Shown one piece after another: positions 1-64,000 of a stretch of DNA of 64,000 nucleotides. The stretch lies in the NCBI GenBank assembly GCA_041737385.1, contig JBGSRU010000002.1, forward strand, positions 461,437 to 525,436. The letters are read 5' to 3'. The DNA comes from Candidatus Saccharimonadales bacterium (lineage in GTDB: Bacteria > Patescibacteriota > Saccharimonadia > Saccharimonadales > SZUA-47). The translations under genes and the position numbers were made by a program. The notes below the pieces were generated by a model that saw nothing but the letters and a program-made list of their open reading frames with translations, had not been told where the DNA came from and did not search any database. Numbering within the stretch: position 1 is the first letter of the stretch; every line of letters starts with the position of its first letter.

Positions 1-9243: not shown

Positions 9244-10512
9244 CTACTGGTTTAAGGATTGTTTTGCAGCTTCTAATTGAGGGTCGCGACTTGCTTTTCT
9301 GTCCTCGGTAGTTAGCTCTACTTTGCTATCAGGCTCAATGCCTTCTTTATCAATATTTTTACCACCCGGAGTGAACCATCGAGCAATAGTGACTTTTAAT
9401 GAGCCGCCGCCGTCTAAATTGATGAGCTGTTGAACACTGCCTTTACCGTAGCTCGTTTGACCAATTAATGTCGCTACATTGTTATCTTTGAGCGCTCCTG
9501 CGACTATTTCACTGGCGCTAGCACTACCCTTGTCGATAAGTACGACTGTTTTAACGTCTTTGAATATAGGATTCTTTACAGCAGTGAATGTTCTGATAGT
9601 CTCTCCGCCGCGTTTCTCTTCCAAAACAGTCGTTCCTTTCGTGAGCCATACATTGGAGACACCAACTGCTGCGTCAAGTAGCCCACCAGGATTGCCCCTC
9701 ACGTCTAGTACTACTTTTTTAACTCCTTCGTCCATGAATTCTTGGGCTGCTTTTTCAGTTAGCTCAGTTGTGTCAGTGCCGAAGCGGCCGATTGAGATTA
9801 TACCTACTCCGTTATCAATGTTCCATTCGACACTCGGTATATCAATCGTATCTCGAACGATAGGCACTTCAACTTGTTCGCCTTCACGAATAACCGTCAA
9901 CGTCACTGTTGATCCCTTTTCACCTCTGATCCGTTTAACCGCCTCTGAAACGGTGATATCTGTTGACGGCTCACCGTCTATTTCAGTAATAATGTCTTGT
10001 GGCCTGATGCCAGCTCTATCCGCTGGTGTGCCTTTGATCGGTGCGATAATAATGATGAAACTACCTTCTTTACCGAGCTCGGCGCCGATACCATCAAACG
10101 TTCCGTTCAAGTCTGCATTGAAATCTTGTGTTTCTTTGGCAGATAAATATTCTGTATATGTATCACCGACTGCGGCAACAGCGCCTTTTTTCAAACCATC
10201 GATAAGCTCATTTGCATCAATTTGCCCGTCATAATTGGCTTTCAACTTATCATAAATTTCTTCGAGTCCGTCAGTTGACAAGTCAGATGGTTGCTCCTGC
10301 GATACCACTGATGCAAGGTTCTCTGCACTATTTATGCTTATGCGACCGTCTCCAAACAGCCAACCAGCTGAAAAAATTACTGCTGCAGCAACAACAAAAC
10401 TAGCTCTCTTAACGATTTCGCGGCCTCGTTTTTTTACGTCAGCACTCACTTGCTCTTGATTTTGCTCCACTTTTTGGTCCGTCCTTATTCTCTTATTTAT
10501 GTCTAACCGCAA
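9244..10512 (-). CDS. S41 carboxy-terminal processing peptidase with PDZ domain
   Basis: N-terminal TM anchor, PDZ (GIRPQDIITEIDGE) and S41 core (DVRGNPGGLLD, VVLIDKGSASASEI). Overlaps the upstream M23 gene by 10 nt. Confidence 0.85.
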   Translation of the reverse strand: MRLDINKRIRTDQKVEQNQEQVSADVKKRGREIVKRASFVVAAAVIFSAGWLFGDGRISINSAENLASVVSQEQPSDLSTDGLEEIYDKLKANYDGQIDANELIDGLKKGAVAAVGDTYTEYLSAKETQDFNADLNGTFDGIGAELGKEGSFIIIIAPIKGTPADRAGIRPQDIITEIDGEPSTDITVSEAVKRIRGEKGSTVTLTVIREGEQVEVPIVRDTIDIPSVEWNIDNGVGIISIGRFGTDTTELTEKAAQEFMDEGVKKVVLDVRGNPGGLLDAAVGVSNVWLTKGTTVLEEKRGGETIRTFTAVKNPIFKDVKTVVLIDKGSASASEIVAGALKDNNVATLIGQTSYGKGSVQQLINLDGGGSLKVTIARWFTPGGKNIDKEGIEPDSKVELTTEDRKASRDPQLEAAKQSLNQ

Positions 10513-11660
10513 TAACCATACACTTGACCATCAGGAGTAATCATATGGGGATACCAAGTTTGCCATCCATCTCCATGATCAACAACGACGACGTAGCCCA
10601 AGCCAGCTCGGCAGCCCCGAAAAATTATTTGTCCGTCTGCTGCTGCCAATACAGCCGTACCTGATGATGTCGCAATATCTAAACCACTATGAAAACTGTT
10701 CTGCCCGCCGTTACATTGAGTCGCATAATACCATGCAGGAGCAACACAACCATAGCTCTGACTTATATAGCCACCACCACCAGCTATTGGCCATGAATAT
10801 CCATTTATTAATGAGCCTCCACCTGCAGATGGGTTTACAGTTGAGCCGTTGCGGTACACTTGAAAATGGATGTGAGGTCCAGTCGAAAATCCAGTACTTC
10901 CTACTTTACCAATCTGATTCCCTCTGTATACAGGGCCAAGGCTAGTAACGTTAGCAGCCGCTAATAGTGCAGCCAGCTGTGCTTCGGCTTTTTCGAGCTC
11001 AGCAAGTTGAGACGCAACAACTGATCGATATTTGTCTTCTTCACCTTGTGTTTGGTCTAGAATAGTCTGTTGTTCTTGTCTTTTCGCTGCGAGTAGAGAT
11101 TTTTGCTCTTCTTGACCTTTCAATAAGTCTTCTTGCTGTAATTTTTCTGTTTCAATCTGTTGTTTTAGCACTATTACTTTATCAGCTGATTCTTTGACTG
11201 AATTTTGCAAGCGTTGCAGATATTCTTGCTCATTGATAAAATCTGAGAAACTGTCACTTGCGACAAGAAGTTCAACTGTTGATGCACCTCGCCGCTCATA
11301 CAACGCACGCAACGACGCTTTTAGAAGACTTTTTTGACGTTCTAATTCTGCTTCTGTTTCAACCAGTCTTTGCCTAAGTTCTTGTAGCTTAACCTCTGTG
11401 AGTTCAATTTGTGTTGCTGCTAGAGATATCTCAATGTTTAATTCTTGAACTTTAGTCTGCAGTGATTCGGCTTGTTTCGAAAGTTCGACGATTTGACCAT
11501 TATTAGCTTCAATTTCAGCTTGCAGTACACTAGATTTTTCTTGTAGTTGTTTAATAGTTTCTGCTGATCCATATTGAGGGAAAAGTGCCACGACAAGCCC
11601 AACGACAGCAATAACTACTATGAACCTTTTTATTTGTATAAATTTTTGTGTTAGAAACAT
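10503..11660 (-). CDS. EnvC-like coiled-coil protein with (permuted) M23 peptidase domain
   Basis: Signal anchor and about 200 aa of coiled coil. The M23 motifs appear in reversed order: GSTGFSTGPHIHFQ comes before FHSGLDIATSSGTAVLAAADGQI...VDHGDGWQTWYPHM. Confidence 0.8.
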   Translation of the reverse strand: MFLTQKFIQIKRFIVVIAVVGLVVALFPQYGSAETIKQLQEKSSVLQAEIEANNGQIVELSKQAESLQTKVQELNIEISLAATQIELTEVKLQELRQRLVETEAELERQKSLLKASLRALYERRGASTVELLVASDSFSDFINEQEYLQRLQNSVKESADKVIVLKQQIETEKLQQEDLLKGQEEQKSLLAAKRQEQQTILDQTQGEEDKYRSVVASQLAELEKAEAQLAALLAAANVTSLGPVYRGNQIGKVGSTGFSTGPHIHFQVYRNGSTVNPSAGGGSLINGYSWPIAGGGGYISQSYGCVAPAWYYATQCNGGQNSFHSGLDIATSSGTAVLAAADGQIIFRGCRAGLGYVVVVDHGDGWQTWYPHMITPDGQVYGYCG

Positions 11661-11666
11661 AAGCCT

Positions 11667-11695
11667 ATTATACCTTAATAGGATAGTAGATGGAA
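11667..11695 (-). promoter_or_regulatory. putative promoter giving a leaderless M23 transcript
   Basis: Minus strand reads TTCCAT (11695-11690), a 17-nt spacer, then TATAAT (11672-11667). The -10 box ends 6 nt before the ATG at 11660. Confidence 0.4.
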
Positions 11696-11913
11696 GAAAG
11701 CAGATAGAATCTAGAATCTTCTAAGTAGTATGCGCCGCTTTATTCGTGTGAGTAATTTTATAATGAAATCACTACGATTATTACTAAACCTACCTTACGC
11801 AGTGGTTGGCTCACCGCTATTGTATCTAAACCACAATCAATCAGAATATCCAAAGTAAATTTGTGCATAGTGGTTAAAGTCCAAAAATTATGGTGGCACC
11901 CAAAAGCACCTAC

Positions 11914-11960
<47 letters not shown>

Positions 11961-12055
11961 TCTGCGTCCGTCGGATTTATTCCGCGGTAAGCAGATTTAA
12001 TTTCCGAGAAAAGAGCAGCCGGTTTGACGGCCAGAGCCGCAACCCGCGCGTCGAG

Positions 12056-12086
12056 AAAAGGGCTTGCCCTTGTCTTGAAAGCCCTT
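12056..12086 (-). terminator. possible intrinsic terminator after ftsX
   Basis: Minus strand reads AAGGGCT...AGCCCTT (7-bp stem; alternatively AAGGG-CAAG-CCCTT) followed by TTTCT, starting about 6 nt after the ftsX stop. Confidence 0.4.
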
Positions 12087-12091
12087 GCGCG

Positions 12092-13036
12092 CTACCAATG
12101 TTTTAGTTTGAGGTGCTTTTCCATAGCAAGCATACTTGATACAGAACCAATCAAAATACCTACTAAAATAACGCTTAGCCAGAGAGTCACCATGATTGTT
12201 GGACTTGTAAAGAAAGCGAAGGTCTGCGCAAACTCAGGCTGATCAGATACTTTTCTCCCAAGAAAATAGATAAGTGAATAGACAGTTGTGTTTGCAATAA
12301 TCCCCGCAAAAACTCCATAAAGTGATGCTTCAACCAAGAAAGGTCCTCTGATGTAGTCAGGAGTCGCACCTATAAGCTTCATTATGCGAATCTCATCACG
12401 ACGTGTATAGATCGCCATCCGGATTGTGTTGAATATAATCATTATGGACACCGCAGATAATGTCACCGCAGATATAATACTTGCAGCTGTGATAAAGCCC
12501 TGCGCTGATGCGGCTTTATCAATTGTTGCTTGAGCATCTGTTTGACCAAGTGACACTGAATCCACAACTTCGCTATATTTTTCCTGCTCTGCTAAAGTTT
12601 TGATCTCAGGCATACGCTCAAGATCGCTAACAGTAATTCTCAGACTTGATGGAAGCACGTCGTCACCAGCAAGCGCTAAAGCCTGCAGAATACCGCTATC
12701 TTTATCAAAATCTCCAGCAAGGTCTTCCTGGGCTTGGTTTTGCGATACAAATTCTACTGATTCGACAAAGTCTAACGAACTTACTGCTGTTTGTAGGCCT
12801 GTTTTCTGCTGCTCACTACTATCGTCTTTAAAATAAATAGATGCTTTTAGGTCTCTCGCTAGCTCGTCGATTGCGTTGTTTGCCGTTACATTAAGCACTA
12901 CAGCGATAGATATAATAGTCAGCGCAACAACCATAACTGCAGTTGCCGCGATAGTGAGCCAAGCATTCCTAAAGAGATTTACAAATCCAGATTTAAGAAT
13001 TCGTATTGTTGTGTAATATCTGCGTGATCCATTCAT
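12092..13036 (-). CDS. ftsX: cell division permease-like protein FtsX
   Basis: 314 aa with one TM, a large extracytoplasmic loop and three C-terminal TMs. 4-nt overlap with ftsE. Confidence 0.85.
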   Translation of the reverse strand: MNGSRRYYTTIRILKSGFVNLFRNAWLTIAATAVMVVALTIISIAVVLNVTANNAIDELARDLKASIYFKDDSSEQQKTGLQTAVSSLDFVESVEFVSQNQAQEDLAGDFDKDSGILQALALAGDDVLPSSLRITVSDLERMPEIKTLAEQEKYSEVVDSVSLGQTDAQATIDKAASAQGFITAASIISAVTLSAVSIMIIFNTIRMAIYTRRDEIRIMKLIGATPDYIRGPFLVEASLYGVFAGIIANTTVYSLIYFLGRKVSDQPEFAQTFAFFTSPTIMVTLWLSVILVGILIGSVSSMLAMEKHLKLKHW

Positions 13037-13713
13037 AGCCTGTACTCCGAGCTTGCACGGTCACTACTCACCTTTCCATCTTTAATCGTTACTACTCGTC
13101 GTTTGAGCTTATCGACTATTTCTTTGTTGTGAGTCGTGAGCAGTACTGTTGTGCCGTATCTATTGATTTTTTCTAGTACGCGAATGACATCCCATGCATG
13201 TTTTGGATCAAGGTTTCCTGTTGGCTCGTCAGCAATAAGAATTTTAGGTTGACGTACAATAGCACGCGCAATCGCCACACGTTGTCTCTCGCCACCGGAT
13301 AGTTCAGATGGGTAATTATCATCTTTTCCTTTGAGGCCGACGATATCGAGGACTTTTGGCACAGTGTGTCGAATCTCTTTGTTGCTCATTCCCACAATCT
13401 CGAGTGCAAATGCGACATTCTCAAAAACCGTTCGGTTGCTAAGCAGTTTAAAATCTTGGAACACAACGCCAATCTTACGTCTCAGGAATGGAATGTCTTT
13501 GTCTTTTAATCGTTCGTAGTCAATACCGCCAACAATAATCTTACCGCTCGTTGGCTTTTCTTCCCTTGTGAGAAGTTTTAACAGCGTTGATTTGCCAGCG
13601 CCACTTGCTCCAACGATAACAACAAACTCCTTAGCCTCAACGTGTAAATTAATCCGCTCGATAGCGGGCCCTTTTCTATTATATGTTTTAGTTACTCTGT
13701 CTAATAAAATCAT
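13033..13713 (-). CDS. ftsE: cell division ATP-binding protein FtsE
   Basis: Walker A GASGAGKST, signature LSGGERQR, Walker B ILIADEPTGNLD. 226 aa, directly upstream of ftsX. Confidence 0.9.
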   Translation of the reverse strand: MILLDRVTKTYNRKGPAIERINLHVEAKEFVVIVGASGAGKSTLLKLLTREEKPTSGKIIVGGIDYERLKDKDIPFLRRKIGVVFQDFKLLSNRTVFENVAFALEIVGMSNKEIRHTVPKVLDIVGLKGKDDNYPSELSGGERQRVAIARAIVRQPKILIADEPTGNLDPKHAWDVIRVLEKINRYGTTVLLTTHNKEIVDKLKRRVVTIKDGKVSSDRASSEYRL

Positions 13714-13809
13714 TGCTACTAGTATACCAAAGATTAAGGATATTTTGCTTGTGCTTCAAAGGTGAAACAAGTTATGCTTAAACGAAGAAGAGAGACTACC
13801 TAATCATCT

Positions 13810-16077
13810 ATGTATCCAAAAATATATGAATTTATTAATAAAGCCGTTTCGGAGGGTACACCACCTAACGCAATTTACGCTCAGTTAATCGAACAGGGTT
13901 GGCCTGAATCAGCTGTCCGTGAAGTACTTGAATCTTGGTTAAAAGCCCACGGCAAAATCACAAAAACGACCGCCTTCAAGGACTGGGTAAAGAAATATTA
14001 CAGAAAAGCCGCTCCTGCTGTTGCAGTTGTCGTCTTTATAAATGTCATCACTGTCGGAATAAATCTTCTAAAGCCATGGCCAACGAAAATATTAGCTGAC
14101 TCTGCCTTTGGAAATATTCCTGCCCCTGGTCCACTCGAACAATACACCGGCACCTCCACACTTATTCTCATCACTTCTGGGATGACACTTTTCTTGTTTG
14201 TTTTTGGAACATTGTTTGGTGTTGTTCGAGACTTTATTTTGCTTAAAATTGGGTTTTGGTTAAACAAATCTATAAAGCAAGAGTCATTACGGCACATCAT
14301 GCACCTGCCACTTTTCCATAAAGAACGGCTATCAAAAGGAGATTACGTCTACCGTCAAAACGTCGTGACGAACAGTTTATCGGATCTTGTTTTAGGATCT
14401 ACGTCTTCAATAACCGAGTCCATAATTGTGATTATTGGTGTGCTCGCAATAATGTTCAGCTTCAATGTTGGACTAACTTTCATCTCTATAGTACTGATTC
14501 CCTTCTTGTTTCTCACAATGCGCCTTGTTGGCCCTCGCCTTGGTCGTTCAGCGCAGGAGTTAACAGAAGTTGCCTCAGAGACATCGTCTCGGATTAATGA
14601 GTCTGTTGATAACGCTGAGACCGTGCAAGCCTTTACGCTCGAGGAGAAGCTACTCCAAAGAATTACAAAGTTATGGGACAGAGGCTATGTTCTCTCTAAA
14701 CGCAATCTACTATGGGGAGAACTACTCACCGGTACAAACGGACTGCTTATCGTGACAGCAACCTCACTCGTTATGTACTTAGGTGGTTCCGCTGCCCTGC
14801 GCGGTGAGCTATCTCTTGGTGAGCTACTTATTTTCATGACCTACATGGGCTACCTGCTTGATCCCGTCGAAAACTTGGTCGAACAACTCACTTCTAGAAA
14901 CCAGAAAATTATTGATGTGAACAGAATATACGAAGTACTTGCTGATCATGAAGGAATTGAGTTTCTTCGTTCAGACATACACATGGGACAGAAAATTGCT
15001 GGTAACATCGAATTCCAAAACGTTACCTATTCATATGAAAACCACACTATTTTTAAAGGCCTAAATTTGAAGATTCCTGCTGGACAAAAAGTAGCTATCA
15101 TCGGTCCAAGTGGTGGCGGCAAAAGTACCATTATGAAGCTACTACCGCTGTTTTTGGAGCCAGAAGGTGGCCGTGTTCTGATAGACGATGTTGATATCCA
15201 ATCTGTCTCTCTAAAGGAGTTGCGCCAGCACATCTCATGGGTGAGTCAATCACCTCAATTGTTTGATGGATCAATAATAGATAACCTGATCGATGGTGAT
15301 CCGTACAGAGAGGTTACAAACGAAGAAATAATGAATGCAATTGATACGGCGAATGTCTCTGAGTTTGCTTACAAACTCCCTCTTGGCCTCGCGACGTCTG
15401 CCGGTGAGAATGGTGGTTCGCTAAGCGGCGGCCAACGTCAGCGCATATCTATTGCGCGTGCGCTGGTTAAAAATGCACCTATAGTTTGTCTTGATGAGCC
15501 GACAGCAGCGCTGGATGCAAAAAGTGAAAACTTAATCCGTGACTCCCTGCTCGAAATGATTAAGGATAAGACAGTCGTCATGGTCACTCATAGAAAATCT
15601 CTACTTACCCTGATGGATGTTGTATATGTACTAAAAGACGGACAACTGACAGACGTCAATCAGCTTGGTGGGCTAGACAGATACCTAGCTGAGTTAGAAG
15701 GCATAGAAGAACAAAAAATAACTACAGAGATCGCTGAAAACAAACAAGAGGCTGAGCAAGTTGATCTCGTCGCATTGTATGATAGTTATTTACAGACACA
15801 CGGCGATGAAAAAAACGTAATTACAGATGAAACAACGCCCGAATTAGCACAAGAGAAAGCACAAGAAAAAGTAGTTACTTCCGAACCTTGGGCACCACCA
15901 ATCATAACTGCAATTCCTCAAACTCCACAGGAAACAATAACCAACCAAGTAGACCAAGAAACTAAAAACATTCTTGAGAACATGGAAATAAAGCGTTCAA
16001 TCAATGCAGATGGCAGCCCCATCGAGCAAATAGCAGATGACGAAAAACAAAATGATGTCACCATTCAGTTACACTAG
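13810..16077 (+). CDS. ABC exporter, fused permease/ATPase (MsbA-like type I exporter) with terminal extensions
   Basis: Six-TM exporter domain plus NBD (GPSGGGKST, LSGGQRQR, VCLDEPT). Extra soluble N-terminal segment of about 60 aa and an acidic low-complexity C-terminal tail of about 130 aa. Confidence 0.85.
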   Translation: MYPKIYEFINKAVSEGTPPNAIYAQLIEQGWPESAVREVLESWLKAHGKITKTTAFKDWVKKYYRKAAPAVAVVVFINVITVGINLLKPWPTKILADSAFGNIPAPGPLEQYTGTSTLILITSGMTLFLFVFGTLFGVVRDFILLKIGFWLNKSIKQESLRHIMHLPLFHKERLSKGDYVYRQNVVTNSLSDLVLGSTSSITESIIVIIGVLAIMFSFNVGLTFISIVLIPFLFLTMRLVGPRLGRSAQELTEVASETSSRINESVDNAETVQAFTLEEKLLQRITKLWDRGYVLSKRNLLWGELLTGTNGLLIVTATSLVMYLGGSAALRGELSLGELLIFMTYMGYLLDPVENLVEQLTSRNQKIIDVNRIYEVLADHEGIEFLRSDIHMGQKIAGNIEFQNVTYSYENHTIFKGLNLKIPAGQKVAIIGPSGGGKSTIMKLLPLFLEPEGGRVLIDDVDIQSVSLKELRQHISWVSQSPQLFDGSIIDNLIDGDPYREVTNEEIMNAIDTANVSEFAYKLPLGLATSAGENGGSLSGGQRQRISIARALVKNAPIVCLDEPTAALDAKSENLIRDSLLEMIKDKTVVMVTHRKSLLTLMDVVYVLKDGQLTDVNQLGGLDRYLAELEGIEEQKITTEIAENKQEAEQVDLVALYDSYLQTHGDEKNVITDETTPELAQEKAQEKVVTSEPWAPPIITAIPQTPQETITNQVDQETKNILENMEIKRSINADGSPIEQIADDEKQNDVTIQLH

Positions 16078-16227
16078 CGTGCTAATTATATCTATCTTAC
16101 AGAGAAGAAGCGAAAAACATAAAGCTTTGTAGCTCTAACCTAGTAAGCGAGTCATCATTTTAAGTGGTTATACCAGTGTCTTTGAAGCAAAAGTTTAGAC
16201 TTCGGAATCTTAATCTCCGTTAACTGC

Positions 16228-17619
16228 TTAGCGATATCTAAGCATACCGCCACCAGTGTTAGGTCTTGGAGGAATAGATGGTGCAGCCATACTAGCTCTT
16301 AAGTCGGCTTGACGTGGGTTTGACGGTGCGTAGGCGGCAGATGGTTTAGGGGCTGCTGCCATTTTTACTGCATTATTTGCTGCCATTGCAGAATCACGTC
16401 TGTTGTTTGAAGCTTCGGTAGCCATTTTTGCTACTCCTGCTTGTTGTTCTGGAGTAGCGCTTGCGAATCTCTCCCAGTTGGCAATTTGTTCTTTGTCTCC
16501 ACTTGCATATATTGCCGCCACTTTGTCTGTGTTAGCTTTGTTTGCTGCAGTTGCTGCTTTTGCAGCGTCTTGTTTTGCTAGTGATTCTGCTTGTACCATT
16601 TTTGCTACTCCTGCTTGTTGTTCTGGAGTAGCTTTTACGAAGTTATCCCAATCCCGTTGCCTTTGTGGGTCACCACCAATCCATTCATTTAGTTTTGCTT
16701 CGTTAGCTTTATCGGTGGCATTGCTTATTGCTACAGCGTTGTTGGCTGCTTTTGCAACATCGCGGTTAGCTTCTGATTTCATTGATGCTGCCCTTTGAGT
16801 TGCTGTGTTGTTTGCAACTTGTGCTGCATCACGTCTATTGTCAGATGCTATGTCGACAGAAGTTCTTGACTGTGATGTTGTGCCGCTTGCCCTTGCTGCC
16901 ATTGCTGAATCTCTTCTTCCGTCTGATGCTACTGACGCCGCAGATCTTGTAGCGGAATTTACAGCATTATTTGCTATCATCACTGAATCACGATTATTGT
17001 TAGTAGCGACCAATCTTGAGTTATACTCGGCTTTGGCAGCTGCAGTATATGTGTCGCCGACATTTTGGCTTACTCTTGCCTGATAATTTGTCTGATATTC
17101 TTGAGCTGTTTTTGTAAAATCTGTTTTAAGCCCCGCGTAACTAACGGGCTTTTCCCATTGATCTAAAACTGGCTTTACGCTAGATACTGGAACTAATTTT
17201 TCAAACTCGCTAATAGAACTATTAGTTGCTTGAGATAAATTATTTATAATCGTTCTAAGTTTAGATATATCTTGTCCTGTGACTGTAGATTGAATGTCAG
17301 TGCCTGAAGCAGACCTAGGAATAGAAAAAACGCCGTCATTAATATCTACAGGTGTCACGTTTGGGTCGGAAGCTTGTTGACTATACTTTTTTTCGATATC
17401 AAATATAGTGTCTTGAGCTGACTCTTGATTAACGTTAAGATCGCTAACACTATCAACTACATCTTGATGGTCTGATAAGCTTCCGTTGTTTTGCTCTACT
17501 AAACTAGTTACGTTATACCTAACAGTTCTTGCAATAAGATCAGCGTTTACTCTTAGTACATTTAAGGTTTTAATTAGTTCTTTTGCTAACTTATCTAAAT
17601 TTGATGAGTCGTTATCCAT
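16228..17619 (-). CDS. orphan repeat protein (Asn/Ala-rich, no signal peptide)
   Basis: 463 aa with six degenerate (N/D)(N)RRD(S/A)AMAANNAV-like repeats and a duplicated W(D/E)(N/R)F..ATPEQQAGVAKM motif. No family recognised. Confidence 0.6.
   Translation of the reverse strand: MDNDSSNLDKLAKELIKTLNVLRVNADLIARTVRYNVTSLVEQNNGSLSDHQDVVDSVSDLNVNQESAQDTIFDIEKKYSQQASDPNVTPVDINDGVFSIPRSASGTDIQSTVTGQDISKLRTIINNLSQATNSSISEFEKLVPVSSVKPVLDQWEKPVSYAGLKTDFTKTAQEYQTNYQARVSQNVGDTYTAAAKAEYNSRLVATNNNRDSVMIANNAVNSATRSAASVASDGRRDSAMAARASGTTSQSRTSVDIASDNRRDAAQVANNTATQRAASMKSEANRDVAKAANNAVAISNATDKANEAKLNEWIGGDPQRQRDWDNFVKATPEQQAGVAKMVQAESLAKQDAAKAATAANKANTDKVAAIYASGDKEQIANWERFASATPEQQAGVAKMATEASNNRRDSAMAANNAVKMAAAPKPSAAYAPSNPRQADLRASMAAPSIPPRPNTGGGMLRYR
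16422..16632. repeat. 37-nt perfect direct repeat inside the 463-aa gene
   Basis: ccatttttgctactcctgcttgttgttctggagtagc occurs at 16422-16458 and again at 16596-16632, encoding the duplicated ATPEQQAGVAKM segment. Confidence 0.9.
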
Positions 17620-17657
17620 TTTTTTGTAATCTTTTTTTTATTTTATAAACTAGATAA

Positions 17658-17686
17658 ATAGTAGCATAAGCACTATAAAAAGTCAA
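17658..17686 (-). promoter_or_regulatory. sigma70-type promoter of the 463-aa orphan gene
   Basis: Minus strand reads TTGACT (17686-17681), a 17-nt spacer, then TACTAT (17663-17658). Confidence 0.5.
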
Positions 17687-17743
17687 GGTTTTATACCACA
17701 TTATTTGTGATTTACATCACAATAATGATTTACATGTAGTTTT

Positions 17744-18823
17744 TTAAATTTGTGAATCTAAATATGCTTCAATGAATTCTGTGATATCTCCGTCCAAAAC
17801 ACCTTGGACATCAGTGGTTTCATGTTTGTTTCGAGTGTCTTTGACCATGGAGTACGGGTGCAGGACATAGTTGCGGATCTGGTTGCCCCACGCTGCTTGC
17901 TCGTTAGGGCCGCGCAAGTCTGAGACTTTGTCTTTATGCTGTTCAATCTGTAATTGTGCTAATTTAGAACGTAGGATTGTCATAGCCGTTTCTCTGTTCT
18001 GTAGCTGAGATCTTTCATTTTGGATTGCAATGACTATATTTGTTGGTAGGTGCGTGATCCGGACGGCTGAATCAGTTGTATTGACACTTTGACCGCCCTT
18101 CCCGCCGCTACGGTATACGTCTATTTTGAGCTCTTTGTCGTCGATTTCGACGGATTCTGGTGAATCGATTTTGGGTATGATTTCTACACGGGCAAAACTC
18201 GTTTGGCGTAAATTATCTGCATTAAACGGGCTTAATCTCACTAATCTATGAACACCGTTCTCGCTCTGCAACTTACCATACAAAAAAGAACCACCGCTCA
18301 TCAACATCGTGACACTTTTAATCCCAGCTTCGTCTCCTGAGGATTGATCGATTAATGTGACTTCTAGTCCTTCGGTCTCAGCCCAACGTGTATACATCCG
18401 GAGTAACATCTGTGTCCAGTCTTGCGCATCAACTCCACCAGCTCCAGCAAATATGCTCATGATAACATCAGAATCGTCGTATGGGCCGCCGAACTGCATT
18501 TCTCGTTTTCGCTTCAGATACGTGCCCTCAACTTCGCTATATTGCTTTTCTATTTCTTTCTGAAGGCTGTCGTCGTGCATTTTTGCTAGCTCAACGAGAT
18601 CAGCTGCTTTTGACTTCAGTTCCTGCCAAAATTCAACACGCTTTTGCAAAGAAGCCTGTTCTTTACTGATCACTTGCGCTTTATCGGTGTCTAGCCAAAA
18701 ATCAGGAGCCTGCATACTAGTGATAAGGTCTTTGTTCTTACTTGCGAGACTATCTATATCCAGCTGAGCATACGCTTTCTTGATGTTCTCATATAGATTC
18801 TCTAGTTCAGAAATAGCTAGCAT
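17744..18823 (-). CDS. prfB: peptide chain release factor 2
   Basis: SPF tripeptide (LVRLSPFNA) and GGQ motif ([25 protein letters not shown]). A continuous 359-codon frame with no in-frame UGA or +1 frameshift site. Confidence 0.92.
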   Translation of the reverse strand: MLAISELENLYENIKKAYAQLDIDSLASKNKDLITSMQAPDFWLDTDKAQVISKEQASLQKRVEFWQELKSKAADLVELAKMHDDSLQKEIEKQYSEVEGTYLKRKREMQFGGPYDDSDVIMSIFAGAGGVDAQDWTQMLLRMYTRWAETEGLEVTLIDQSSGDEAGIKSVTMLMSGGSFLYGKLQSENGVHRLVRLSPFNADNLRQTSFARVEIIPKIDSPESVEIDDKELKIDVYRSGGKGGQSVNTTDSAVRITHLPTNIVIAIQNERSQLQNRETAMTILRSKLAQLQIEQHKDKVSDLRGPNEQAAWGNQIRNYVLHPYSMVKDTRNKHETTDVQGVLDGDITEFIEAYLDSQI

Positions 18824-18842
18824 ATGGGATTATTATTCCTCC

Positions 18843-20129
18843 TTAAAACACTTCATCGATGTAGTTTTGCAGTTTACGCGCTGGAACCAACGAGATAGAA
18901 CCTAAGACGCCAAGCCCCCAAGTGTTTTCTTTCACGAGCTCTTGGAACAGATCGAGACTCTGTTTTATGGTTACTTGTTTTATCAGCTGTGGCAACCGAT
19001 TTAAGTTTTCTATCGAACTTTCTTCAACATAATATTGTCCATAGCGATTCACGAGTCCACTAGCCGTCTGGCCTGAGCGCATGATCTTTCCTAGTAAGTG
19101 CTTACGAGCTGCTTCGAAATCTTGAACATCGATACTACCATTTTTGAGTAGCAACAGTTCATCGCGAATCAGTCGAACGAGTGGCTGACTGTTCGTTTTG
19201 CTCACTTGGGCTCCAAGCCACCAGCTAGATAGGTCTTTCGCGTAGGATGCACCTGAGCCCATACCGTACACCCAGCCTTTTTCTCTTGCAGTTCCAAAAA
19301 TCCTTGAATACATCGTCTCAGTTAGCATAGTTGAAAGCAGCTGCAAAGCAATCTTTTCCTTTGGTGATAACTTTCGGTGAAGGTATAGATCAATGTATAA
19401 ATAGACGTTTGGCACGCTCGGTTTACGCAACACTAATGGATCATCCATGTGACGTGCTCGTTCATCTGGAAGTGGAATACGGTGAGCGCCTTCTTCTAGG
19501 ACGAGTCGATCGGCAAACATCGCCTCAACGCCTGAATAATCTCCTTTGAAGTTACCCGCAATAATAAATCGAGCGTTGCTAAGCGTGTGCGTGTTCTTGT
19601 AGTGAGCCAACAGATCAGCTCGCTTCACATGTGGCAATAGATCAATTCTTTCCTGATCGGTTAATGATGCAAGCCCCATTGTCTGGCGCAGTGCTGCATT
19701 AAGATGACGAAAATGATTGTTGCCTCTGCTGATCAGTTCTTCTCGTACGTTGCTTGCCTCAGAATCGAACTCTTCTTGCAAGAATTTAGGAGTACTGATG
19801 CCGTCGAGCATTAAGCCAACAACGCGCTCCCATTCGAAATGGGCAGCTTCAACTTCATAGGTAATATCATAGACACTTGTGCTCGCGTTAGAATAAGCAC
19901 CGTTCTGCTCTATAGCAGCCTGAAAATCGCGTGCCTTAGGATAGTCACGGTTCGCACCGAGCAAAACATGCTCCATTAGATGAGCTGTTTCCCATTTTTC
20001 CTTTTTTAATAGAAATTCACCCGCTCTGAAGCCAACCTCAGCAACAACAACACCAGTTTTTGGCGTGTCTATAATTAATCCTTTGAGTCCTGATTTGAAT
20101 GTTAGTTCGTGTACTTTGTGGCGGAGCAT
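18843..20129 (-). CDS. M16 (pitrilysin/insulinase) family zinc peptidase
   Basis: Inverted zinc motif HLMEH (HxxEH) near the N-terminus. 428 aa, two-domain size. Confidence 0.8.
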   Translation of the reverse strand: MLRHKVHELTFKSGLKGLIIDTPKTGVVVAEVGFRAGEFLLKKEKWETAHLMEHVLLGANRDYPKARDFQAAIEQNGAYSNASTSVYDITYEVEAAHFEWERVVGLMLDGISTPKFLQEEFDSEASNVREELISRGNNHFRHLNAALRQTMGLASLTDQERIDLLPHVKRADLLAHYKNTHTLSNARFIIAGNFKGDYSGVEAMFADRLVLEEGAHRIPLPDERARHMDDPLVLRKPSVPNVYLYIDLYLHRKLSPKEKIALQLLSTMLTETMYSRIFGTAREKGWVYGMGSGASYAKDLSSWWLGAQVSKTNSQPLVRLIRDELLLLKNGSIDVQDFEAARKHLLGKIMRSGQTASGLVNRYGQYYVEESSIENLNRLPQLIKQVTIKQSLDLFQELVKENTWGLGVLGSISLVPARKLQNYIDEVF

Positions 20130-20155
20130 TTAAGACCTACCTGCCCCTTCTTAAA

Positions 20156-22768
20156 TTATTTACGGCCTTTTTTGCGATTTTTGCGTTCTGCTTTTCGCTT
20201 TTTCTTGATAGTGTTTTGCTTTTTGCCGACAGTTGCTAATGCCGTTGCAGATTTTGTTACTTTAAAATCATCTTCATCAAACTCGTCTTGAGTATCAATA
20301 ATACGGTCAGCGTTATCAACGGAGCTTCGCGCTGCACGGGTAAGCTCTGTTTCGATTGGCTGATCTAGTTCTTTTGCGGTCATCGGGCGCGCATGGAATA
20401 GCGCTCTCACAATGTCATGCCGCAATACATTCTGCATATCTTCAAACATTATTTTTGATTGGCGGCGATATTCAACAAGCGGATCACGTTGGCCAACAGA
20501 TATCCAGTGGATACCTTGTCTCAAATGATCCATACTTTCAAGGTGTTGCATCCATAAGTTATCCATCACTTGCAAGTAAACATCCCGTTCGACTTTTTCC
20601 ATGATTTCTTTCGTAAAATCACTCGTCTGAACTTCATATCGCTTCAATACTTCTTTTTTAAGCTCTGCTTCAAACTTCTCAGAATCTAAGTTAAACAATG
20701 TATCGAGTACCGCGTCATCAAGACTAAAAACGTCTTTTAATTGTGTTTCAAATGCATCACTGTATGAATCGGGTGATGCGACCATAGCGGAAATTTGTTC
20801 AGTGATAAATTCTTTAACCTTCCCAGTTATATTGGTTTGTCTAAGCACTTCTTTACGGAGTGAATAGATAGCGACACGGTGGCGGTTCATAACATCATCA
20901 TATTGAACAACATTTTTACGCGTATCAAAGTTAAACCCTTCAACTCGTTTCTGTGCTGCTTCTAGGCTTCTGCTAATAACGCGGTTTTGTATTGGGGTTT
21001 CATCATCAATTTTGAGCCGGTTCATGACACTCGCAATACGGTCGCCACCAAACACACGCATCAAATCGTCTTCAGTACTGACATAAAACTGTGTCTCACC
21101 AGGATCACCTTGACGCCCTGAACGACCACGCAACTGGTTATCTGTTCGACGCGATTCATGGCGCTCAGAACCTATAACGTGCAGTCCACCCAGTTCTTTT
21201 ACGCCATCTCCAAGTACGATATCAGTACCACGACCTGCAATGTTGGTTGCGAGAGTAACTGCTCCTTTTTTACCCGCTTCAGCAACAATATGTGCTTCTC
21301 GCTCGTTGTTTTTCGCATTCAATACTTCGTGTTTGACTCCAGCTTTTTTCAAACGTTTGCTGAGTTCTTCGTTGTGTTGAATCGCTCCTGTTCCGATAAG
21401 TACTGGCTGGCCTTTTGCTTGCAGTTCTTTTGCGTCAGCAATGATTGCGTCGTACTTGCCGTTCTTCGTCTTGTAAATTTTGTCTGAATCGTCTTTTCGA
21501 ACGAGTGGCTTATTGGAAGGTATTTCAACAACCTCTAACTTATAAATCTGATGAAACTCTTCTTCTTCAGTTTTAGCGGTACCGGTCATACCAGATAGTT
21601 TTGTATACAAGCGGAAATAGTTCTGGAACGAGATAGTTGCAAGCGTCATAGATTCTTCTTGCACTTCAACGTGTTCTTTCGCCTCAATCGCTTGGTGAAG
21701 GCCTTCGTTGTAACGACGACCCTTAAGCAGTCGTCCAGTAAACTCATCAACAATGACGATTTCTCCGTCATTTGTCACTACATAATCTTTATCTCGTTTG
21801 AACAGCGCTTCTGCACGTAAGCCTTGGTCGAGGTGATAGATAGTCCTAATGTTCTGCGTGTCATATAGGTTGCTGATGCCGAGAGCTTTTTCAACAAAGT
21901 TAATACCTTCATCCGTAAGTGTCACTGCTTTACGCTTCTCGTCGACTTCAAAATGCTTGTCTTTCTTAAGCTGACGAGACAACTTCGAAAACTGCTCGTA
22001 AGAAGCACCACTTGTTGCGGATGGAGCAGAAATAATGAGCGGCGTTCTCGCTTCATCAATAAGAATTGAGTCAACTTCATCAACGATAGCAAAGTTAAGC
22101 TCTCGCTGACGCAGCTGTTCGACTTCTCGAACCATATTGTCGCGTAAGTAATCAAACCCAAACTCATTGTTCGTTCCATAAGTGATGTCTGCGGCATATG
22201 CTTCTTGGCGTGTACACGGTTTTAGGTGTCTGAAGCGAGGATCCTCGTGTTTCTCGTTATTATAGTCAGTATCAAAAATAAAGCTATGATCAGGGACAAT
22301 TACCGCGACACTGAGTCCAAGAGCGGCATATATTTGCGCCATCCATCCAGCATCACGCTGTGCAAGATATTCGTTAACGGTTACTACATGGACACCATTA
22401 CCTTCAAGCGCATTAAGATACACCGGTAGTGTTGCCACCAATGTTTTACCTTCACCAGTCTTCATCTCTGCAACCATGCCTTCATGGAGCACCATACCAC
22501 CAACTAGCTGAACGTCGTAGTGACGTTGCTGAATTTGGCGCCATGCCATTTCACGAACCGTTGCAAATGCTTCAGGAAGGATTGTATCAAGACTGTTGCC
22601 TTTTTCTGCGAGCATCATCCGCAGGTCATCTGTCTTTTTGCGGAGTGCGTTATCAGAGAGTTTCTTGAACTCGTCTTCAAGCGCGTTAACAGCTTTTACT
22701 CGCTTTTGAAGTCGCTTTAATGTTTTTGCCTCAGGATCACCGAGAAGTTTTTTTGCCAGTTTTTTCAT
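20156..22768 (-). CDS. secA: preprotein translocase ATPase SecA
   Basis: Motor motifs MKTGEGKTLVATLP and DEVDSILIDEARTPLIIS. Start placed at ATG 22768 (MKKLAKKLLGDPEAKTLKRL), which matches canonical SecA N-termini better than track start 22816. Lys/Arg-rich C-terminus. Confidence 0.95.
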   Translation of the reverse strand: MKKLAKKLLGDPEAKTLKRLQKRVKAVNALEDEFKKLSDNALRKKTDDLRMMLAEKGNSLDTILPEAFATVREMAWRQIQQRHYDVQLVGGMVLHEGMVAEMKTGEGKTLVATLPVYLNALEGNGVHVVTVNEYLAQRDAGWMAQIYAALGLSVAVIVPDHSFIFDTDYNNEKHEDPRFRHLKPCTRQEAYAADITYGTNNEFGFDYLRDNMVREVEQLRQRELNFAIVDEVDSILIDEARTPLIISAPSATSGASYEQFSKLSRQLKKDKHFEVDEKRKAVTLTDEGINFVEKALGISNLYDTQNIRTIYHLDQGLRAEALFKRDKDYVVTNDGEIVIVDEFTGRLLKGRRYNEGLHQAIEAKEHVEVQEESMTLATISFQNYFRLYTKLSGMTGTAKTEEEEFHQIYKLEVVEIPSNKPLVRKDDSDKIYKTKNGKYDAIIADAKELQAKGQPVLIGTGAIQHNEELSKRLKKAGVKHEVLNAKNNEREAHIVAEAGKKGAVTLATNIAGRGTDIVLGDGVKELGGLHVIGSERHESRRTDNQLRGRSGRQGDPGETQFYVSTEDDLMRVFGGDRIASVMNRLKIDDETPIQNRVISRSLEAAQKRVEGFNFDTRKNVVQYDDVMNRHRVAIYSLRKEVLRQTNITGKVKEFITEQISAMVASPDSYSDAFETQLKDVFSLDDAVLDTLFNLDSEKFEAELKKEVLKRYEVQTSDFTKEIMEKVERDVYLQVMDNLWMQHLESMDHLRQGIHWISVGQRDPLVEYRRQSKIMFEDMQNVLRHDIVRALFHARPMTAKELDQPIETELTRAARSSVDNADRIIDTQDEFDEDDFKVTKSATALATVGKKQNTIKKKRKAERKNRKKGRK

Positions 22769-22915
22769 GCTTATAATTACCCTTAAGTTAATTAGTGCGT
22801 TAGCGAGTTGGTTCATGACTACCTTACGCAGCCCTCACCCACACCGCTGTACTCGTTTGCGTACAGTATACCGTAAATACCCTACTTTACGCGAGAAGAA
22901 ATAAGCTGGCTCTCT

Positions 22916-23305
22916 CTAAGTTGTACGTTTGCGCCGATTTAGTTTACCGAACAGTCGCCGAGCCCGCGAATTTTGGTGTTTATCACTAGACCTAGAGTGT
23001 TTTTCTTTGTGCTTTTTGAGCTGATTTTGTAGTTTGGCTTCAACAATATCAACAGCGGCGAACATGTTTAGCGTTGATTCAACTGCGGTGAGACGCGCGC
23101 CTGGAATATGCAGTATGACTTCACACGTACATTTCTTGCCACTCTTTGTACTAGTTGATTCGCTGAGCTTCACATCCGCTCGAACATCTGGTCTCTGCGA
23201 CCGCTTTAAATGTCGATCTAATTTACCAACCTTTTTCTGAATATACTTCTCTAACTCCTTTGTAACATCCGCTTTGATACCAGTAATTGCTATATTTTCG
23301 ATCAT
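22916..23305 (-). CDS. hpf: ribosome hibernation promoting factor (RaiA/HPF family)
   Basis: MIENIAITGIKADVTKELEKYIQKKVGKLDRHL is typical of the family. Basic C-terminal tail. ATGA overlap with the serS stop. Confidence 0.85.
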   Translation of the reverse strand: MIENIAITGIKADVTKELEKYIQKKVGKLDRHLKRSQRPDVRADVKLSESTSTKSGKKCTCEVILHIPGARLTAVESTLNMFAAVDIVEAKLQNQLKKHKEKHSRSSDKHQNSRARRLFGKLNRRKRTT

Positions 23306-24609
23306 ATCGTTTTTACTCCCCCCATATAATTTTGTAGTACTTCTGGAACACGAACAAGACCATCACTCGTTTGATAATTTTCAGTAATAGCGGCAAGTAT
23401 CCTGCTAAGTGCAAAAGCGGTAGCGTCGTTTGTATGCACAAACTCAGTTTTGCCGTCTACTTTAGTACGAGTATTCAAATCGCGCGCTTGATAGTCGGTC
23501 ACATAGTCAGCGGTATGAGTTTCTATGTATCTGTCCTGGCCTGGGAACCAACAATCAATATCATTTCCAGAGGCATTCGGCTTCCCGATATCAGCAGTCG
23601 ATTTTTGTACAAAGTTATAGGATAGCCCGAGTTGTTGCATCAAATACTCTTGGATGGCAATGAGCAATTTGTGCTCATCTTCACCGGTTTTAGCAGTGCT
23701 AAAAACTTCCATTTCGAGCTTATCAAACTGGTGGAGTCTAATGATGCCCTCTGTATCCTTACCGTAGGTGCCGGCCTCACGGCGGAAACTCGTACTGTAG
23801 CCAATGTAGCGAATTGGAAGCTCTTCAGCTGGCAAGATCTCATTCCAGTACATCGTGCACAGTGTGTGTTCTGCACTGGCGTTCATCCACAAATCGTCTC
23901 TATCGAGTTTATAAGTTTGCTCTTCTGCATTCAGTCTAGCACTAGCAATATAAGGTTCTGTACGCATCATCGCTGGTGGTATAACTGGCGTAAACGGTTT
24001 AGCAGGAATTGCTAATTTATTGTCGTCTATTAGTCGCTGAAGTACCGACTCGTCTCCTAGCGTATCGATCACAAATTGCATCAAAGCAAACTGTAGTTTT
24101 ACGAGTCCACCTTTGAGATACACGAAACGACTACCTGAAATTTTGGCTGCGCGCTCCTTGTCCATAAAGCCGCGCTCGTTCGCAATATCCCAGTGTGGTT
24201 TTGGATCGAAATCAAATTGTGGCTTTTCACCAACAGTTCTGAGCACTACATTATCCGCTTCAGTTGTTCCAAGCGGGACACTATCAAGTGCTGGGTTTGG
24301 CACAAGTCTGAGCGCTGCAGAAAGTTCTTCTTCAACTTTCTTTAAGAGATCTTCGCGCTCAGCTAACTCAACTTTCAACATCTTTCCCTGATCAATCAAA
24401 GCAGTGTCAGGTTTGCCCTCGGCTGTTAAAGTTTTCATTTGAGCGCTAATTTCATTCTTGCGTTCACGCAAACTATCGACGTGTTGCTGCAGTTCACGTT
24501 TACCTTGATCGAGCTTCAAAAGCGACTCAGTATCTACTGTCACTTGTTTTTGTGCGCTTTTTTCTTTTATTAATTCTGGGTTATCTCGAAGTACTTGTAT
24601 ATCAATCAT
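23302..24609 (-). CDS. serS: seryl-tRNA synthetase
   Basis: N-terminal coiled-coil arm (MIDIQVLRDNPELIKEK...) and class II motif 2 region FRREAGTYGKDTEGIIRLHQFDKLE. Confidence 0.95.
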   Translation of the reverse strand: MIDIQVLRDNPELIKEKSAQKQVTVDTESLLKLDQGKRELQQHVDSLRERKNEISAQMKTLTAEGKPDTALIDQGKMLKVELAEREDLLKKVEEELSAALRLVPNPALDSVPLGTTEADNVVLRTVGEKPQFDFDPKPHWDIANERGFMDKERAAKISGSRFVYLKGGLVKLQFALMQFVIDTLGDESVLQRLIDDNKLAIPAKPFTPVIPPAMMRTEPYIASARLNAEEQTYKLDRDDLWMNASAEHTLCTMYWNEILPAEELPIRYIGYSTSFRREAGTYGKDTEGIIRLHQFDKLEMEVFSTAKTGEDEHKLLIAIQEYLMQQLGLSYNFVQKSTADIGKPNASGNDIDCWFPGQDRYIETHTADYVTDYQARDLNTRTKVDGKTEFVHTNDATAFALSRILAAITENYQTSDGLVRVPEVLQNYMGGVKTI

Positions 24610-24629
24610 TGCTTTTAAGTATACGCTAC

Positions 24630-25418
24630 TTAGCGACGTTTTTGGAGGGCTTCTAGCGTTAATTCTGTGCGAGATCGAGCATACTCACAGTGTTCACATG
24701 GGCCACCCATGGCAGCGGTACCTACTGCTGGCATCTTGTCGTTGTCAAGTGTTTTCTTCATTTGAATCAATACGCCATCCACCCAATCGCTTGATCCAGT
24801 GTGCGGGAATACATGGGTTTCAAACTCAACGACGTTATTGAAGCCTGCACGGTCTTTTGTGCCAGTTGCATAGACAAAGTAGCCGGTATCACTCACTTCA
24901 AACCCATTCTGCTTCAGTAACCACTGATATATTTCCATCTGCCGTCGATACATGTCTTGCCACCCGCCAACTGGACCAAGCTTTTTAACTGGCGTATCTT
25001 TAGCGGTTGCCTTGTAGTCTACTACTATGATTTTGCCATCAGCATCAACCCAAATATCATCAACGGCACCAAAGACGTGTAGGTTAGTTGGTTCATGTAT
25101 ATGGATTATGCCGACAAAGTTTTCACGCCACTGATCCATCTTCTCGTGTTTGAATGGAGTCGCTTTTATCTGATTATCTTTCATGAGCGGGTGCGGTTCG
25201 CCTTTTGCTCGGTAGACATCGAATTCTTTTTTGAACAACTCATCAATTGTCTTATTGATGTTGAACGGCGGACTGCTTGGACGTTTTATTTTCAACCGTG
25301 CATCAAGCCAAAAGCAGCGAGGACATTGCATGAAAAGCTCTATTTTACTCCTTGAAACTTTAAATGGTTCAGTTTGTCCAACTTGATACGGTTTGTTTCG
25401 CTCTTTCCAATAGTTCAT
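24630..25418 (-). CDS. PD-(D/E)XK nuclease, Cas4/RecB-like with Cys pairs
   Basis: Core motifs GAVDDIWV, IVVDYKA (D..[D/E]xK) and QMEIYQWLL, with CPRC near the N-terminus and CEHC near the C-terminus. Start placed at ATG 25418 (ATGA overlap with the upstream stop). Confidence 0.75.
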   Translation of the reverse strand: MNYWKERNKPYQVGQTEPFKVSRSKIELFMQCPRCFWLDARLKIKRPSSPPFNINKTIDELFKKEFDVYRAKGEPHPLMKDNQIKATPFKHEKMDQWRENFVGIIHIHEPTNLHVFGAVDDIWVDADGKIIVVDYKATAKDTPVKKLGPVGGWQDMYRRQMEIYQWLLKQNGFEVSDTGYFVYATGTKDRAGFNNVVEFETHVFPHTGSSDWVDGVLIQMKKTLDNDKMPAVGTAAMGGPCEHCEYARSRTELTLEALQKRR

Positions 25419-26257
25419 CTTTTGGTCCTGTCTAGCGTTATCCAACCCGACTCACTCGCGTGTAACAAAAAAGCTGCCAATAACCCAAAACTCATAGTCA
25501 CTAATAACCCCAGGATAAACCCAACTAACTGCACCTCGCCATCTCTAATGAGAAAAAAAATGCAATATGCTAGTCCTGGCAGAACTGTCATAAACAAATA
25601 AACGAACACTTTTACACTAATTAGTCTCGAATGAATTTTAATCGCTTCATCTATTGAATTCCTTACTAACAACTTTTTTTGGTAGCCTATCTGCTCATCA
25701 ACAGAAGTAAATTTGTAAATCCTTGCGACTTTATCTAAGAATAGACAAATGCCATCTTGCATTTCCTTGGGATTAATTTTTTCATTTGTCGTTAATATTA
25801 TCTGAGTTGAAATCATTTCCATATCAGTTTTCTTTAACTTATCACGAAAAATCAACATGACGTCAGGAGTAACGAATGATAACGCTTCGTTCTCTAGTCC
25901 ACTAGGAGCGTACAGCTGGAAAAATTTATCAAAATCGCCCTCAAGACTAACCCTTTGCGATTGGTCATATGTATCATATGCCGTTGCATACAAATATCTA
26001 TCTCTGTAATGAGAGTCTAGGAAAATGTTAGGCAAGGCTTTGTCGCCAGAAATAATTGTGTCGAAAACGTGCCTTCGTTTTTTTGAAAAATGAAAATGAC
26101 GATAGTAGGTTGAGCTTATTTTAAAAGTGAATCCGTCACTTTCATACGTTGCTTCAAGTATTTTCTCTGTTTTAGCATATTTTAGAGCCTTAATGATAAT
26201 TATGATCAAAACTAAAAATAATAAGAGAGATACCATATTAAACAGGTCTTCGTTCAT
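25415..26257 (-). CDS. hypothetical membrane protein (N-terminal TM, soluble middle, two C-terminal TMs)
   Basis: 280-aa ORF, translationally coupled to the downstream nuclease and 4 nt from rsmE. Faintly DUF3137-like, but that recognition is uncertain. Confidence 0.5.
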   Translation of the reverse strand: MNEDLFNMVSLLLFLVLIIIIIKALKYAKTEKILEATYESDGFTFKISSTYYRHFHFSKKRRHVFDTIISGDKALPNIFLDSHYRDRYLYATAYDTYDQSQRVSLEGDFDKFFQLYAPSGLENEALSFVTPDVMLIFRDKLKKTDMEMISTQIILTTNEKINPKEMQDGICLFLDKVARIYKFTSVDEQIGYQKKLLVRNSIDEAIKIHSRLISVKVFVYLFMTVLPGLAYCIFFLIRDGEVQLVGFILGLLVTMSFGLLAAFLLHASESGWITLDRTKR

Positions 26258-26261
26258 AAGA

Positions 26262-26957
26262 TTATTGTAACAGTGTTGCGGCAGCTACTGCGGCAGTTTC
26301 GGCTCTCAGAGTAAATTCTGAGAGGGCTAAATGATTCAACTTGTTATCTTTAAATAATTTCTTTTCTTCGTCTGTCCAACCACCTTCAGGACCTATCAGC
26401 ACAGCAATGGGCTGTGATATTTGAGGATTAATATTTGATATTTGAGACGAACTACCCTGCTCGGCTACGAAAATATCTACTTTACCTGATAACTCTTCGA
26501 TGATTTTGATGACGGTTATTGGTTCACGAACTTTTGGAATGTCTACTCTTTCACACTGTTCAGATGCTTCGATAACTATCTTTTCTGCTCGTTCAACGTC
26601 GAAACCTGTTTTCTCTGTTCGATCTGTTATAAGCGGTACAAAGTGCCTCACCGCTAATTCAGTTCCCTTTTGTAATACCCAGTCGTTTTTATCCTTTTTC
26701 AACAGCGCAAAACATAAATATACATCGTTTTTTGGTATCTTTCCGATCATCTCAGTAACCATTTCAAGGTGCGCTGCGTCTTTTCCAAACTCAACAATTT
26801 TGTATAGCTTTTCTTGTTTTTCTTTATTAAAAAGGCTTACTTCTCTCCCGACCTGGAATCTCAAAACACGCGTCCACTGATGGAATAATCGCTCATCCTG
26901 TAACCAAAAATCATGGCCGAGCTCAGTATCTTTTACGTAAAATCTATGCAGCTTCAT
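26262..26957 (-). CDS. rsmE: 16S rRNA (uracil1498-N3)-methyltransferase
   Basis: MKLHRFYV start, PUA-like N-terminus and SPOUT C-terminus with IGPEGGWTDEE. Confidence 0.85.
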   Translation of the reverse strand: MKLHRFYVKDTELGHDFWLQDERLFHQWTRVLRFQVGREVSLFNKEKQEKLYKIVEFGKDAAHLEMVTEMIGKIPKNDVYLCFALLKKDKNDWVLQKGTELAVRHFVPLITDRTEKTGFDVERAEKIVIEASEQCERVDIPKVREPITVIKIIEELSGKVDIFVAEQGSSSQISNINPQISQPIAVLIGPEGGWTDEEKKLFKDNKLNHLALSEFTLRAETAAVAAATLLQ

Positions 26958-26960
26958 ATA

Positions 26961-27986
26961 TCAACTCCGCACACTACCCTTAATTTCTTCAGCAAATTTA
27001 TCTACTTTGATTTGAAAGTCCTCTAAAGCTCTTTCTGTCGCTTTCATACCAGCTCTACCAGTTATATTATACGAATCAGCTCTTGCTTCATCATAATTTT
27101 TCCGCAGATTCTCCAAACTTTCTGATATGTTAGCTTGGCTACCAGATAAATTGCCTGTCTCTCGTAAAGCCCGTATTAATTGAGCTACATCAACACCAGC
27201 TTCATTTACTGAAGATATTGCTGATCCTTGCCGTTTTTGTTCTGGGCTTGTAGCTTCTGCAACCGCCCTTACTCTTGCTGTTTGTTGTTCGTACTTGTCG
27301 CTGTCTAAGTCAACATTGCCAGTAAGAGCGGCATCGACAGCACTTCGTGCGTCCACTACTTGGCTCTCTCTGAAGGTCTCTTCAGCTTGTGCTTTTGTTT
27401 TCTTATTGAGGTTTATTAAGGCAATTTCTTGCTCCAAGAACAATGCATTCCTAATATCGCGGTATTTAGTCTTTTCTGCAGTAACCCAGTCGGCTCCTTT
27501 ATTTGGCGCCCCTTCTAAAGTTGCAAGTTCATTCTCCACTATTGCTAAAGCTTGTTCTAAGGCATTGATATCCTTATCTTTTACACCTTGGCTTAACTGA
27601 ACGACAAGCCTTCCTTGGTCAGCAAGTATTGGTTCATCCGAATGTGTATCCTCTTGTGCCTGCTCAAATAGTTGCACAGAGGCATCTTCAAAACTAAGTG
27701 GAGCTCGACCTGCGTCCATTTGCTCTTGTTGGTGCAACATATGAGCGAGTCCCCTATTGTGTTCGTCCCAGTCGTTTGCTGACTCTAAAACGCTTTGTGC
27801 TCTATCAATTCTACCGCTACCAAGTTCTGCCTGTACTTTTGCTACAGTATCAATCTTCCCTGTTTCATTATCCCCATAAACATCAAAAAGATTACCAGCC
27901 AAACCAGATAACTGCTCTACGGGCGTCATTACAGCTTGCTGCTGGGCTATTTCTGCTGAGGAGGTTATTGATTCTGTTTGCGACAT
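26961..27986 (-). CDS. orphan acidic helical protein
   Basis: 341-aa ORF (MSQTESITSS...) with no TM or signal peptide. It has its own promoter-like boxes. No family recognised. Confidence 0.55.
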   Translation of the reverse strand: MSQTESITSSAEIAQQQAVMTPVEQLSGLAGNLFDVYGDNETGKIDTVAKVQAELGSGRIDRAQSVLESANDWDEHNRGLAHMLHQQEQMDAGRAPLSFEDASVQLFEQAQEDTHSDEPILADQGRLVVQLSQGVKDKDINALEQALAIVENELATLEGAPNKGADWVTAEKTKYRDIRNALFLEQEIALINLNKKTKAQAEETFRESQVVDARSAVDAALTGNVDLDSDKYEQQTARVRAVAEATSPEQKRQGSAISSVNEAGVDVAQLIRALRETGNLSGSQANISESLENLRKNYDEARADSYNITGRAGMKATERALEDFQIKVDKFAEEIKGSVRS

Positions 27987-28013
27987 TTTTTTGTTTTTTT
28001 AGCTATCTAATTA

Positions 28014-28042
28014 ATAATAACATAAAATACCATTTTAAGCAA
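28014..28042 (-). promoter_or_regulatory. putative promoter of the 341-aa orphan gene
   Basis: Minus strand reads TTGCTT (28042-28037), a 17-nt spacer, then TATTAT (28019-28014). An A-rich leader ends in AAAAAAATG. Confidence 0.4.
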
Positions 28043-28053
28043 TATTTTCTTTT

Positions 28054-28338
28054 TTACAATTTAATTGTTTCTCTTGCTTCTACAACTGATGAAGATCCTA
28101 CTACTTTCGGTATATAGCCTGATGAAACTTTGCTTACCAAACCGTCATGAGAAACAATATATGCGGAACTGCCTATAGAAAGCTTACCCAAAATATTTGC
28201 ACCTCCTCTAGACTCTTGAACAAACAAAAATCCGTCATCGAAAGACTTTGAAAGTACCAATACAGTACTTGAGCTTTCACTAGTAAAGTCGTGACCTTCA
28301 AACGATGAAATACTTGTGATTGCCTCTGTTTCAGTCAT
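28054..28338 (-). CDS. small hypothetical protein
   Basis: 94-aa ORF whose start overlaps the upstream methyltransferase stop by 8 nt. Ser-rich, no family recognised. Confidence 0.4.
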   Translation of the reverse strand: MTETEAITSISSFEGHDFTSESSSTVLVLSKSFDDGFLFVQESRGGANILGKLSIGSSAYIVSHDGLVSKVSSGYIPKVVGSSSVVEARETIKL

Positions 28339-29617
28339 GTTTTTCTTCCGATTTTGGCTCTAAAACTATCAGTGATTCTATGTGTGGAGTTCGGGGAAAG
28401 AAGTTGTAGCCTTGTGCATAGGTAATTTTGTACTGCTCTAGCAGATATTTAACATCTCTCGCTTGGGTGCTTGGATTACACGATAGATATAAAATTTTCG
28501 GAGGTAGTACGTCAAGAATTGCGTCTATCATTCTACTGTGCAATCCAGCTCTTGGTGGATCAACTATTAGAGCTTTATCTGGTGAAATATACTCTGTGGC
28601 ACTTTCCGAGGAGGCATGTACTACTTTATGGCTACCCTCTGCCGACTGAACGTTCTTTTTCATCATTTTGATATTTACATTGTCTGATTCAACCAATATT
28701 TCGGAGCCGACTGCAATGCCGATTGTGCCCACGCCAGAATACATATCGACGGATTCGAGGTCACCAATTTGATCCTTAATCACTGTTAATGCTTGTTCAA
28801 AAATAGGTAAATTTACTTGGAAGAATGATCGCACGTCGTAGTTAATGTTTTGCCCGAGTATCGTGTCAGAAAGCCGTATATCACCAACAGAGACCAGTTT
28901 TTTCGTTGCAACACTTGCAGGACTTTTAGGATCAGACAGGAAAAAATCTATGCCATTTATACAGTCTGGCATCTCAAATTTGGAAACATCTATTTCTTCT
29001 TTCATGAATAGCGTTGCCACTGTTTCACCTGACTGTGACGCGCGTACAAGCAATGTTTTAAGTTTACCGCCCCAAACACCAATTCGCTCCAGCTCAGCGC
29101 TTACTGCTCGGGCTGAGTCGTTAATCGCTTCTTTGGCAAGAATACTACCCTCTATAATCTGCTTGCCGCTAGAGCCTCTTACGTAATGAGCCATGTGTAG
29201 ACCGCCGTCGTCACCCCAAAAACCAAACTCCATTTTGTTTCTATAGTGATACTGTTCTTTACTTGAGACGAACGGTTGCCAAGAAGTTTCTGACATCCCT
29301 TCTCTCGCAAATGAGTCATCGAGTATTGACTGTTTCGCACTATTTTCAGCATCATAGGTAACTATCTGCCATGGGCTGGTAGATAAGTAGCTTAATGGTT
29401 CCTTTGGTTCTATTCGATCTTTAGATGGTGTATGAACTTTAGTGACGATACCTTCAAGATATGAACTCTTCTTTTTTGTGATGCGCACATCAACTACTTC
29501 TCCCGGCAATCCGCCCCAAACAAAAAGCTTCTTGCCTTCTTCAGTCTGCGCGATACACTGTCCGCCGTGGACGAACTTACCTAATGTTAGGCTCTCTTTA
29601 ATAATCTCTTTTTTCAT
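28331..29617 (-). CDS. 23S rRNA (uracil-5)-methyltransferase, RlmD/RumA/TrmA family
   Basis: N-terminal TRAM-like OB (GGQCIAQTEEGKKLFVWGGLPGEVVDVRITKKK) and MTase motifs DMYSGVGTIG, DPPRAGL, YLSCNPSTQARD. Confidence 0.85.
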   Translation of the reverse strand: MKKEIIKESLTLGKFVHGGQCIAQTEEGKKLFVWGGLPGEVVDVRITKKKSSYLEGIVTKVHTPSKDRIEPKEPLSYLSTSPWQIVTYDAENSAKQSILDDSFAREGMSETSWQPFVSSKEQYHYRNKMEFGFWGDDGGLHMAHYVRGSSGKQIIEGSILAKEAINDSARAVSAELERIGVWGGKLKTLLVRASQSGETVATLFMKEEIDVSKFEMPDCINGIDFFLSDPKSPASVATKKLVSVGDIRLSDTILGQNINYDVRSFFQVNLPIFEQALTVIKDQIGDLESVDMYSGVGTIGIAVGSEILVESDNVNIKMMKKNVQSAEGSHKVVHASSESATEYISPDKALIVDPPRAGLHSRMIDAILDVLPPKILYLSCNPSTQARDVKYLLEQYKITYAQGYNFFPRTPHIESLIVLEPKSEEKHD

Positions 29618-29636
29618 ATTTCAACCTCATTGTAAC

Positions 29637-29667
29637 AAAAATCTCCTCGCGCGGATGAGGAGATTTT
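29637..29667 (-). terminator. strong intrinsic (bidirectional) terminator after the heliorhodopsin gene
   Basis: Perfect 11-12 bp inverted repeat aaaaatctcctc / gaggagatttt around an 8-nt loop gcgcggat. U-rich tract on the minus-strand transcript (GAGGAGAUUUUUGUU). Confidence 0.8.
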
Positions 29668-29688
29668 CATTGTTTATCGATACTAAAG

Positions 29689-30666
29689 TTACGGCCGCAA
29701 TGCGCCAGCAAACACTTGCCAAGCAAGCGCTGATTTAGCAACTAGAGAAAGAACCATATAGGCCTTTTCACCGAATATATAGTCTGTCCAGCGACCTTTG
29801 CCCTTGTACTGTAGATACATATTGACGGCAAAACTGCTGAAGAATACGAACATGCTGCCAAAAATATAGTAAACAAATGTTGGAATCTCACCTGCACCAT
29901 ATTGATTTGAGCCCCATAAATATAAACCGATAACTATCCATGGGAGTAATCCAACGATTGTACCAACATTGAAGCTAATCCAACTTGTTTTAGCTGTCGT
30001 TTGGTTGTGTATCTCCATAATCAACCCACATAGATTCATGACGAGCGTTGCTCCGAAGATCAGAATCAGTGTTGATAGATCAGAGACACCTACAAGATAT
30101 GCAATGCCGACCATCATAGTGCTCGCACTGATACCGTATTCATACCAACGAGCTTTGTTGATACCTTTTTCTAGATTAGCTTCGTATTTTTTACGATAGA
30201 TAGTTGCAATGTACAGGTGTGCGATTGCTGACATGAAGAAAAATGCAGCGACGAGGTATGAAAGGTTAACGTCAAACAGGTGTCTCGTTGCTGGAACCAA
30301 AACAGGTTCTGCTCCCCCGCTGCTGATCGTATCAACCGTTAGATAGTTGGTAGTAACTGGAAACAGACTGTCGCTTCTACTTAGAAGCACTACTGCAAGA
30401 CCTTGTGCTGCGTGCAGCGTAGCCATTGCCCAGTTCCATGCGTTTAATTGTTTAAACTTATCGGTTACTTTCTTCACAGTAGTGACTTTCGTCGCTTTTG
30501 TAGTTGTCTTCGCTAATTGAGTTTTCTTTGCTGTTTTAGCAGTCGACTTTACTGCGGTACTTGCTGATTTAGTTGTTTTTTTAGCAGCTGGTTTATTAGC
30601 TTTTGCTTTAGAAGGAACTTTTTTAGTTGTTGATTTTTTCTTGCGGGGTGTAGTTGTTGTAGCCAT
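29689..30666 (-). CDS. heliorhodopsin with Lys/Thr/Ala-rich N-terminal extension
   Basis: Seven hydrophobic segments. RWYEYGISASTMM and YLQYKGKGRWTDYIFGEKAYMVLSLVAKSALAWQVFAGALRP match, from memory, the signature TM3 (counter-ion Glu) and TM7 (Schiff-base Lys in SLVAKSALAW) of heliorhodopsin 48C12. The first ~63 aa hold 18 Lys + 1 Arg and no acidic residue. Confidence 0.85.
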   Translation of the reverse strand: MATTTTPRKKKSTTKKVPSKAKANKPAAKKTTKSASTAVKSTAKTAKKTQLAKTTTKATKVTTVKKVTDKFKQLNAWNWAMATLHAAQGLAVVLLSRSDSLFPVTTNYLTVDTISSGGAEPVLVPATRHLFDVNLSYLVAAFFFMSAIAHLYIATIYRKKYEANLEKGINKARWYEYGISASTMMVGIAYLVGVSDLSTLILIFGATLVMNLCGLIMEIHNQTTAKTSWISFNVGTIVGLLPWIVIGLYLWGSNQYGAGEIPTFVYYIFGSMFVFFSSFAVNMYLQYKGKGRWTDYIFGEKAYMVLSLVAKSALAWQVFAGALRP

Positions 30667-30727
30667 GGAAGAAATAATAGCATAGTTTGAGTCACACTGT
30701 AAGTGAACTTAACTCGGAAGCCCAGAG

Positions 30728-31990
30728 TTATATATTAATTTCAGCATCAAGTATTTCTTGTAAAAGCGAAATTATTTCATTTGGTCCAGCAGCGAGAGTA
30801 GTTGCAATAAGTTTTCTTGGTAATATATTATTGCCTTCAGGATCATCTGTATTTGCATCAACTGAGCTGTTCCAGTTTCCGCCAACTGATGCAATCGCTG
30901 CTGATATGGCTCTGGTAGCTGATACCGCAGACGATGTAGTATTGATATTATTGTCATCGTCATAAACACTTAAAACAGTCCACTGTGCGGTTAATCCCGG
31001 ATAGCCATCGCCAGCGAATACTGTACCGTCTTTAAGCTGATTATACTCACCATAATTGTCTAGCACAGGATATGTTGCTCCCGCTCCGGTGTTCCATGAT
31101 GTCGGTTCACCTGATAATTTCTTTAGAGATGAACAACACCCACCCGAACTAGCCGAACCACGAGCATCGGTAAATAAGACGAACTGAATGTCTGTTGCGC
31201 CGCTCAAATCTAATGCATCTCCAGGTCCATATACTGAGCCAAGTCGCATGCGTGCTAGTGATCCTGGCAAATGATCTTGAAAATCAGACGTAGATGAGCT
31301 GCCAGGTCCGTATCGTCTATCCCAGTTTGTGGCTGTTGTTTTATCACGAGTAAATGACACGGTTACATCGTATTTATGTTCTTGATTAAAGTTATTGGTT
31401 CCATATTGCAGGACAGCCACTTCAGCAGTTGGTGCGTTATCAATAATGTAGTTTATTGATGCGTCTACTGTGCTTTTACTCTGTAACCATTCAGATTCAC
31501 TCATAGAACCGGAATTATCCACAATAAATATAAACCGAACACTCGTATTACTGCCCGATGTATACGTTATCTTACCCTGAATTTCACGACTGTACAGAAG
31601 TTTTGCTTTGTTCTTTGTGTATACTCTACCAACACCCGCTATGTCCTGCTGGGTATTTGCTGTATTTGAAAAGCCTTTATGAATCACTTCGTATGTGATT
31701 TCATGTAGATCAGTCGTATAGAGCGTTGTTTCAGCGGTACCAAGGTAATTTAAGTCAATCTCATACTGCTCCTTGGCAAAGTCCATCGCTGATACGCTTG
31801 CTAATTGTGCTTCACGAATGAGTTCTTGGTTGAGTGTAGTCCGATATGCCTGAGTAGCAGCTACAATTGTAAGAGCACTAAACATAAAAACTATCGGTAT
31901 AAAGGTGATAATTGTTATCATCACGAATCCTTTTTCGTTCTTTTTGCTTTGTGTGCACTTTTCAGATTGGTTTGTGTATAAAAATTTCAT
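30728..31990 (-). CDS. prepilin-signal-like protein with vWA domain
   Basis: Leader MKFLYTNQSEKCTQSKKNEKG followed by FVMITIITFIPIVF (Thr, not Glu, at +5). MIDAS motif FIVDNSGSMS and a downstream LFTDA. 1-nt stop/start overlap (TAATG) with the upstream pilin gene. Confidence 0.7.
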   Translation of the reverse strand: MKFLYTNQSEKCTQSKKNEKGFVMITIITFIPIVFMFSALTIVAATQAYRTTLNQELIREAQLASVSAMDFAKEQYEIDLNYLGTAETTLYTTDLHEITYEVIHKGFSNTANTQQDIAGVGRVYTKNKAKLLYSREIQGKITYTSGSNTSVRFIFIVDNSGSMSESEWLQSKSTVDASINYIIDNAPTAEVAVLQYGTNNFNQEHKYDVTVSFTRDKTTATNWDRRYGPGSSSTSDFQDHLPGSLARMRLGSVYGPGDALDLSGATDIQFVLFTDARGSASSGGCCSSLKKLSGEPTSWNTGAGATYPVLDNYGEYNQLKDGTVFAGDGYPGLTAQWTVLSVYDDDNNINTTSSAVSATRAISAAIASVGGNWNSSVDANTDDPEGNNILPRKLIATTLAAGPNEIISLLQEILDAEINI

Positions 31991-32796
31991 TAGTTGATTT
32001 TCCTTATTGTGTGATTAACCACTGTCTGAACGTCCTTACCAAACACTTTGTCGCCTAAGGTCAGCTCGATTTCTATCTTATCTGCTGCTGATGGAAACGG
32101 CGTCTCAACGTTGCCTTCTGCAAAATATTTGACAGTAAAATCTAATACATTTTCACTTAATGGAGAATCTTTGCCGGTGCAATTGCCGGTACCAACAAAC
32201 GATGCTGGACAGGTTGTTCCTTTCGCTAGTCCACGACACGTTGCTGTTTCCGGAGCGCATGGATTTCCTGTTGTAAGGTCGATGCTACATAGTGGATATG
32301 CCGGTACAATAGTGCGCTTGTATAAAGTCGAGTATCTATTTGCTGTGTTAGGTCTCACAAAATAAAAGACATTATTTATGGCAAGCGGATTAGCCGTAAT
32401 GCTCGATGAGCTACAGTTATTGACACGTTGCCTAATTATATTTCGACTATCATCTCTTCTAGCCGTATCAATTGATATCTCGTTAATGATTAGTGTTTGC
32501 GGGTCTGTATTGTACGTCAATCCACCCGATGGTGCATTTGGATCTGATAGCCTTCCTTCAAGACTTTCTCCATAAGCGATAGTAAATAATAACTCATCCT
32601 GCAAATTTATAAGTATCGTTTGTCCACTTGCTCGAAGAGTTGTACGTGCTGATTCTGCAAGTGTACTGGCATATTGAGTGAACAGCGCACTAACAAGAAT
32701 AATCACTACTATCGATACGAGTGGCAAAGCGATCATTATTTCAACTAGCGAGTAACCACTTTGATAATTTTCATGCTTAGAATTTTTGTGTGTCAT
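31990..32796 (-). CDS. type IV pilin-like / pseudopilin protein
   Basis: Class III signal MTHKNSKHENYQSG followed by YSLVEIMIALPLVSIVVIIL (Glu at +5). 268 aa. Confidence 0.75.
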   Translation of the reverse strand: MTHKNSKHENYQSGYSLVEIMIALPLVSIVVIILVSALFTQYASTLAESARTTLRASGQTILINLQDELLFTIAYGESLEGRLSDPNAPSGGLTYNTDPQTLIINEISIDTARRDDSRNIIRQRVNNCSSSSITANPLAINNVFYFVRPNTANRYSTLYKRTIVPAYPLCSIDLTTGNPCAPETATCRGLAKGTTCPASFVGTGNCTGKDSPLSENVLDFTVKYFAEGNVETPFPSAADKIEIELTLGDKVFGKDVQTVVNHTIRKIN

Positions 32797-32797
32797 A

Positions 32798-34321
32798 TTA
32801 ATCAGTCAATCCATATTTTCTTACATACGACACATACTCTACTTTGTATCGCTGATCAAAAGCATCATATTCAATTACCGAAGTAATTTTGAGTAGGGTT
32901 GGATTATCAACGTCTCCATCAGAATCAGAATCAACATAATTACCTGGTGTTGTTGATGATGTTGTTGATGAGTTTATGATAAGTCTTGGAGCCGGATACC
33001 TTGTTGCAATTCTCCTACCATTACCCGAAACATATGAAATGCCGATCGCAATATTATTTCCTGGAACCCAGCCTGGACGGTTTACTATTTCTTGAATAAT
33101 GCTTGTTATATTAACCTCAGTATTTGTATTATTTTGTCCAGCAGACCAGTTTGGGGGGCTCCATGTGACTGACGCGACTGTACCAACCTTTCCATCGGTC
33201 GCAATTGAATCAATTGCTCTATCTACACCATACGCCCCTGACCACACGGGAGCAGTGTCTGCATTTACCGCTTTAATAAGCATCGTAACGCCACCGGATT
33301 GAGACGATTGAGAAGTAAAGTTCAAATAAGCATTGGTAATCGTTGCACCTTGAGTTGCTGTAACCCCATCAAACGTGATTCCCGTAGATTGGCGTCCACG
33401 GTTTCCATCGGTTGTAAATTCTATTGGAGAGTCACTGAAATAAAGTTGTCCTGGAGAAACAGCTGCATCAGTGCCATGTTGCTCAACGGTATCACCGCTC
33501 TGACCTGCTGAAAAAGCTTCAAGTTCAGATATTACCGCAAAGTTGTTGTTTTCTGCATTGACAAAATATAAGCGCCAGTGCCTGAACGCAGTAGTGTTTG
33601 AGCTAACATCAATCACTTGAGGGTACTCACCGCTTACACAGGGAAAAGGACCATTGTCGGCTAAGCCACTCCGAATTGTCGTCCATCCGTTGTTGTTTGA
33701 GGGTGAGTTATTTTTTGCCTCAATACGAAAGTTACTTGCTCCATACCCACAGGCATACCAGTTTATGCGAATTGAAGCAACCGTCTGTGCCGATCCAAGA
33801 TCAATTGACGGTGAAGCAAGGTTATCCGGATTATTAGCGTATCGGCTGTAGGTATAATTTGTATATATGTTATCTCTGATCTGAGATAGATTAAACCAAT
33901 CGCCTGTTGCATCGTGTTGATTAATACTGTTGATTTCTGGACCTGTTACGTAGGCTGTATCACTACTTACAGATTGAGAAAATGTTTGTGTTGTTGTGGT
34001 TGGAGGAGATATGACACTTGCAGGTTCAGCGTAGACTTTTGCGGTGGCATTTTTGAGTAATTCTGACGCTGCTTCACCAGAAAAATCCTCAACCTCATAA
34101 GTATTTGCTACATCGCCAATCGGAACATTGTCGTATTCTAAATTAATATAGTCTTGTACTTTTTTAAAAGCGAGAGACCCTGCAGTTGCACGTAAATTTG
34201 ACTTGGCGTTTAGTGTTGAAGCATTAATAACAATGGAGCTAATAACTGTAAGCAGTAAGGACAAGAGAAGTAACGATACAAGCAACTCTACAATAGTAAA
34301 ACCGTTATTTTTTTTGTGCAT
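32798..34321 (-). CDS. large modular type IV pilin-like protein with discoidin (F5/8 type C)-like module
   Basis: Class III signal MHKKNNG followed by FTIVELLVSLLLLSLLL. Central segment IDLGSAQTVASIRINWY...NFRIEAKNN...GWTTI...WRLYFVNAENNNFAVISELEAF resembles discoidin/galactose-binding-like domains. A further beta-rich C-terminal module follows. Confidence 0.75.
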   Translation of the reverse strand: MHKKNNGFTIVELLVSLLLLSLLLTVISSIVINASTLNAKSNLRATAGSLAFKKVQDYINLEYDNVPIGDVANTYEVEDFSGEAASELLKNATAKVYAEPASVISPPTTTTQTFSQSVSSDTAYVTGPEINSINQHDATGDWFNLSQIRDNIYTNYTYSRYANNPDNLASPSIDLGSAQTVASIRINWYACGYGASNFRIEAKNNSPSNNNGWTTIRSGLADNGPFPCVSGEYPQVIDVSSNTTAFRHWRLYFVNAENNNFAVISELEAFSAGQSGDTVEQHGTDAAVSPGQLYFSDSPIEFTTDGNRGRQSTGITFDGVTATQGATITNAYLNFTSQSSQSGGVTMLIKAVNADTAPVWSGAYGVDRAIDSIATDGKVGTVASVTWSPPNWSAGQNNTNTEVNITSIIQEIVNRPGWVPGNNIAIGISYVSGNGRRIATRYPAPRLIINSSTTSSTTPGNYVDSDSDGDVDNPTLLKITSVIEYDAFDQRYKVEYVSYVRKYGLTD

Positions 34322-34328
34322 TATAGTT

Positions 34329-34334
34329 ATTATA
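34329..34334 (-). promoter_or_regulatory. -10 box (TATAAT) 7 nt upstream of the pilin-operon ATG
   Basis: Minus strand reads TATAAT-aactata-ATG. The -35 region is poor (GTGATT). Implies a leaderless or near-leaderless transcript. Confidence 0.4.
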
Positions 34335-34425
34335 AGCTAAAGCACTATAAAAATCACGAATATGCACAGATTAGCACAAGATTAATTTCAGTAATTACAC
34401 AGAGCAATGTGGCTGCAGTTCAACC

Positions 34426-34728
34426 TTACTCACTAACTTCGACACCGTTCCAGAATGCATAATGGTTTGAGAAATCTTTTTTTACTCGTTCAATTGCACT
34501 AGGTAGCGGAGACGCGTAGCGAAAGGCTGCATCTTTTGCTGTTTGGCCGTCAACAGTAACATCATAATACGTGCATTCACCTTTCCACGGACATGTATAC
34601 GGGGTATCTGATTGTTTGAAATACTCCATGTTCAGTGAGTCACCTGGAAAATACCAATTTCCTTCAATGTAAATTAAATCTTCTTTATTTGCTTCAGCAA
34701 CAACTTGATCGTTCCAGACTGCTTTCAT
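34426..34728 (-). CDS. DUF427 domain protein
   Basis: 100 aa. VWNDQVVAEA...IYIEGNWYFP...CPWKGECTYYDV matches the DUF427 pattern as I recall it. Confidence 0.65.
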   Translation of the reverse strand: MKAVWNDQVVAEANKEDLIYIEGNWYFPGDSLNMEYFKQSDTPYTCPWKGECTYYDVTVDGQTAKDAAFRYASPLPSAIERVKKDFSNHYAFWNGVEVSE

Positions 34729-34797
34729 CTTCTACTCCTTGTTTAAGTGACTACTTAAACATTGTATCAGACTCAAGAGTGTAATATCATACTGCTT

Positions 34798-35358
34798 ATG
34801 AATAAAAAATCAATTTCTAAAAACGGACAAAACAACTTATCGCTCACACGCACTGCTCGTACACTTTTCTTTTTTGTAAGTATTTTTGCTTCTTCAATCG
34901 TCACCTTCACGAGTAGCAATCTCATTTTTGGCGAGGCTATAACAAATCGTTGGATCTTATTTTCAGCATTATTACTCGCTACAATTATTGCGTGGGTTAT
35001 TGGCTATAAGTCAAAAACTTCGTTTAAACGTATTGCTACCCTAATACTCAGCGCTGTGTTAATTATCTTTGCTGGATTCATGACCTATTACGAACGTGGT
35101 ATGGCGAGCAATTCAACTTTATTTTATGCATTGCCGCTACTTGTAGTCGCAACCTTAAAAAATCGTCATCTGTTACTCGCAACGGCCGGCTTATCAGCCG
35201 GTACTTATGCACTTGCGTCTGTAAAATATTTTAACGATTTCTTTAATGAAGGCTACAAAGTTCAATTGTGGGGCAATATAGTGCTTTACGCAGGAACTAT
35301 ATTCACCGTTGCATGGCTGATTATGATTCTCACTAATCTTCGCAAAGACTCTGAATAA
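34798..35358 (+). CDS. hypothetical multi-pass membrane protein
   Basis: About 5 hydrophobic segments. Start placed at ATG 34798 (MNKKSISK); the track start 34762 is a TTG. Stop abuts the lysS stop. Confidence 0.5.
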   Translation: MNKKSISKNGQNNLSLTRTARTLFFFVSIFASSIVTFTSSNLIFGEAITNRWILFSALLLATIIAWVIGYKSKTSFKRIATLILSAVLIIFAGFMTYYERGMASNSTLFYALPLLVVATLKNRHLLLATAGLSAGTYALASVKYFNDFFNEGYKVQLWGNIVLYAGTIFTVAWLIMILTNLRKDSE

Positions 35359-37338
35359 CTATTTCCAAACTTGAAAATCTTTAGTTAGCTTCTTAGCTAT
35401 GTCGTTGTCAGCGAAAAAACTCACTCCGTAAAATTCAGTATCATCAAAAGACTTACTCTTTAATGATTCTACTATCTCGTTGTCATTAGTAGTATCCTGC
35501 ATCTCTTTAATAAAAACGTGATGTGTAAGGTTATTTTCAGTTATTTTTTTATACAACTTATGTAGTGACTTTTCGTCTCCTTTCATTATTATGATAGGAA
35601 ATTGAGAATTACGAGGTATAGCATCACCCCGAGAGTCAATGAAATTATCCGCACTAGTTAGCTGGTGTTCGTCAGTTTTGCTGCCTATGATTGTTTGCAT
35701 ATGAGCGACTGCATTAGCAACTCGCCAAGGCTCTAAATCTTTTCGTACTACATTGATGATTCGCTTTGAAAAGTCTTGCTCTCTAATAGTTTGAGCTGCT
35801 TTTATAGCCTCTGCTGAAAAAAGTTCAGGATAAATAGACTTCGTAACTTCATCTACGTCAGATCTTAGTTGTGGAAAAACAACTCCTTCTCTAGCAGTGA
35901 CACCTTCTAACATCCAGAAAAGACGCTCACTGTTCCCATAACCACAAGCAGGAGGCATCCCGTATTCAAGCATCTCAACAAAATCTATATCCATCATCAT
36001 CGCTTCTTCGTCGCCCGCTTCGCGCATACTTTGTTGGTCCACAAAACGACTAAGTTGGTCAACCGGATCATTGAGCTCACTGTATGCTTTGCAGACCTCA
36101 CTACCGCCAAGCATCAAGTTGAATTGATCAGTTAAGCGATTATCATCTTGCTGTAACTTTGCTAGAGGCTGTAGAAAATCCGGAACATCGATGAGGAAAG
36201 TTGGGCCAGTAATTTTCACCCTTTCAAGTTTCCATAATTTATCTATAACACGCGACCGGTTCTCTATTTTCTCTACAATACCGCCGGCTTCTTTAAGTTT
36301 TTTGACCGCTTCATCTAGAGTGCAAGTATATACATCTATTCCATACTTTTCTTTAAGTAGCTCGACAAAACTCACTCTTGGCCAGTCTTCGTTATCTGTG
36401 CCTAAGTCAATCTCCATGCCGTTGGCTAGCTTAAATTGACGAGTTCCCCATGTCATGTCAGCTATATGGCGTACCATCGATTGAGTAAGTTTCATGCCGT
36501 CTTCCCAGTCTGCATAAGCCCAATACCACTCCATAGCAATATGCTCCGGCAGATGCTCGTCCGAATAATTTTCGTTTCTAAATCGTGGGCCTAGATCATA
36601 GACTTTTTCAAAGCCTGCTCCAATTAGTCGCTTTAATGGCAGCTCATGACTAATGCGTAAGTAGAAATCTTGATCAAGTGCGTCCATATGCGTCACAAAC
36701 GGGTTAGCATCAGCGCCGCCAGTTGTGTGCTCCAGAACTGGTATATTCACTTCAAGAAAGCCTTCGTTGTTCAAAAAATCACGTGTTGCCTGCCAAAACT
36801 TGCTGCGTCGAACGAATCTATCACGAACATCAATATTGACATTCATATCAACATAGCGTCGGCGAAGGCGCTGCTCTTTATCAGTAAACCCTTCTTGAGC
36901 TGATGGCATTGGACGCAAGGACTTGGTGAGTAATCTAAGTTTCATGCAACTAACAGATATCTCACCTGTCTGAGTCTTGATAACCTGACCATTGCACTGC
37001 ACAAAATCCCCTGTATCTAACAGTGCAATTTCTTCTGGCATGAGTAGCTCACTATTACTACGATCAGCTTCTAGTGATCCTTCACCTTTTTTAATAAAAA
37101 GCTGTACTTGTCCGCTCATATCGCGCATAACAATAAACGCTAACTTGCCGAACTTACGTATCGACATAATACGACCGACAATAGTGACCTCTTGGCCTTC
37201 TAAGTGTTCAAACCCTTCAACTACATCAGCAATAGAATGCGTGCGTTGTGATTTCGCTGGGTATGGGTTTATACCAAGCTCTTTTAGCTCAGCTAGTTTG
37301 CGTAATCGCTCGTCTCGAAAATCTTTTAACGTTGCCAT
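35359..37338 (-). CDS. lysS: lysyl-tRNA synthetase (class II) fused to a C-terminal DUF2000-like domain
   Basis: MATLKDFRDERLRKLAELKELGINPYP, OB-fold anticodon-binding domain and class II core (GPRFRNE, GGADANPF, GYGNSERL). The last ~135 aa (35362-35766) are extra: KRIINVVRKDLEPWRVANAVAHM...FPIIIMKGDEKSL...FYGVSFFADNDIAKKLTKDFQVWK. Confidence 0.9.
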   Translation of the reverse strand: MATLKDFRDERLRKLAELKELGINPYPAKSQRTHSIADVVEGFEHLEGQEVTIVGRIMSIRKFGKLAFIVMRDMSGQVQLFIKKGEGSLEADRSNSELLMPEEIALLDTGDFVQCNGQVIKTQTGEISVSCMKLRLLTKSLRPMPSAQEGFTDKEQRLRRRYVDMNVNIDVRDRFVRRSKFWQATRDFLNNEGFLEVNIPVLEHTTGGADANPFVTHMDALDQDFYLRISHELPLKRLIGAGFEKVYDLGPRFRNENYSDEHLPEHIAMEWYWAYADWEDGMKLTQSMVRHIADMTWGTRQFKLANGMEIDLGTDNEDWPRVSFVELLKEKYGIDVYTCTLDEAVKKLKEAGGIVEKIENRSRVIDKLWKLERVKITGPTFLIDVPDFLQPLAKLQQDDNRLTDQFNLMLGGSEVCKAYSELNDPVDQLSRFVDQQSMREAGDEEAMMMDIDFVEMLEYGMPPACGYGNSERLFWMLEGVTAREGVVFPQLRSDVDEVTKSIYPELFSAEAIKAAQTIREQDFSKRIINVVRKDLEPWRVANAVAHMQTIIGSKTDEHQLTSADNFIDSRGDAIPRNSQFPIIIMKGDEKSLHKLYKKITENNLTHHVFIKEMQDTTNDNEIVESLKSKSFDDTEFYGVSFFADNDIAKKLTKDFQVWK

Positions 37339-37345
37339 ATAAATA

Positions 37346-37378
37346 ACAGTTTACAGTAAATAGGATACAGTTTACAGT
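37346..37378. promoter_or_regulatory. two 12-nt direct repeats immediately upstream of lysS
   Basis: acagtttacagt at 37346-37357 and 37367-37378 (21-nt phasing). On the minus strand this reads ACTGTAAACTGT twice, i.e. four ACTGT pentamers, ending 8 nt before the lysS ATG. Confidence 0.35.
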
Positions 37379-37385
37379 GTCAGCT

Positions 37386-37844
37386 TCAAGAAATGTTTGT
37401 GATCTTATATGAAGTTGTTTCTGCTGGGGTTTTGATTTCTACTTCTTCTCCCAGTTTTTTACCTAGAAGCGCCATACCAATCGGCGATTCATCCGAAATT
37501 TTACCGTCCATTGGATCAGCTTGCACTGAGCCGACAATAGTAAACTTCTTTTCACCTTTTGCGTTTTTGAGCACAACAGTGTTACCGAGCTCAATGATAT
37601 CTTTTTTCTTCGGAGCAGAAATCACCTCTGCGTTTTTCAGAATATGTTCTATCTCGCCTATCCTAGTTTCTGCGCGGTCCTGATCTTGTTTGGCTGAACT
37701 ATATTCTGCATTTTCTGAAAGATCGCCAAACTCTCTTGCTGTTTTAATTCGATCTGCAACTACGCCTCGATTATCAATTAGAGCTTTTATTTCTGCCTCA
37801 AGTTCAGCAACACCGTCACTCGTCAGTTTAAACTGTTTCTTCAT
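37386..37844 (-). CDS. greA: transcription elongation factor GreA
   Basis: 152 aa with an N-terminal coiled coil carrying acidic tip residues (REFGDLSENAEYSSAKQDQ) and a C-terminal globular domain. Confidence 0.9.
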   Translation of the reverse strand: MKKQFKLTSDGVAELEAEIKALIDNRGVVADRIKTAREFGDLSENAEYSSAKQDQDRAETRIGEIEHILKNAEVISAPKKKDIIELGNTVVLKNAKGEKKFTIVGSVQADPMDGKISDESPIGMALLGKKLGEEVEIKTPAETTSYKITNIS

Positions 37845-37956
37845 CTTACATTCCTTCGATTTATCTTAAAAAATTATCTATTCAAACGTTTCAGTCTAAG
37901 TCCGTATGCTTAGAGACTATAACAAACGCTAAGTGCTTCTGACAAGGTAATTTTAA

Positions 37957-39204
37957 TCACATTTTTGTTTGAATGTGGGTAACTATTTCACTCAGTGAAA
38001 CAATCTCTGATTCACCGTCAATTCTATTTGTTACCTCAGCTGAGTTACTCTCGAGTGTTCTACTGCTCAGTACGACTCTATACGGGATTCCCATAAGTTC
38101 AGCGTCGGCGAATTTGCTCCCTGGGCGCTCATCTCTGTCATCATACAAAACACTAACACCTGCATTTTGTAATTCTACATACAAATCTTCTGCTTGTTCT
38201 GCTACGTCTCCTATCGTGACGAGATAGACTATATAGGGCGCTGTATTAATAGGCCAAATAAGCCCTTTTTTGTCTGAAAACTTTTCTGCTAACACTCCCA
38301 TCACTCTCGTTATGCCAATCCCATATGAGCCAAGATGCACGTACTGTTTCTCGCCGGTAGCATTAGTAAAGCTAAAATCCATCTCCTCGCTTTTCTGCGT
38401 CCCAAAGTTGAATATATTTCCAACTTCTGCAGTTGTTACTTTTTCTAGTTCATCACGGGATACGCCCATTTCAGCTAGTGTATCGTCATCCATGACTTCT
38501 TCATTCACTGCGATACCTTTTTCTCTATTAAAATAGATAACATCTTCACCTGCTTCACATATAGTTTGGAATTCGTGTGAGAACTTCGTAAATGCACCAC
38601 CGTCCGCAAATGTGACATAAGTGTCATCTCCTAGACCTAAACGGTCAAACACCCGCTTGTAGGCTTCTATGCACGACTGATAGAACTTTTCGTGTTGCTC
38701 CGCGTCAACGCTGCAGGAATACATATCCTTCATAACAAATTCGCGGCCTCGCATGATGCCACTCTTTGAGCGTAGCTCATTACGGAACTTGGTCTGAAAC
38801 TGATATACATGCTGCGGGAGGTCCTTATAGCTCGTGATGTGAGACTTCATCATCTCGATAATAGCTTCTTCGTGTGACCACGCTAGGCCAAGTTCTGACT
38901 CATCTTTTAATTTTGTCTTAAACCAAACATCAACAACTTCATCGCTCCATCTCCCTGTTCCTAGCCAAGTTTCTGGTCTCTGCAGAGCAGACATAATGAG
39001 TTCCTTACCAGCAATTGCATTCATTTCTTCGCGAACAATCTGCTTGATATTTTCAATGACACGTATTCCAAGTGGCGTATATGCATACACTCCTGCCATG
39101 ACCTTATGAACAAAGCCAGCTCTTATAAGTAGTTGAGCGTTCTTTGCTACCTCGTCACTTGGTGCATCTTTCTGCGTTTTTATAAACAGTTGTGATCTTT
39201 TCAT
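37957..39204 (-). CDS. proS: prolyl-tRNA synthetase, short form without INS editing domain
   Basis: N-terminus MKRSQLFIKTQKDAPSDEVAKNAQLLIRAGFVHKVMAGVYAYTPLG and motif 2 FRNELRSKSGIMRGREF. Only 415 aa, leaving no room for the ~180-aa insertion found in most bacterial ProRS. Confidence 0.88.
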   Translation of the reverse strand: MKRSQLFIKTQKDAPSDEVAKNAQLLIRAGFVHKVMAGVYAYTPLGIRVIENIKQIVREEMNAIAGKELIMSALQRPETWLGTGRWSDEVVDVWFKTKLKDESELGLAWSHEEAIIEMMKSHITSYKDLPQHVYQFQTKFRNELRSKSGIMRGREFVMKDMYSCSVDAEQHEKFYQSCIEAYKRVFDRLGLGDDTYVTFADGGAFTKFSHEFQTICEAGEDVIYFNREKGIAVNEEVMDDDTLAEMGVSRDELEKVTTAEVGNIFNFGTQKSEEMDFSFTNATGEKQYVHLGSYGIGITRVMGVLAEKFSDKKGLIWPINTAPYIVYLVTIGDVAEQAEDLYVELQNAGVSVLYDDRDERPGSKFADAELMGIPYRVVLSSRTLESNSAEVTNRIDGESEIVSLSEIVTHIQTKM

Positions 39205-39336
39205 CTAAACTTTCCCCTTATAACCTAATAAATAAAATATAGTGTAGCCTCAATTTATACCCACGTGGGCATGAAAGAATATATAGGATATAAGGTTGTC
39301 TGTGTCATATTAGATAGTATTGTACAGGAGGCTTAT

Positions 39337-40122
39337 TCACCGTACAAACACGACATAAAATGCAATCGAGTTTTTGATTGCATGAAGCAGCATTGCACTG
39401 TAGAGCGATTGATGTTTTTGGGAGATATAAATCAGAAATCCTGAGAATATAAGCGTATCAATTGCCGCTATATAATTAAGATTGTCATATTCTAGGTGGG
39501 CTGCTCCAAACAAAACCGAAGTCAACACTGCAGCAGTGATAAACGAACCGTATTTTTTAAGCGCATTGAATAAGAACCCGCGGAACAGAATCTCTTCATA
39601 GATTGGCGGCACGACAGCGAGCATGAAAAATATAATCAGTTTGCCGTCAATTGTATCCGGTTTCGTGATACCAAGTTCTTGGACTTGATCAACATTCACT
39701 CCAGTAAAGATTCCTAAAGTCACTGTTACGACAACCAATACAAGGAAATAAAGCCCGTAAGTTAGCACTACTTCACCTACTTGAGACCACGTTGGACGCT
39801 TTGATAATAATAAAAACTTCTTAGGAGATTCTTTACTTAGTTGGAGAATTTTTATTACAAAAAAAGACACAAACGCTGCAACAAGAAGAATCAATAATAG
39901 CTGGGCAATACGATTATCACCGATGATTTCTGCGGTTTGTTCTCTCTCGTTCCCTAAAATAGTCAACGACAAGATAATTGTGAGCGCAGCTATAAACTGA
40001 CTACTATAAAAGACAAAAGCACTAGTAAATAAAGTAATTGCGAGAGCAATTGGGTTTGTCTTTGTCGGTTCAGCTGCGACGATATGTTGTTTAGTTGATA
40101 ATGAATCTTTGGACATCGACAA
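39337..40122 (-). CDS. CPBP family intramembrane glutamic endopeptidase (CAAX protease-like)
   Basis: Motifs IYEEILFRGFLF (EExxxR), FGAAHL and LHAIKNS in a multi-pass membrane protein. Confidence 0.8.
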   Translation of the reverse strand: MSMSKDSLSTKQHIVAAEPTKTNPIALAITLFTSAFVFYSSQFIAALTIILSLTILGNEREQTAEIIGDNRIAQLLLILLVAAFVSFFVIKILQLSKESPKKFLLLSKRPTWSQVGEVVLTYGLYFLVLVVVTVTLGIFTGVNVDQVQELGITKPDTIDGKLIIFFMLAVVPPIYEEILFRGFLFNALKKYGSFITAAVLTSVLFGAAHLEYDNLNYIAAIDTLIFSGFLIYISQKHQSLYSAMLLHAIKNSIAFYVVFVR

Positions 40123-41233
40123 TAGTTATAAGTACGAAAAGCAGCATCAACAGCGCAAAGCCTGTGCCGTGAATTCGTTCTTCTGTTTCTTTGGTTAGTG
40201 GTCGTTTAAGTGCTCTGAAAAGTAGTGTCACAAACAATCTACCACCATCTAATGCTGGTATCGGCAATATGTTCATGATAGCTAATGATAGAGAGATAAT
40301 ACCAGTGAGAAACAATATAGATATAAATCCTTGTGAGCTCAATTCGCTCAAAATATAGCCGATGCCAACGACACCAGTAACTTGTTCTTTTGCAGTTGAG
40401 GCGTCACCTTTAGACAAATCCTTAAAAATCGAGCCGAAGCTCTTGAATGTTTCTTGCACTACTTGACCAGAAAAAACAGTCGCTACAATAGGCGCTGACC
40501 ATGTTGATCGTGTTTCTGAATAATCCGACGGCACAACTCCAAGGTAGCCTTTTGGATCGTCTGAGTTCTTGCTTGCTTCAACTTCTTCTGTTCCGAGGAG
40601 TTTTGTTTCTGCAATCTTAGTTTCACCGTTTCTTTTTTCATAAGAAATTGTTACTTCTTTTCCTGCTAATGATTTTGTCGCTACAGAGAGTTGGCTTGAT
40701 TCTGTGAAAGAAAATAAATCGCAATCAGCAACACAATCAGATTTTTGTTCGATAGAACGAATAATATCGCCAGCTTCCACCCCTGCTTGTTCTGCAGGCG
40801 AGCCTTCACCAACAAAGCCTGCAATAATATACTGTTTCGAGATTTTGGTATCGCTTGCGACGGTAAATTGATTGTCCAGTACTTTTGGTAGTCCAACTGC
40901 AGCAACAATCGTTAAAATAAACAGCGCCGCAAATATATTCATGATGACGCCGGCCACCATGACTTTTATTTTGTCAGATAGTTTTGCAGCACCAAACGAG
41001 CCTTTTTCAGTCGCACTGTCACTCTCACCTTTAAGCTTCACAAACCCACCAAGCGGTAGCCAGTTTAAGGTATATTCCGTGCCATTTTTCTTAGCAATTG
41101 TTTTAGCTTTTGGTGGAAATCCTATACCAAACTCTTCAACTTCAATGCCAGCTCGACGAGCAGCCCAAAAATGCCCTAGCTCGTGAAAAATCACCAACCC
41201 GATTAGCATCAAAATTCCAAGAAGTATAAGCAT
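40091..41233 (-). CDS. rseP: RIP metalloprotease RseP (M50 site-2 protease)
   Basis: HELGHF zinc motif in TM1, central PDZ (GVEAGDIIRSIE) and C-terminal NILPIPALDGG. Confidence 0.87.
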   Translation of the reverse strand: MLILLGILMLIGLVIFHELGHFWAARRAGIEVEEFGIGFPPKAKTIAKKNGTEYTLNWLPLGGFVKLKGESDSATEKGSFGAAKLSDKIKVMVAGVIMNIFAALFILTIVAAVGLPKVLDNQFTVASDTKISKQYIIAGFVGEGSPAEQAGVEAGDIIRSIEQKSDCVADCDLFSFTESSQLSVATKSLAGKEVTISYEKRNGETKIAETKLLGTEEVEASKNSDDPKGYLGVVPSDYSETRSTWSAPIVATVFSGQVVQETFKSFGSIFKDLSKGDASTAKEQVTGVVGIGYILSELSSQGFISILFLTGIISLSLAIMNILPIPALDGGRLFVTLLFRALKRPLTKETEERIHGTGFALLMLLFVLITIVDVQRFIIN

Positions 41234-41267
41234 TAGTACTAGTATACCTTTTCTATCTAGACTTCTT

Positions 41268-41831
41268 CTAGACTTTTAGAATTTCTTGTTCTTTAGCCTT
41301 TGCAGTTGATTCAATGTCATCTTTACAGGCGTTTACTTTGTCGTCAGCTTCTTTTTCAAGTCGGCTAGCTTCATCTTCGCCTATCGTTTTATCCTTTTTG
41401 GCTTTAGCAATAGTGTCCATGGCGTCGTGTCGTGCTTTTCTCATAGCGACGAATGCGTCTTCCTTTTTCTCGCCCAGCTGCTTAACGATCTGTAAGCGTC
41501 GTTCTTCAGTCAACGGTGGTACCTGAATACGGACAATTCGTCCGTCATCAACTGGGTTGAAGCCGAGTGACTCGTTCGCTCTAATCGCTTGCGAAATCGC
41601 GGCAACATTAGACGGATCGAACGCAGAAATTTGTATCAACTGTGGTTCTGGCGTCGTTATAGTCGCAAGTTGCACGAGGGGCGTCTGCACACCGTAAGCC
41701 TCTGCTGTCAATGATTCAACCATACTTGGATGCGCACGACCGGTGCGTAGTTTTTTTAGTTCTTCTTCAAAATGATTTTTAACATTTGCCAAGCTACTAC
41801 TTAGTTCCTGCTTCATTGTTGGATCACTCAT
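41268..41831 (-). CDS. frr: ribosome recycling factor
   Basis: 187 aa. The LRTGRAHPSMVESL...ISAFDPSN...NPVDDGRIVRIQVPPLTEERR pattern is canonical for Frr. Confidence 0.93.
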   Translation of the reverse strand: MSDPTMKQELSSSLANVKNHFEEELKKLRTGRAHPSMVESLTAEAYGVQTPLVQLATITTPEPQLIQISAFDPSNVAAISQAIRANESLGFNPVDDGRIVRIQVPPLTEERRLQIVKQLGEKKEDAFVAMRKARHDAMDTIAKAKKDKTIGEDEASRLEKEADDKVNACKDDIESTAKAKEQEILKV

Positions 41832-41883
41832 GTAATTATCTCCAGTTATCTAGTCTTATTGTATCAGCATTGATTCGGCAGTT

Positions 41884-42480
41884 TTACACGACTTCGCCAA
41901 GCTGAATTCGGTTGAACTTACGCACGACGATATTCTCGCCAAGCTGTGCGTTAGCCTCTTTTACAATATCACCGACTGTTTGATCTGGATTCTTGATGAA
42001 CGGCTGGCTCAACAAACATAGCTCTGCGAAGTATTTTTTGAGCATGCCATCAACGATGTTTTCTATCATGTTTTCTGGTTTGCCATCAGCACTAGCTTTC
42101 CCAGAGAATTCTGTGCGTTTTTCACTGCGTATTTCTTCTGGAATGCTTTCATCTGATAAATATTCTGGCGCGCTCGCAGCAATATGCATTGCAACATCTT
42201 TCACGAGTTCGGTAAACTTCTCATTACGTGCGACAAAATCTGTTTCACAGTTTACTTCAACAATCACGCCGATACGGTTATCATGAACATAACTGCTGAC
42301 AATACCGTTTCGAGCTTCTCGCTCACCGCGCTTCTCAGCTTTAGTCATTCCTTTTTTGCGCATCGCTTCAAGTGCTTTATCGAAATCACCGTCTGTTTCT
42401 GTAAGCGCTGCCTTTGCGTCAGTCAGACCAACGCCAGTTAAATTCTTTAGTCTCTTTATATCTTCAATATTAAGTTTCAT
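41884..42480 (-). CDS. tsf: elongation factor Ts (short form)
   Basis: UBA-like N-terminus IKRLKNLTGVGLTDAKAALTETDGDFDKALEAMRKKG. Start placed at ATG 42480 (MKLNIEDIK), 10 nt after the rpsB stop; the track start 42594 runs into rpsB. Confidence 0.9.
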   Translation of the reverse strand: MKLNIEDIKRLKNLTGVGLTDAKAALTETDGDFDKALEAMRKKGMTKAEKRGEREARNGIVSSYVHDNRIGVIVEVNCETDFVARNEKFTELVKDVAMHIAASAPEYLSDESIPEEIRSEKRTEFSGKASADGKPENMIENIVDGMLKKYFAELCLLSQPFIKNPDQTVGDIVKEANAQLGENIVVRKFNRIQLGEVV

Positions 42481-42490
42481 AGCCGGATGC

Positions 42491-43234
42491 CTACCCTTCT
42501 TTTGCTGGTTCTGGTTTTTTAACTGGTTCGTCTGATTTACGTGCTGCTTTACCCATGACAATAGCTTGTTTGACGTAGTCACAGACAAGCTCAATCGCTT
42601 TCAGCGCGTCGTCGTTACATGGAACTGGGTACGTAATAGTTCGTGGATCTGCATTTGTATCAACGAGTCCAACAACTGGAATGTTGAGTTTAATTGCTTC
42701 GGCAACAGCGTTTTTATCGTGCAAGATGTCTACAACGAAGAGAATAGCTGGTTTTGCTGCCATATCTTTAATGCCGCCGTACATTGTGTTCATTTCTTCG
42801 ATTTCTTCTTGGAACCGTTGTACTTCGAGTTTGCTGAATTTAGCTTCAAGTTCTCCGTTAGCCATACGTTCTTCAAGTTTTTTGAGGTGCTTTACACGTC
42901 CGCCAATAGTATTTTGGTTGGTAAGCATCCCACCAAGCCATCTATTTACGACAAATGGCATGCCGGTTTCTTCAGCCAACTGGCTAATAGCGTCAAATGC
43001 TTGGCGCTTTGTTGACACAACCAGTACTTGCCCGCCGCCGGCAACTTTCTGAGTAATTGCTTCTAATGCGGTCTCGAGCATAGTAGCCGTAGAGGTTAGA
43101 TCAATAATATGCGTATCGCCACGTTTGCTATGAATATAATCTCTCATAGCTGGGTGCCAGCGACTTGTTTTGTGGCCGAAGTGTGCTCCGGCTTCTAATA
43201 GTTTTTTAGCATCAACTTCAATTTTTGAAGCCAT
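42491..43234 (-). CDS. rpsB: 30S ribosomal protein S2
   Basis: LLEAGAHFGHKTSRWHPAMRDYI and the conserved core, with the usual rpsB-tsf-frr order. Confidence 0.95.
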   Translation of the reverse strand: MASKIEVDAKKLLEAGAHFGHKTSRWHPAMRDYIHSKRGDTHIIDLTSTATMLETALEAITQKVAGGGQVLVVSTKRQAFDAISQLAEETGMPFVVNRWLGGMLTNQNTIGGRVKHLKKLEERMANGELEAKFSKLEVQRFQEEIEEMNTMYGGIKDMAAKPAILFVVDILHDKNAVAEAIKLNIPVVGLVDTNADPRTITYPVPCNDDALKAIELVCDYVKQAIVMGKAARKSDEPVKKPEPAKEG

Positions 43235-43372
43235 AGTTGCTATCCTTTCTCTTCACCGCTAGTGTACCCGCATGGACTTTTTGTTGACCTTTGGGAGGAT
43301 AAATAATTAGCAGTTGTTTAATTGTTTATACCAGTAATTATACCAGAGATGTAACTTTATGCCAACACCTTG

Positions 43373-43401
43373 TTGACTCTATAAGTAGCTTCGCGTATAA
43401 T
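43373..43401 (+). promoter_or_regulatory. consensus-like promoter of rpmE
   Basis: TTGACT (43373-43378), a 17-nt spacer, then TATAAT (43396-43401). The ATG is 12 nt downstream with no Shine-Dalgarno. Confidence 0.6.
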
Positions 43402-43413
43402 TGCAATTCAACT

Positions 43414-43752
43414 ATGAAAAAAGATATCCACCCAACCAATTATCGCCTTGTTGTGTTCGAAGACCTCAACGACGGCACCAAAATCCTTACTCGCTCAACA
43501 GTGAAGAGCGAAGAGAAGACTACATGGGAAGACGGCAACGAATACCCAGTAGTGAAAGTACATATATCAAGTAGCTCTCACCCGTTCTACACTGGTCAGG
43601 AAAAGCTAGTCGACATTGAAGGACGCGTCGACAAATTCAAGAATCGCCGTGAAGCAGCTGAAAAAGCTCGCAAAGCGAAGCAAGCGAAAGCTGCAAAACC
43701 AGCAAAAGAAGAAAAAACTGAAGAAAAAGCCGAAGCTACAAAAATCGGCTAA
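43414..43752 (+). CDS. rpmE: 50S ribosomal protein L31 (type B, no Zn-ribbon cysteines) with Lys/Ala/Glu-rich tail
   Basis: [10 protein letters not shown]...[27 protein letters not shown] is canonical L31. No CxxC motif. Confidence 0.9.
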
Positions 43753-43776
43753 TCTATCTTCTGCAAATATTAAACT

Positions 43777-43800
43777 ACCGGCCGAAAAGCCGGTTTTTTT
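43777..43800 (+). terminator. intrinsic terminator after rpmE
   Basis: accggc-cgaaaa-gccggt hairpin followed by seven T. Confidence 0.8.
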
Positions 43801-43803
43801 ATT

Positions 43804-44385
43804 CTACTTTTTTTCTATAGCTTTTGAGGCAGCAATGTACCCACCTGGTCCGCCTATAACTCCAGCAGCAACTTTAATAGTGTCTTTAGCTTTTTGTTCA
43901 GCAATGGATGCTCGACGTAATTCTTTTGATTGTCTAGCTGAGTGTTTTGCTTCTTGAGTTCGACTTGAGCTTTTTTTTCTTTGATATGCTTTAAATAAAA
44001 TATCTGCAGCAGCATCTCGTGTTTCTTGATCAGACAATAATCGTGTTTCGCCACTGGCATCAGTAGAAATTCCTTCAGCTTTCTTTAAGCCGTTAGAAGT
44101 AGCATTAATTGGACGGAGTTTGATTTCTGTATGGTCTTCTTCAATACTGCTTCCAAACCTTGCTGGCACTACGTCTTTGGTCAACATTGGCTCATCTTGA
44201 AGCTTCTCATTGACTCTATGGGGCTGAACTCCGACAATATCTCTATCACGAATTAGTCCATGAGACATTTCAACATCTTGTAAACCAAAGCTACCTATTT
44301 TACTAGCCATTCTTTCGATTTGTTGTGCCGTCTCTACGCTAGGATGCGATTCAAAAGGACTGGGTTGATGAAAATTTTCTGACAT
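43804..44385 (-). CDS. orphan hypothetical protein
   Basis: 193-aa ORF (MSENFHQPSPF...) with a basic middle and a Gly/Ala-rich hydrophobic C-terminus (VAAGVIGGPGGYIAA). It has its own consensus-like promoter. No family recognised. Confidence 0.5.
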   Translation of the reverse strand: MSENFHQPSPFESHPSVETAQQIERMASKIGSFGLQDVEMSHGLIRDRDIVGVQPHRVNEKLQDEPMLTKDVVPARFGSSIEEDHTEIKLRPINATSNGLKKAEGISTDASGETRLLSDQETRDAAADILFKAYQRKKSSSRTQEAKHSARQSKELRRASIAEQKAKDTIKVAAGVIGGPGGYIAASKAIEKK

Positions 44386-44415
44386 TACTTTTTTTTAATT
44401 TAATGCTATATCTGA

Positions 44416-44444
44416 GTATTATCATGTTAGTGCTTAAATGTCAA
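44416..44444 (-). promoter_or_regulatory. sigma70-type promoter of the 193-aa orphan gene
   Basis: Minus strand reads TTGACA (44444-44439), a 17-nt spacer, then TAATAC (44421-44416). The 15-mer TAACATTGACATTTA around the -35 is identical to the one in the Fic promoter (7006-7020). Confidence 0.5.
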
Positions 44445-44601
44445 TGTTAGTTTTTAGTTTAGCAGTTTTGCTACTCGTTCTGCTGTCAAAATGAGCAAAA
44501 AGAAAGATTCCTAAAAAGCATTGTTGTGCAACATTCTAATTGCACTAAAAAGATGCATGCTCTACCCTATTGCCCTCATCTCCTGTAAACTGTAGGTTGA
44601 T

Positions 44602-45651
44602 ATGAAAATTAATACATATAAAGATGAGTTAGCAGCACTCCAGACAAAACTTGAGGATTCTTCATATTATTCGTCTAAAGAATACCCTGCTACGGCTACC
44701 CGAATTGCTGAGCTTGAAGATGTTATCACTACTTATAATAAAATAACCAATTTAGAAAAATCCCTCAAGAGCGCAAAAGAACTTGCCAATGGCTCAGACG
44801 AACTAGCCGAACTTGCACAGATGGAAGTTGATGAATCTACAGCTAAACTTGCCATTCTACACAATAAACTAGAAGAACTTTTGATACCAAAAGACCCTAA
44901 CGCACACAAGAACTGTATTATTGAGATCCGTGCTGGTGCTGGTGGTGATGAAGCTTCCTTGTTTGCCGGCGAACTGTACCGTATGTATGTACGCCATGCC
45001 GAAATTACAAACTATAAAACAGCACTATTGTCTGACAGCCCATCTGAAGTCGGTGGATATAAAGAAGTAACTTTTCAAATAAACGGCTCTGGCGCATACG
45101 GTCATTTTCACCTTGAAGCAGGCGTTCACAGAGTGCAGCGTGTTCCTTCTACAGAATCTCAAGGCCGTGTACATACGTCTACTGTCACTGTAGCGGTACT
45201 TCCGGAGGCCGAAGAAACCGATATTGAGATAAAAGAGCATGAACTTCGTATAGACGTATATCGCGCAGGTGGCCACGGCGGCCAGTCTGTAAACACAACA
45301 GATTCGGCCGTCCGTATTACCCATATACCTACAGGTTTAGTTGTAACCAACCAAGACGAAAAATCTCAGATTAAAAATAAACTAAAAGCTATGAGCGTTC
45401 TCCGCTCTAGACTATTGCAACACCAAATAGACACAGAAAACGAAAAACTATCTGCTCAACGTAAAGCCCTCGTCGGTTCAGGTGATCGTTCAGAGAAAAT
45501 CCGTACCTATAACTTCCCGCAAGACCGAATTACCGATCACCGCATTGGCTATTCGCGCAGCAACATACCTGGAGCACTAGCAGGTAATATATCAGACCTA
45601 TTAGAAGAGCTCAAAAATGCCGAAGCCAACCTCCTAAAATCAGAAACTTAG
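44602..45651 (+). CDS. prfA: peptide chain release factor 1
   Basis: PxT-type tripeptide ([14 protein letters not shown]) and GGQ motif ([25 protein letters not shown]). Confidence 0.93.
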
Positions 45652-45662
45652 AAGATTTACAC

Positions 45663-46514
45663 ATGACAATTGAAGCATGGATACAAAAATCTAAGGTCCT
45701 ATTAACGGAAAAATTAGTTACCACCGCGCTACTAGACAGTGAGGTTTTACTCGCTGATATTCTTAAAAAGGATCGATCTTGGTTGCATAGCCACCCAGAA
45801 TATGTTCTGCAAAGGTCAGACCTTCGCATACTTGATGAGCAAATTACGAGGCGAGCCTTGCATGAACCTCTCGCGTATATTCGTGGCAAGCAGGAGTTTT
45901 ATGGCAGAGATTTTGTTGTTTCTAAACATACGCTGACTCCCCGTCCTGAAACCGAAATAATGGTAGAGATCTTTTTAGAGCTGACGAAAAGTGAGGCATT
46001 AAAGGAGAGTGAGAAACTACAAGTTCTAGACATAGGAACAGGTAGTGGGTGCGTTATAATTTCTGCATCCCTTGAGCTGACTCAAATCTCAAATCTCAAA
46101 TCTCAAATCTCATACCTAGGCCTAGATATTTCAATACTCGCTCTCGAAATAGCCAAAAAAAATGCACAGAAATTGAATGCAGACGTAGAGTTTATTCATT
46201 TCGACCTGATCAAAGATGATCTATCTTCAATCATTAAATATAAATCTTCAAATATCATCCTCGCTAATCTTCCCTACGTTCCCGATAATTTTGATATAAA
46301 CACTGCTGCAACTCATGAACCACCGTTTGCTATATTTGGTGGCGAAGACGGGCTTGATTTCTACAGATTACTATTTAGTAAACTTTCCGTCGCTACTAAG
46401 TATGTATTGACGGAAAGTTTGCCATTGCAGCACAAAGATTTGGCACTAATTGCAAAAGATGCTGGCTTTGCATTACAGACTACACAGGGCTTCATTCAGC
46501 TTTATACAAAATAA
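45663..46514 (+). CDS. prmC: release factor glutamine N5-methyltransferase PrmC/HemK
   Basis: Directly downstream of prfA. SAM motif VLDIGTGSGCVII and catalytic ANLPYVP (NPPY-type). Confidence 0.85.
   Translation: MTIEAWIQKSKVLLTEKLVTTALLDSEVLLADILKKDRSWLHSHPEYVLQRSDLRILDEQITRRALHEPLAYIRGKQEFYGRDFVVSKHTLTPRPETEIMVEIFLELTKSEALKESEKLQVLDIGTGSGCVIISASLELTQISNLKSQISYLGLDISILALEIAKKNAQKLNADVEFIHFDLIKDDLSSIIKYKSSNIILANLPYVPDNFDINTAATHEPPFAIFGGEDGLDFYRLLFSKLSVATKYVLTESLPLQHKDLALIAKDAGFALQTTQGFIQLYTK
46081..46112. repeat. heptanucleotide tandem repeat (CTCAAAT) x4.6 inside prmC
   Basis: ctcaaat ctcaaat ctcaaat ctcaaat ctca read directly from the sequence. Encodes TQISNLKSQIS between MTase motif I and the next strand. 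Confidence 0.95.
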
Positions 46515-46516
46515 AA

Positions 46517-47680
46517 CTATTGTTCTGGGGCTGCTTCTAGCGTTACCTGCAACGATTTCTCTTGTCCATCACGCTGCACTTTTATCTCTACGACGTTACC
46601 TACTCTTTTTTTACCGAGAATACTGACAACGCCATTTTTGTCGTCTAGTTTTATTCCATCGATTACTGTGATGACGTCTTCTGGAAGCAACCCTGCTTTT
46701 TCAGCTGGACTGTTTGGAATTATTGAAGGTCTTTGCGGAGATGATTCAGGAATATATGCACCCTGCTCTTGGCTTATTTCTAGTTGTGTTGCTATCTCGG
46801 GCGTGAGAGACACATACCGAACACCAAGGTACGGTCTTTCAAGCTTGCCTGTTTCTAAAACAATTTCTATGAGTATTTTCACGTCATTAATTGGAATTGC
46901 GAAGCTAATATTTTCAGCGCTCGCTGTTGCGACGTTGATACCAATGACTTCGCTTGCTGTATTAACAAGCGGACCGCCGGAATTACCGCCGTTTATTGCG
47001 GCATCTGTCTGAAATAAATTCTGTAATGTTTCAATGCCATTACCGTCTGATGCTTCAATATCACGACCAAAACCAGAAATTATTCCACTTGTGACCGTAT
47101 TGCTGAACTCACCGAGCGCATTACCAATTGCTATTACTTTATCGCCCACCTCAACTTCGTCAGAGTTGCCTAGTTTAATTGGCTTTATGTCAAGTCCTGA
47201 GGGATCTTTGATCTTCAGAAATGCAATGTCTAATGGGTCGCTAGTATTAGTGCGGCCAACTACTTCTACATCTTCTACAACTGTTCCGTCTGATAGTGTA
47301 ACGCTCACACTAGTTGTATCTGTTGGGACGACGTGACGGTTCGTAATAATGAGACCACTCTCGCTGATCACAAATCCAGTACCAGCTGCCTGTGTCTCGC
47401 GCTGCTGTCCAAACCCAAAGAAATCAGTCGTGGTTGATGTTCCTTTGACATTTACTGATACAACACTCGTATTAACGTCTTTAACAATAGTATTAATTAA
47501 ATTCCCTTCACTGTCTATAATCTCGCGCTGTACTTTGATGTCATTACTAGAATCTATCACGTTGGTTTGAGCGCCAAAATATCCACCGAAGAATCCTGAA
47601 GCGATTGCAACCATACCAAACGCAATTAGCCTGGATAATTCACTGCTCGCTTTTTTTGTAGATTTTGCCACCTTTTTCAT
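46517..47680 (-). CDS. htrA: HtrA/DegP-family serine protease with PDZ domain
   Basis: N-terminal TM anchor, trypsin-like fold with GNSGGPLVN (Ser nucleophile) and a C-terminal PDZ (PAEKAGLLPEDVITVIDG). Confidence 0.88.
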   Translation of the reverse strand: MKKVAKSTKKASSELSRLIAFGMVAIASGFFGGYFGAQTNVIDSSNDIKVQREIIDSEGNLINTIVKDVNTSVVSVNVKGTSTTTDFFGFGQQRETQAAGTGFVISESGLIITNRHVVPTDTTSVSVTLSDGTVVEDVEVVGRTNTSDPLDIAFLKIKDPSGLDIKPIKLGNSDEVEVGDKVIAIGNALGEFSNTVTSGIISGFGRDIEASDGNGIETLQNLFQTDAAINGGNSGGPLVNTASEVIGINVATASAENISFAIPINDVKILIEIVLETGKLERPYLGVRYVSLTPEIATQLEISQEQGAYIPESSPQRPSIIPNSPAEKAGLLPEDVITVIDGIKLDDKNGVVSILGKKRVGNVVEIKVQRDGQEKSLQVTLEAAPEQ

Positions 47681-47687
47681 ACCTTTC

Positions 47688-48440
47688 TTAAATTATGTCT
47701 CCGCTCCAGTCAGAAAAAACAAGGATAAACATGACTATGGCTACCATAACCATGACAAACTGGCGACGAACACCCTTACTTAATTTGTCGGTGTGCTGTA
47801 AATAATATAGTGCAGCCATGCTATAGCCTATCACCGTAATTATGAGAGCAGGCTGAGCAATAAACTTATAGTACAGAAGCCAGTGCGTAGCAAGCCATGT
47901 CAGGGCTGCACTGAAAAAGGCCCAGACATAGGCACTCGCTCGTGCCATCGACTCATCAAAAGCAGCAAGAAAGTGGCGAGCACATAAATAGGTTATTCCC
48001 CAAACGGCAAAAGTTAAAAGCGTTTCACTTGACTCGTTCCACACAAGGAAAATAGCGATCAAACTCAGTGTTTGCGCAATCAGCGCCTGCACGCCAATCC
48101 ATAAACTCGTAGATTGTCGCTTGATAAACAAGAGCCAGCCAATATATGCGAGCACCCACCCAGCTTGGAATAGCTGTACTTGTGTTAATGACATGAAAAC
48201 TACAACTGATAACCCGACGAGAATATCTACTGCGTTAGCACGGATGTTAGCAGGCCAGTGTCTAAACTTAACCGCAAAGATACGCCACTTACTAAGTAAA
48301 ATCACCGCAAATGCGAATGCAACAAACTCTAATCTTACGAGGGCAAACAGGAGTAACGGCATGAATACCACAAATAAATTGTGGAAAATTGAAGCGAAGC
48401 TTCCCTTGGGTTTAGTTTGACGTGGTTTTAAAAGCCTCAT
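47688..48440 (-). CDS. hypothetical multi-pass membrane protein
   Basis: 250-aa ORF with about 7 hydrophobic segments. Start uncertain (overlaps the LCP gene stop by 29 nt; an internal Met is possible). Confidence 0.5.
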   Translation of the reverse strand: MRLLKPRQTKPKGSFASIFHNLFVVFMPLLLFALVRLEFVAFAFAVILLSKWRIFAVKFRHWPANIRANAVDILVGLSVVVFMSLTQVQLFQAGWVLAYIGWLLFIKRQSTSLWIGVQALIAQTLSLIAIFLVWNESSETLLTFAVWGITYLCARHFLAAFDESMARASAYVWAFFSAALTWLATHWLLYYKFIAQPALIITVIGYSMAALYYLQHTDKLSKGVRRQFVMVMVAIVMFILVFSDWSGDII

Positions 48441-50121
48441 TGCTACCTAGTATTATAACAAAGTCAGCAGTCTCATTTGTCGGTAGTCCAGTAATAACTT
48501 TAGAAGATTTTGTAAGCCCCAATCTCTTTTCTAGATAACTCGCTGTATAAGGGTTGGCGCCGTTACTTAGATCGATCATTTCTGATTCAACATAATTATC
48601 AGTTGGAGCGTTGTCGACGCCGACTACATTATAGCCGTACGATCTAAGCTCTATCTCTCTGGCAGTTGCGAGACCTGGAGTTGATGTGCCGTTCAGAATC
48701 AATACTCTTGCATCTTCTTGACGCAAAAACGCGTCCCGAAGAGTGTTTCTGACATATGAACGTATATCTTCGTACTGATATAGACCAGCCACAGGTAGTA
48801 CTACAGATTGGTTTGCATAAAAATCAGTTGTTACTAAGATATTTGGAGGATCTGCAAGCCCAACTGACACAAACTTGTCTGGCCCTATTTCTTGACCAAT
48901 CTCGTATAAACGCTTTAGCTCTCCAGTACCATTCAAATCTGTTCGAACATTGTTACCAAGAGAGGTGACGAGTTCGACAATTTTGAACGGGTTTGAAAAA
49001 GTACCAACACTAAGTGCTTTCTGCTGCAGGGCAAGAATTACTTCTCGTTGACGTTCTGTTCTATCGAAATCACCTCTGGCACTTCCATACCTAGATCGTG
49101 AATATAATAGTGCTCTATAGCCGTTGAAGCTCTGGAGGCCTTCGTCTGCAAGCAATGCACTGCCATTATTCAAGTGGGCCATAGTGCCATCATATAACGG
49201 TTCTTTGACATCAATTGTAATGCCGCCAACAGTGTCTATTGACTCTTGGAACGCTTTAAAATCAACCATAATATAGTAGTGCACCGGTACACCCAGTACA
49301 TCACTAACTGTTTGCTTGAGCGCTTTAAGACCTACATCTTCTGCAGTTTGTAGTTCACTATCAGAATCACCTGTTTGGCTAATCTTGTTCTGTTTTGCGT
49401 TGGAGTATACTGCGTTGATTTTTGATGCATTACCGTTTGGATCTTTTACATATAAATCTCGTGGAATACTCAGAAGCGCGGCTTCGTTCTGTACAGGATC
49501 AATACTCGCAACTAGAATCGTATCCGTTAGATCAGGTGCGGTTTGCCCAGGACCACCTTTTCCGAGCAGGAGAATATTCACGCGGCCGTCACCTTCACCG
49601 TTCAGTCTAGACGGATCGACATTATTCTGTAATGCAGCTGCTCCTTCGCCATTTCCTCGGAAAATCTGTCGAGTCTTCAGGTAGCTGTAGCCTAGTATTG
49701 ATCCGGCACCAATAAGAAGCACCAAAGAGAACACACCAAATCCTCTTGCAAGTCTTCTGATTGGGCCTTTCTTATGTTTCTTTGAATGCTTAGAATTTCT
49801 TCGAAGACTAAAACGGCGTTTTTTATGGTGATTATTTTCGTCACCCAGCTGAAGATCAAACAGTGCTTTTGCATTGCCTCTATAGCCGTTGCTTTGACTT
49901 GAGTCATATGTTTTTACTGTTTCAAAAGAGCCATTTTTTGGAGTAAAACCTTCTTGCCCTTTTAAACTTTCGTTAAGTGGGCGTGTTGTCTCGGGCCGAT
50001 AGTTCTGCCTGAAACGTTTACGGACATCTTCACCCTTGTCTAGATTATTCGTAGAAGGCAAAAAACCATCAATAGATGATGCTGGCTTCTTTCGTTTTGG
50101 GTTATGTTTAAATTCATTCAT
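48412..50121 (-). CDS. LytR-CpsA-Psr (LCP) family cell-envelope phosphotransferase
   Basis: Cytoplasmic basic N-terminus, one TM, LCP core RVNILLLGKG...DTILVASIDPVQNEAALLSIPRDLYV and a LytR_C-like C-terminal domain. Confidence 0.85.
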   Translation of the reverse strand: MNEFKHNPKRKKPASSIDGFLPSTNNLDKGEDVRKRFRQNYRPETTRPLNESLKGQEGFTPKNGSFETVKTYDSSQSNGYRGNAKALFDLQLGDENNHHKKRRFSLRRNSKHSKKHKKGPIRRLARGFGVFSLVLLIGAGSILGYSYLKTRQIFRGNGEGAAALQNNVDPSRLNGEGDGRVNILLLGKGGPGQTAPDLTDTILVASIDPVQNEAALLSIPRDLYVKDPNGNASKINAVYSNAKQNKISQTGDSDSELQTAEDVGLKALKQTVSDVLGVPVHYYIMVDFKAFQESIDTVGGITIDVKEPLYDGTMAHLNNGSALLADEGLQSFNGYRALLYSRSRYGSARGDFDRTERQREVILALQQKALSVGTFSNPFKIVELVTSLGNNVRTDLNGTGELKRLYEIGQEIGPDKFVSVGLADPPNILVTTDFYANQSVVLPVAGLYQYEDIRSYVRNTLRDAFLRQEDARVLILNGTSTPGLATAREIELRSYGYNVVGVDNAPTDNYVESEMIDLSNGANPYTASYLEKRLGLTKSSKVITGLPTNETADFVIILGSNEAFKTTSN

Positions 50122-50231
50122 AGGTTCAAGATACTATTATATCTTTTTTAAGTGATTTAGTAACATTGTTTTTGTCTAATTACATATAAATCTTTCGTAA
50201 TTACAGTCTACATTACTGTATAGTTTGCAAC

Positions 50232-50876
50232 ATGGATTTACAACAGTCTGAACCAACACAACCAAGTAATTTGCCGTCAAGTAGTCCGAGGTTTGATTCA
50301 TTTCGGCGACGAGCACGAGGTGTATCTGGCACTATTCTATTACTTGTCGCTGCACCGCTACTCGCACTCTTTCTTACTGCCCATGTGTTTCAGCCTTACG
50401 AAGTGGATGGTCAGAGTATGGAGACGACACTTCAAAACACTGATAGGCTCATAGTTTTTAAACTACCTAAAACGATTTCAAATATATTCAGTGGTGACTA
50501 CGCACCCGCTAGACACGACATCATTGTCTTTGATCGACCTAAACAGCTTAGCGCACCGGAGAGTACACAACATCTCATTAAAAGAGTTATAGCCCTACCT
50601 GGTGAGCGGGTCGTTGTTAAAGACGGTCGAGTCACGGTATACAACGAAGCCAACCCTTCCGGTTTTGATCCAGATAAAGGACAAGAGTACTCTAATGATA
50701 TCGTCTCGACGCGTGGTAATGTTGATATTACCGTTGGCAAAAACGAGTTTTTCGTACTTGGCGACAATAGAGACAACTCAAGTGACTCACGAATATTCGG
50801 TACTATACAAAATAGCATTATTGTTGGACAAGCCACCCTACGATTCATACCTATCAACAGTATGCAGCGTTTATAG
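50232..50876 (+). CDS. lepB: signal peptidase I
   Basis: TM anchor, Ser box VDGQSMETTL, Lys box KRVIALPGE and GDNRDNSSDSR. Confidence 0.88.
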   Translation: MDLQQSEPTQPSNLPSSSPRFDSFRRRARGVSGTILLLVAAPLLALFLTAHVFQPYEVDGQSMETTLQNTDRLIVFKLPKTISNIFSGDYAPARHDIIVFDRPKQLSAPESTQHLIKRVIALPGERVVVKDGRVTVYNEANPSGFDPDKGQEYSNDIVSTRGNVDITVGKNEFFVLGDNRDNSSDSRIFGTIQNSIIVGQATLRFIPINSMQRL

Positions 50877-50899
50877 CTCGACTACTTACGATAAGCTAC

Positions 50900-51763
50900 T
50901 CAAGATTCTAATGTGTTCAAGAAAGTATCTAATTCCGCTTCATTTTTATATTCAAAAGTAACTACTCCACCTTGTTTTCTGTGTTTGATCTTTATGTGTA
51001 TACCTTTGTTTTTAAGTGTATTTAACTTCTTAGATTGTAAGCTAGAAAGTGAATACTTTTTTTGTTCATAGCTAGAATTGTTTGCATCTTTTTGTCTTTG
51101 AACAAAAGCTTCTGCTTCACGCACTGACAAGGATTTATCCATGATTTCTTTTAATAATTCTTCTTGGATTTCTGGGTTATTTTTCAGTGATAGAATACTG
51201 CGAGCATGCCCTTCTGATATTTTATTTTGCTGTAGCGCTTTTATTGCACTTTCCGGAAGCTGTAGTAAGCGAATAATATTACTAACTGTGGTTTCTGCCT
51301 TGCCTAATTTCTTCGATATATCCTTTGGAGTTAATGAGAATTGATCACGCAAACGTACAATCGAAACTGCAGTTTCTAGTGGGCTCAAGTCAACTCTTTG
51401 TACATTCTCTACAAGAGCAATTTCCAGTTCTTCAAGCTCTCTATGATTTCGGATAATAACTGGCACTTCTTTTAAAGCAGCTATCTGTGCTGCGCGAAAG
51501 CGACGCTCACCCGCAACGATTCGATAGCTCCCGTTGTGCGATGATGTTGCAACAAGTGGCTGTATGATTCCGTGCTGCTTTATTGAAGAAGCGAGTTCTT
51601 CAAGTGAGCGTTGATCAAACGATTTTCTGGGTTGATCTGGATTTGCAACAAGCTTTTCAAGCGGAAGCAACTTAATCTGCTCATTCGTCCCGGTAACGTC
51701 AGTAACTGCGAAACCAGTTGGTATCAATCCCTCAAAACCTTTTCCGAGAGCTTGTTTACTCAT
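50900..51763 (-). CDS. parB: chromosome partitioning protein ParB
   Basis: ParB box IVAGERRFRAA and HTH region. Start placed at ATG 51763 (MSKQALGKGFEGLIP), an ATGA overlap with the parA stop. Confidence 0.9.
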   Translation of the reverse strand: MSKQALGKGFEGLIPTGFAVTDVTGTNEQIKLLPLEKLVANPDQPRKSFDQRSLEELASSIKQHGIIQPLVATSSHNGSYRIVAGERRFRAAQIAALKEVPVIIRNHRELEELEIALVENVQRVDLSPLETAVSIVRLRDQFSLTPKDISKKLGKAETTVSNIIRLLQLPESAIKALQQNKISEGHARSILSLKNNPEIQEELLKEIMDKSLSVREAEAFVQRQKDANNSSYEQKKYSLSSLQSKKLNTLKNKGIHIKIKHRKQGGVVTFEYKNEAELDTFLNTLES

Positions 51764-52512
51764 TTCTGTACCATCTCTTTCACAAGTGCTTTGTAGGCTC
51801 TTGCACCTTTTGACCATTTGTCGTGTTCAAAAATAGTTTTACCGAAGCTTGGTGATTCTGCGAGTCGCACATTACGGGGAATTTGTGTTTGATAAACGTA
51901 GTCACCAAAATGCTTTTTCACTTCGTCTATTACTTGACTCGACAATACGTTCCGAGTGTCAACCATTGTCATGACAATTCCTTCAAGTTGTAAGCTTGGG
52001 TTTAAACCAGCCTGAATACGTTGAATTGTTTGCATCAATAGCCCAAGTCCTTCAAGCGCGTAAAATTCTGTTTGTACAGGTATCAACACACTATCTGCAG
52101 CAACCAATGCGTTTATTGATAGCAAGCCTAATGAAGGAGGACAATCTATCAACACTACTTCAAATGCAAGATGTTGGAGTGCGTTTTTTAATACAGTTTC
52201 TCTCGATAATACTGAAACAAGTTCTTGTTCAGCCGCTGCCAGTGATGTAGAAGCTGGGAGCACAAATAACCCATCAACGTGAGTTTCCTCCACTACTTCT
52301 CCGATGGACTGTCCGTCAACTAGGACTTCATATACTGAGCTCTCTAGTCTAGTTTTATCAATCCCTAGCCCGCTCGTTGCGTTTGCTTGTGGATCTAAAT
52401 CAATCACAAGTACTGATCTACCAGATTTTGCCATAGCAGCTGCAACGTTAATAGTAGTAGTCGTTTTACCGACACCACCCTTCTGATTTAAAACTGCAAT
52501 GATTTTACCCAA
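51760..52512 (-). CDS. parA: chromosome partitioning ATPase ParA/Soj
   Basis: Deviant Walker A NQKGGVGKTTTTINVA and DLDPQANAT. 250 aa. Confidence 0.93.
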   Translation of the reverse strand: MGKIIAVLNQKGGVGKTTTTINVAAAMAKSGRSVLVIDLDPQANATSGLGIDKTRLESSVYEVLVDGQSIGEVVEETHVDGLFVLPASTSLAAAEQELVSVLSRETVLKNALQHLAFEVVLIDCPPSLGLLSINALVAADSVLIPVQTEFYALEGLGLLMQTIQRIQAGLNPSLQLEGIVMTMVDTRNVLSSQVIDEVKKHFGDYVYQTQIPRNVRLAESPSFGKTIFEHDKWSKGARAYKALVKEMVQK

Positions 52513-52567
52513 CTATTTTACCCCTGTAAGTTATAGCTATAATAACACAAATACACACCAGAATTGG

Positions 52568-55500
52568 CTACCTTATGTTTCTGCCTTCACACCATGCATG
52601 AGTACCTGCGTTGAAAGTTCCTGTACTTGTAAGGAATGTAACTGTCGTAATTGCATTTGTCGTATTTGACCAGTTGCCTGTTCCACTATAGCGACGGTTA
52701 TTTGTCCCTATGCCTGTTACTCCACTATAAGACCAGTCTACAATTTTTTGAGTATCCACAAAGTTAGTAATACGTAGTGTTGCACTTGCAGGTATTACTC
52801 CGGTGTCAAGACCCGTTAGTTGTATCTCGCTGTCTGAACTATCTTGAGCGTCACCAACAGCATTGTTAATTATATCGTACTCATTCCATCCGTAAGATGC
52901 TGCACCTGAATCACCGTTAAAACGTAAGTATATGCCGCCTGCTACCGATCGACCCTTGGTGTCTATTCTGCATTCAATATATTCAGTTCCTGATGCTAAG
53001 TTTAATGTAATTGTTCCACTCGCTGCACTAAGTGTTGATTCTGCTAGAACACGCTTTGAAGCACAATCAGACCAAAATCCACCTTCATAACAACGAGATT
53101 TACCGTCAGCAGAATTGTAGTAACTTCCTCCGTTAATACCCGTTGGATCTCCAGTTGTGTTTTTTGTATCTAGCACGAATAATACGCCAACAGCATCTGC
53201 CGTAATCGATCCGACTCTAACAGTTCCAGTACTTGTATCGATGCTAAAGTAACTTAAGCCTCCAACATTTCGAATATCTAAAGCTGTTGAACTAGTGGAT
53301 TGAATTTGTAATGCTCCTGTATTTGCTACAGTGAATACGGCTCCACCGTTTCTTTGAAGATTAATGAGATTCCCAGTAGCCGAAGTTTTGTTGACGGCCA
53401 ATACATCATTGTTTGAAGCATCCGTCTGGATGACTCCCGCAGCTAGCCTCAAATAACCACAGGTATTTGTATTACTTAGACAAATTGTACCGGCTTCATC
53501 TGGCAACGATACTGCCCTTGCAACTGTTGCGTTTGAGTTGATTGTTGATTGGCCTAAAACGAGTCCAGCGCTAAAGGTTTTCGTTCCACTGAAGGTTTGA
53601 GAGCCAGCAAGCTGAGCAACGTTAGCAGATAATCTTGCATCGGCTACAGTACCAGTCGATACATTTGTTCCGTTAAGAGCTGTAAGCCCTGAGCCATCTC
53701 CAGTAATTGCTGTACCTGCGATTGTACCAGTTACTGTAATATTTCCAGTAACGCCTACACTTGCACTGAAAGTTTGGCCACCATTCAGCAATGCAACGTT
53801 AGTTGAGAGTCTTGCGTCAGCGACAGTCCCGCTAGATATATTAGTACCATCCAATGTTGTTAGTCCGGAGCCGTTGCCACTGAATGCATTTGCTGATACG
53901 GTGCCGCTAAACGTTGGAGCGTTTCCTATCGTAATTGCTCCGCAAGTACCGCCGGTACCGAGAGTAATTGTATTGCCACCGCCGCTTAGATTACCACTTC
54001 CTGACGGACATATTAATGTAATGTTTCCTTGTACTGCGGTGTTAGCAGCTGAACCGTATATTACGTTGAGTGCGTTGCCGCTGAATGTCAAACCATTACC
54101 TGTTAGATCTGTAAATGCTTCGCCGTTGACTGTTAAGTTCTGGCCAGTTGTTACAGTTAGTCCAGCGCCAAATGTTTTAAGACCAGAGAATGATTGTGAT
54201 CCGGTTAACAATGCCACATTAGTAGATAATCTTGCGTCATCTAGAGTTCCTGAGGCAATGTTTGATGCATTGACATTGGTAATACTTCCACCGGATATAT
54301 TTGCACCATTTAAGTTAGTTAAGCCTGAGCCGTTTCCGCTAATAACTCCTGCTACGGAAAGCCCATTAGATACAATTACGTCACCTGTTGAGCCATCAAT
54401 ATTTATTCTCGCTAGACCATTCGTGATCAAGTTCAGATCAAACGTATCTGCTGTTCCTAGGTTTGCATCTATACCAAAACTGTTTCCGCTCTGAATAAAC
54501 GGCTGTGCAAATCCTGCTGTTAGTTCATCTGTTTTTTCCGCAATTGTCCAAGACTGTCCAGCAAGACTTAATTGTGCTCCACTACTTCCTGCTTGTGAAC
54601 ACACAACTTCGTAGTACTCATTATTTAGTGTTGTTTGTATGTAAGCGCTTGCTGAGTTAGAACTATTACCATCGGTCACATTTCTTACATATGAGTATGA
54701 TCCACCAGGTGTGTTATATGTAGTACCGTTAAGAAGTATACGGCAATAGATATTGTTTCTATTGGCGCCGCCATTGAAGCCACTAATATTATAGCTAATC
54801 TTATACCATCCTGGATTATCTATATAGACACGGGTATTATCAACTGAATTACTGTGTGCAAAACCTGGATCTTTTTTGGATTCAGAGCCCCAAGGAAGTG
54901 GCGTTGGAGTTGGATCATTAAGATCTGTTCCTCCAGCTGAATCATACACTTGAATAACTGCAACTCCTAAATTAACTGGAGTGCCTGTGAACGACTGCCA
55001 TGTCAGTCCGTCAAATCCTTGGAACGCTGTTCCGTTCCACCTAATGGTTCCGGCTACAGTGGCTGTTGAGTTCCCGATTACTAATCCATTATCAAATGTG
55101 TTTACTCCGCTAAATGTTTGTGTACCGTCTAACAAAGAAACATTTCCAGACAATCTACCATCATCAAGACTACCGGTTGCTATATTTGATGCACTTAACC
55201 CAGTTATTACTGAGCCTGAGATATTTGCTCCATCTAGATTAGTAATTCCGGATCCGTCACCACTAATAACTCCAGATACAGATAGTCCTCCGCCAATCTC
55301 TGTGTCGTTTCCGTTAGACTGGAGCTTTAATGCAGTAGTGCTTTGAATGCTTCCATCGCTAATCGTCGTTGAGCCAGCGCCGACAACAACTCCGCCTAAG
55401 AAATACCCTTGAAAGAATCGGTTGCTCTGCGAAGTATAGTCTGTTGTTGTTGCGCCTATATTCTGCACACTATACTTAGTCACTGTTCGTGCGCTTTCAA

Positions 55501-58500
55501 ATGTGATTGAAGGAGACACTATATATGTACCCGTCCCAGGATCCGACGCAATTCTCGTATAATAATCTTGCCCTATATTATCTATAAGTATCACGTCATT
55601 TAATTCAAACGAATCAGCAGCTAACGTAAGCGTCGTAGTGTTTGTACCTGTGCCACTAGTCGTACCCGTTGTTGCAGTAGCTGATTGATTAGCAACAAGA
55701 TCACCGCTGAGAGTAGTTAGTCCGGCAATCGAAACATCTCCACTATTAGATATGCCTATTCTCTCAATATTATTAGTTATGATAGATAAACCATTATTAT
55801 CACTAGTTCCAAGTATCGCTGGGCTTCCAAATGAATTACCATTCTGAACGAATGGTTGTCCTGATCCACCTGCGCCAATAGAACGAATTGCTTGGACGTA
55901 ACTTCCGCTAAAGACAATTGTATTTGTCGCATTAGAGACTTGTTGAGCCCACTGCAAAGTTATGTTGCCAGCTGTAGGGCCGTTTTTCACTGATCCCGTG
56001 ATTTCATATAAATCATTTGCGGCATTACCAGATATAAGACCTGTTGAGATTCCACATCCAAGCTGCGCAATCGAAGTTGCACCTTCTGGATCGCTGTAAG
56101 CAACCCGGCAAACTGCACCTGAAGGAGCAGCAACAGCAAATTTGATGTCAGGAACGGCTGCTGCATTAGCCTGAACAACAAACCTATACGTCCATTCTTC
56201 GTTTGGTCCTATTGAGAAAGTTAATTCATCATCATTTTGCAGGGTTATATTACTTATAACTGATTCATTAACTTGCTTAACTTTAGATACTATATTTTGA
56301 CTAGCGCCCGATCCCCCACCGCCAGATGTTAGAGATCTCCAAGTCGCTCCATCAAATCCTTCAAAGTCTAGACCGGTCCAACGAATTGTACCAGCTGTAG
56401 TAGATGAACTATTTCCAACCGTAAGACCTCCTGACGCAGTTACATTCCCGGTGCTATCAACACTAAAAGTATCAGTTCCATTGTTTTGTACTTTGAATTT
56501 TCCATTTGATCCGCTTAAAATATCGATTATAAAATTGCTATCAATCGCTGTGTCTGCGAGACTGATTGTAAAATCTTTATTGTCTGCAGTTAGAATTGAG
56601 GCAGAAAGTGAGTTGTCATATACGTCTTGAAGGGTGCTTAAACCGCCACTCCCGCTACCTGCACCTCCGTCATACTCAACGCTCCAGTAAACAGTAAAGT
56701 CATTTGTGTTAACAGGAAGAAAACCAGCACTAGTATCAAAAGCTAGCCCAATGGTATCTCCAGCAGAAAATGTTACAACTCCTGGGTTTAGAACAGAAGC
56801 TGACTGACGATTTGTAGTTGAATCCATGTCACAGACCGTTGAGCCAACTCGAGCTCCGTTAACCGTCCACCTAAGAGCGAGTGTGCCAGCGGTTATATTT
56901 GCAGTGTTTTTTATTAAACAAGTTCTGAAGCTACCATCTGCAGGTGCAGTGAAGCCCGTAACTCCTGCGACATTTGAAACAGCGGTTGCAGAAGTGAACA
57001 CCAAGGTTTCGACTATAGCACCCGTTGCGTTTGCTGGGGCATTTTGTAAGCCTGAAATAAAGCTTGCAGTTGTTCCTGTATAGGTACCGCCACTTCCACC
57101 ACCAATACAATCTTTCCATTCCCCATCTTCATAACAACGGAATTTACCGAGCGCGCTATTGTAGTACATTGCTCCATCAACGCCAGTTGGATCGGCAATA
57201 TCTGTTTTGGTATCGAGAACTAATAGCGTCCCTGCTGTGTCAGCTTGGCCGATATTTACATTCAGCCCGCTTTGTATGTTTATCCCCCCACTACCACTTT
57301 GTAGTAGTGTTGCCGCGGAGCCTACCGAGCCACCGAACGTTGCTTGTGAATTCAGCGTATCAACTTTCAAGAATGAGCTACCAAGTGTGTCTTGAACATC
57401 AAAAGCATTTACTGAATTTGTGTTATTTTGTGCCAAAACTGAACCTTTCAGTGTAGTTGAACCGTTTGTACCGAACTCTGCAACCACATTACCGTCTGTG
57501 ATGATTTGTAAGTTATTTGTATCTGTTGTACCGAGTATTGCCGTTGAGCCAAATGCATTCCCATTTTGTTCAAAACTAGTTCCACTTCCGCCGCCCGCTG
57601 CAACTCCAGTTATGGATATGGTATCAAGCCCAAAATCGTTATTCCAAACACTTCCAACTGAGCCAAGCGTCACCAAGAATCGAACTTGAGTTGAAGCATT
57701 TGATATCACTCCCGTTAAATCAAGATTTTCAAGATTCCACTGTTGTGTACCTCCTGTTGCGACATCTGGGCCACCTGATCCGTATGTACCGCGAGTTACC
57801 CAGCCAGCACTAGCTTCGTTAGTTTGAACTTCAACAATAGCAACATTGTCATTTCCTCTTTGGTTCCAGTAAAAATCAACAGTCCAATCATTTGTACTAG
57901 CGTCTATCACCGTGTTGTGAGTCATCGTGAAAGTATCGCCGCCAGCTGCAGGTGAAGTCGCTTCGGTATATACATAGCCATCTGGATTACCTCCTTGACC
58001 CGATGTAGGTCCAACATCTGTTGATGGAGTGTCATTTGTATCGTGAGACCAGGCTCTTGCGGTTCCTGAAGCGTTTAAGCCGTTAGAGCCGTTATCAGAT
58101 ACAAAGCTCCATGCAGATTCATCGGCATCGTTATCATTATCAAAAGTGTACGGCCCATAAACACCCGGACCGCCAGCACTTCCACTACCTAAAGCCGTTA
58201 ATGATTTCCAAACTATTCCATCATAACCCTCAAAATCAAATCCTGTCCATCTAATCATTCCAGCATTGGCATTCGATGTATTGCCAATTTGCAAACCGGC
58301 ACTTAGTATCGTTTCTCCAGATTTCAGAATGCTAAACACATCGACTCCATCACCTTGAAGTTGCAAAAGATTACCTGTACCAACTTGATTTATACGAAGC
58401 GCTGCTAGTGCGCTGCTAACCGTTTGGACATTAGCTGGTGCAAGTTGTGCGAAATCATCAGCAGTCTTAGCATTTCCTGCAGAGTCAACAAGGGCACCCG

Positions 58501-58942
58501 CCCTAAGAGCATACGGCACTGCGGTCAATTTAAATCGAGGTGTCATTTCTCCGTCGCTGTTGACGTTCATTGTTAGCCACATATCTTGATCCCATGGTAT
58601 TGAACCGCCAAACGCTGTTGTGTCGCCTAGATAAACACTGAAATAACCATTCTTAACCGTAACTGCAGAACCACCTGTTCTGGTTTCTGTCCACCAGTTA
58701 GTTCCAGCAGATGGATCATCATAAATCTTGAACTCGATATTGTACGACCCATCAGGAACCAACCCTCCAGTACTCGTTAATAATCTTCCCTGAAAGTTAA
58801 GTGTAGAAGAGGTTGCAGCGGTTGTGTTACTCGTGGATCCAAGAACAGTAACAGATAGAATAAGCAAAATAAAAAGTGGCAAAAATATACCTTTAAAAGA
58901 TATATTTTGCCACAGAGTGTGCCTTTGCTTATAGTTAGTCAT
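52568..58942 (-). CDS. giant (2124 aa) membrane-anchored surface protein built from tail-fibre-like repeats
   Basis: N-terminal signal anchor and an LNFQGRL...VPYALRA domain. MAM-like module at aa ~262-446 (ends NDFGLDTISI). Three copies of GTIRW(T/N)G..F(E/Q)G(F/Y)DG..W.S(L/F)T and four or more copies of G(D/N)GSGLT.L(N/D)G(A/T)N(I/V)S.G.(L/V)(D/A)DARLS.NVA.L.G.Q.FSG.KTF. Two Cys-pair motifs DPTG..G..YYNS..GK.RCYE.G.W.DC. Confidence 0.75.
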   Translation of the reverse strand: MTNYKQRHTLWQNISFKGIFLPLFILLILSVTVLGSTSNTTAATSSTLNFQGRLLTSTGGLVPDGSYNIEFKIYDDPSAGTNWWTETRTGGSAVTVKNGYFSVYLGDTTAFGGSIPWDQDMWLTMNVNSDGEMTPRFKLTAVPYALRAGALVDSAGNAKTADDFAQLAPANVQTVSSALAALRINQVGTGNLLQLQGDGVDVFSILKSGETILSAGLQIGNTSNANAGMIRWTGFDFEGYDGIVWKSLTALGSGSAGGPGVYGPYTFDNDNDADESAWSFVSDNGSNGLNASGTARAWSHDTNDTPSTDVGPTSGQGGNPDGYVYTEATSPAAGGDTFTMTHNTVIDASTNDWTVDFYWNQRGNDNVAIVEVQTNEASAGWVTRGTYGSGGPDVATGGTQQWNLENLDLTGVISNASTQVRFLVTLGSVGSVWNNDFGLDTISITGVAAGGGSGTSFEQNGNAFGSTAILGTTDTNNLQIITDGNVVAEFGTNGSTTLKGSVLAQNNTNSVNAFDVQDTLGSSFLKVDTLNSQATFGGSVGSAATLLQSGSGGINIQSGLNVNIGQADTAGTLLVLDTKTDIADPTGVDGAMYYNSALGKFRCYEDGEWKDCIGGGSGGTYTGTTASFISGLQNAPANATGAIVETLVFTSATAVSNVAGVTGFTAPADGSFRTCLIKNTANITAGTLALRWTVNGARVGSTVCDMDSTTNRQSASVLNPGVVTFSAGDTIGLAFDTSAGFLPVNTNDFTVYWSVEYDGGAGSGSGGLSTLQDVYDNSLSASILTADNKDFTISLADTAIDSNFIIDILSGSNGKFKVQNNGTDTFSVDSTGNVTASGGLTVGNSSSTTAGTIRWTGLDFEGFDGATWRSLTSGGGGSGASQNIVSKVKQVNESVISNITLQNDDELTFSIGPNEEWTYRFVVQANAAAVPDIKFAVAAPSGAVCRVAYSDPEGATSIAQLGCGISTGLISGNAANDLYEITGSVKNGPTAGNITLQWAQQVSNATNTIVFSGSYVQAIRSIGAGGSGQPFVQNGNSFGSPAILGTSDNNGLSIITNNIERIGISNSGDVSIAGLTTLSGDLVANQSATATTGTTSGTGTNTTTLTLAADSFELNDVILIDNIGQDYYTRIASDPGTGTYIVSPSITFESARTVTKYSVQNIGATTTDYTSQSNRFFQGYFLGGVVVGAGSTTISDGSIQSTTALKLQSNGNDTEIGGGLSVSGVISGDGSGITNLDGANISGSVITGLSASNIATGSLDDGRLSGNVSLLDGTQTFSGVNTFDNGLVIGNSTATVAGTIRWNGTAFQGFDGLTWQSFTGTPVNLGVAVIQVYDSAGGTDLNDPTPTPLPWGSESKKDPGFAHSNSVDNTRVYIDNPGWYKISYNISGFNGGANRNNIYCRILLNGTTYNTPGGSYSYVRNVTDGNSSNSASAYIQTTLNNEYYEVVCSQAGSSGAQLSLAGQSWTIAEKTDELTAGFAQPFIQSGNSFGIDANLGTADTFDLNLITNGLARINIDGSTGDVIVSNGLSVAGVISGNGSGLTNLNGANISGGSITNVNASNIASGTLDDARLSTNVALLTGSQSFSGLKTFGAGLTVTTGQNLTVNGEAFTDLTGNGLTFSGNALNVIYGSAANTAVQGNITLICPSGSGNLSGGGNTITLGTGGTCGAITIGNAPTFSGTVSANAFSGNGSGLTTLDGTNISSGTVADARLSTNVALLNGGQTFSASVGVTGNITVTGTIAGTAITGDGSGLTALNGTNVSTGTVADARLSANVAQLAGSQTFSGTKTFSAGLVLGQSTINSNATVARAVSLPDEAGTICLSNTNTCGYLRLAAGVIQTDASNNDVLAVNKTSATGNLINLQRNGGAVFTVANTGALQIQSTSSTALDIRNVGGLSYFSIDTSTGTVRVGSITADAVGVLFVLDTKNTTGDPTGINGGSYYNSADGKSRCYEGGFWSDCASKRVLAESTLSAASGTITLNLASGTEYIECRIDTKGRSVAGGIYLRFNGDSGAASYGWNEYDIINNAVGDAQDSSDSEIQLTGLDTGVIPASATLRITNFVDTQKIVDWSYSGVTGIGTNNRRYSGTGNWSNTTNAITTVTFLTSTGTFNAGTHAWCEGRNIR

Positions 58943-59045
58943 TTTGGAGAATTTGTTTTTGTTTTCCCAACAAACGAGCCAGTTTGAGCTCTATTCATTG
59001 TTGATCTGTAATTTTTTGTTTTTGTTTTCAGTCAGATCTGATAAC

Positions 59046-59074
59046 AGTGTACCTTCTCTGTTGTTCTAGGTCAA
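59046..59074 (-). promoter_or_regulatory. putative promoter of the giant gene
   Basis: Minus strand reads TTGACC (59074-59069), a 17-nt spacer, then TACACT (59051-59046). A ~100-nt A/C-rich leader follows, containing GAAAACAAAAACAAA twice. Confidence 0.4.
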
Positions 59075-59310
59075 GAAATCATAAGAAGTATCACCGAAGT
59101 TATCCACAAACCATACATCGTAAAGTCAAAGCCGTTTTATAGCCAATTAACCCAAAAGCTCTAGTCAGCACTATAGCCGTAAATGACTAGCCGTATATTA
59201 CCATTACTTTAAGCGCTCACCCCCGCCAACAATCTAAACCACTCTGCGAAGGTCAGACCTTTGCAGAAAATATAAATGCTGGTTGTCAAATAGGTCGCTG
59301 CTATACGGGC

Positions 59311-59922
59311 TTACTCTGCGAGTTGATGTTTGATTTCGTCTAGCGTGTTTTTGTAGTCTGCGTGGTCCTGAATGAACGAACTGTACTCTGCCGTAGATTT
59401 ATCCATCATCACCCTTTCCGGTTTTACCCAGTTCGAGAATAATTTACCTAGATACTGAGATAGACTAGAGTACTCCCACTGCATGTAGTCACGAGGATTG
59501 AGGTGAATATAGCGAGTAATGTGCTCTAGGTACGCCTCATCATCGATCAACGACGCTTTGAATACTCCCTGGAACAGATGACCTACCCTGTTATGCCTCT
59601 TGTTGTAGTAGGTTGTGTACGATCCAGAAACCTTCCTCATTAACTCTGTTATCGATGCAGTGTTTTTGTCCAGATAGAGCAGCAGATGAAAATGGTTAGG
59701 CATGAGGCAGAAGGCGTTTAGTTCAACTCGCTCGCTGTAGTTTTCATATACATTACCTCTATTGTCTTCAGATTTTTCAGGGCTTAGATACCTTTTCAGT
59801 AGATTCATAAAGACAGCATAGTCTTCTTTGTCGCTATAGATGATTTGCTTATTCACACCTCTGTTGTAGACGTGATAGAAGTGCCCTTCTCCGTATTGCT
59901 TGATTACATTTTTGCTTGGCAT
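59311..59922 (-). CDS. IS200/IS605-family Y1 (HUH) transposase, RAYT-like
   Basis: HFYHVYNRGVNKQ N-terminus, HUH motif MPNHFHLLL, Tyr helix SYTTYYNKRHNRVGHLFQGVFKA and YIHLNPRD. 203 aa. Confidence 0.8.
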   Translation of the reverse strand: MPSKNVIKQYGEGHFYHVYNRGVNKQIIYSDKEDYAVFMNLLKRYLSPEKSEDNRGNVYENYSERVELNAFCLMPNHFHLLLYLDKNTASITELMRKVSGSYTTYYNKRHNRVGHLFQGVFKASLIDDEAYLEHITRYIHLNPRDYMQWEYSSLSQYLGKLFSNWVKPERVMMDKSTAEYSSFIQDHADYKNTLDEIKHQLAE

Positions 59923-59952
59923 ACTTACACTCTACTCCCATCTACTCCGCTT

Positions 59953-60019
59953 TGCAAAGGTCAGACCTCCGCGACTAAAAATAGGACAAATAACACCTTG
60001 CGGAGGTCTGACCTTTGCA
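59953..60019. repeat. perfect 20-bp inverted repeat (REP doublet) with 27-nt spacer
   Basis: tgcaaaggtcagacctccgc ... gcggaggtctgacctttgca. Each arm contains the near-palindromic core aggtc-n-gacct. Confidence 0.9.
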
Positions 60020-60082
60020 GATAAGATGGGGCTAAGTTAAGGAGGTTTTGTTAATTGTTGTGGGGGTGGGGTTAGCTTAGGG

Positions 60083-60220
60083 TTATTGGAGGATTTGGTA
60101 GTCAAAGGTGTAGATTGTGTTGGCTGTTGGGGTGTCTACGGAAGTGGATTGTGAAGCCTGTAGTTGTGGTTTCCACAAAGTATCTGACGGTAGCGCTGTT
60201 TATGCCTTTTGGCGTTAGAG
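60083..60220 (-). pseudogene. decayed duplicate of the 3' end of the tail-fibre gene
   Basis: The minus strand translates to LTPKGINSATVRYFVETTTTGFTIHF, then a frameshift near 60140-60146, then (T)SVDTPTANTIYTFDYQILQ-stop. The intact gene end reads LTPLTAEAATLDYFVTRNVNGFKINFTSAPSATTTYSFDYQILQ-stop. DNA next to the stop is near-identical (tta[c/t]tggaggatttggtagtcaaag). Confidence 0.75.
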
Positions 60221-60487
60221 CTAGTAGACTTGGCTATGGGTGCCAATGTCTAAGAATATGAAAGTATCGTCTGTTTCTTTATATATTATCCTTATGTCTC
60301 CCGATATTGAAAAAGCTCGCAAGCCTGACTTTTTGCCTATAAGCGCGTGGTCGTTGATTGGGTTACCCCTTTCTCCATTTAAAAATATTCTTACTCGTTC
60401 TTCGAATTGTTTTTGTATCTTTGGATTTCTAGCAACTCGAGACAAATAGTTCTTTGTGAACTTTTTATCTCTTTGTATGTTTTTCAT
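60221..60487 (-). CDS. type II toxin, RelE/YafQ (mRNA interferase) family
   Basis: 88 aa. KFTKNY...NDHALIGKKSGLRAFSISGDIRIIYKETDDTFIFLDIGTHSQVY fits the RelE/YafQ C-terminal pattern (H.L.G....R....D.R.iY.......l..iG.Hs.vY). 4-nt overlap with the upstream antitoxin. Confidence 0.8.
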   Translation of the reverse strand: MKNIQRDKKFTKNYLSRVARNPKIQKQFEERVRIFLNGERGNPINDHALIGKKSGLRAFSISGDIRIIYKETDDTFIFLDIGTHSQVY

Positions 60488-60786
60488 AATTCTCTTAAGT
60501 CAGCTAGAAATTCTTCTGGATCGGTATAAGTCTTCACTTTGCCGGCTTTTAAGTCTTTTTCGAACCCTTCTAGTTGTTTCATGTAGCGAGCTTCGGCTTC
60601 AGGGCTTAATTTTCGTTCATCTGAATTAGTAAGGTTGAACTGCAAATTATTATTCAACACCGTGCTGTACATAACTCTTGTGAAATCCTGTACGGAACTA
60701 AAGCCCATAGACTTTGCATGTTTTTCTACCCTATCGCGCAAGGTCTTATCTAGCGGTATTTGAAGTTTAACGGTTGAATCACTCAT
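60484..60786 (-). CDS. type II antitoxin (RelB/DinJ-like, ribbon-helix-helix N-terminus)
   Basis: 100 aa. N-terminal VKLQIPLDKTLRDRVEKHAKSMGFSSVQDF is RHH-like. Position and ATGA coupling to the toxin gene support the call. Confidence 0.7.
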   Translation of the reverse strand: MSDSTVKLQIPLDKTLRDRVEKHAKSMGFSSVQDFTRVMYSTVLNNNLQFNLTNSDERKLSPEAEARYMKQLEGFEKDLKAGKVKTYTDPEEFLADLREL

Positions 60787-60792
60787 GACTAC

Positions 60793-60821
60793 AGAGTATC
60801 AAAGTGGTTAAAGTATGTCAA
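60793..60821 (-). promoter_or_regulatory. promoter of the TA cassette (leaderless transcript predicted)
   Basis: Minus strand reads TTGACA (60821-60816), a 17-nt spacer, then TACTCT (60798-60793). The -10 box ends 6 nt before the antitoxin ATG at 60786. Confidence 0.5.
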
Positions 60822-60840
60822 TATAATACTTTATTGAGGG

Positions 60841-64000: not shown

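What the first reader, a model, noticed from the sequence alone, without database searches (positions are those of the whole stretch)
60083..60840. relBE-like toxin-antitoxin cassette sitting exactly between a tail-fibre gene and a decayed copy of that gene's 3' end
Seen: the last ~45 codons plus 5-6 nt beyond the stop of the tail-fibre gene (from 60841 upward) recur in the same orientation at 60083-60220. The intact end reads LTPLTAEAATLDYFVTRNVNGFKINFTSAPSATTTYSFDYQILQ-stop. The copy reads LTPKGINSATVRYFVETTTTGFTIHF, then a frameshift, then SVDTPTANTIYTFDYQILQ-stop. The stop-proximal ~45 nt are nearly identical, and divergence increases further in. The 620 bp between the two copies is exactly the TA cassette with its own TTGACA-17-TACTCT promoter, and the toxin's last codons abut the upstream limit of the copy. 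Inference, option (a): a second tail-fibre paralogue, or an alternative C-terminal (receptor-binding) cassette, was overwritten by the TA module. Option (b): the TA module inserted by recombination and duplicated the target. Either way, an addiction module is physically locked to the variable receptor-binding end of an adhesin gene, next to a RAYT/REP element. Mismatches are not adenine-specific, so this is not a DGR template/variable pair.
Basis: partly seen in the sequence, partly recalled or inferred. Interest (0 to 1): 0.6.

Follow-up and report, generated by a model that had tools for sequence, protein, structure and literature searches.

The report
Toxin-antitoxin cassette beside displaced fibre-gene tail
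A small toxin-antitoxin gene pair was captured just after the stop codon of a giant surface-fibre gene in a probable Saccharibacteria chromosome, pushing an older version of the gene's last 46 codons downstream as a dead remnant; related genomes show this is a recurrent recombination scar, not a new kind of system.

Summary
The stretch 60083-60220 is a frameshifted, promoterless copy of the last 46 codons of the fibre gene that ends at 60841. A 601-bp YafQ/RelE-type toxin-antitoxin cassette with its own promoter fills the gap between them.

The copy is not a decayed duplicate of the neighbour's present end. Its body belongs to a different allelic type of the C-terminal module. Only the last ~54 nt, plus 5 nt past the stop, match the neighbour.

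The same toxin/remnant junction occurs in two other divergent metagenomic lineages (L006, L011). In both lineages where the resident fibre end is available, the window and L006, the remnant's tail matches it. The cassette also occurs in many unrelated contexts without a remnant.

An independent tail duplication with different cargo (L036) and a second remnant in L011 mark the fibre's 3' end as a recombination hot spot.

Best reading: the cassette was captured once by homology-assisted illegitimate recombination, gene conversion then acted between the direct repeats, and the fibre tip module was later swapped. Interest is moderate; this is a variant of known phenomena.

The parts
60841..63948 (-). 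3' part of a giant surface-fibre gene. The ORF runs off the window; it is at least 1736 aa in Logan contig L001.
   Evidence: ORF list. L001 gene 3-5213 touches the contig end. Pfam Peptidase_S74 E=2.5e-10. Chromosomal context: parA/parB, signal peptidase, secA, RF-1.
61474..61641 (-). S74 intramolecular-chaperone (self-cleaving) domain. The putative Ser/Lys dyad lies in SSAKYKENI.
   Evidence: Pfam residues 770-825 of the 1035-aa ORF. The AF2 model matches the MyRF ICA domain 7dc3. Phage tail proteins match only this part. The dyad is read from the sequence and not tested.
60844..61155 (-). C-terminal beta-sandwich of the fibre. Its last ~46-55 codons form an exchangeable allelic module; here it is type A (...LTPLTAEAATLDYFVTRNVNGFKINF...FDYQILQ).
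   Evidence: AF2 pLDDT is 80-90 over the last 60 residues. Weak Foldseek similarity to H-type lectins 2ce6, 2ccv and 4q56, E 0.04-0.08. Allelic types are visible in alignment A3. L037 versus L004 is mosaic.
60837..60890 (.). Left direct repeat: the last 16 codons, the stop and 4-5 nt of the intact fibre gene.
   Evidence: the repeat finder family D6, 89% over 54 nt.
60793..60821 (-). TA promoter: -35 TTGACA (60821-60816), a 17-nt spacer containing TG, -10 TACTCT (60798-60793). The ATG lies 6 nt downstream, so the mRNA is probably leaderless.
   Evidence: Sequence. TTGACAT...TTTGATAC(TCT/CAT/TAT) is conserved upstream of the antitoxin in L006, L010, L020, L024 and L033. The generic scan did not list it because the -10 matches TATAAT at only 3 of 6 positions.
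60484..60786 (-). Antitoxin, 100 aa. Ribbon-helix-helix-like N-terminus and helical C-terminus. It belongs to no curated family.
   Evidence: No Pfam or NCBIfam hit. There are 54 homologues, always paired with the toxin where context was read. AF2 gives a strand-helix-helix plus two helices. The top Foldseek hits are ParD2, DinJ, Arc and CopG, but E>=0.5. JGI names P0034 and P0039 'antitoxin component of RelBE/YafQ-DinJ'.
60221..60487 (-). Toxin, 88 aa, YafQ/RelE-type mRNA interferase. It overlaps the antitoxin by 4 nt (ATGA). Its TAG stop coincides with fibre-derived sequence.
   Evidence: Pfam YafQ_toxin 42.1 bits (cut-off 30). NCBIfam RelE_StbE 34.1 bits (cut-off 27.9). Nearest solved structure is HP0894, then YafQ. 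Stop-codon comparison across loci.
60133..60220 (-). Remnant body: non-coding relic of a type-B fibre tip (LALTPKGINSATVRYFVETTTTGFTIHF) with a 1-nt insertion near 60141.
   Evidence: Amino-acid identity is 12/28 to the resident gene against 17-19/28 to P0001, P0002, P0003, P0010 and P0015. Nucleotide identity is 48% against 66% to L003. tblastn gives 68% to L003 against 49% to the resident gene.
60079..60132 (.). Remnant tail, the right direct repeat: the last 16 codons, TAA and 4-5 nt, homogenised with the resident gene's tail.
   Evidence: 89% over 54 nt. 82% over the last 60 alignment columns to the resident gene against at most 72% to any other fibre end.
59953..60019 (.). Inverted pair of REP elements (a 20-nt perfect inverted repeat).
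   Evidence: the repeat finder I2. Pattern search finds 5 matches in the window against 0.01 expected.
59311..59922 (-). REP-associated tyrosine transposase (RAYT).
   Evidence: Pfam Y1_Tnp 40.5 bits (cut-off 23). NCBIfam REP_Tyr_transpos 51 bits, below its cut-off of 80. Only 42-48% identical to the RAYTs of L006 and L003.
59243..59265 (.). REP hairpin on the other side of the RAYT gene.
   Evidence: the repeat finder I1/I3 and D5.

Best explanation
A self-contained ~600-bp type II toxin-antitoxin cassette runs from its -35 hexamer to the toxin's last codon. It encodes a YafQ/RelE-like toxin and a ribbon-helix-helix-like antitoxin.

The cassette became joined to the 3' end of a giant S74-domain surface-fibre gene by recombination. 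One side used fibre-gene homology. The other side was an illegitimate join directly after the toxin's last sense codon, 46 codons before the fibre's stop. The fibre gene kept a complete end. The other copy of the last 138 nt was left downstream as a non-coding remnant.

This happened once, in an ancestor or donor shared with at least two other lineages. Since then three things have occurred:
- The junction-proximal part of the remnant has decayed (frameshift here, deletions elsewhere).
- Its stop-proximal part has been repeatedly overwritten from the resident fibre gene by gene conversion between the direct repeats.
- The resident gene's last ~50-codon tip module has been exchanged for another allele. 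In this genome the remnant therefore preserves the previous type-B tip, while the live gene carries type A.

The TA pair is a hitch-hiker. It probably persists because repeat-mediated deletion would remove the antitoxin gene.

What is shown: the anatomy, the allele assignment, the shared junction, the within-genome similarity of tails, and the recurrence with other cargo. What is inferred: the recombination mechanism, the order of events, and the stabilising role of the TA.
For: **1. The repeat is real and highly significant**.

**2. The remnant is a mosaic.**
- The body is 48% identical in nt to the resident gene and 66% to type-B L003.
- The tail is 82-89% identical to the resident gene and at most 72% to any other fibre end.

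**3. The cassette limits are defined by comparison.**
- Homology to TA loci in unrelated contexts spans 60821-60223 only: L007 after gyrBA and L008 after a GtrA gene.
- The promoter is conserved in every context read.

**4. The architecture is shared with L006.**
- Homology to L006 is 75% over 749 nt and runs through the TA and the remnant down to 60083.
- L006 reads: fibre end, REP-RAYT-REP, TA, remnant.

**5. L011 has the TA followed by a remnant with the same junction stub**.

**6. The stop codon marks the junction.**
- All three remnant-bearing loci end the toxin with TAG.
- This coincides with aTAGct of type-B fibres.
- Thirteen of 15 other loci use TAA or TGA.

**7. Evolution is concerted.**
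- In L006 the remnant is 97% identical over 99 nt to L006's own fibre end.
- The remnants of the window and L006 are only 49-67% identical to each other.
- The TA genes of the same two lineages are 75% identical.

**8. The site is a hot spot.**
- L036 has an independent 75-nt remnant (83%) behind a 117-aa coiled-coil ORF.
- L011 has a second short remnant after a REP-like hairpin.
- The tail motif occurs 17 times, only at fibre ends or remnants, and 0 times in a reversed-sequence control.

**9. The tip is a module.** L037 and L004 share a 226-nt block at 92% identity. They then drop to about 50% over the last ~165 nt and have different downstream genes.

**10. Sites without a remnant exist:** L002, L003, L004 and L037.
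Against: - The related loci are short metagenomic contigs of unknown phylogenetic position. Vertical inheritance and horizontal transfer of the TA-plus-remnant block therefore cannot be separated.
- The antitoxin tree (100 aa, NJ) does not clearly group all remnant-bearing loci apart from remnant-free ones.
- In the window, gene conversion rests on about 54 nt. Part of that similarity could be protein-level conservation of the Y-x-F-D-Y-x-I-x-Q motif. Against this, synonymous sites and 4-5 post-stop bases also agree.
- The alternative order of events is not excluded: a type-A tip could have arrived together with the TA.
- No toxicity, transcription or recombination was measured.
Confidence: 0.6

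Rival explanations
1. Recombinase-free or recombinase-driven mobile cassette. The TA plus a fibre-tail fragment circulates as a unit, either as a circle formed by repeat-by-repeat recombination or as a RAYT-mobilised segment. It inserts repeatedly into fibre 3' ends by Campbell-type single crossover and regenerates the direct repeats each time.
For: - Campbell integration of a circle carrying 143 bp of fibre tail would produce exactly this anatomy, with the repeat limits equal to the carried segment.
- The junction stub is the same in three lineages whose fibre tips differ: type B with an A-like tail, a type-B variant, and type C.
- A RAYT gene lies beside the structure in the window and inside the repeats in L006.
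- The cassette is found in many contexts.
Against: - A single reciprocal crossover cannot by itself give a resident gene that is type A throughout and a remnant with an A-like tail. Conversion is still needed.
- The RAYTs of the window and L006 are only 42% identical, with different REPs, and sit at different positions.
- No integrase or other recombinase lies within the repeat-bounded segment here.
- TA copies elsewhere carry no fibre fragment.
Confidence: 0.15
2. Programmed tip variation. The remnant is a silent cassette kept as a donor for switching the fibre's C-terminal tip, in the manner of pilE/pilS, and the TA is selected because it prevents loss of the reservoir.
For: - Sequence is demonstrably exchanged between remnant and live gene.
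- The remnant length (46 codons) roughly equals the exchangeable tip module seen in L037 versus L004.
- Several alleles of the tip exist.
Against: - There is only one partial copy per locus.
- The copy is frameshifted here, and its proximal part carries deletions in L006 and L011.
- In L006, remnant and gene are identical, so there is nothing to switch.
- Where direction can be inferred, transfer runs from gene to remnant.
- The repeats are direct, so reciprocal exchange would delete the TA.
Confidence: 0.1
3. One reading: a second tandem fibre paralogue, or a tandem alternative C-terminal exon-like cassette, was almost entirely overwritten by the TA module.
For: - The remnant is a different allelic type from the neighbouring gene.
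- Giant fibre-like genes are tandem in this region: a 2124-aa ORF lies downstream.
Against: - No related locus shows a second gene with this C-terminal module directly downstream. L002, L003, L004 and L037 each have a single tail motif.
- The identical junction in L006 and L011 sits at the toxin's last codon, with no other paralogue relics.
- L036 shows that the same kind of remnant arises with a 549-bp repeat spacing and a small cargo gene.
Confidence: 0.08
4. Assembly artefact: a repeat-induced chimera in a metagenome-assembled genome.
For: The source is probably a MAG, and the repeats could in principle mislead assemblers.
Against: - An independent Logan assembly reproduces 1101 nt at 100% identity.
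- The repeat is only 54 nt at 89%, shorter than a read.
- The same architecture appears in independent samples (L005/L006, L011, L036).
Confidence: 0.02

Closest known systems
DinJ-YafQ / RelBE type II toxin-antitoxin modules (RelE/ParE superfamily; nearest solved toxin H. pylori HP0894)
   Same: - The antitoxin gene comes first and overlaps the toxin gene by 4 nt.
- The 88-aa toxin passes the Pfam YafQ_toxin and NCBIfam RelE_StbE cut-offs.
- The module has its own sigma-70-like promoter.
- The antitoxin has a predicted ribbon-helix-helix-like N-terminus.
   Different: - The antitoxin matches no curated family.
- The toxin misses the strict YafQ subfamily cut-off: 38.5 bits against 87.25.
- The residue aligned with the His of HP0894's RECHIKPD is Ser.
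- Homologues whose source is named come mainly from Saccharibacteria.
Gene 3'-end displacement by integrating elements that carry a replacement end (icd with e14 or phage 21; tRNA- and tmRNA-targeting islands). Comparison from general knowledge.
   Same: An intact gene end, then inserted DNA, then a displaced non-functional copy of the gene's 3' end in direct orientation.
   Different: - No integrase or att core is present.
- The inserted segment is only about 600 bp.
- The junction looks illegitimate, with microhomology at TA(G).
- The repeats undergo ongoing homogenisation.
Homology-facilitated illegitimate recombination in naturally transformable bacteria (de Vries and Wackernagel-type events). 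Comparison from general knowledge.
   Same: A one-sided homologous anchor (the fibre gene) plus a microhomology join at the other end would explain cargo of varied content landing at the same gene end (TA; the L036 ORF; the REP in L011).
   Different: - Classical HFIR usually deletes recipient DNA rather than duplicating it.
- Transformation and the recombination pathway are untested for this organism.
Orphan C-terminal tips downstream of rhs / cdiA polymorphic toxin genes. Comparison from general knowledge.
   Same: A large surface protein with a modular, allelic C-terminal tip; displaced tip fragments accumulate downstream (two in L011).
   Different: - The tip here is a lectin-like beta-sandwich behind an S74 chaperone domain, not a toxin domain.
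- No immunity gene is paired with the tip.
- No PxxxxDPxGL or VENN demarcation motif is present.
Phage tail-fibre / endosialidase proteins with a C-terminal S74 intramolecular chaperone
   Same: An S74 domain with a plausible Ser/Lys dyad, followed by a long helix. Streptomyces phage minor tail proteins match this part.
   Different: - The gene is chromosomal and sits next to parAB.
- It carries about 100 extra residues after the chaperone.
- That extra module, which is the part duplicated here, was found in no phage record or viral contig.

Membership tests
Type II TA, YafQ/RelE-type toxin | The toxin matches the family model above the curated cut-off. | tested here: met
   Pfam PF15738 42.1 bits against 30. 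NCBIfam TIGR02385 RelE_StbE 34.1 against 27.9. The strict YafQ subfamily TIGR00053 is not reached: 38.5 against 87.25.
Type II TA, YafQ/RelE-type toxin | A small antitoxin gene lies immediately upstream, translationally coupled, and co-occurs across genomes. | tested here: met
   There is a 4-nt overlap at 60484-60487. The pair is adjacent in every locus with enough sequence.
Type II TA, YafQ/RelE-type toxin | The antitoxin has a DNA-binding fold (RHH, as in DinJ/RelB) and a toxin-binding C-terminus. | tested here: inconclusive
   No HMM match. The AF2 topology is strand-helix-helix plus two helices, pLDDT 72. RHH proteins top the Foldseek list, but E>=0.5.
Type II TA, YafQ/RelE-type toxin | The toxin arrests growth by ribosome-dependent mRNA cleavage, and the antitoxin neutralises it and autoregulates the promoter. 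| not testable with these tools
   This needs expression and cleavage assays. The only support here is promoter conservation across contexts.
Integrase-mediated insertion with a replacement 3' end (icd/e14 type) | A site-specific recombinase is encoded within the inserted segment, and an identical att core lies at both ends. | tested here: not met
   The segment between the repeats holds only the TA pair. The repeats are 89% identical with no sharp identical core. The RAYT lies outside the repeats here.
Diversity-generating retroelement TR/VR pair | Mismatches are confined to template adenines, and a reverse transcriptase is nearby. | tested here: not met
   The six mismatches in the 54-nt repeat are T/C, G/C, A/G, G/T, T/G and T/A. 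The body differs by more than 50%. No reverse transcriptase is among the neighbouring genes. The rest of the window was not scanned for one.
rhs/cdi-type orphan toxin tips | The C-terminal tip is a toxin domain paired with an immunity gene behind a conserved demarcation motif. | tested here: not met
   The tip model is a beta-sandwich with weak H-type-lectin similarity. The downstream genes are a TA pair, a coiled-coil ORF or nothing. No demarcation motif appears in alignment A3.
REP/RAYT | A Y1 HUH transposase gene is flanked by inverted REP hairpins that also occur elsewhere in the genome. | tested here: met
   Y1_Tnp 40.5 bits. REP copies lie at 59246, 59954, 60000 and 45809 against 0.01 expected. 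The NCBIfam equivalog cut-off is not reached: 51 against 80.
S74 intramolecular-chaperone fibre | A Peptidase_S74 domain with a Ser/Lys dyad near the C-terminus, which self-cleaves after trimerisation. | tested here: inconclusive
   The domain is present and the fold matches the MyRF ICA domain. S-x4-K can be read in SSAKYKENI. Cleavage is not testable here, and the region C-terminal to the domain is about 100 residues longer than usual.

The most novel reading that the evidence does not exclude
The fibre-tail fragment is not just a scar. It serves as the homology arm of a recombinase-free mobile unit. Cargo such as this TA pair travels between Saccharibacteria by natural transformation together with a fibre tip module. 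It integrates at the fibre's 3' end and leaves or renews the direct repeats. The TA then punishes repeat-mediated loss. On this reading the remnants form an archive, and an occasional donor, of host-attachment tip alleles.
Probability: 0.15. Interest if true: 0.65.

Novelty: new variant of a known kind. Interest (0 to 1): 0.42.

Why it matters
- **Locus under exchange.** The 3' end of a giant, phage-fibre-like surface protein in ultrasmall episymbiotic bacteria is a recurrent landing site for foreign DNA. Its last ~50 codons are exchanged as a module. This points to strong diversifying pressure on that tip and to frequent homologous plus illegitimate recombination in these genomes.
- **How a TA spreads.** The locus gives a concrete, datable example of how a chromosomal TA cassette is captured and then persists between direct repeats.
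- **Annotation.** The remnant should be marked as a pseudogene fragment. The 100-aa antitoxin family deserves a model, since curated libraries miss it.

Tried and rejected
- **DGR reading.** Rejected on the mismatch spectrum.
- **Known RNA in the remnant or REP region.** Only sub-threshold miRNA-model noise on the REP hairpin.
- **Terminator in the remnant.** None predicted.
- **Prophage or tailocin context.** Rejected. The neighbours are parAB, signal peptidase, LytR, secA and RF-1. No viral contig encodes the tip domain. Phage records match only the S74 part.
- **Plasmid origin of the TA.** No blastn match in PLSDB.
- **General rule that this TA cassette always duplicates its target.**
  - Tested on 17 loci by local alignment of the flanks. 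Only the window and L020 are significant.
  - The L020 repeat is a dispersed ~45-65-nt element with three copies in a TA island. That is a different phenomenon.
  - It is neither a tRNA nor an Rfam family.
- **Antitoxin phylogeny.** A 100-aa NJ tree was too weak to settle single origin against transfer.
- **Literature.** Searches found no description of this arrangement.
- **Source genome.** Its NCBI accession could not be recovered. The look-up gives only 'NCBI, 531,481-nt contig'.
Full report
**Observation**

All relevant genes lie on the minus strand.
- A large ORF runs off the window and ends at 60841. It continues to at least 1736 aa in an independent Logan contig (L001).
- Next come a 100-aa ORF (60786-60484) and an 88-aa ORF (60487-60221), which overlap by 4 nt.
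- Next is a 138-nt stretch (60220-60083) resembling the large ORF's last 46 codons.
- Then follow a perfect 20-nt inverted REP pair (59953-60019), a RAYT gene (59922-59311), another REP hairpin (59243-59265) and a 2124-aa ORF.

The repeat is well supported.
- It is 54 nt at 89% identity (60079-60132 versus 60837-60890).
- blastn gives 80.5% over 82 nt, E=3.6e-15 against the whole window. A local alignment of the flanks scores z=28.6 against shuffles.
- The repeat includes TAACCCT, so it extends 4-5 nt past the stop.
- L001 is 100% identical over 1101 nt here, so this is not an assembly quirk.

**The genes**

*Toxin and antitoxin.*
- The 88-aa protein passes Pfam YafQ_toxin (42.1 bits against 30) and NCBIfam RelE_StbE (34.1 against 27.9). 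It does not reach the strict YafQ subfamily cut-off. Its nearest solved relatives are H. pylori HP0894 and YafQ.
- The 100-aa partner matches no Pfam or NCBIfam model, even when 33 homologues are scanned individually.
- Its AF2 model (pLDDT 72) is strand-helix-helix plus two helices. RHH proteins (ParD2, DinJ, Arc, CopG) head a non-significant Foldseek list.
- The TTGACA-17-TACTCT site (60821-60793) was missed by the generic scan, because its -10 matches TATAAT at only 3 of 6 positions. It is nevertheless conserved upstream of the antitoxin in every context read.
- The ATG lies 6 nt after the -10, so the mRNA is probably leaderless.

*The 'tail-fibre' gene.*
- It has a Peptidase_S74 domain whose model resembles the MyRF intramolecular-chaperone domain.
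- A long helix follows, then a beta-sandwich with weak H-type-lectin similarity.
- Phage records match only the S74 part. No viral contig encodes the terminal module.
- The neighbourhood is chromosomal: parA, parB, signal peptidase, LytR, RF-1 and secA.
- Named homologues come from Saccharimonadales and Saccharibacteria MAGs. The organism assignment is therefore an inference.

**The remnant is not a copy of the neighbour's present end**

- Twenty-eight homologues of the last 279 aa show several allelic forms of the last ~46 residues.
- The resident gene is type A (LTPLTAEAATLDYFVTRNVNGFKINF), like P0004 and P0005.
- The remnant's body (LTPKGINSATVRYFVETTTTGFTIHF) is type B. It matches 17-19 of 28 residues in P0001, P0002, P0003, P0010 and P0015, against 12 of 28 in the resident gene.
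- tblastn gives 68% to L003 against 49% to the resident gene.
- At nucleotide level the body is 48% identical to the resident gene and 66% to L003. The last 60 alignment columns are 82% identical to the resident gene and at most 72% to any other fibre end.
- Within the final codons, seven of the eight that encode the same amino acid use the same codon in the two window copies, and the post-stop bases agree. The type-A orthologues L002 and L004 differ from the resident gene at about half of these codons.
- The remnant is therefore a mosaic: an old type-B body with a tail shared specifically with the gene next door.

**The cassette and its junction elsewhere**

*Where the cassette occurs.*
- The antitoxin has 54 homologues. 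Twenty further loci came from metagenome and genome scans, and more from exact look-ups.
- In unrelated contexts, homology to the window stops at the -35 hexamer and at the toxin stop (60821-60223), and no fibre motif is present. These contexts are: after gyrBA (L007), after a GtrA gene (L008), between map and ftsA-like genes (L010), after MazG/NUDIX (L024) and after a Phd/ParE pair (L029).

*L006 (also seen as L005 and L009; antitoxin 81% identical).*
- Homology is 75% over 749 nt and runs on through the remnant to its stop.
- The locus reads: fibre end, REP, RAYT, REP, promoter, antitoxin, toxin, remnant.
- The L006 remnant is 97% identical over 99 nt to L006's own fibre end.

*L011 (antitoxin 70% identical).*
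- The toxin is followed by a remnant of a third tip type, resembling P0008.
- Then come a C-rich spacer and a REP-like hairpin resembling the window's REP, and then a second 15-codon remnant.

*The junction.*
- The bases just after the toxin stop align among the window, L006 and L011, with progressively larger deletions.
- All three use TAG as the toxin stop. This coincides with aTAGct (Ile-Ala) of type-B fibres.
- Thirteen of 15 remnant-free loci use TAA or TGA.
- The join therefore lies right after the Tyr88 codon, and the fibre DNA supplies the stop. This shared derived feature argues for one origin of the junction.

**Concerted evolution**

- The window and L006 remnants are only 49% (body) and 67% (tail) identical to each other, less than their TA genes (75%).
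- Yet each tail matches its own genome's fibre end.
- Purifying selection on the remnant cannot explain this pattern. Non-reciprocal exchange between the direct repeats can.

**The fibre's 3' end is a hot spot**

- L036 (a type-B fibre, P0003) has a 117-aa coiled-coil ORF directly after the stop. A 75-nt remnant follows, 83% identical to the gene's last 75 nt. This is a different cargo and a different junction.
- L011's second remnant is a third junction.
- The tail motif [FY][DNQ]Y.[IV][ILMV][QE] occurs 17 times in about 250 kb read in six frames. Every occurrence is at a fibre end or a remnant, and a reversed-sequence control gives none.
- L002, L003, L004 and L037 have a single fibre end and no remnant. 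L003 is syntenic with the window down to RAYT, the giant protein, parAB and signal peptidase.
- L033/L032 place the TA after a more distant fibre-like end, with a truncated toxin and no remnant.
- L037 and L004 share 226 nt at 92% identity, then fall to about 50% for the last ~165 nt and have different downstream genes. The tip and whatever follows it are exchanged together.

**Mechanism (inferred)**

- Incoming DNA with fibre homology on one side and no homology on the other is integrated by a homologous crossover in the fibre plus an illegitimate join. The microhomology here is TA(G), with CCAAG a few bases upstream.
- When that join lands inside the recipient's own fibre tail, the old tail is retained downstream.
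- A Campbell-type integration of a circular 'tail plus cargo' fragment would give the same anatomy and cannot be excluded.
- The TA was such a cargo, captured once. It is then expected to resist repeat-mediated deletion, because loss of the unstable antitoxin frees the toxin. This follows from established TA biology and was not tested here.
- In the window, either the live gene later changed from type B to type A, or type A arrived with the TA. A conversion tract of at least 54 nt then equalised the tails.

**What it is not**

- It is not a DGR pair, on the mismatch spectrum.
- It is not an integrase-borne island: no recombinase lies within the repeats.
- It is not an rhs/cdi orphan-toxin array: the tip is lectin-like and no immunity gene is present.
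- It is not a known RNA.
- The RAYTs next to the structure are only 42-48% identical between loci, have different REPs and sit at different positions. Their role is unproven.

**Caveat on 'receptor-binding end'**

- The exchangeable module lies C-terminal to an S74 domain with a plausible Ser/Lys dyad (SSAKYKENI).
- In characterised S74 proteins, everything downstream of the cleavage site is released after folding (general knowledge).
- Whether this tip stays on the fibre is therefore unknown.

**Verdict**

- The feature is a real, comparatively documented recombination scar with a hitch-hiking TA module. It is a variant of known phenomena and of moderate interest.

Noticed in passing
L036 1450-2073: An independent tail duplication at a related fibre gene. 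The stop is at 1525, a 117-aa coiled-coil ORF lies at 1571-1924, and a 75-nt remnant at 1999-2073 is 83% identical to the gene's last 75 nt. No TA is involved.
   Followed up: partly
L011 572-810: Two successive fibre-tail remnants follow the toxin. The first is a type-C remnant directly after the stop. Then come a C-rich spacer and a REP-like hairpin resembling the window's REP, and then a 15-codon remnant (DEENTSYSFDYIVMQ*).
   Followed up: partly
L037 640-865 versus L004 132-357: Two related fibre genes share a 226-nt block at 92% identity flanked by regions at about 50%. They have different downstream genes, which indicates modular exchange of the last ~55 codons.
   Followed up: partly
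L020 3887-3929, 4578-4620, 6220-6248 (same region as L026): Three copies of a ~45-65-nt repeat (TGGTGACCC...TCGAATTGGAAGG) bracket successive TA modules in a TA island, an arrangement reminiscent of cassette arrays. The repeat is neither a tRNA nor an Rfam family.
   Followed up: partly
window 60787-60798: The antitoxin ATG lies only 6 nt downstream of the -10 hexamer, with no Shine-Dalgarno sequence. The spacing is equally short in L006 and L033, which suggests a leaderless TA mRNA.
   Followed up: partly
window 30728-31990 (-): A 420-aa ORF with a weak VWA match contains a stretch (31310-31717) with faint similarity to the fibre's C-terminal region (tblastn 27% over 139 aa, E=3e-4).
   Followed up: no
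window 45809-45827: A further REP copy (1 mismatch) lies inside the mechanically called ORF 45663-46514.
   Followed up: no
L033 266-753 and L032 208-700: A TA homologue (antitoxin 73% identical) sits between a distant fibre-like C-terminus (...GKTYVFTYFIVE*) and a giant protein gene. Its toxin is truncated to 62 aa, so it is effectively an antitoxin-only relic.
   Followed up: partly
window 61639-61641 and 60844-61155: The variable lectin-like tip lies downstream of the putative S74 self-cleavage serine. It may therefore be released with the chaperone fragment rather than displayed on the fibre.
   Followed up: no
window 62000-64000: G+C rises to 0.515 and the fibre gene shows Gly-rich repeats with about 75-78-nt periodicity. 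GC skew flips to +0.17 at 60-62 kb.
   Followed up: no
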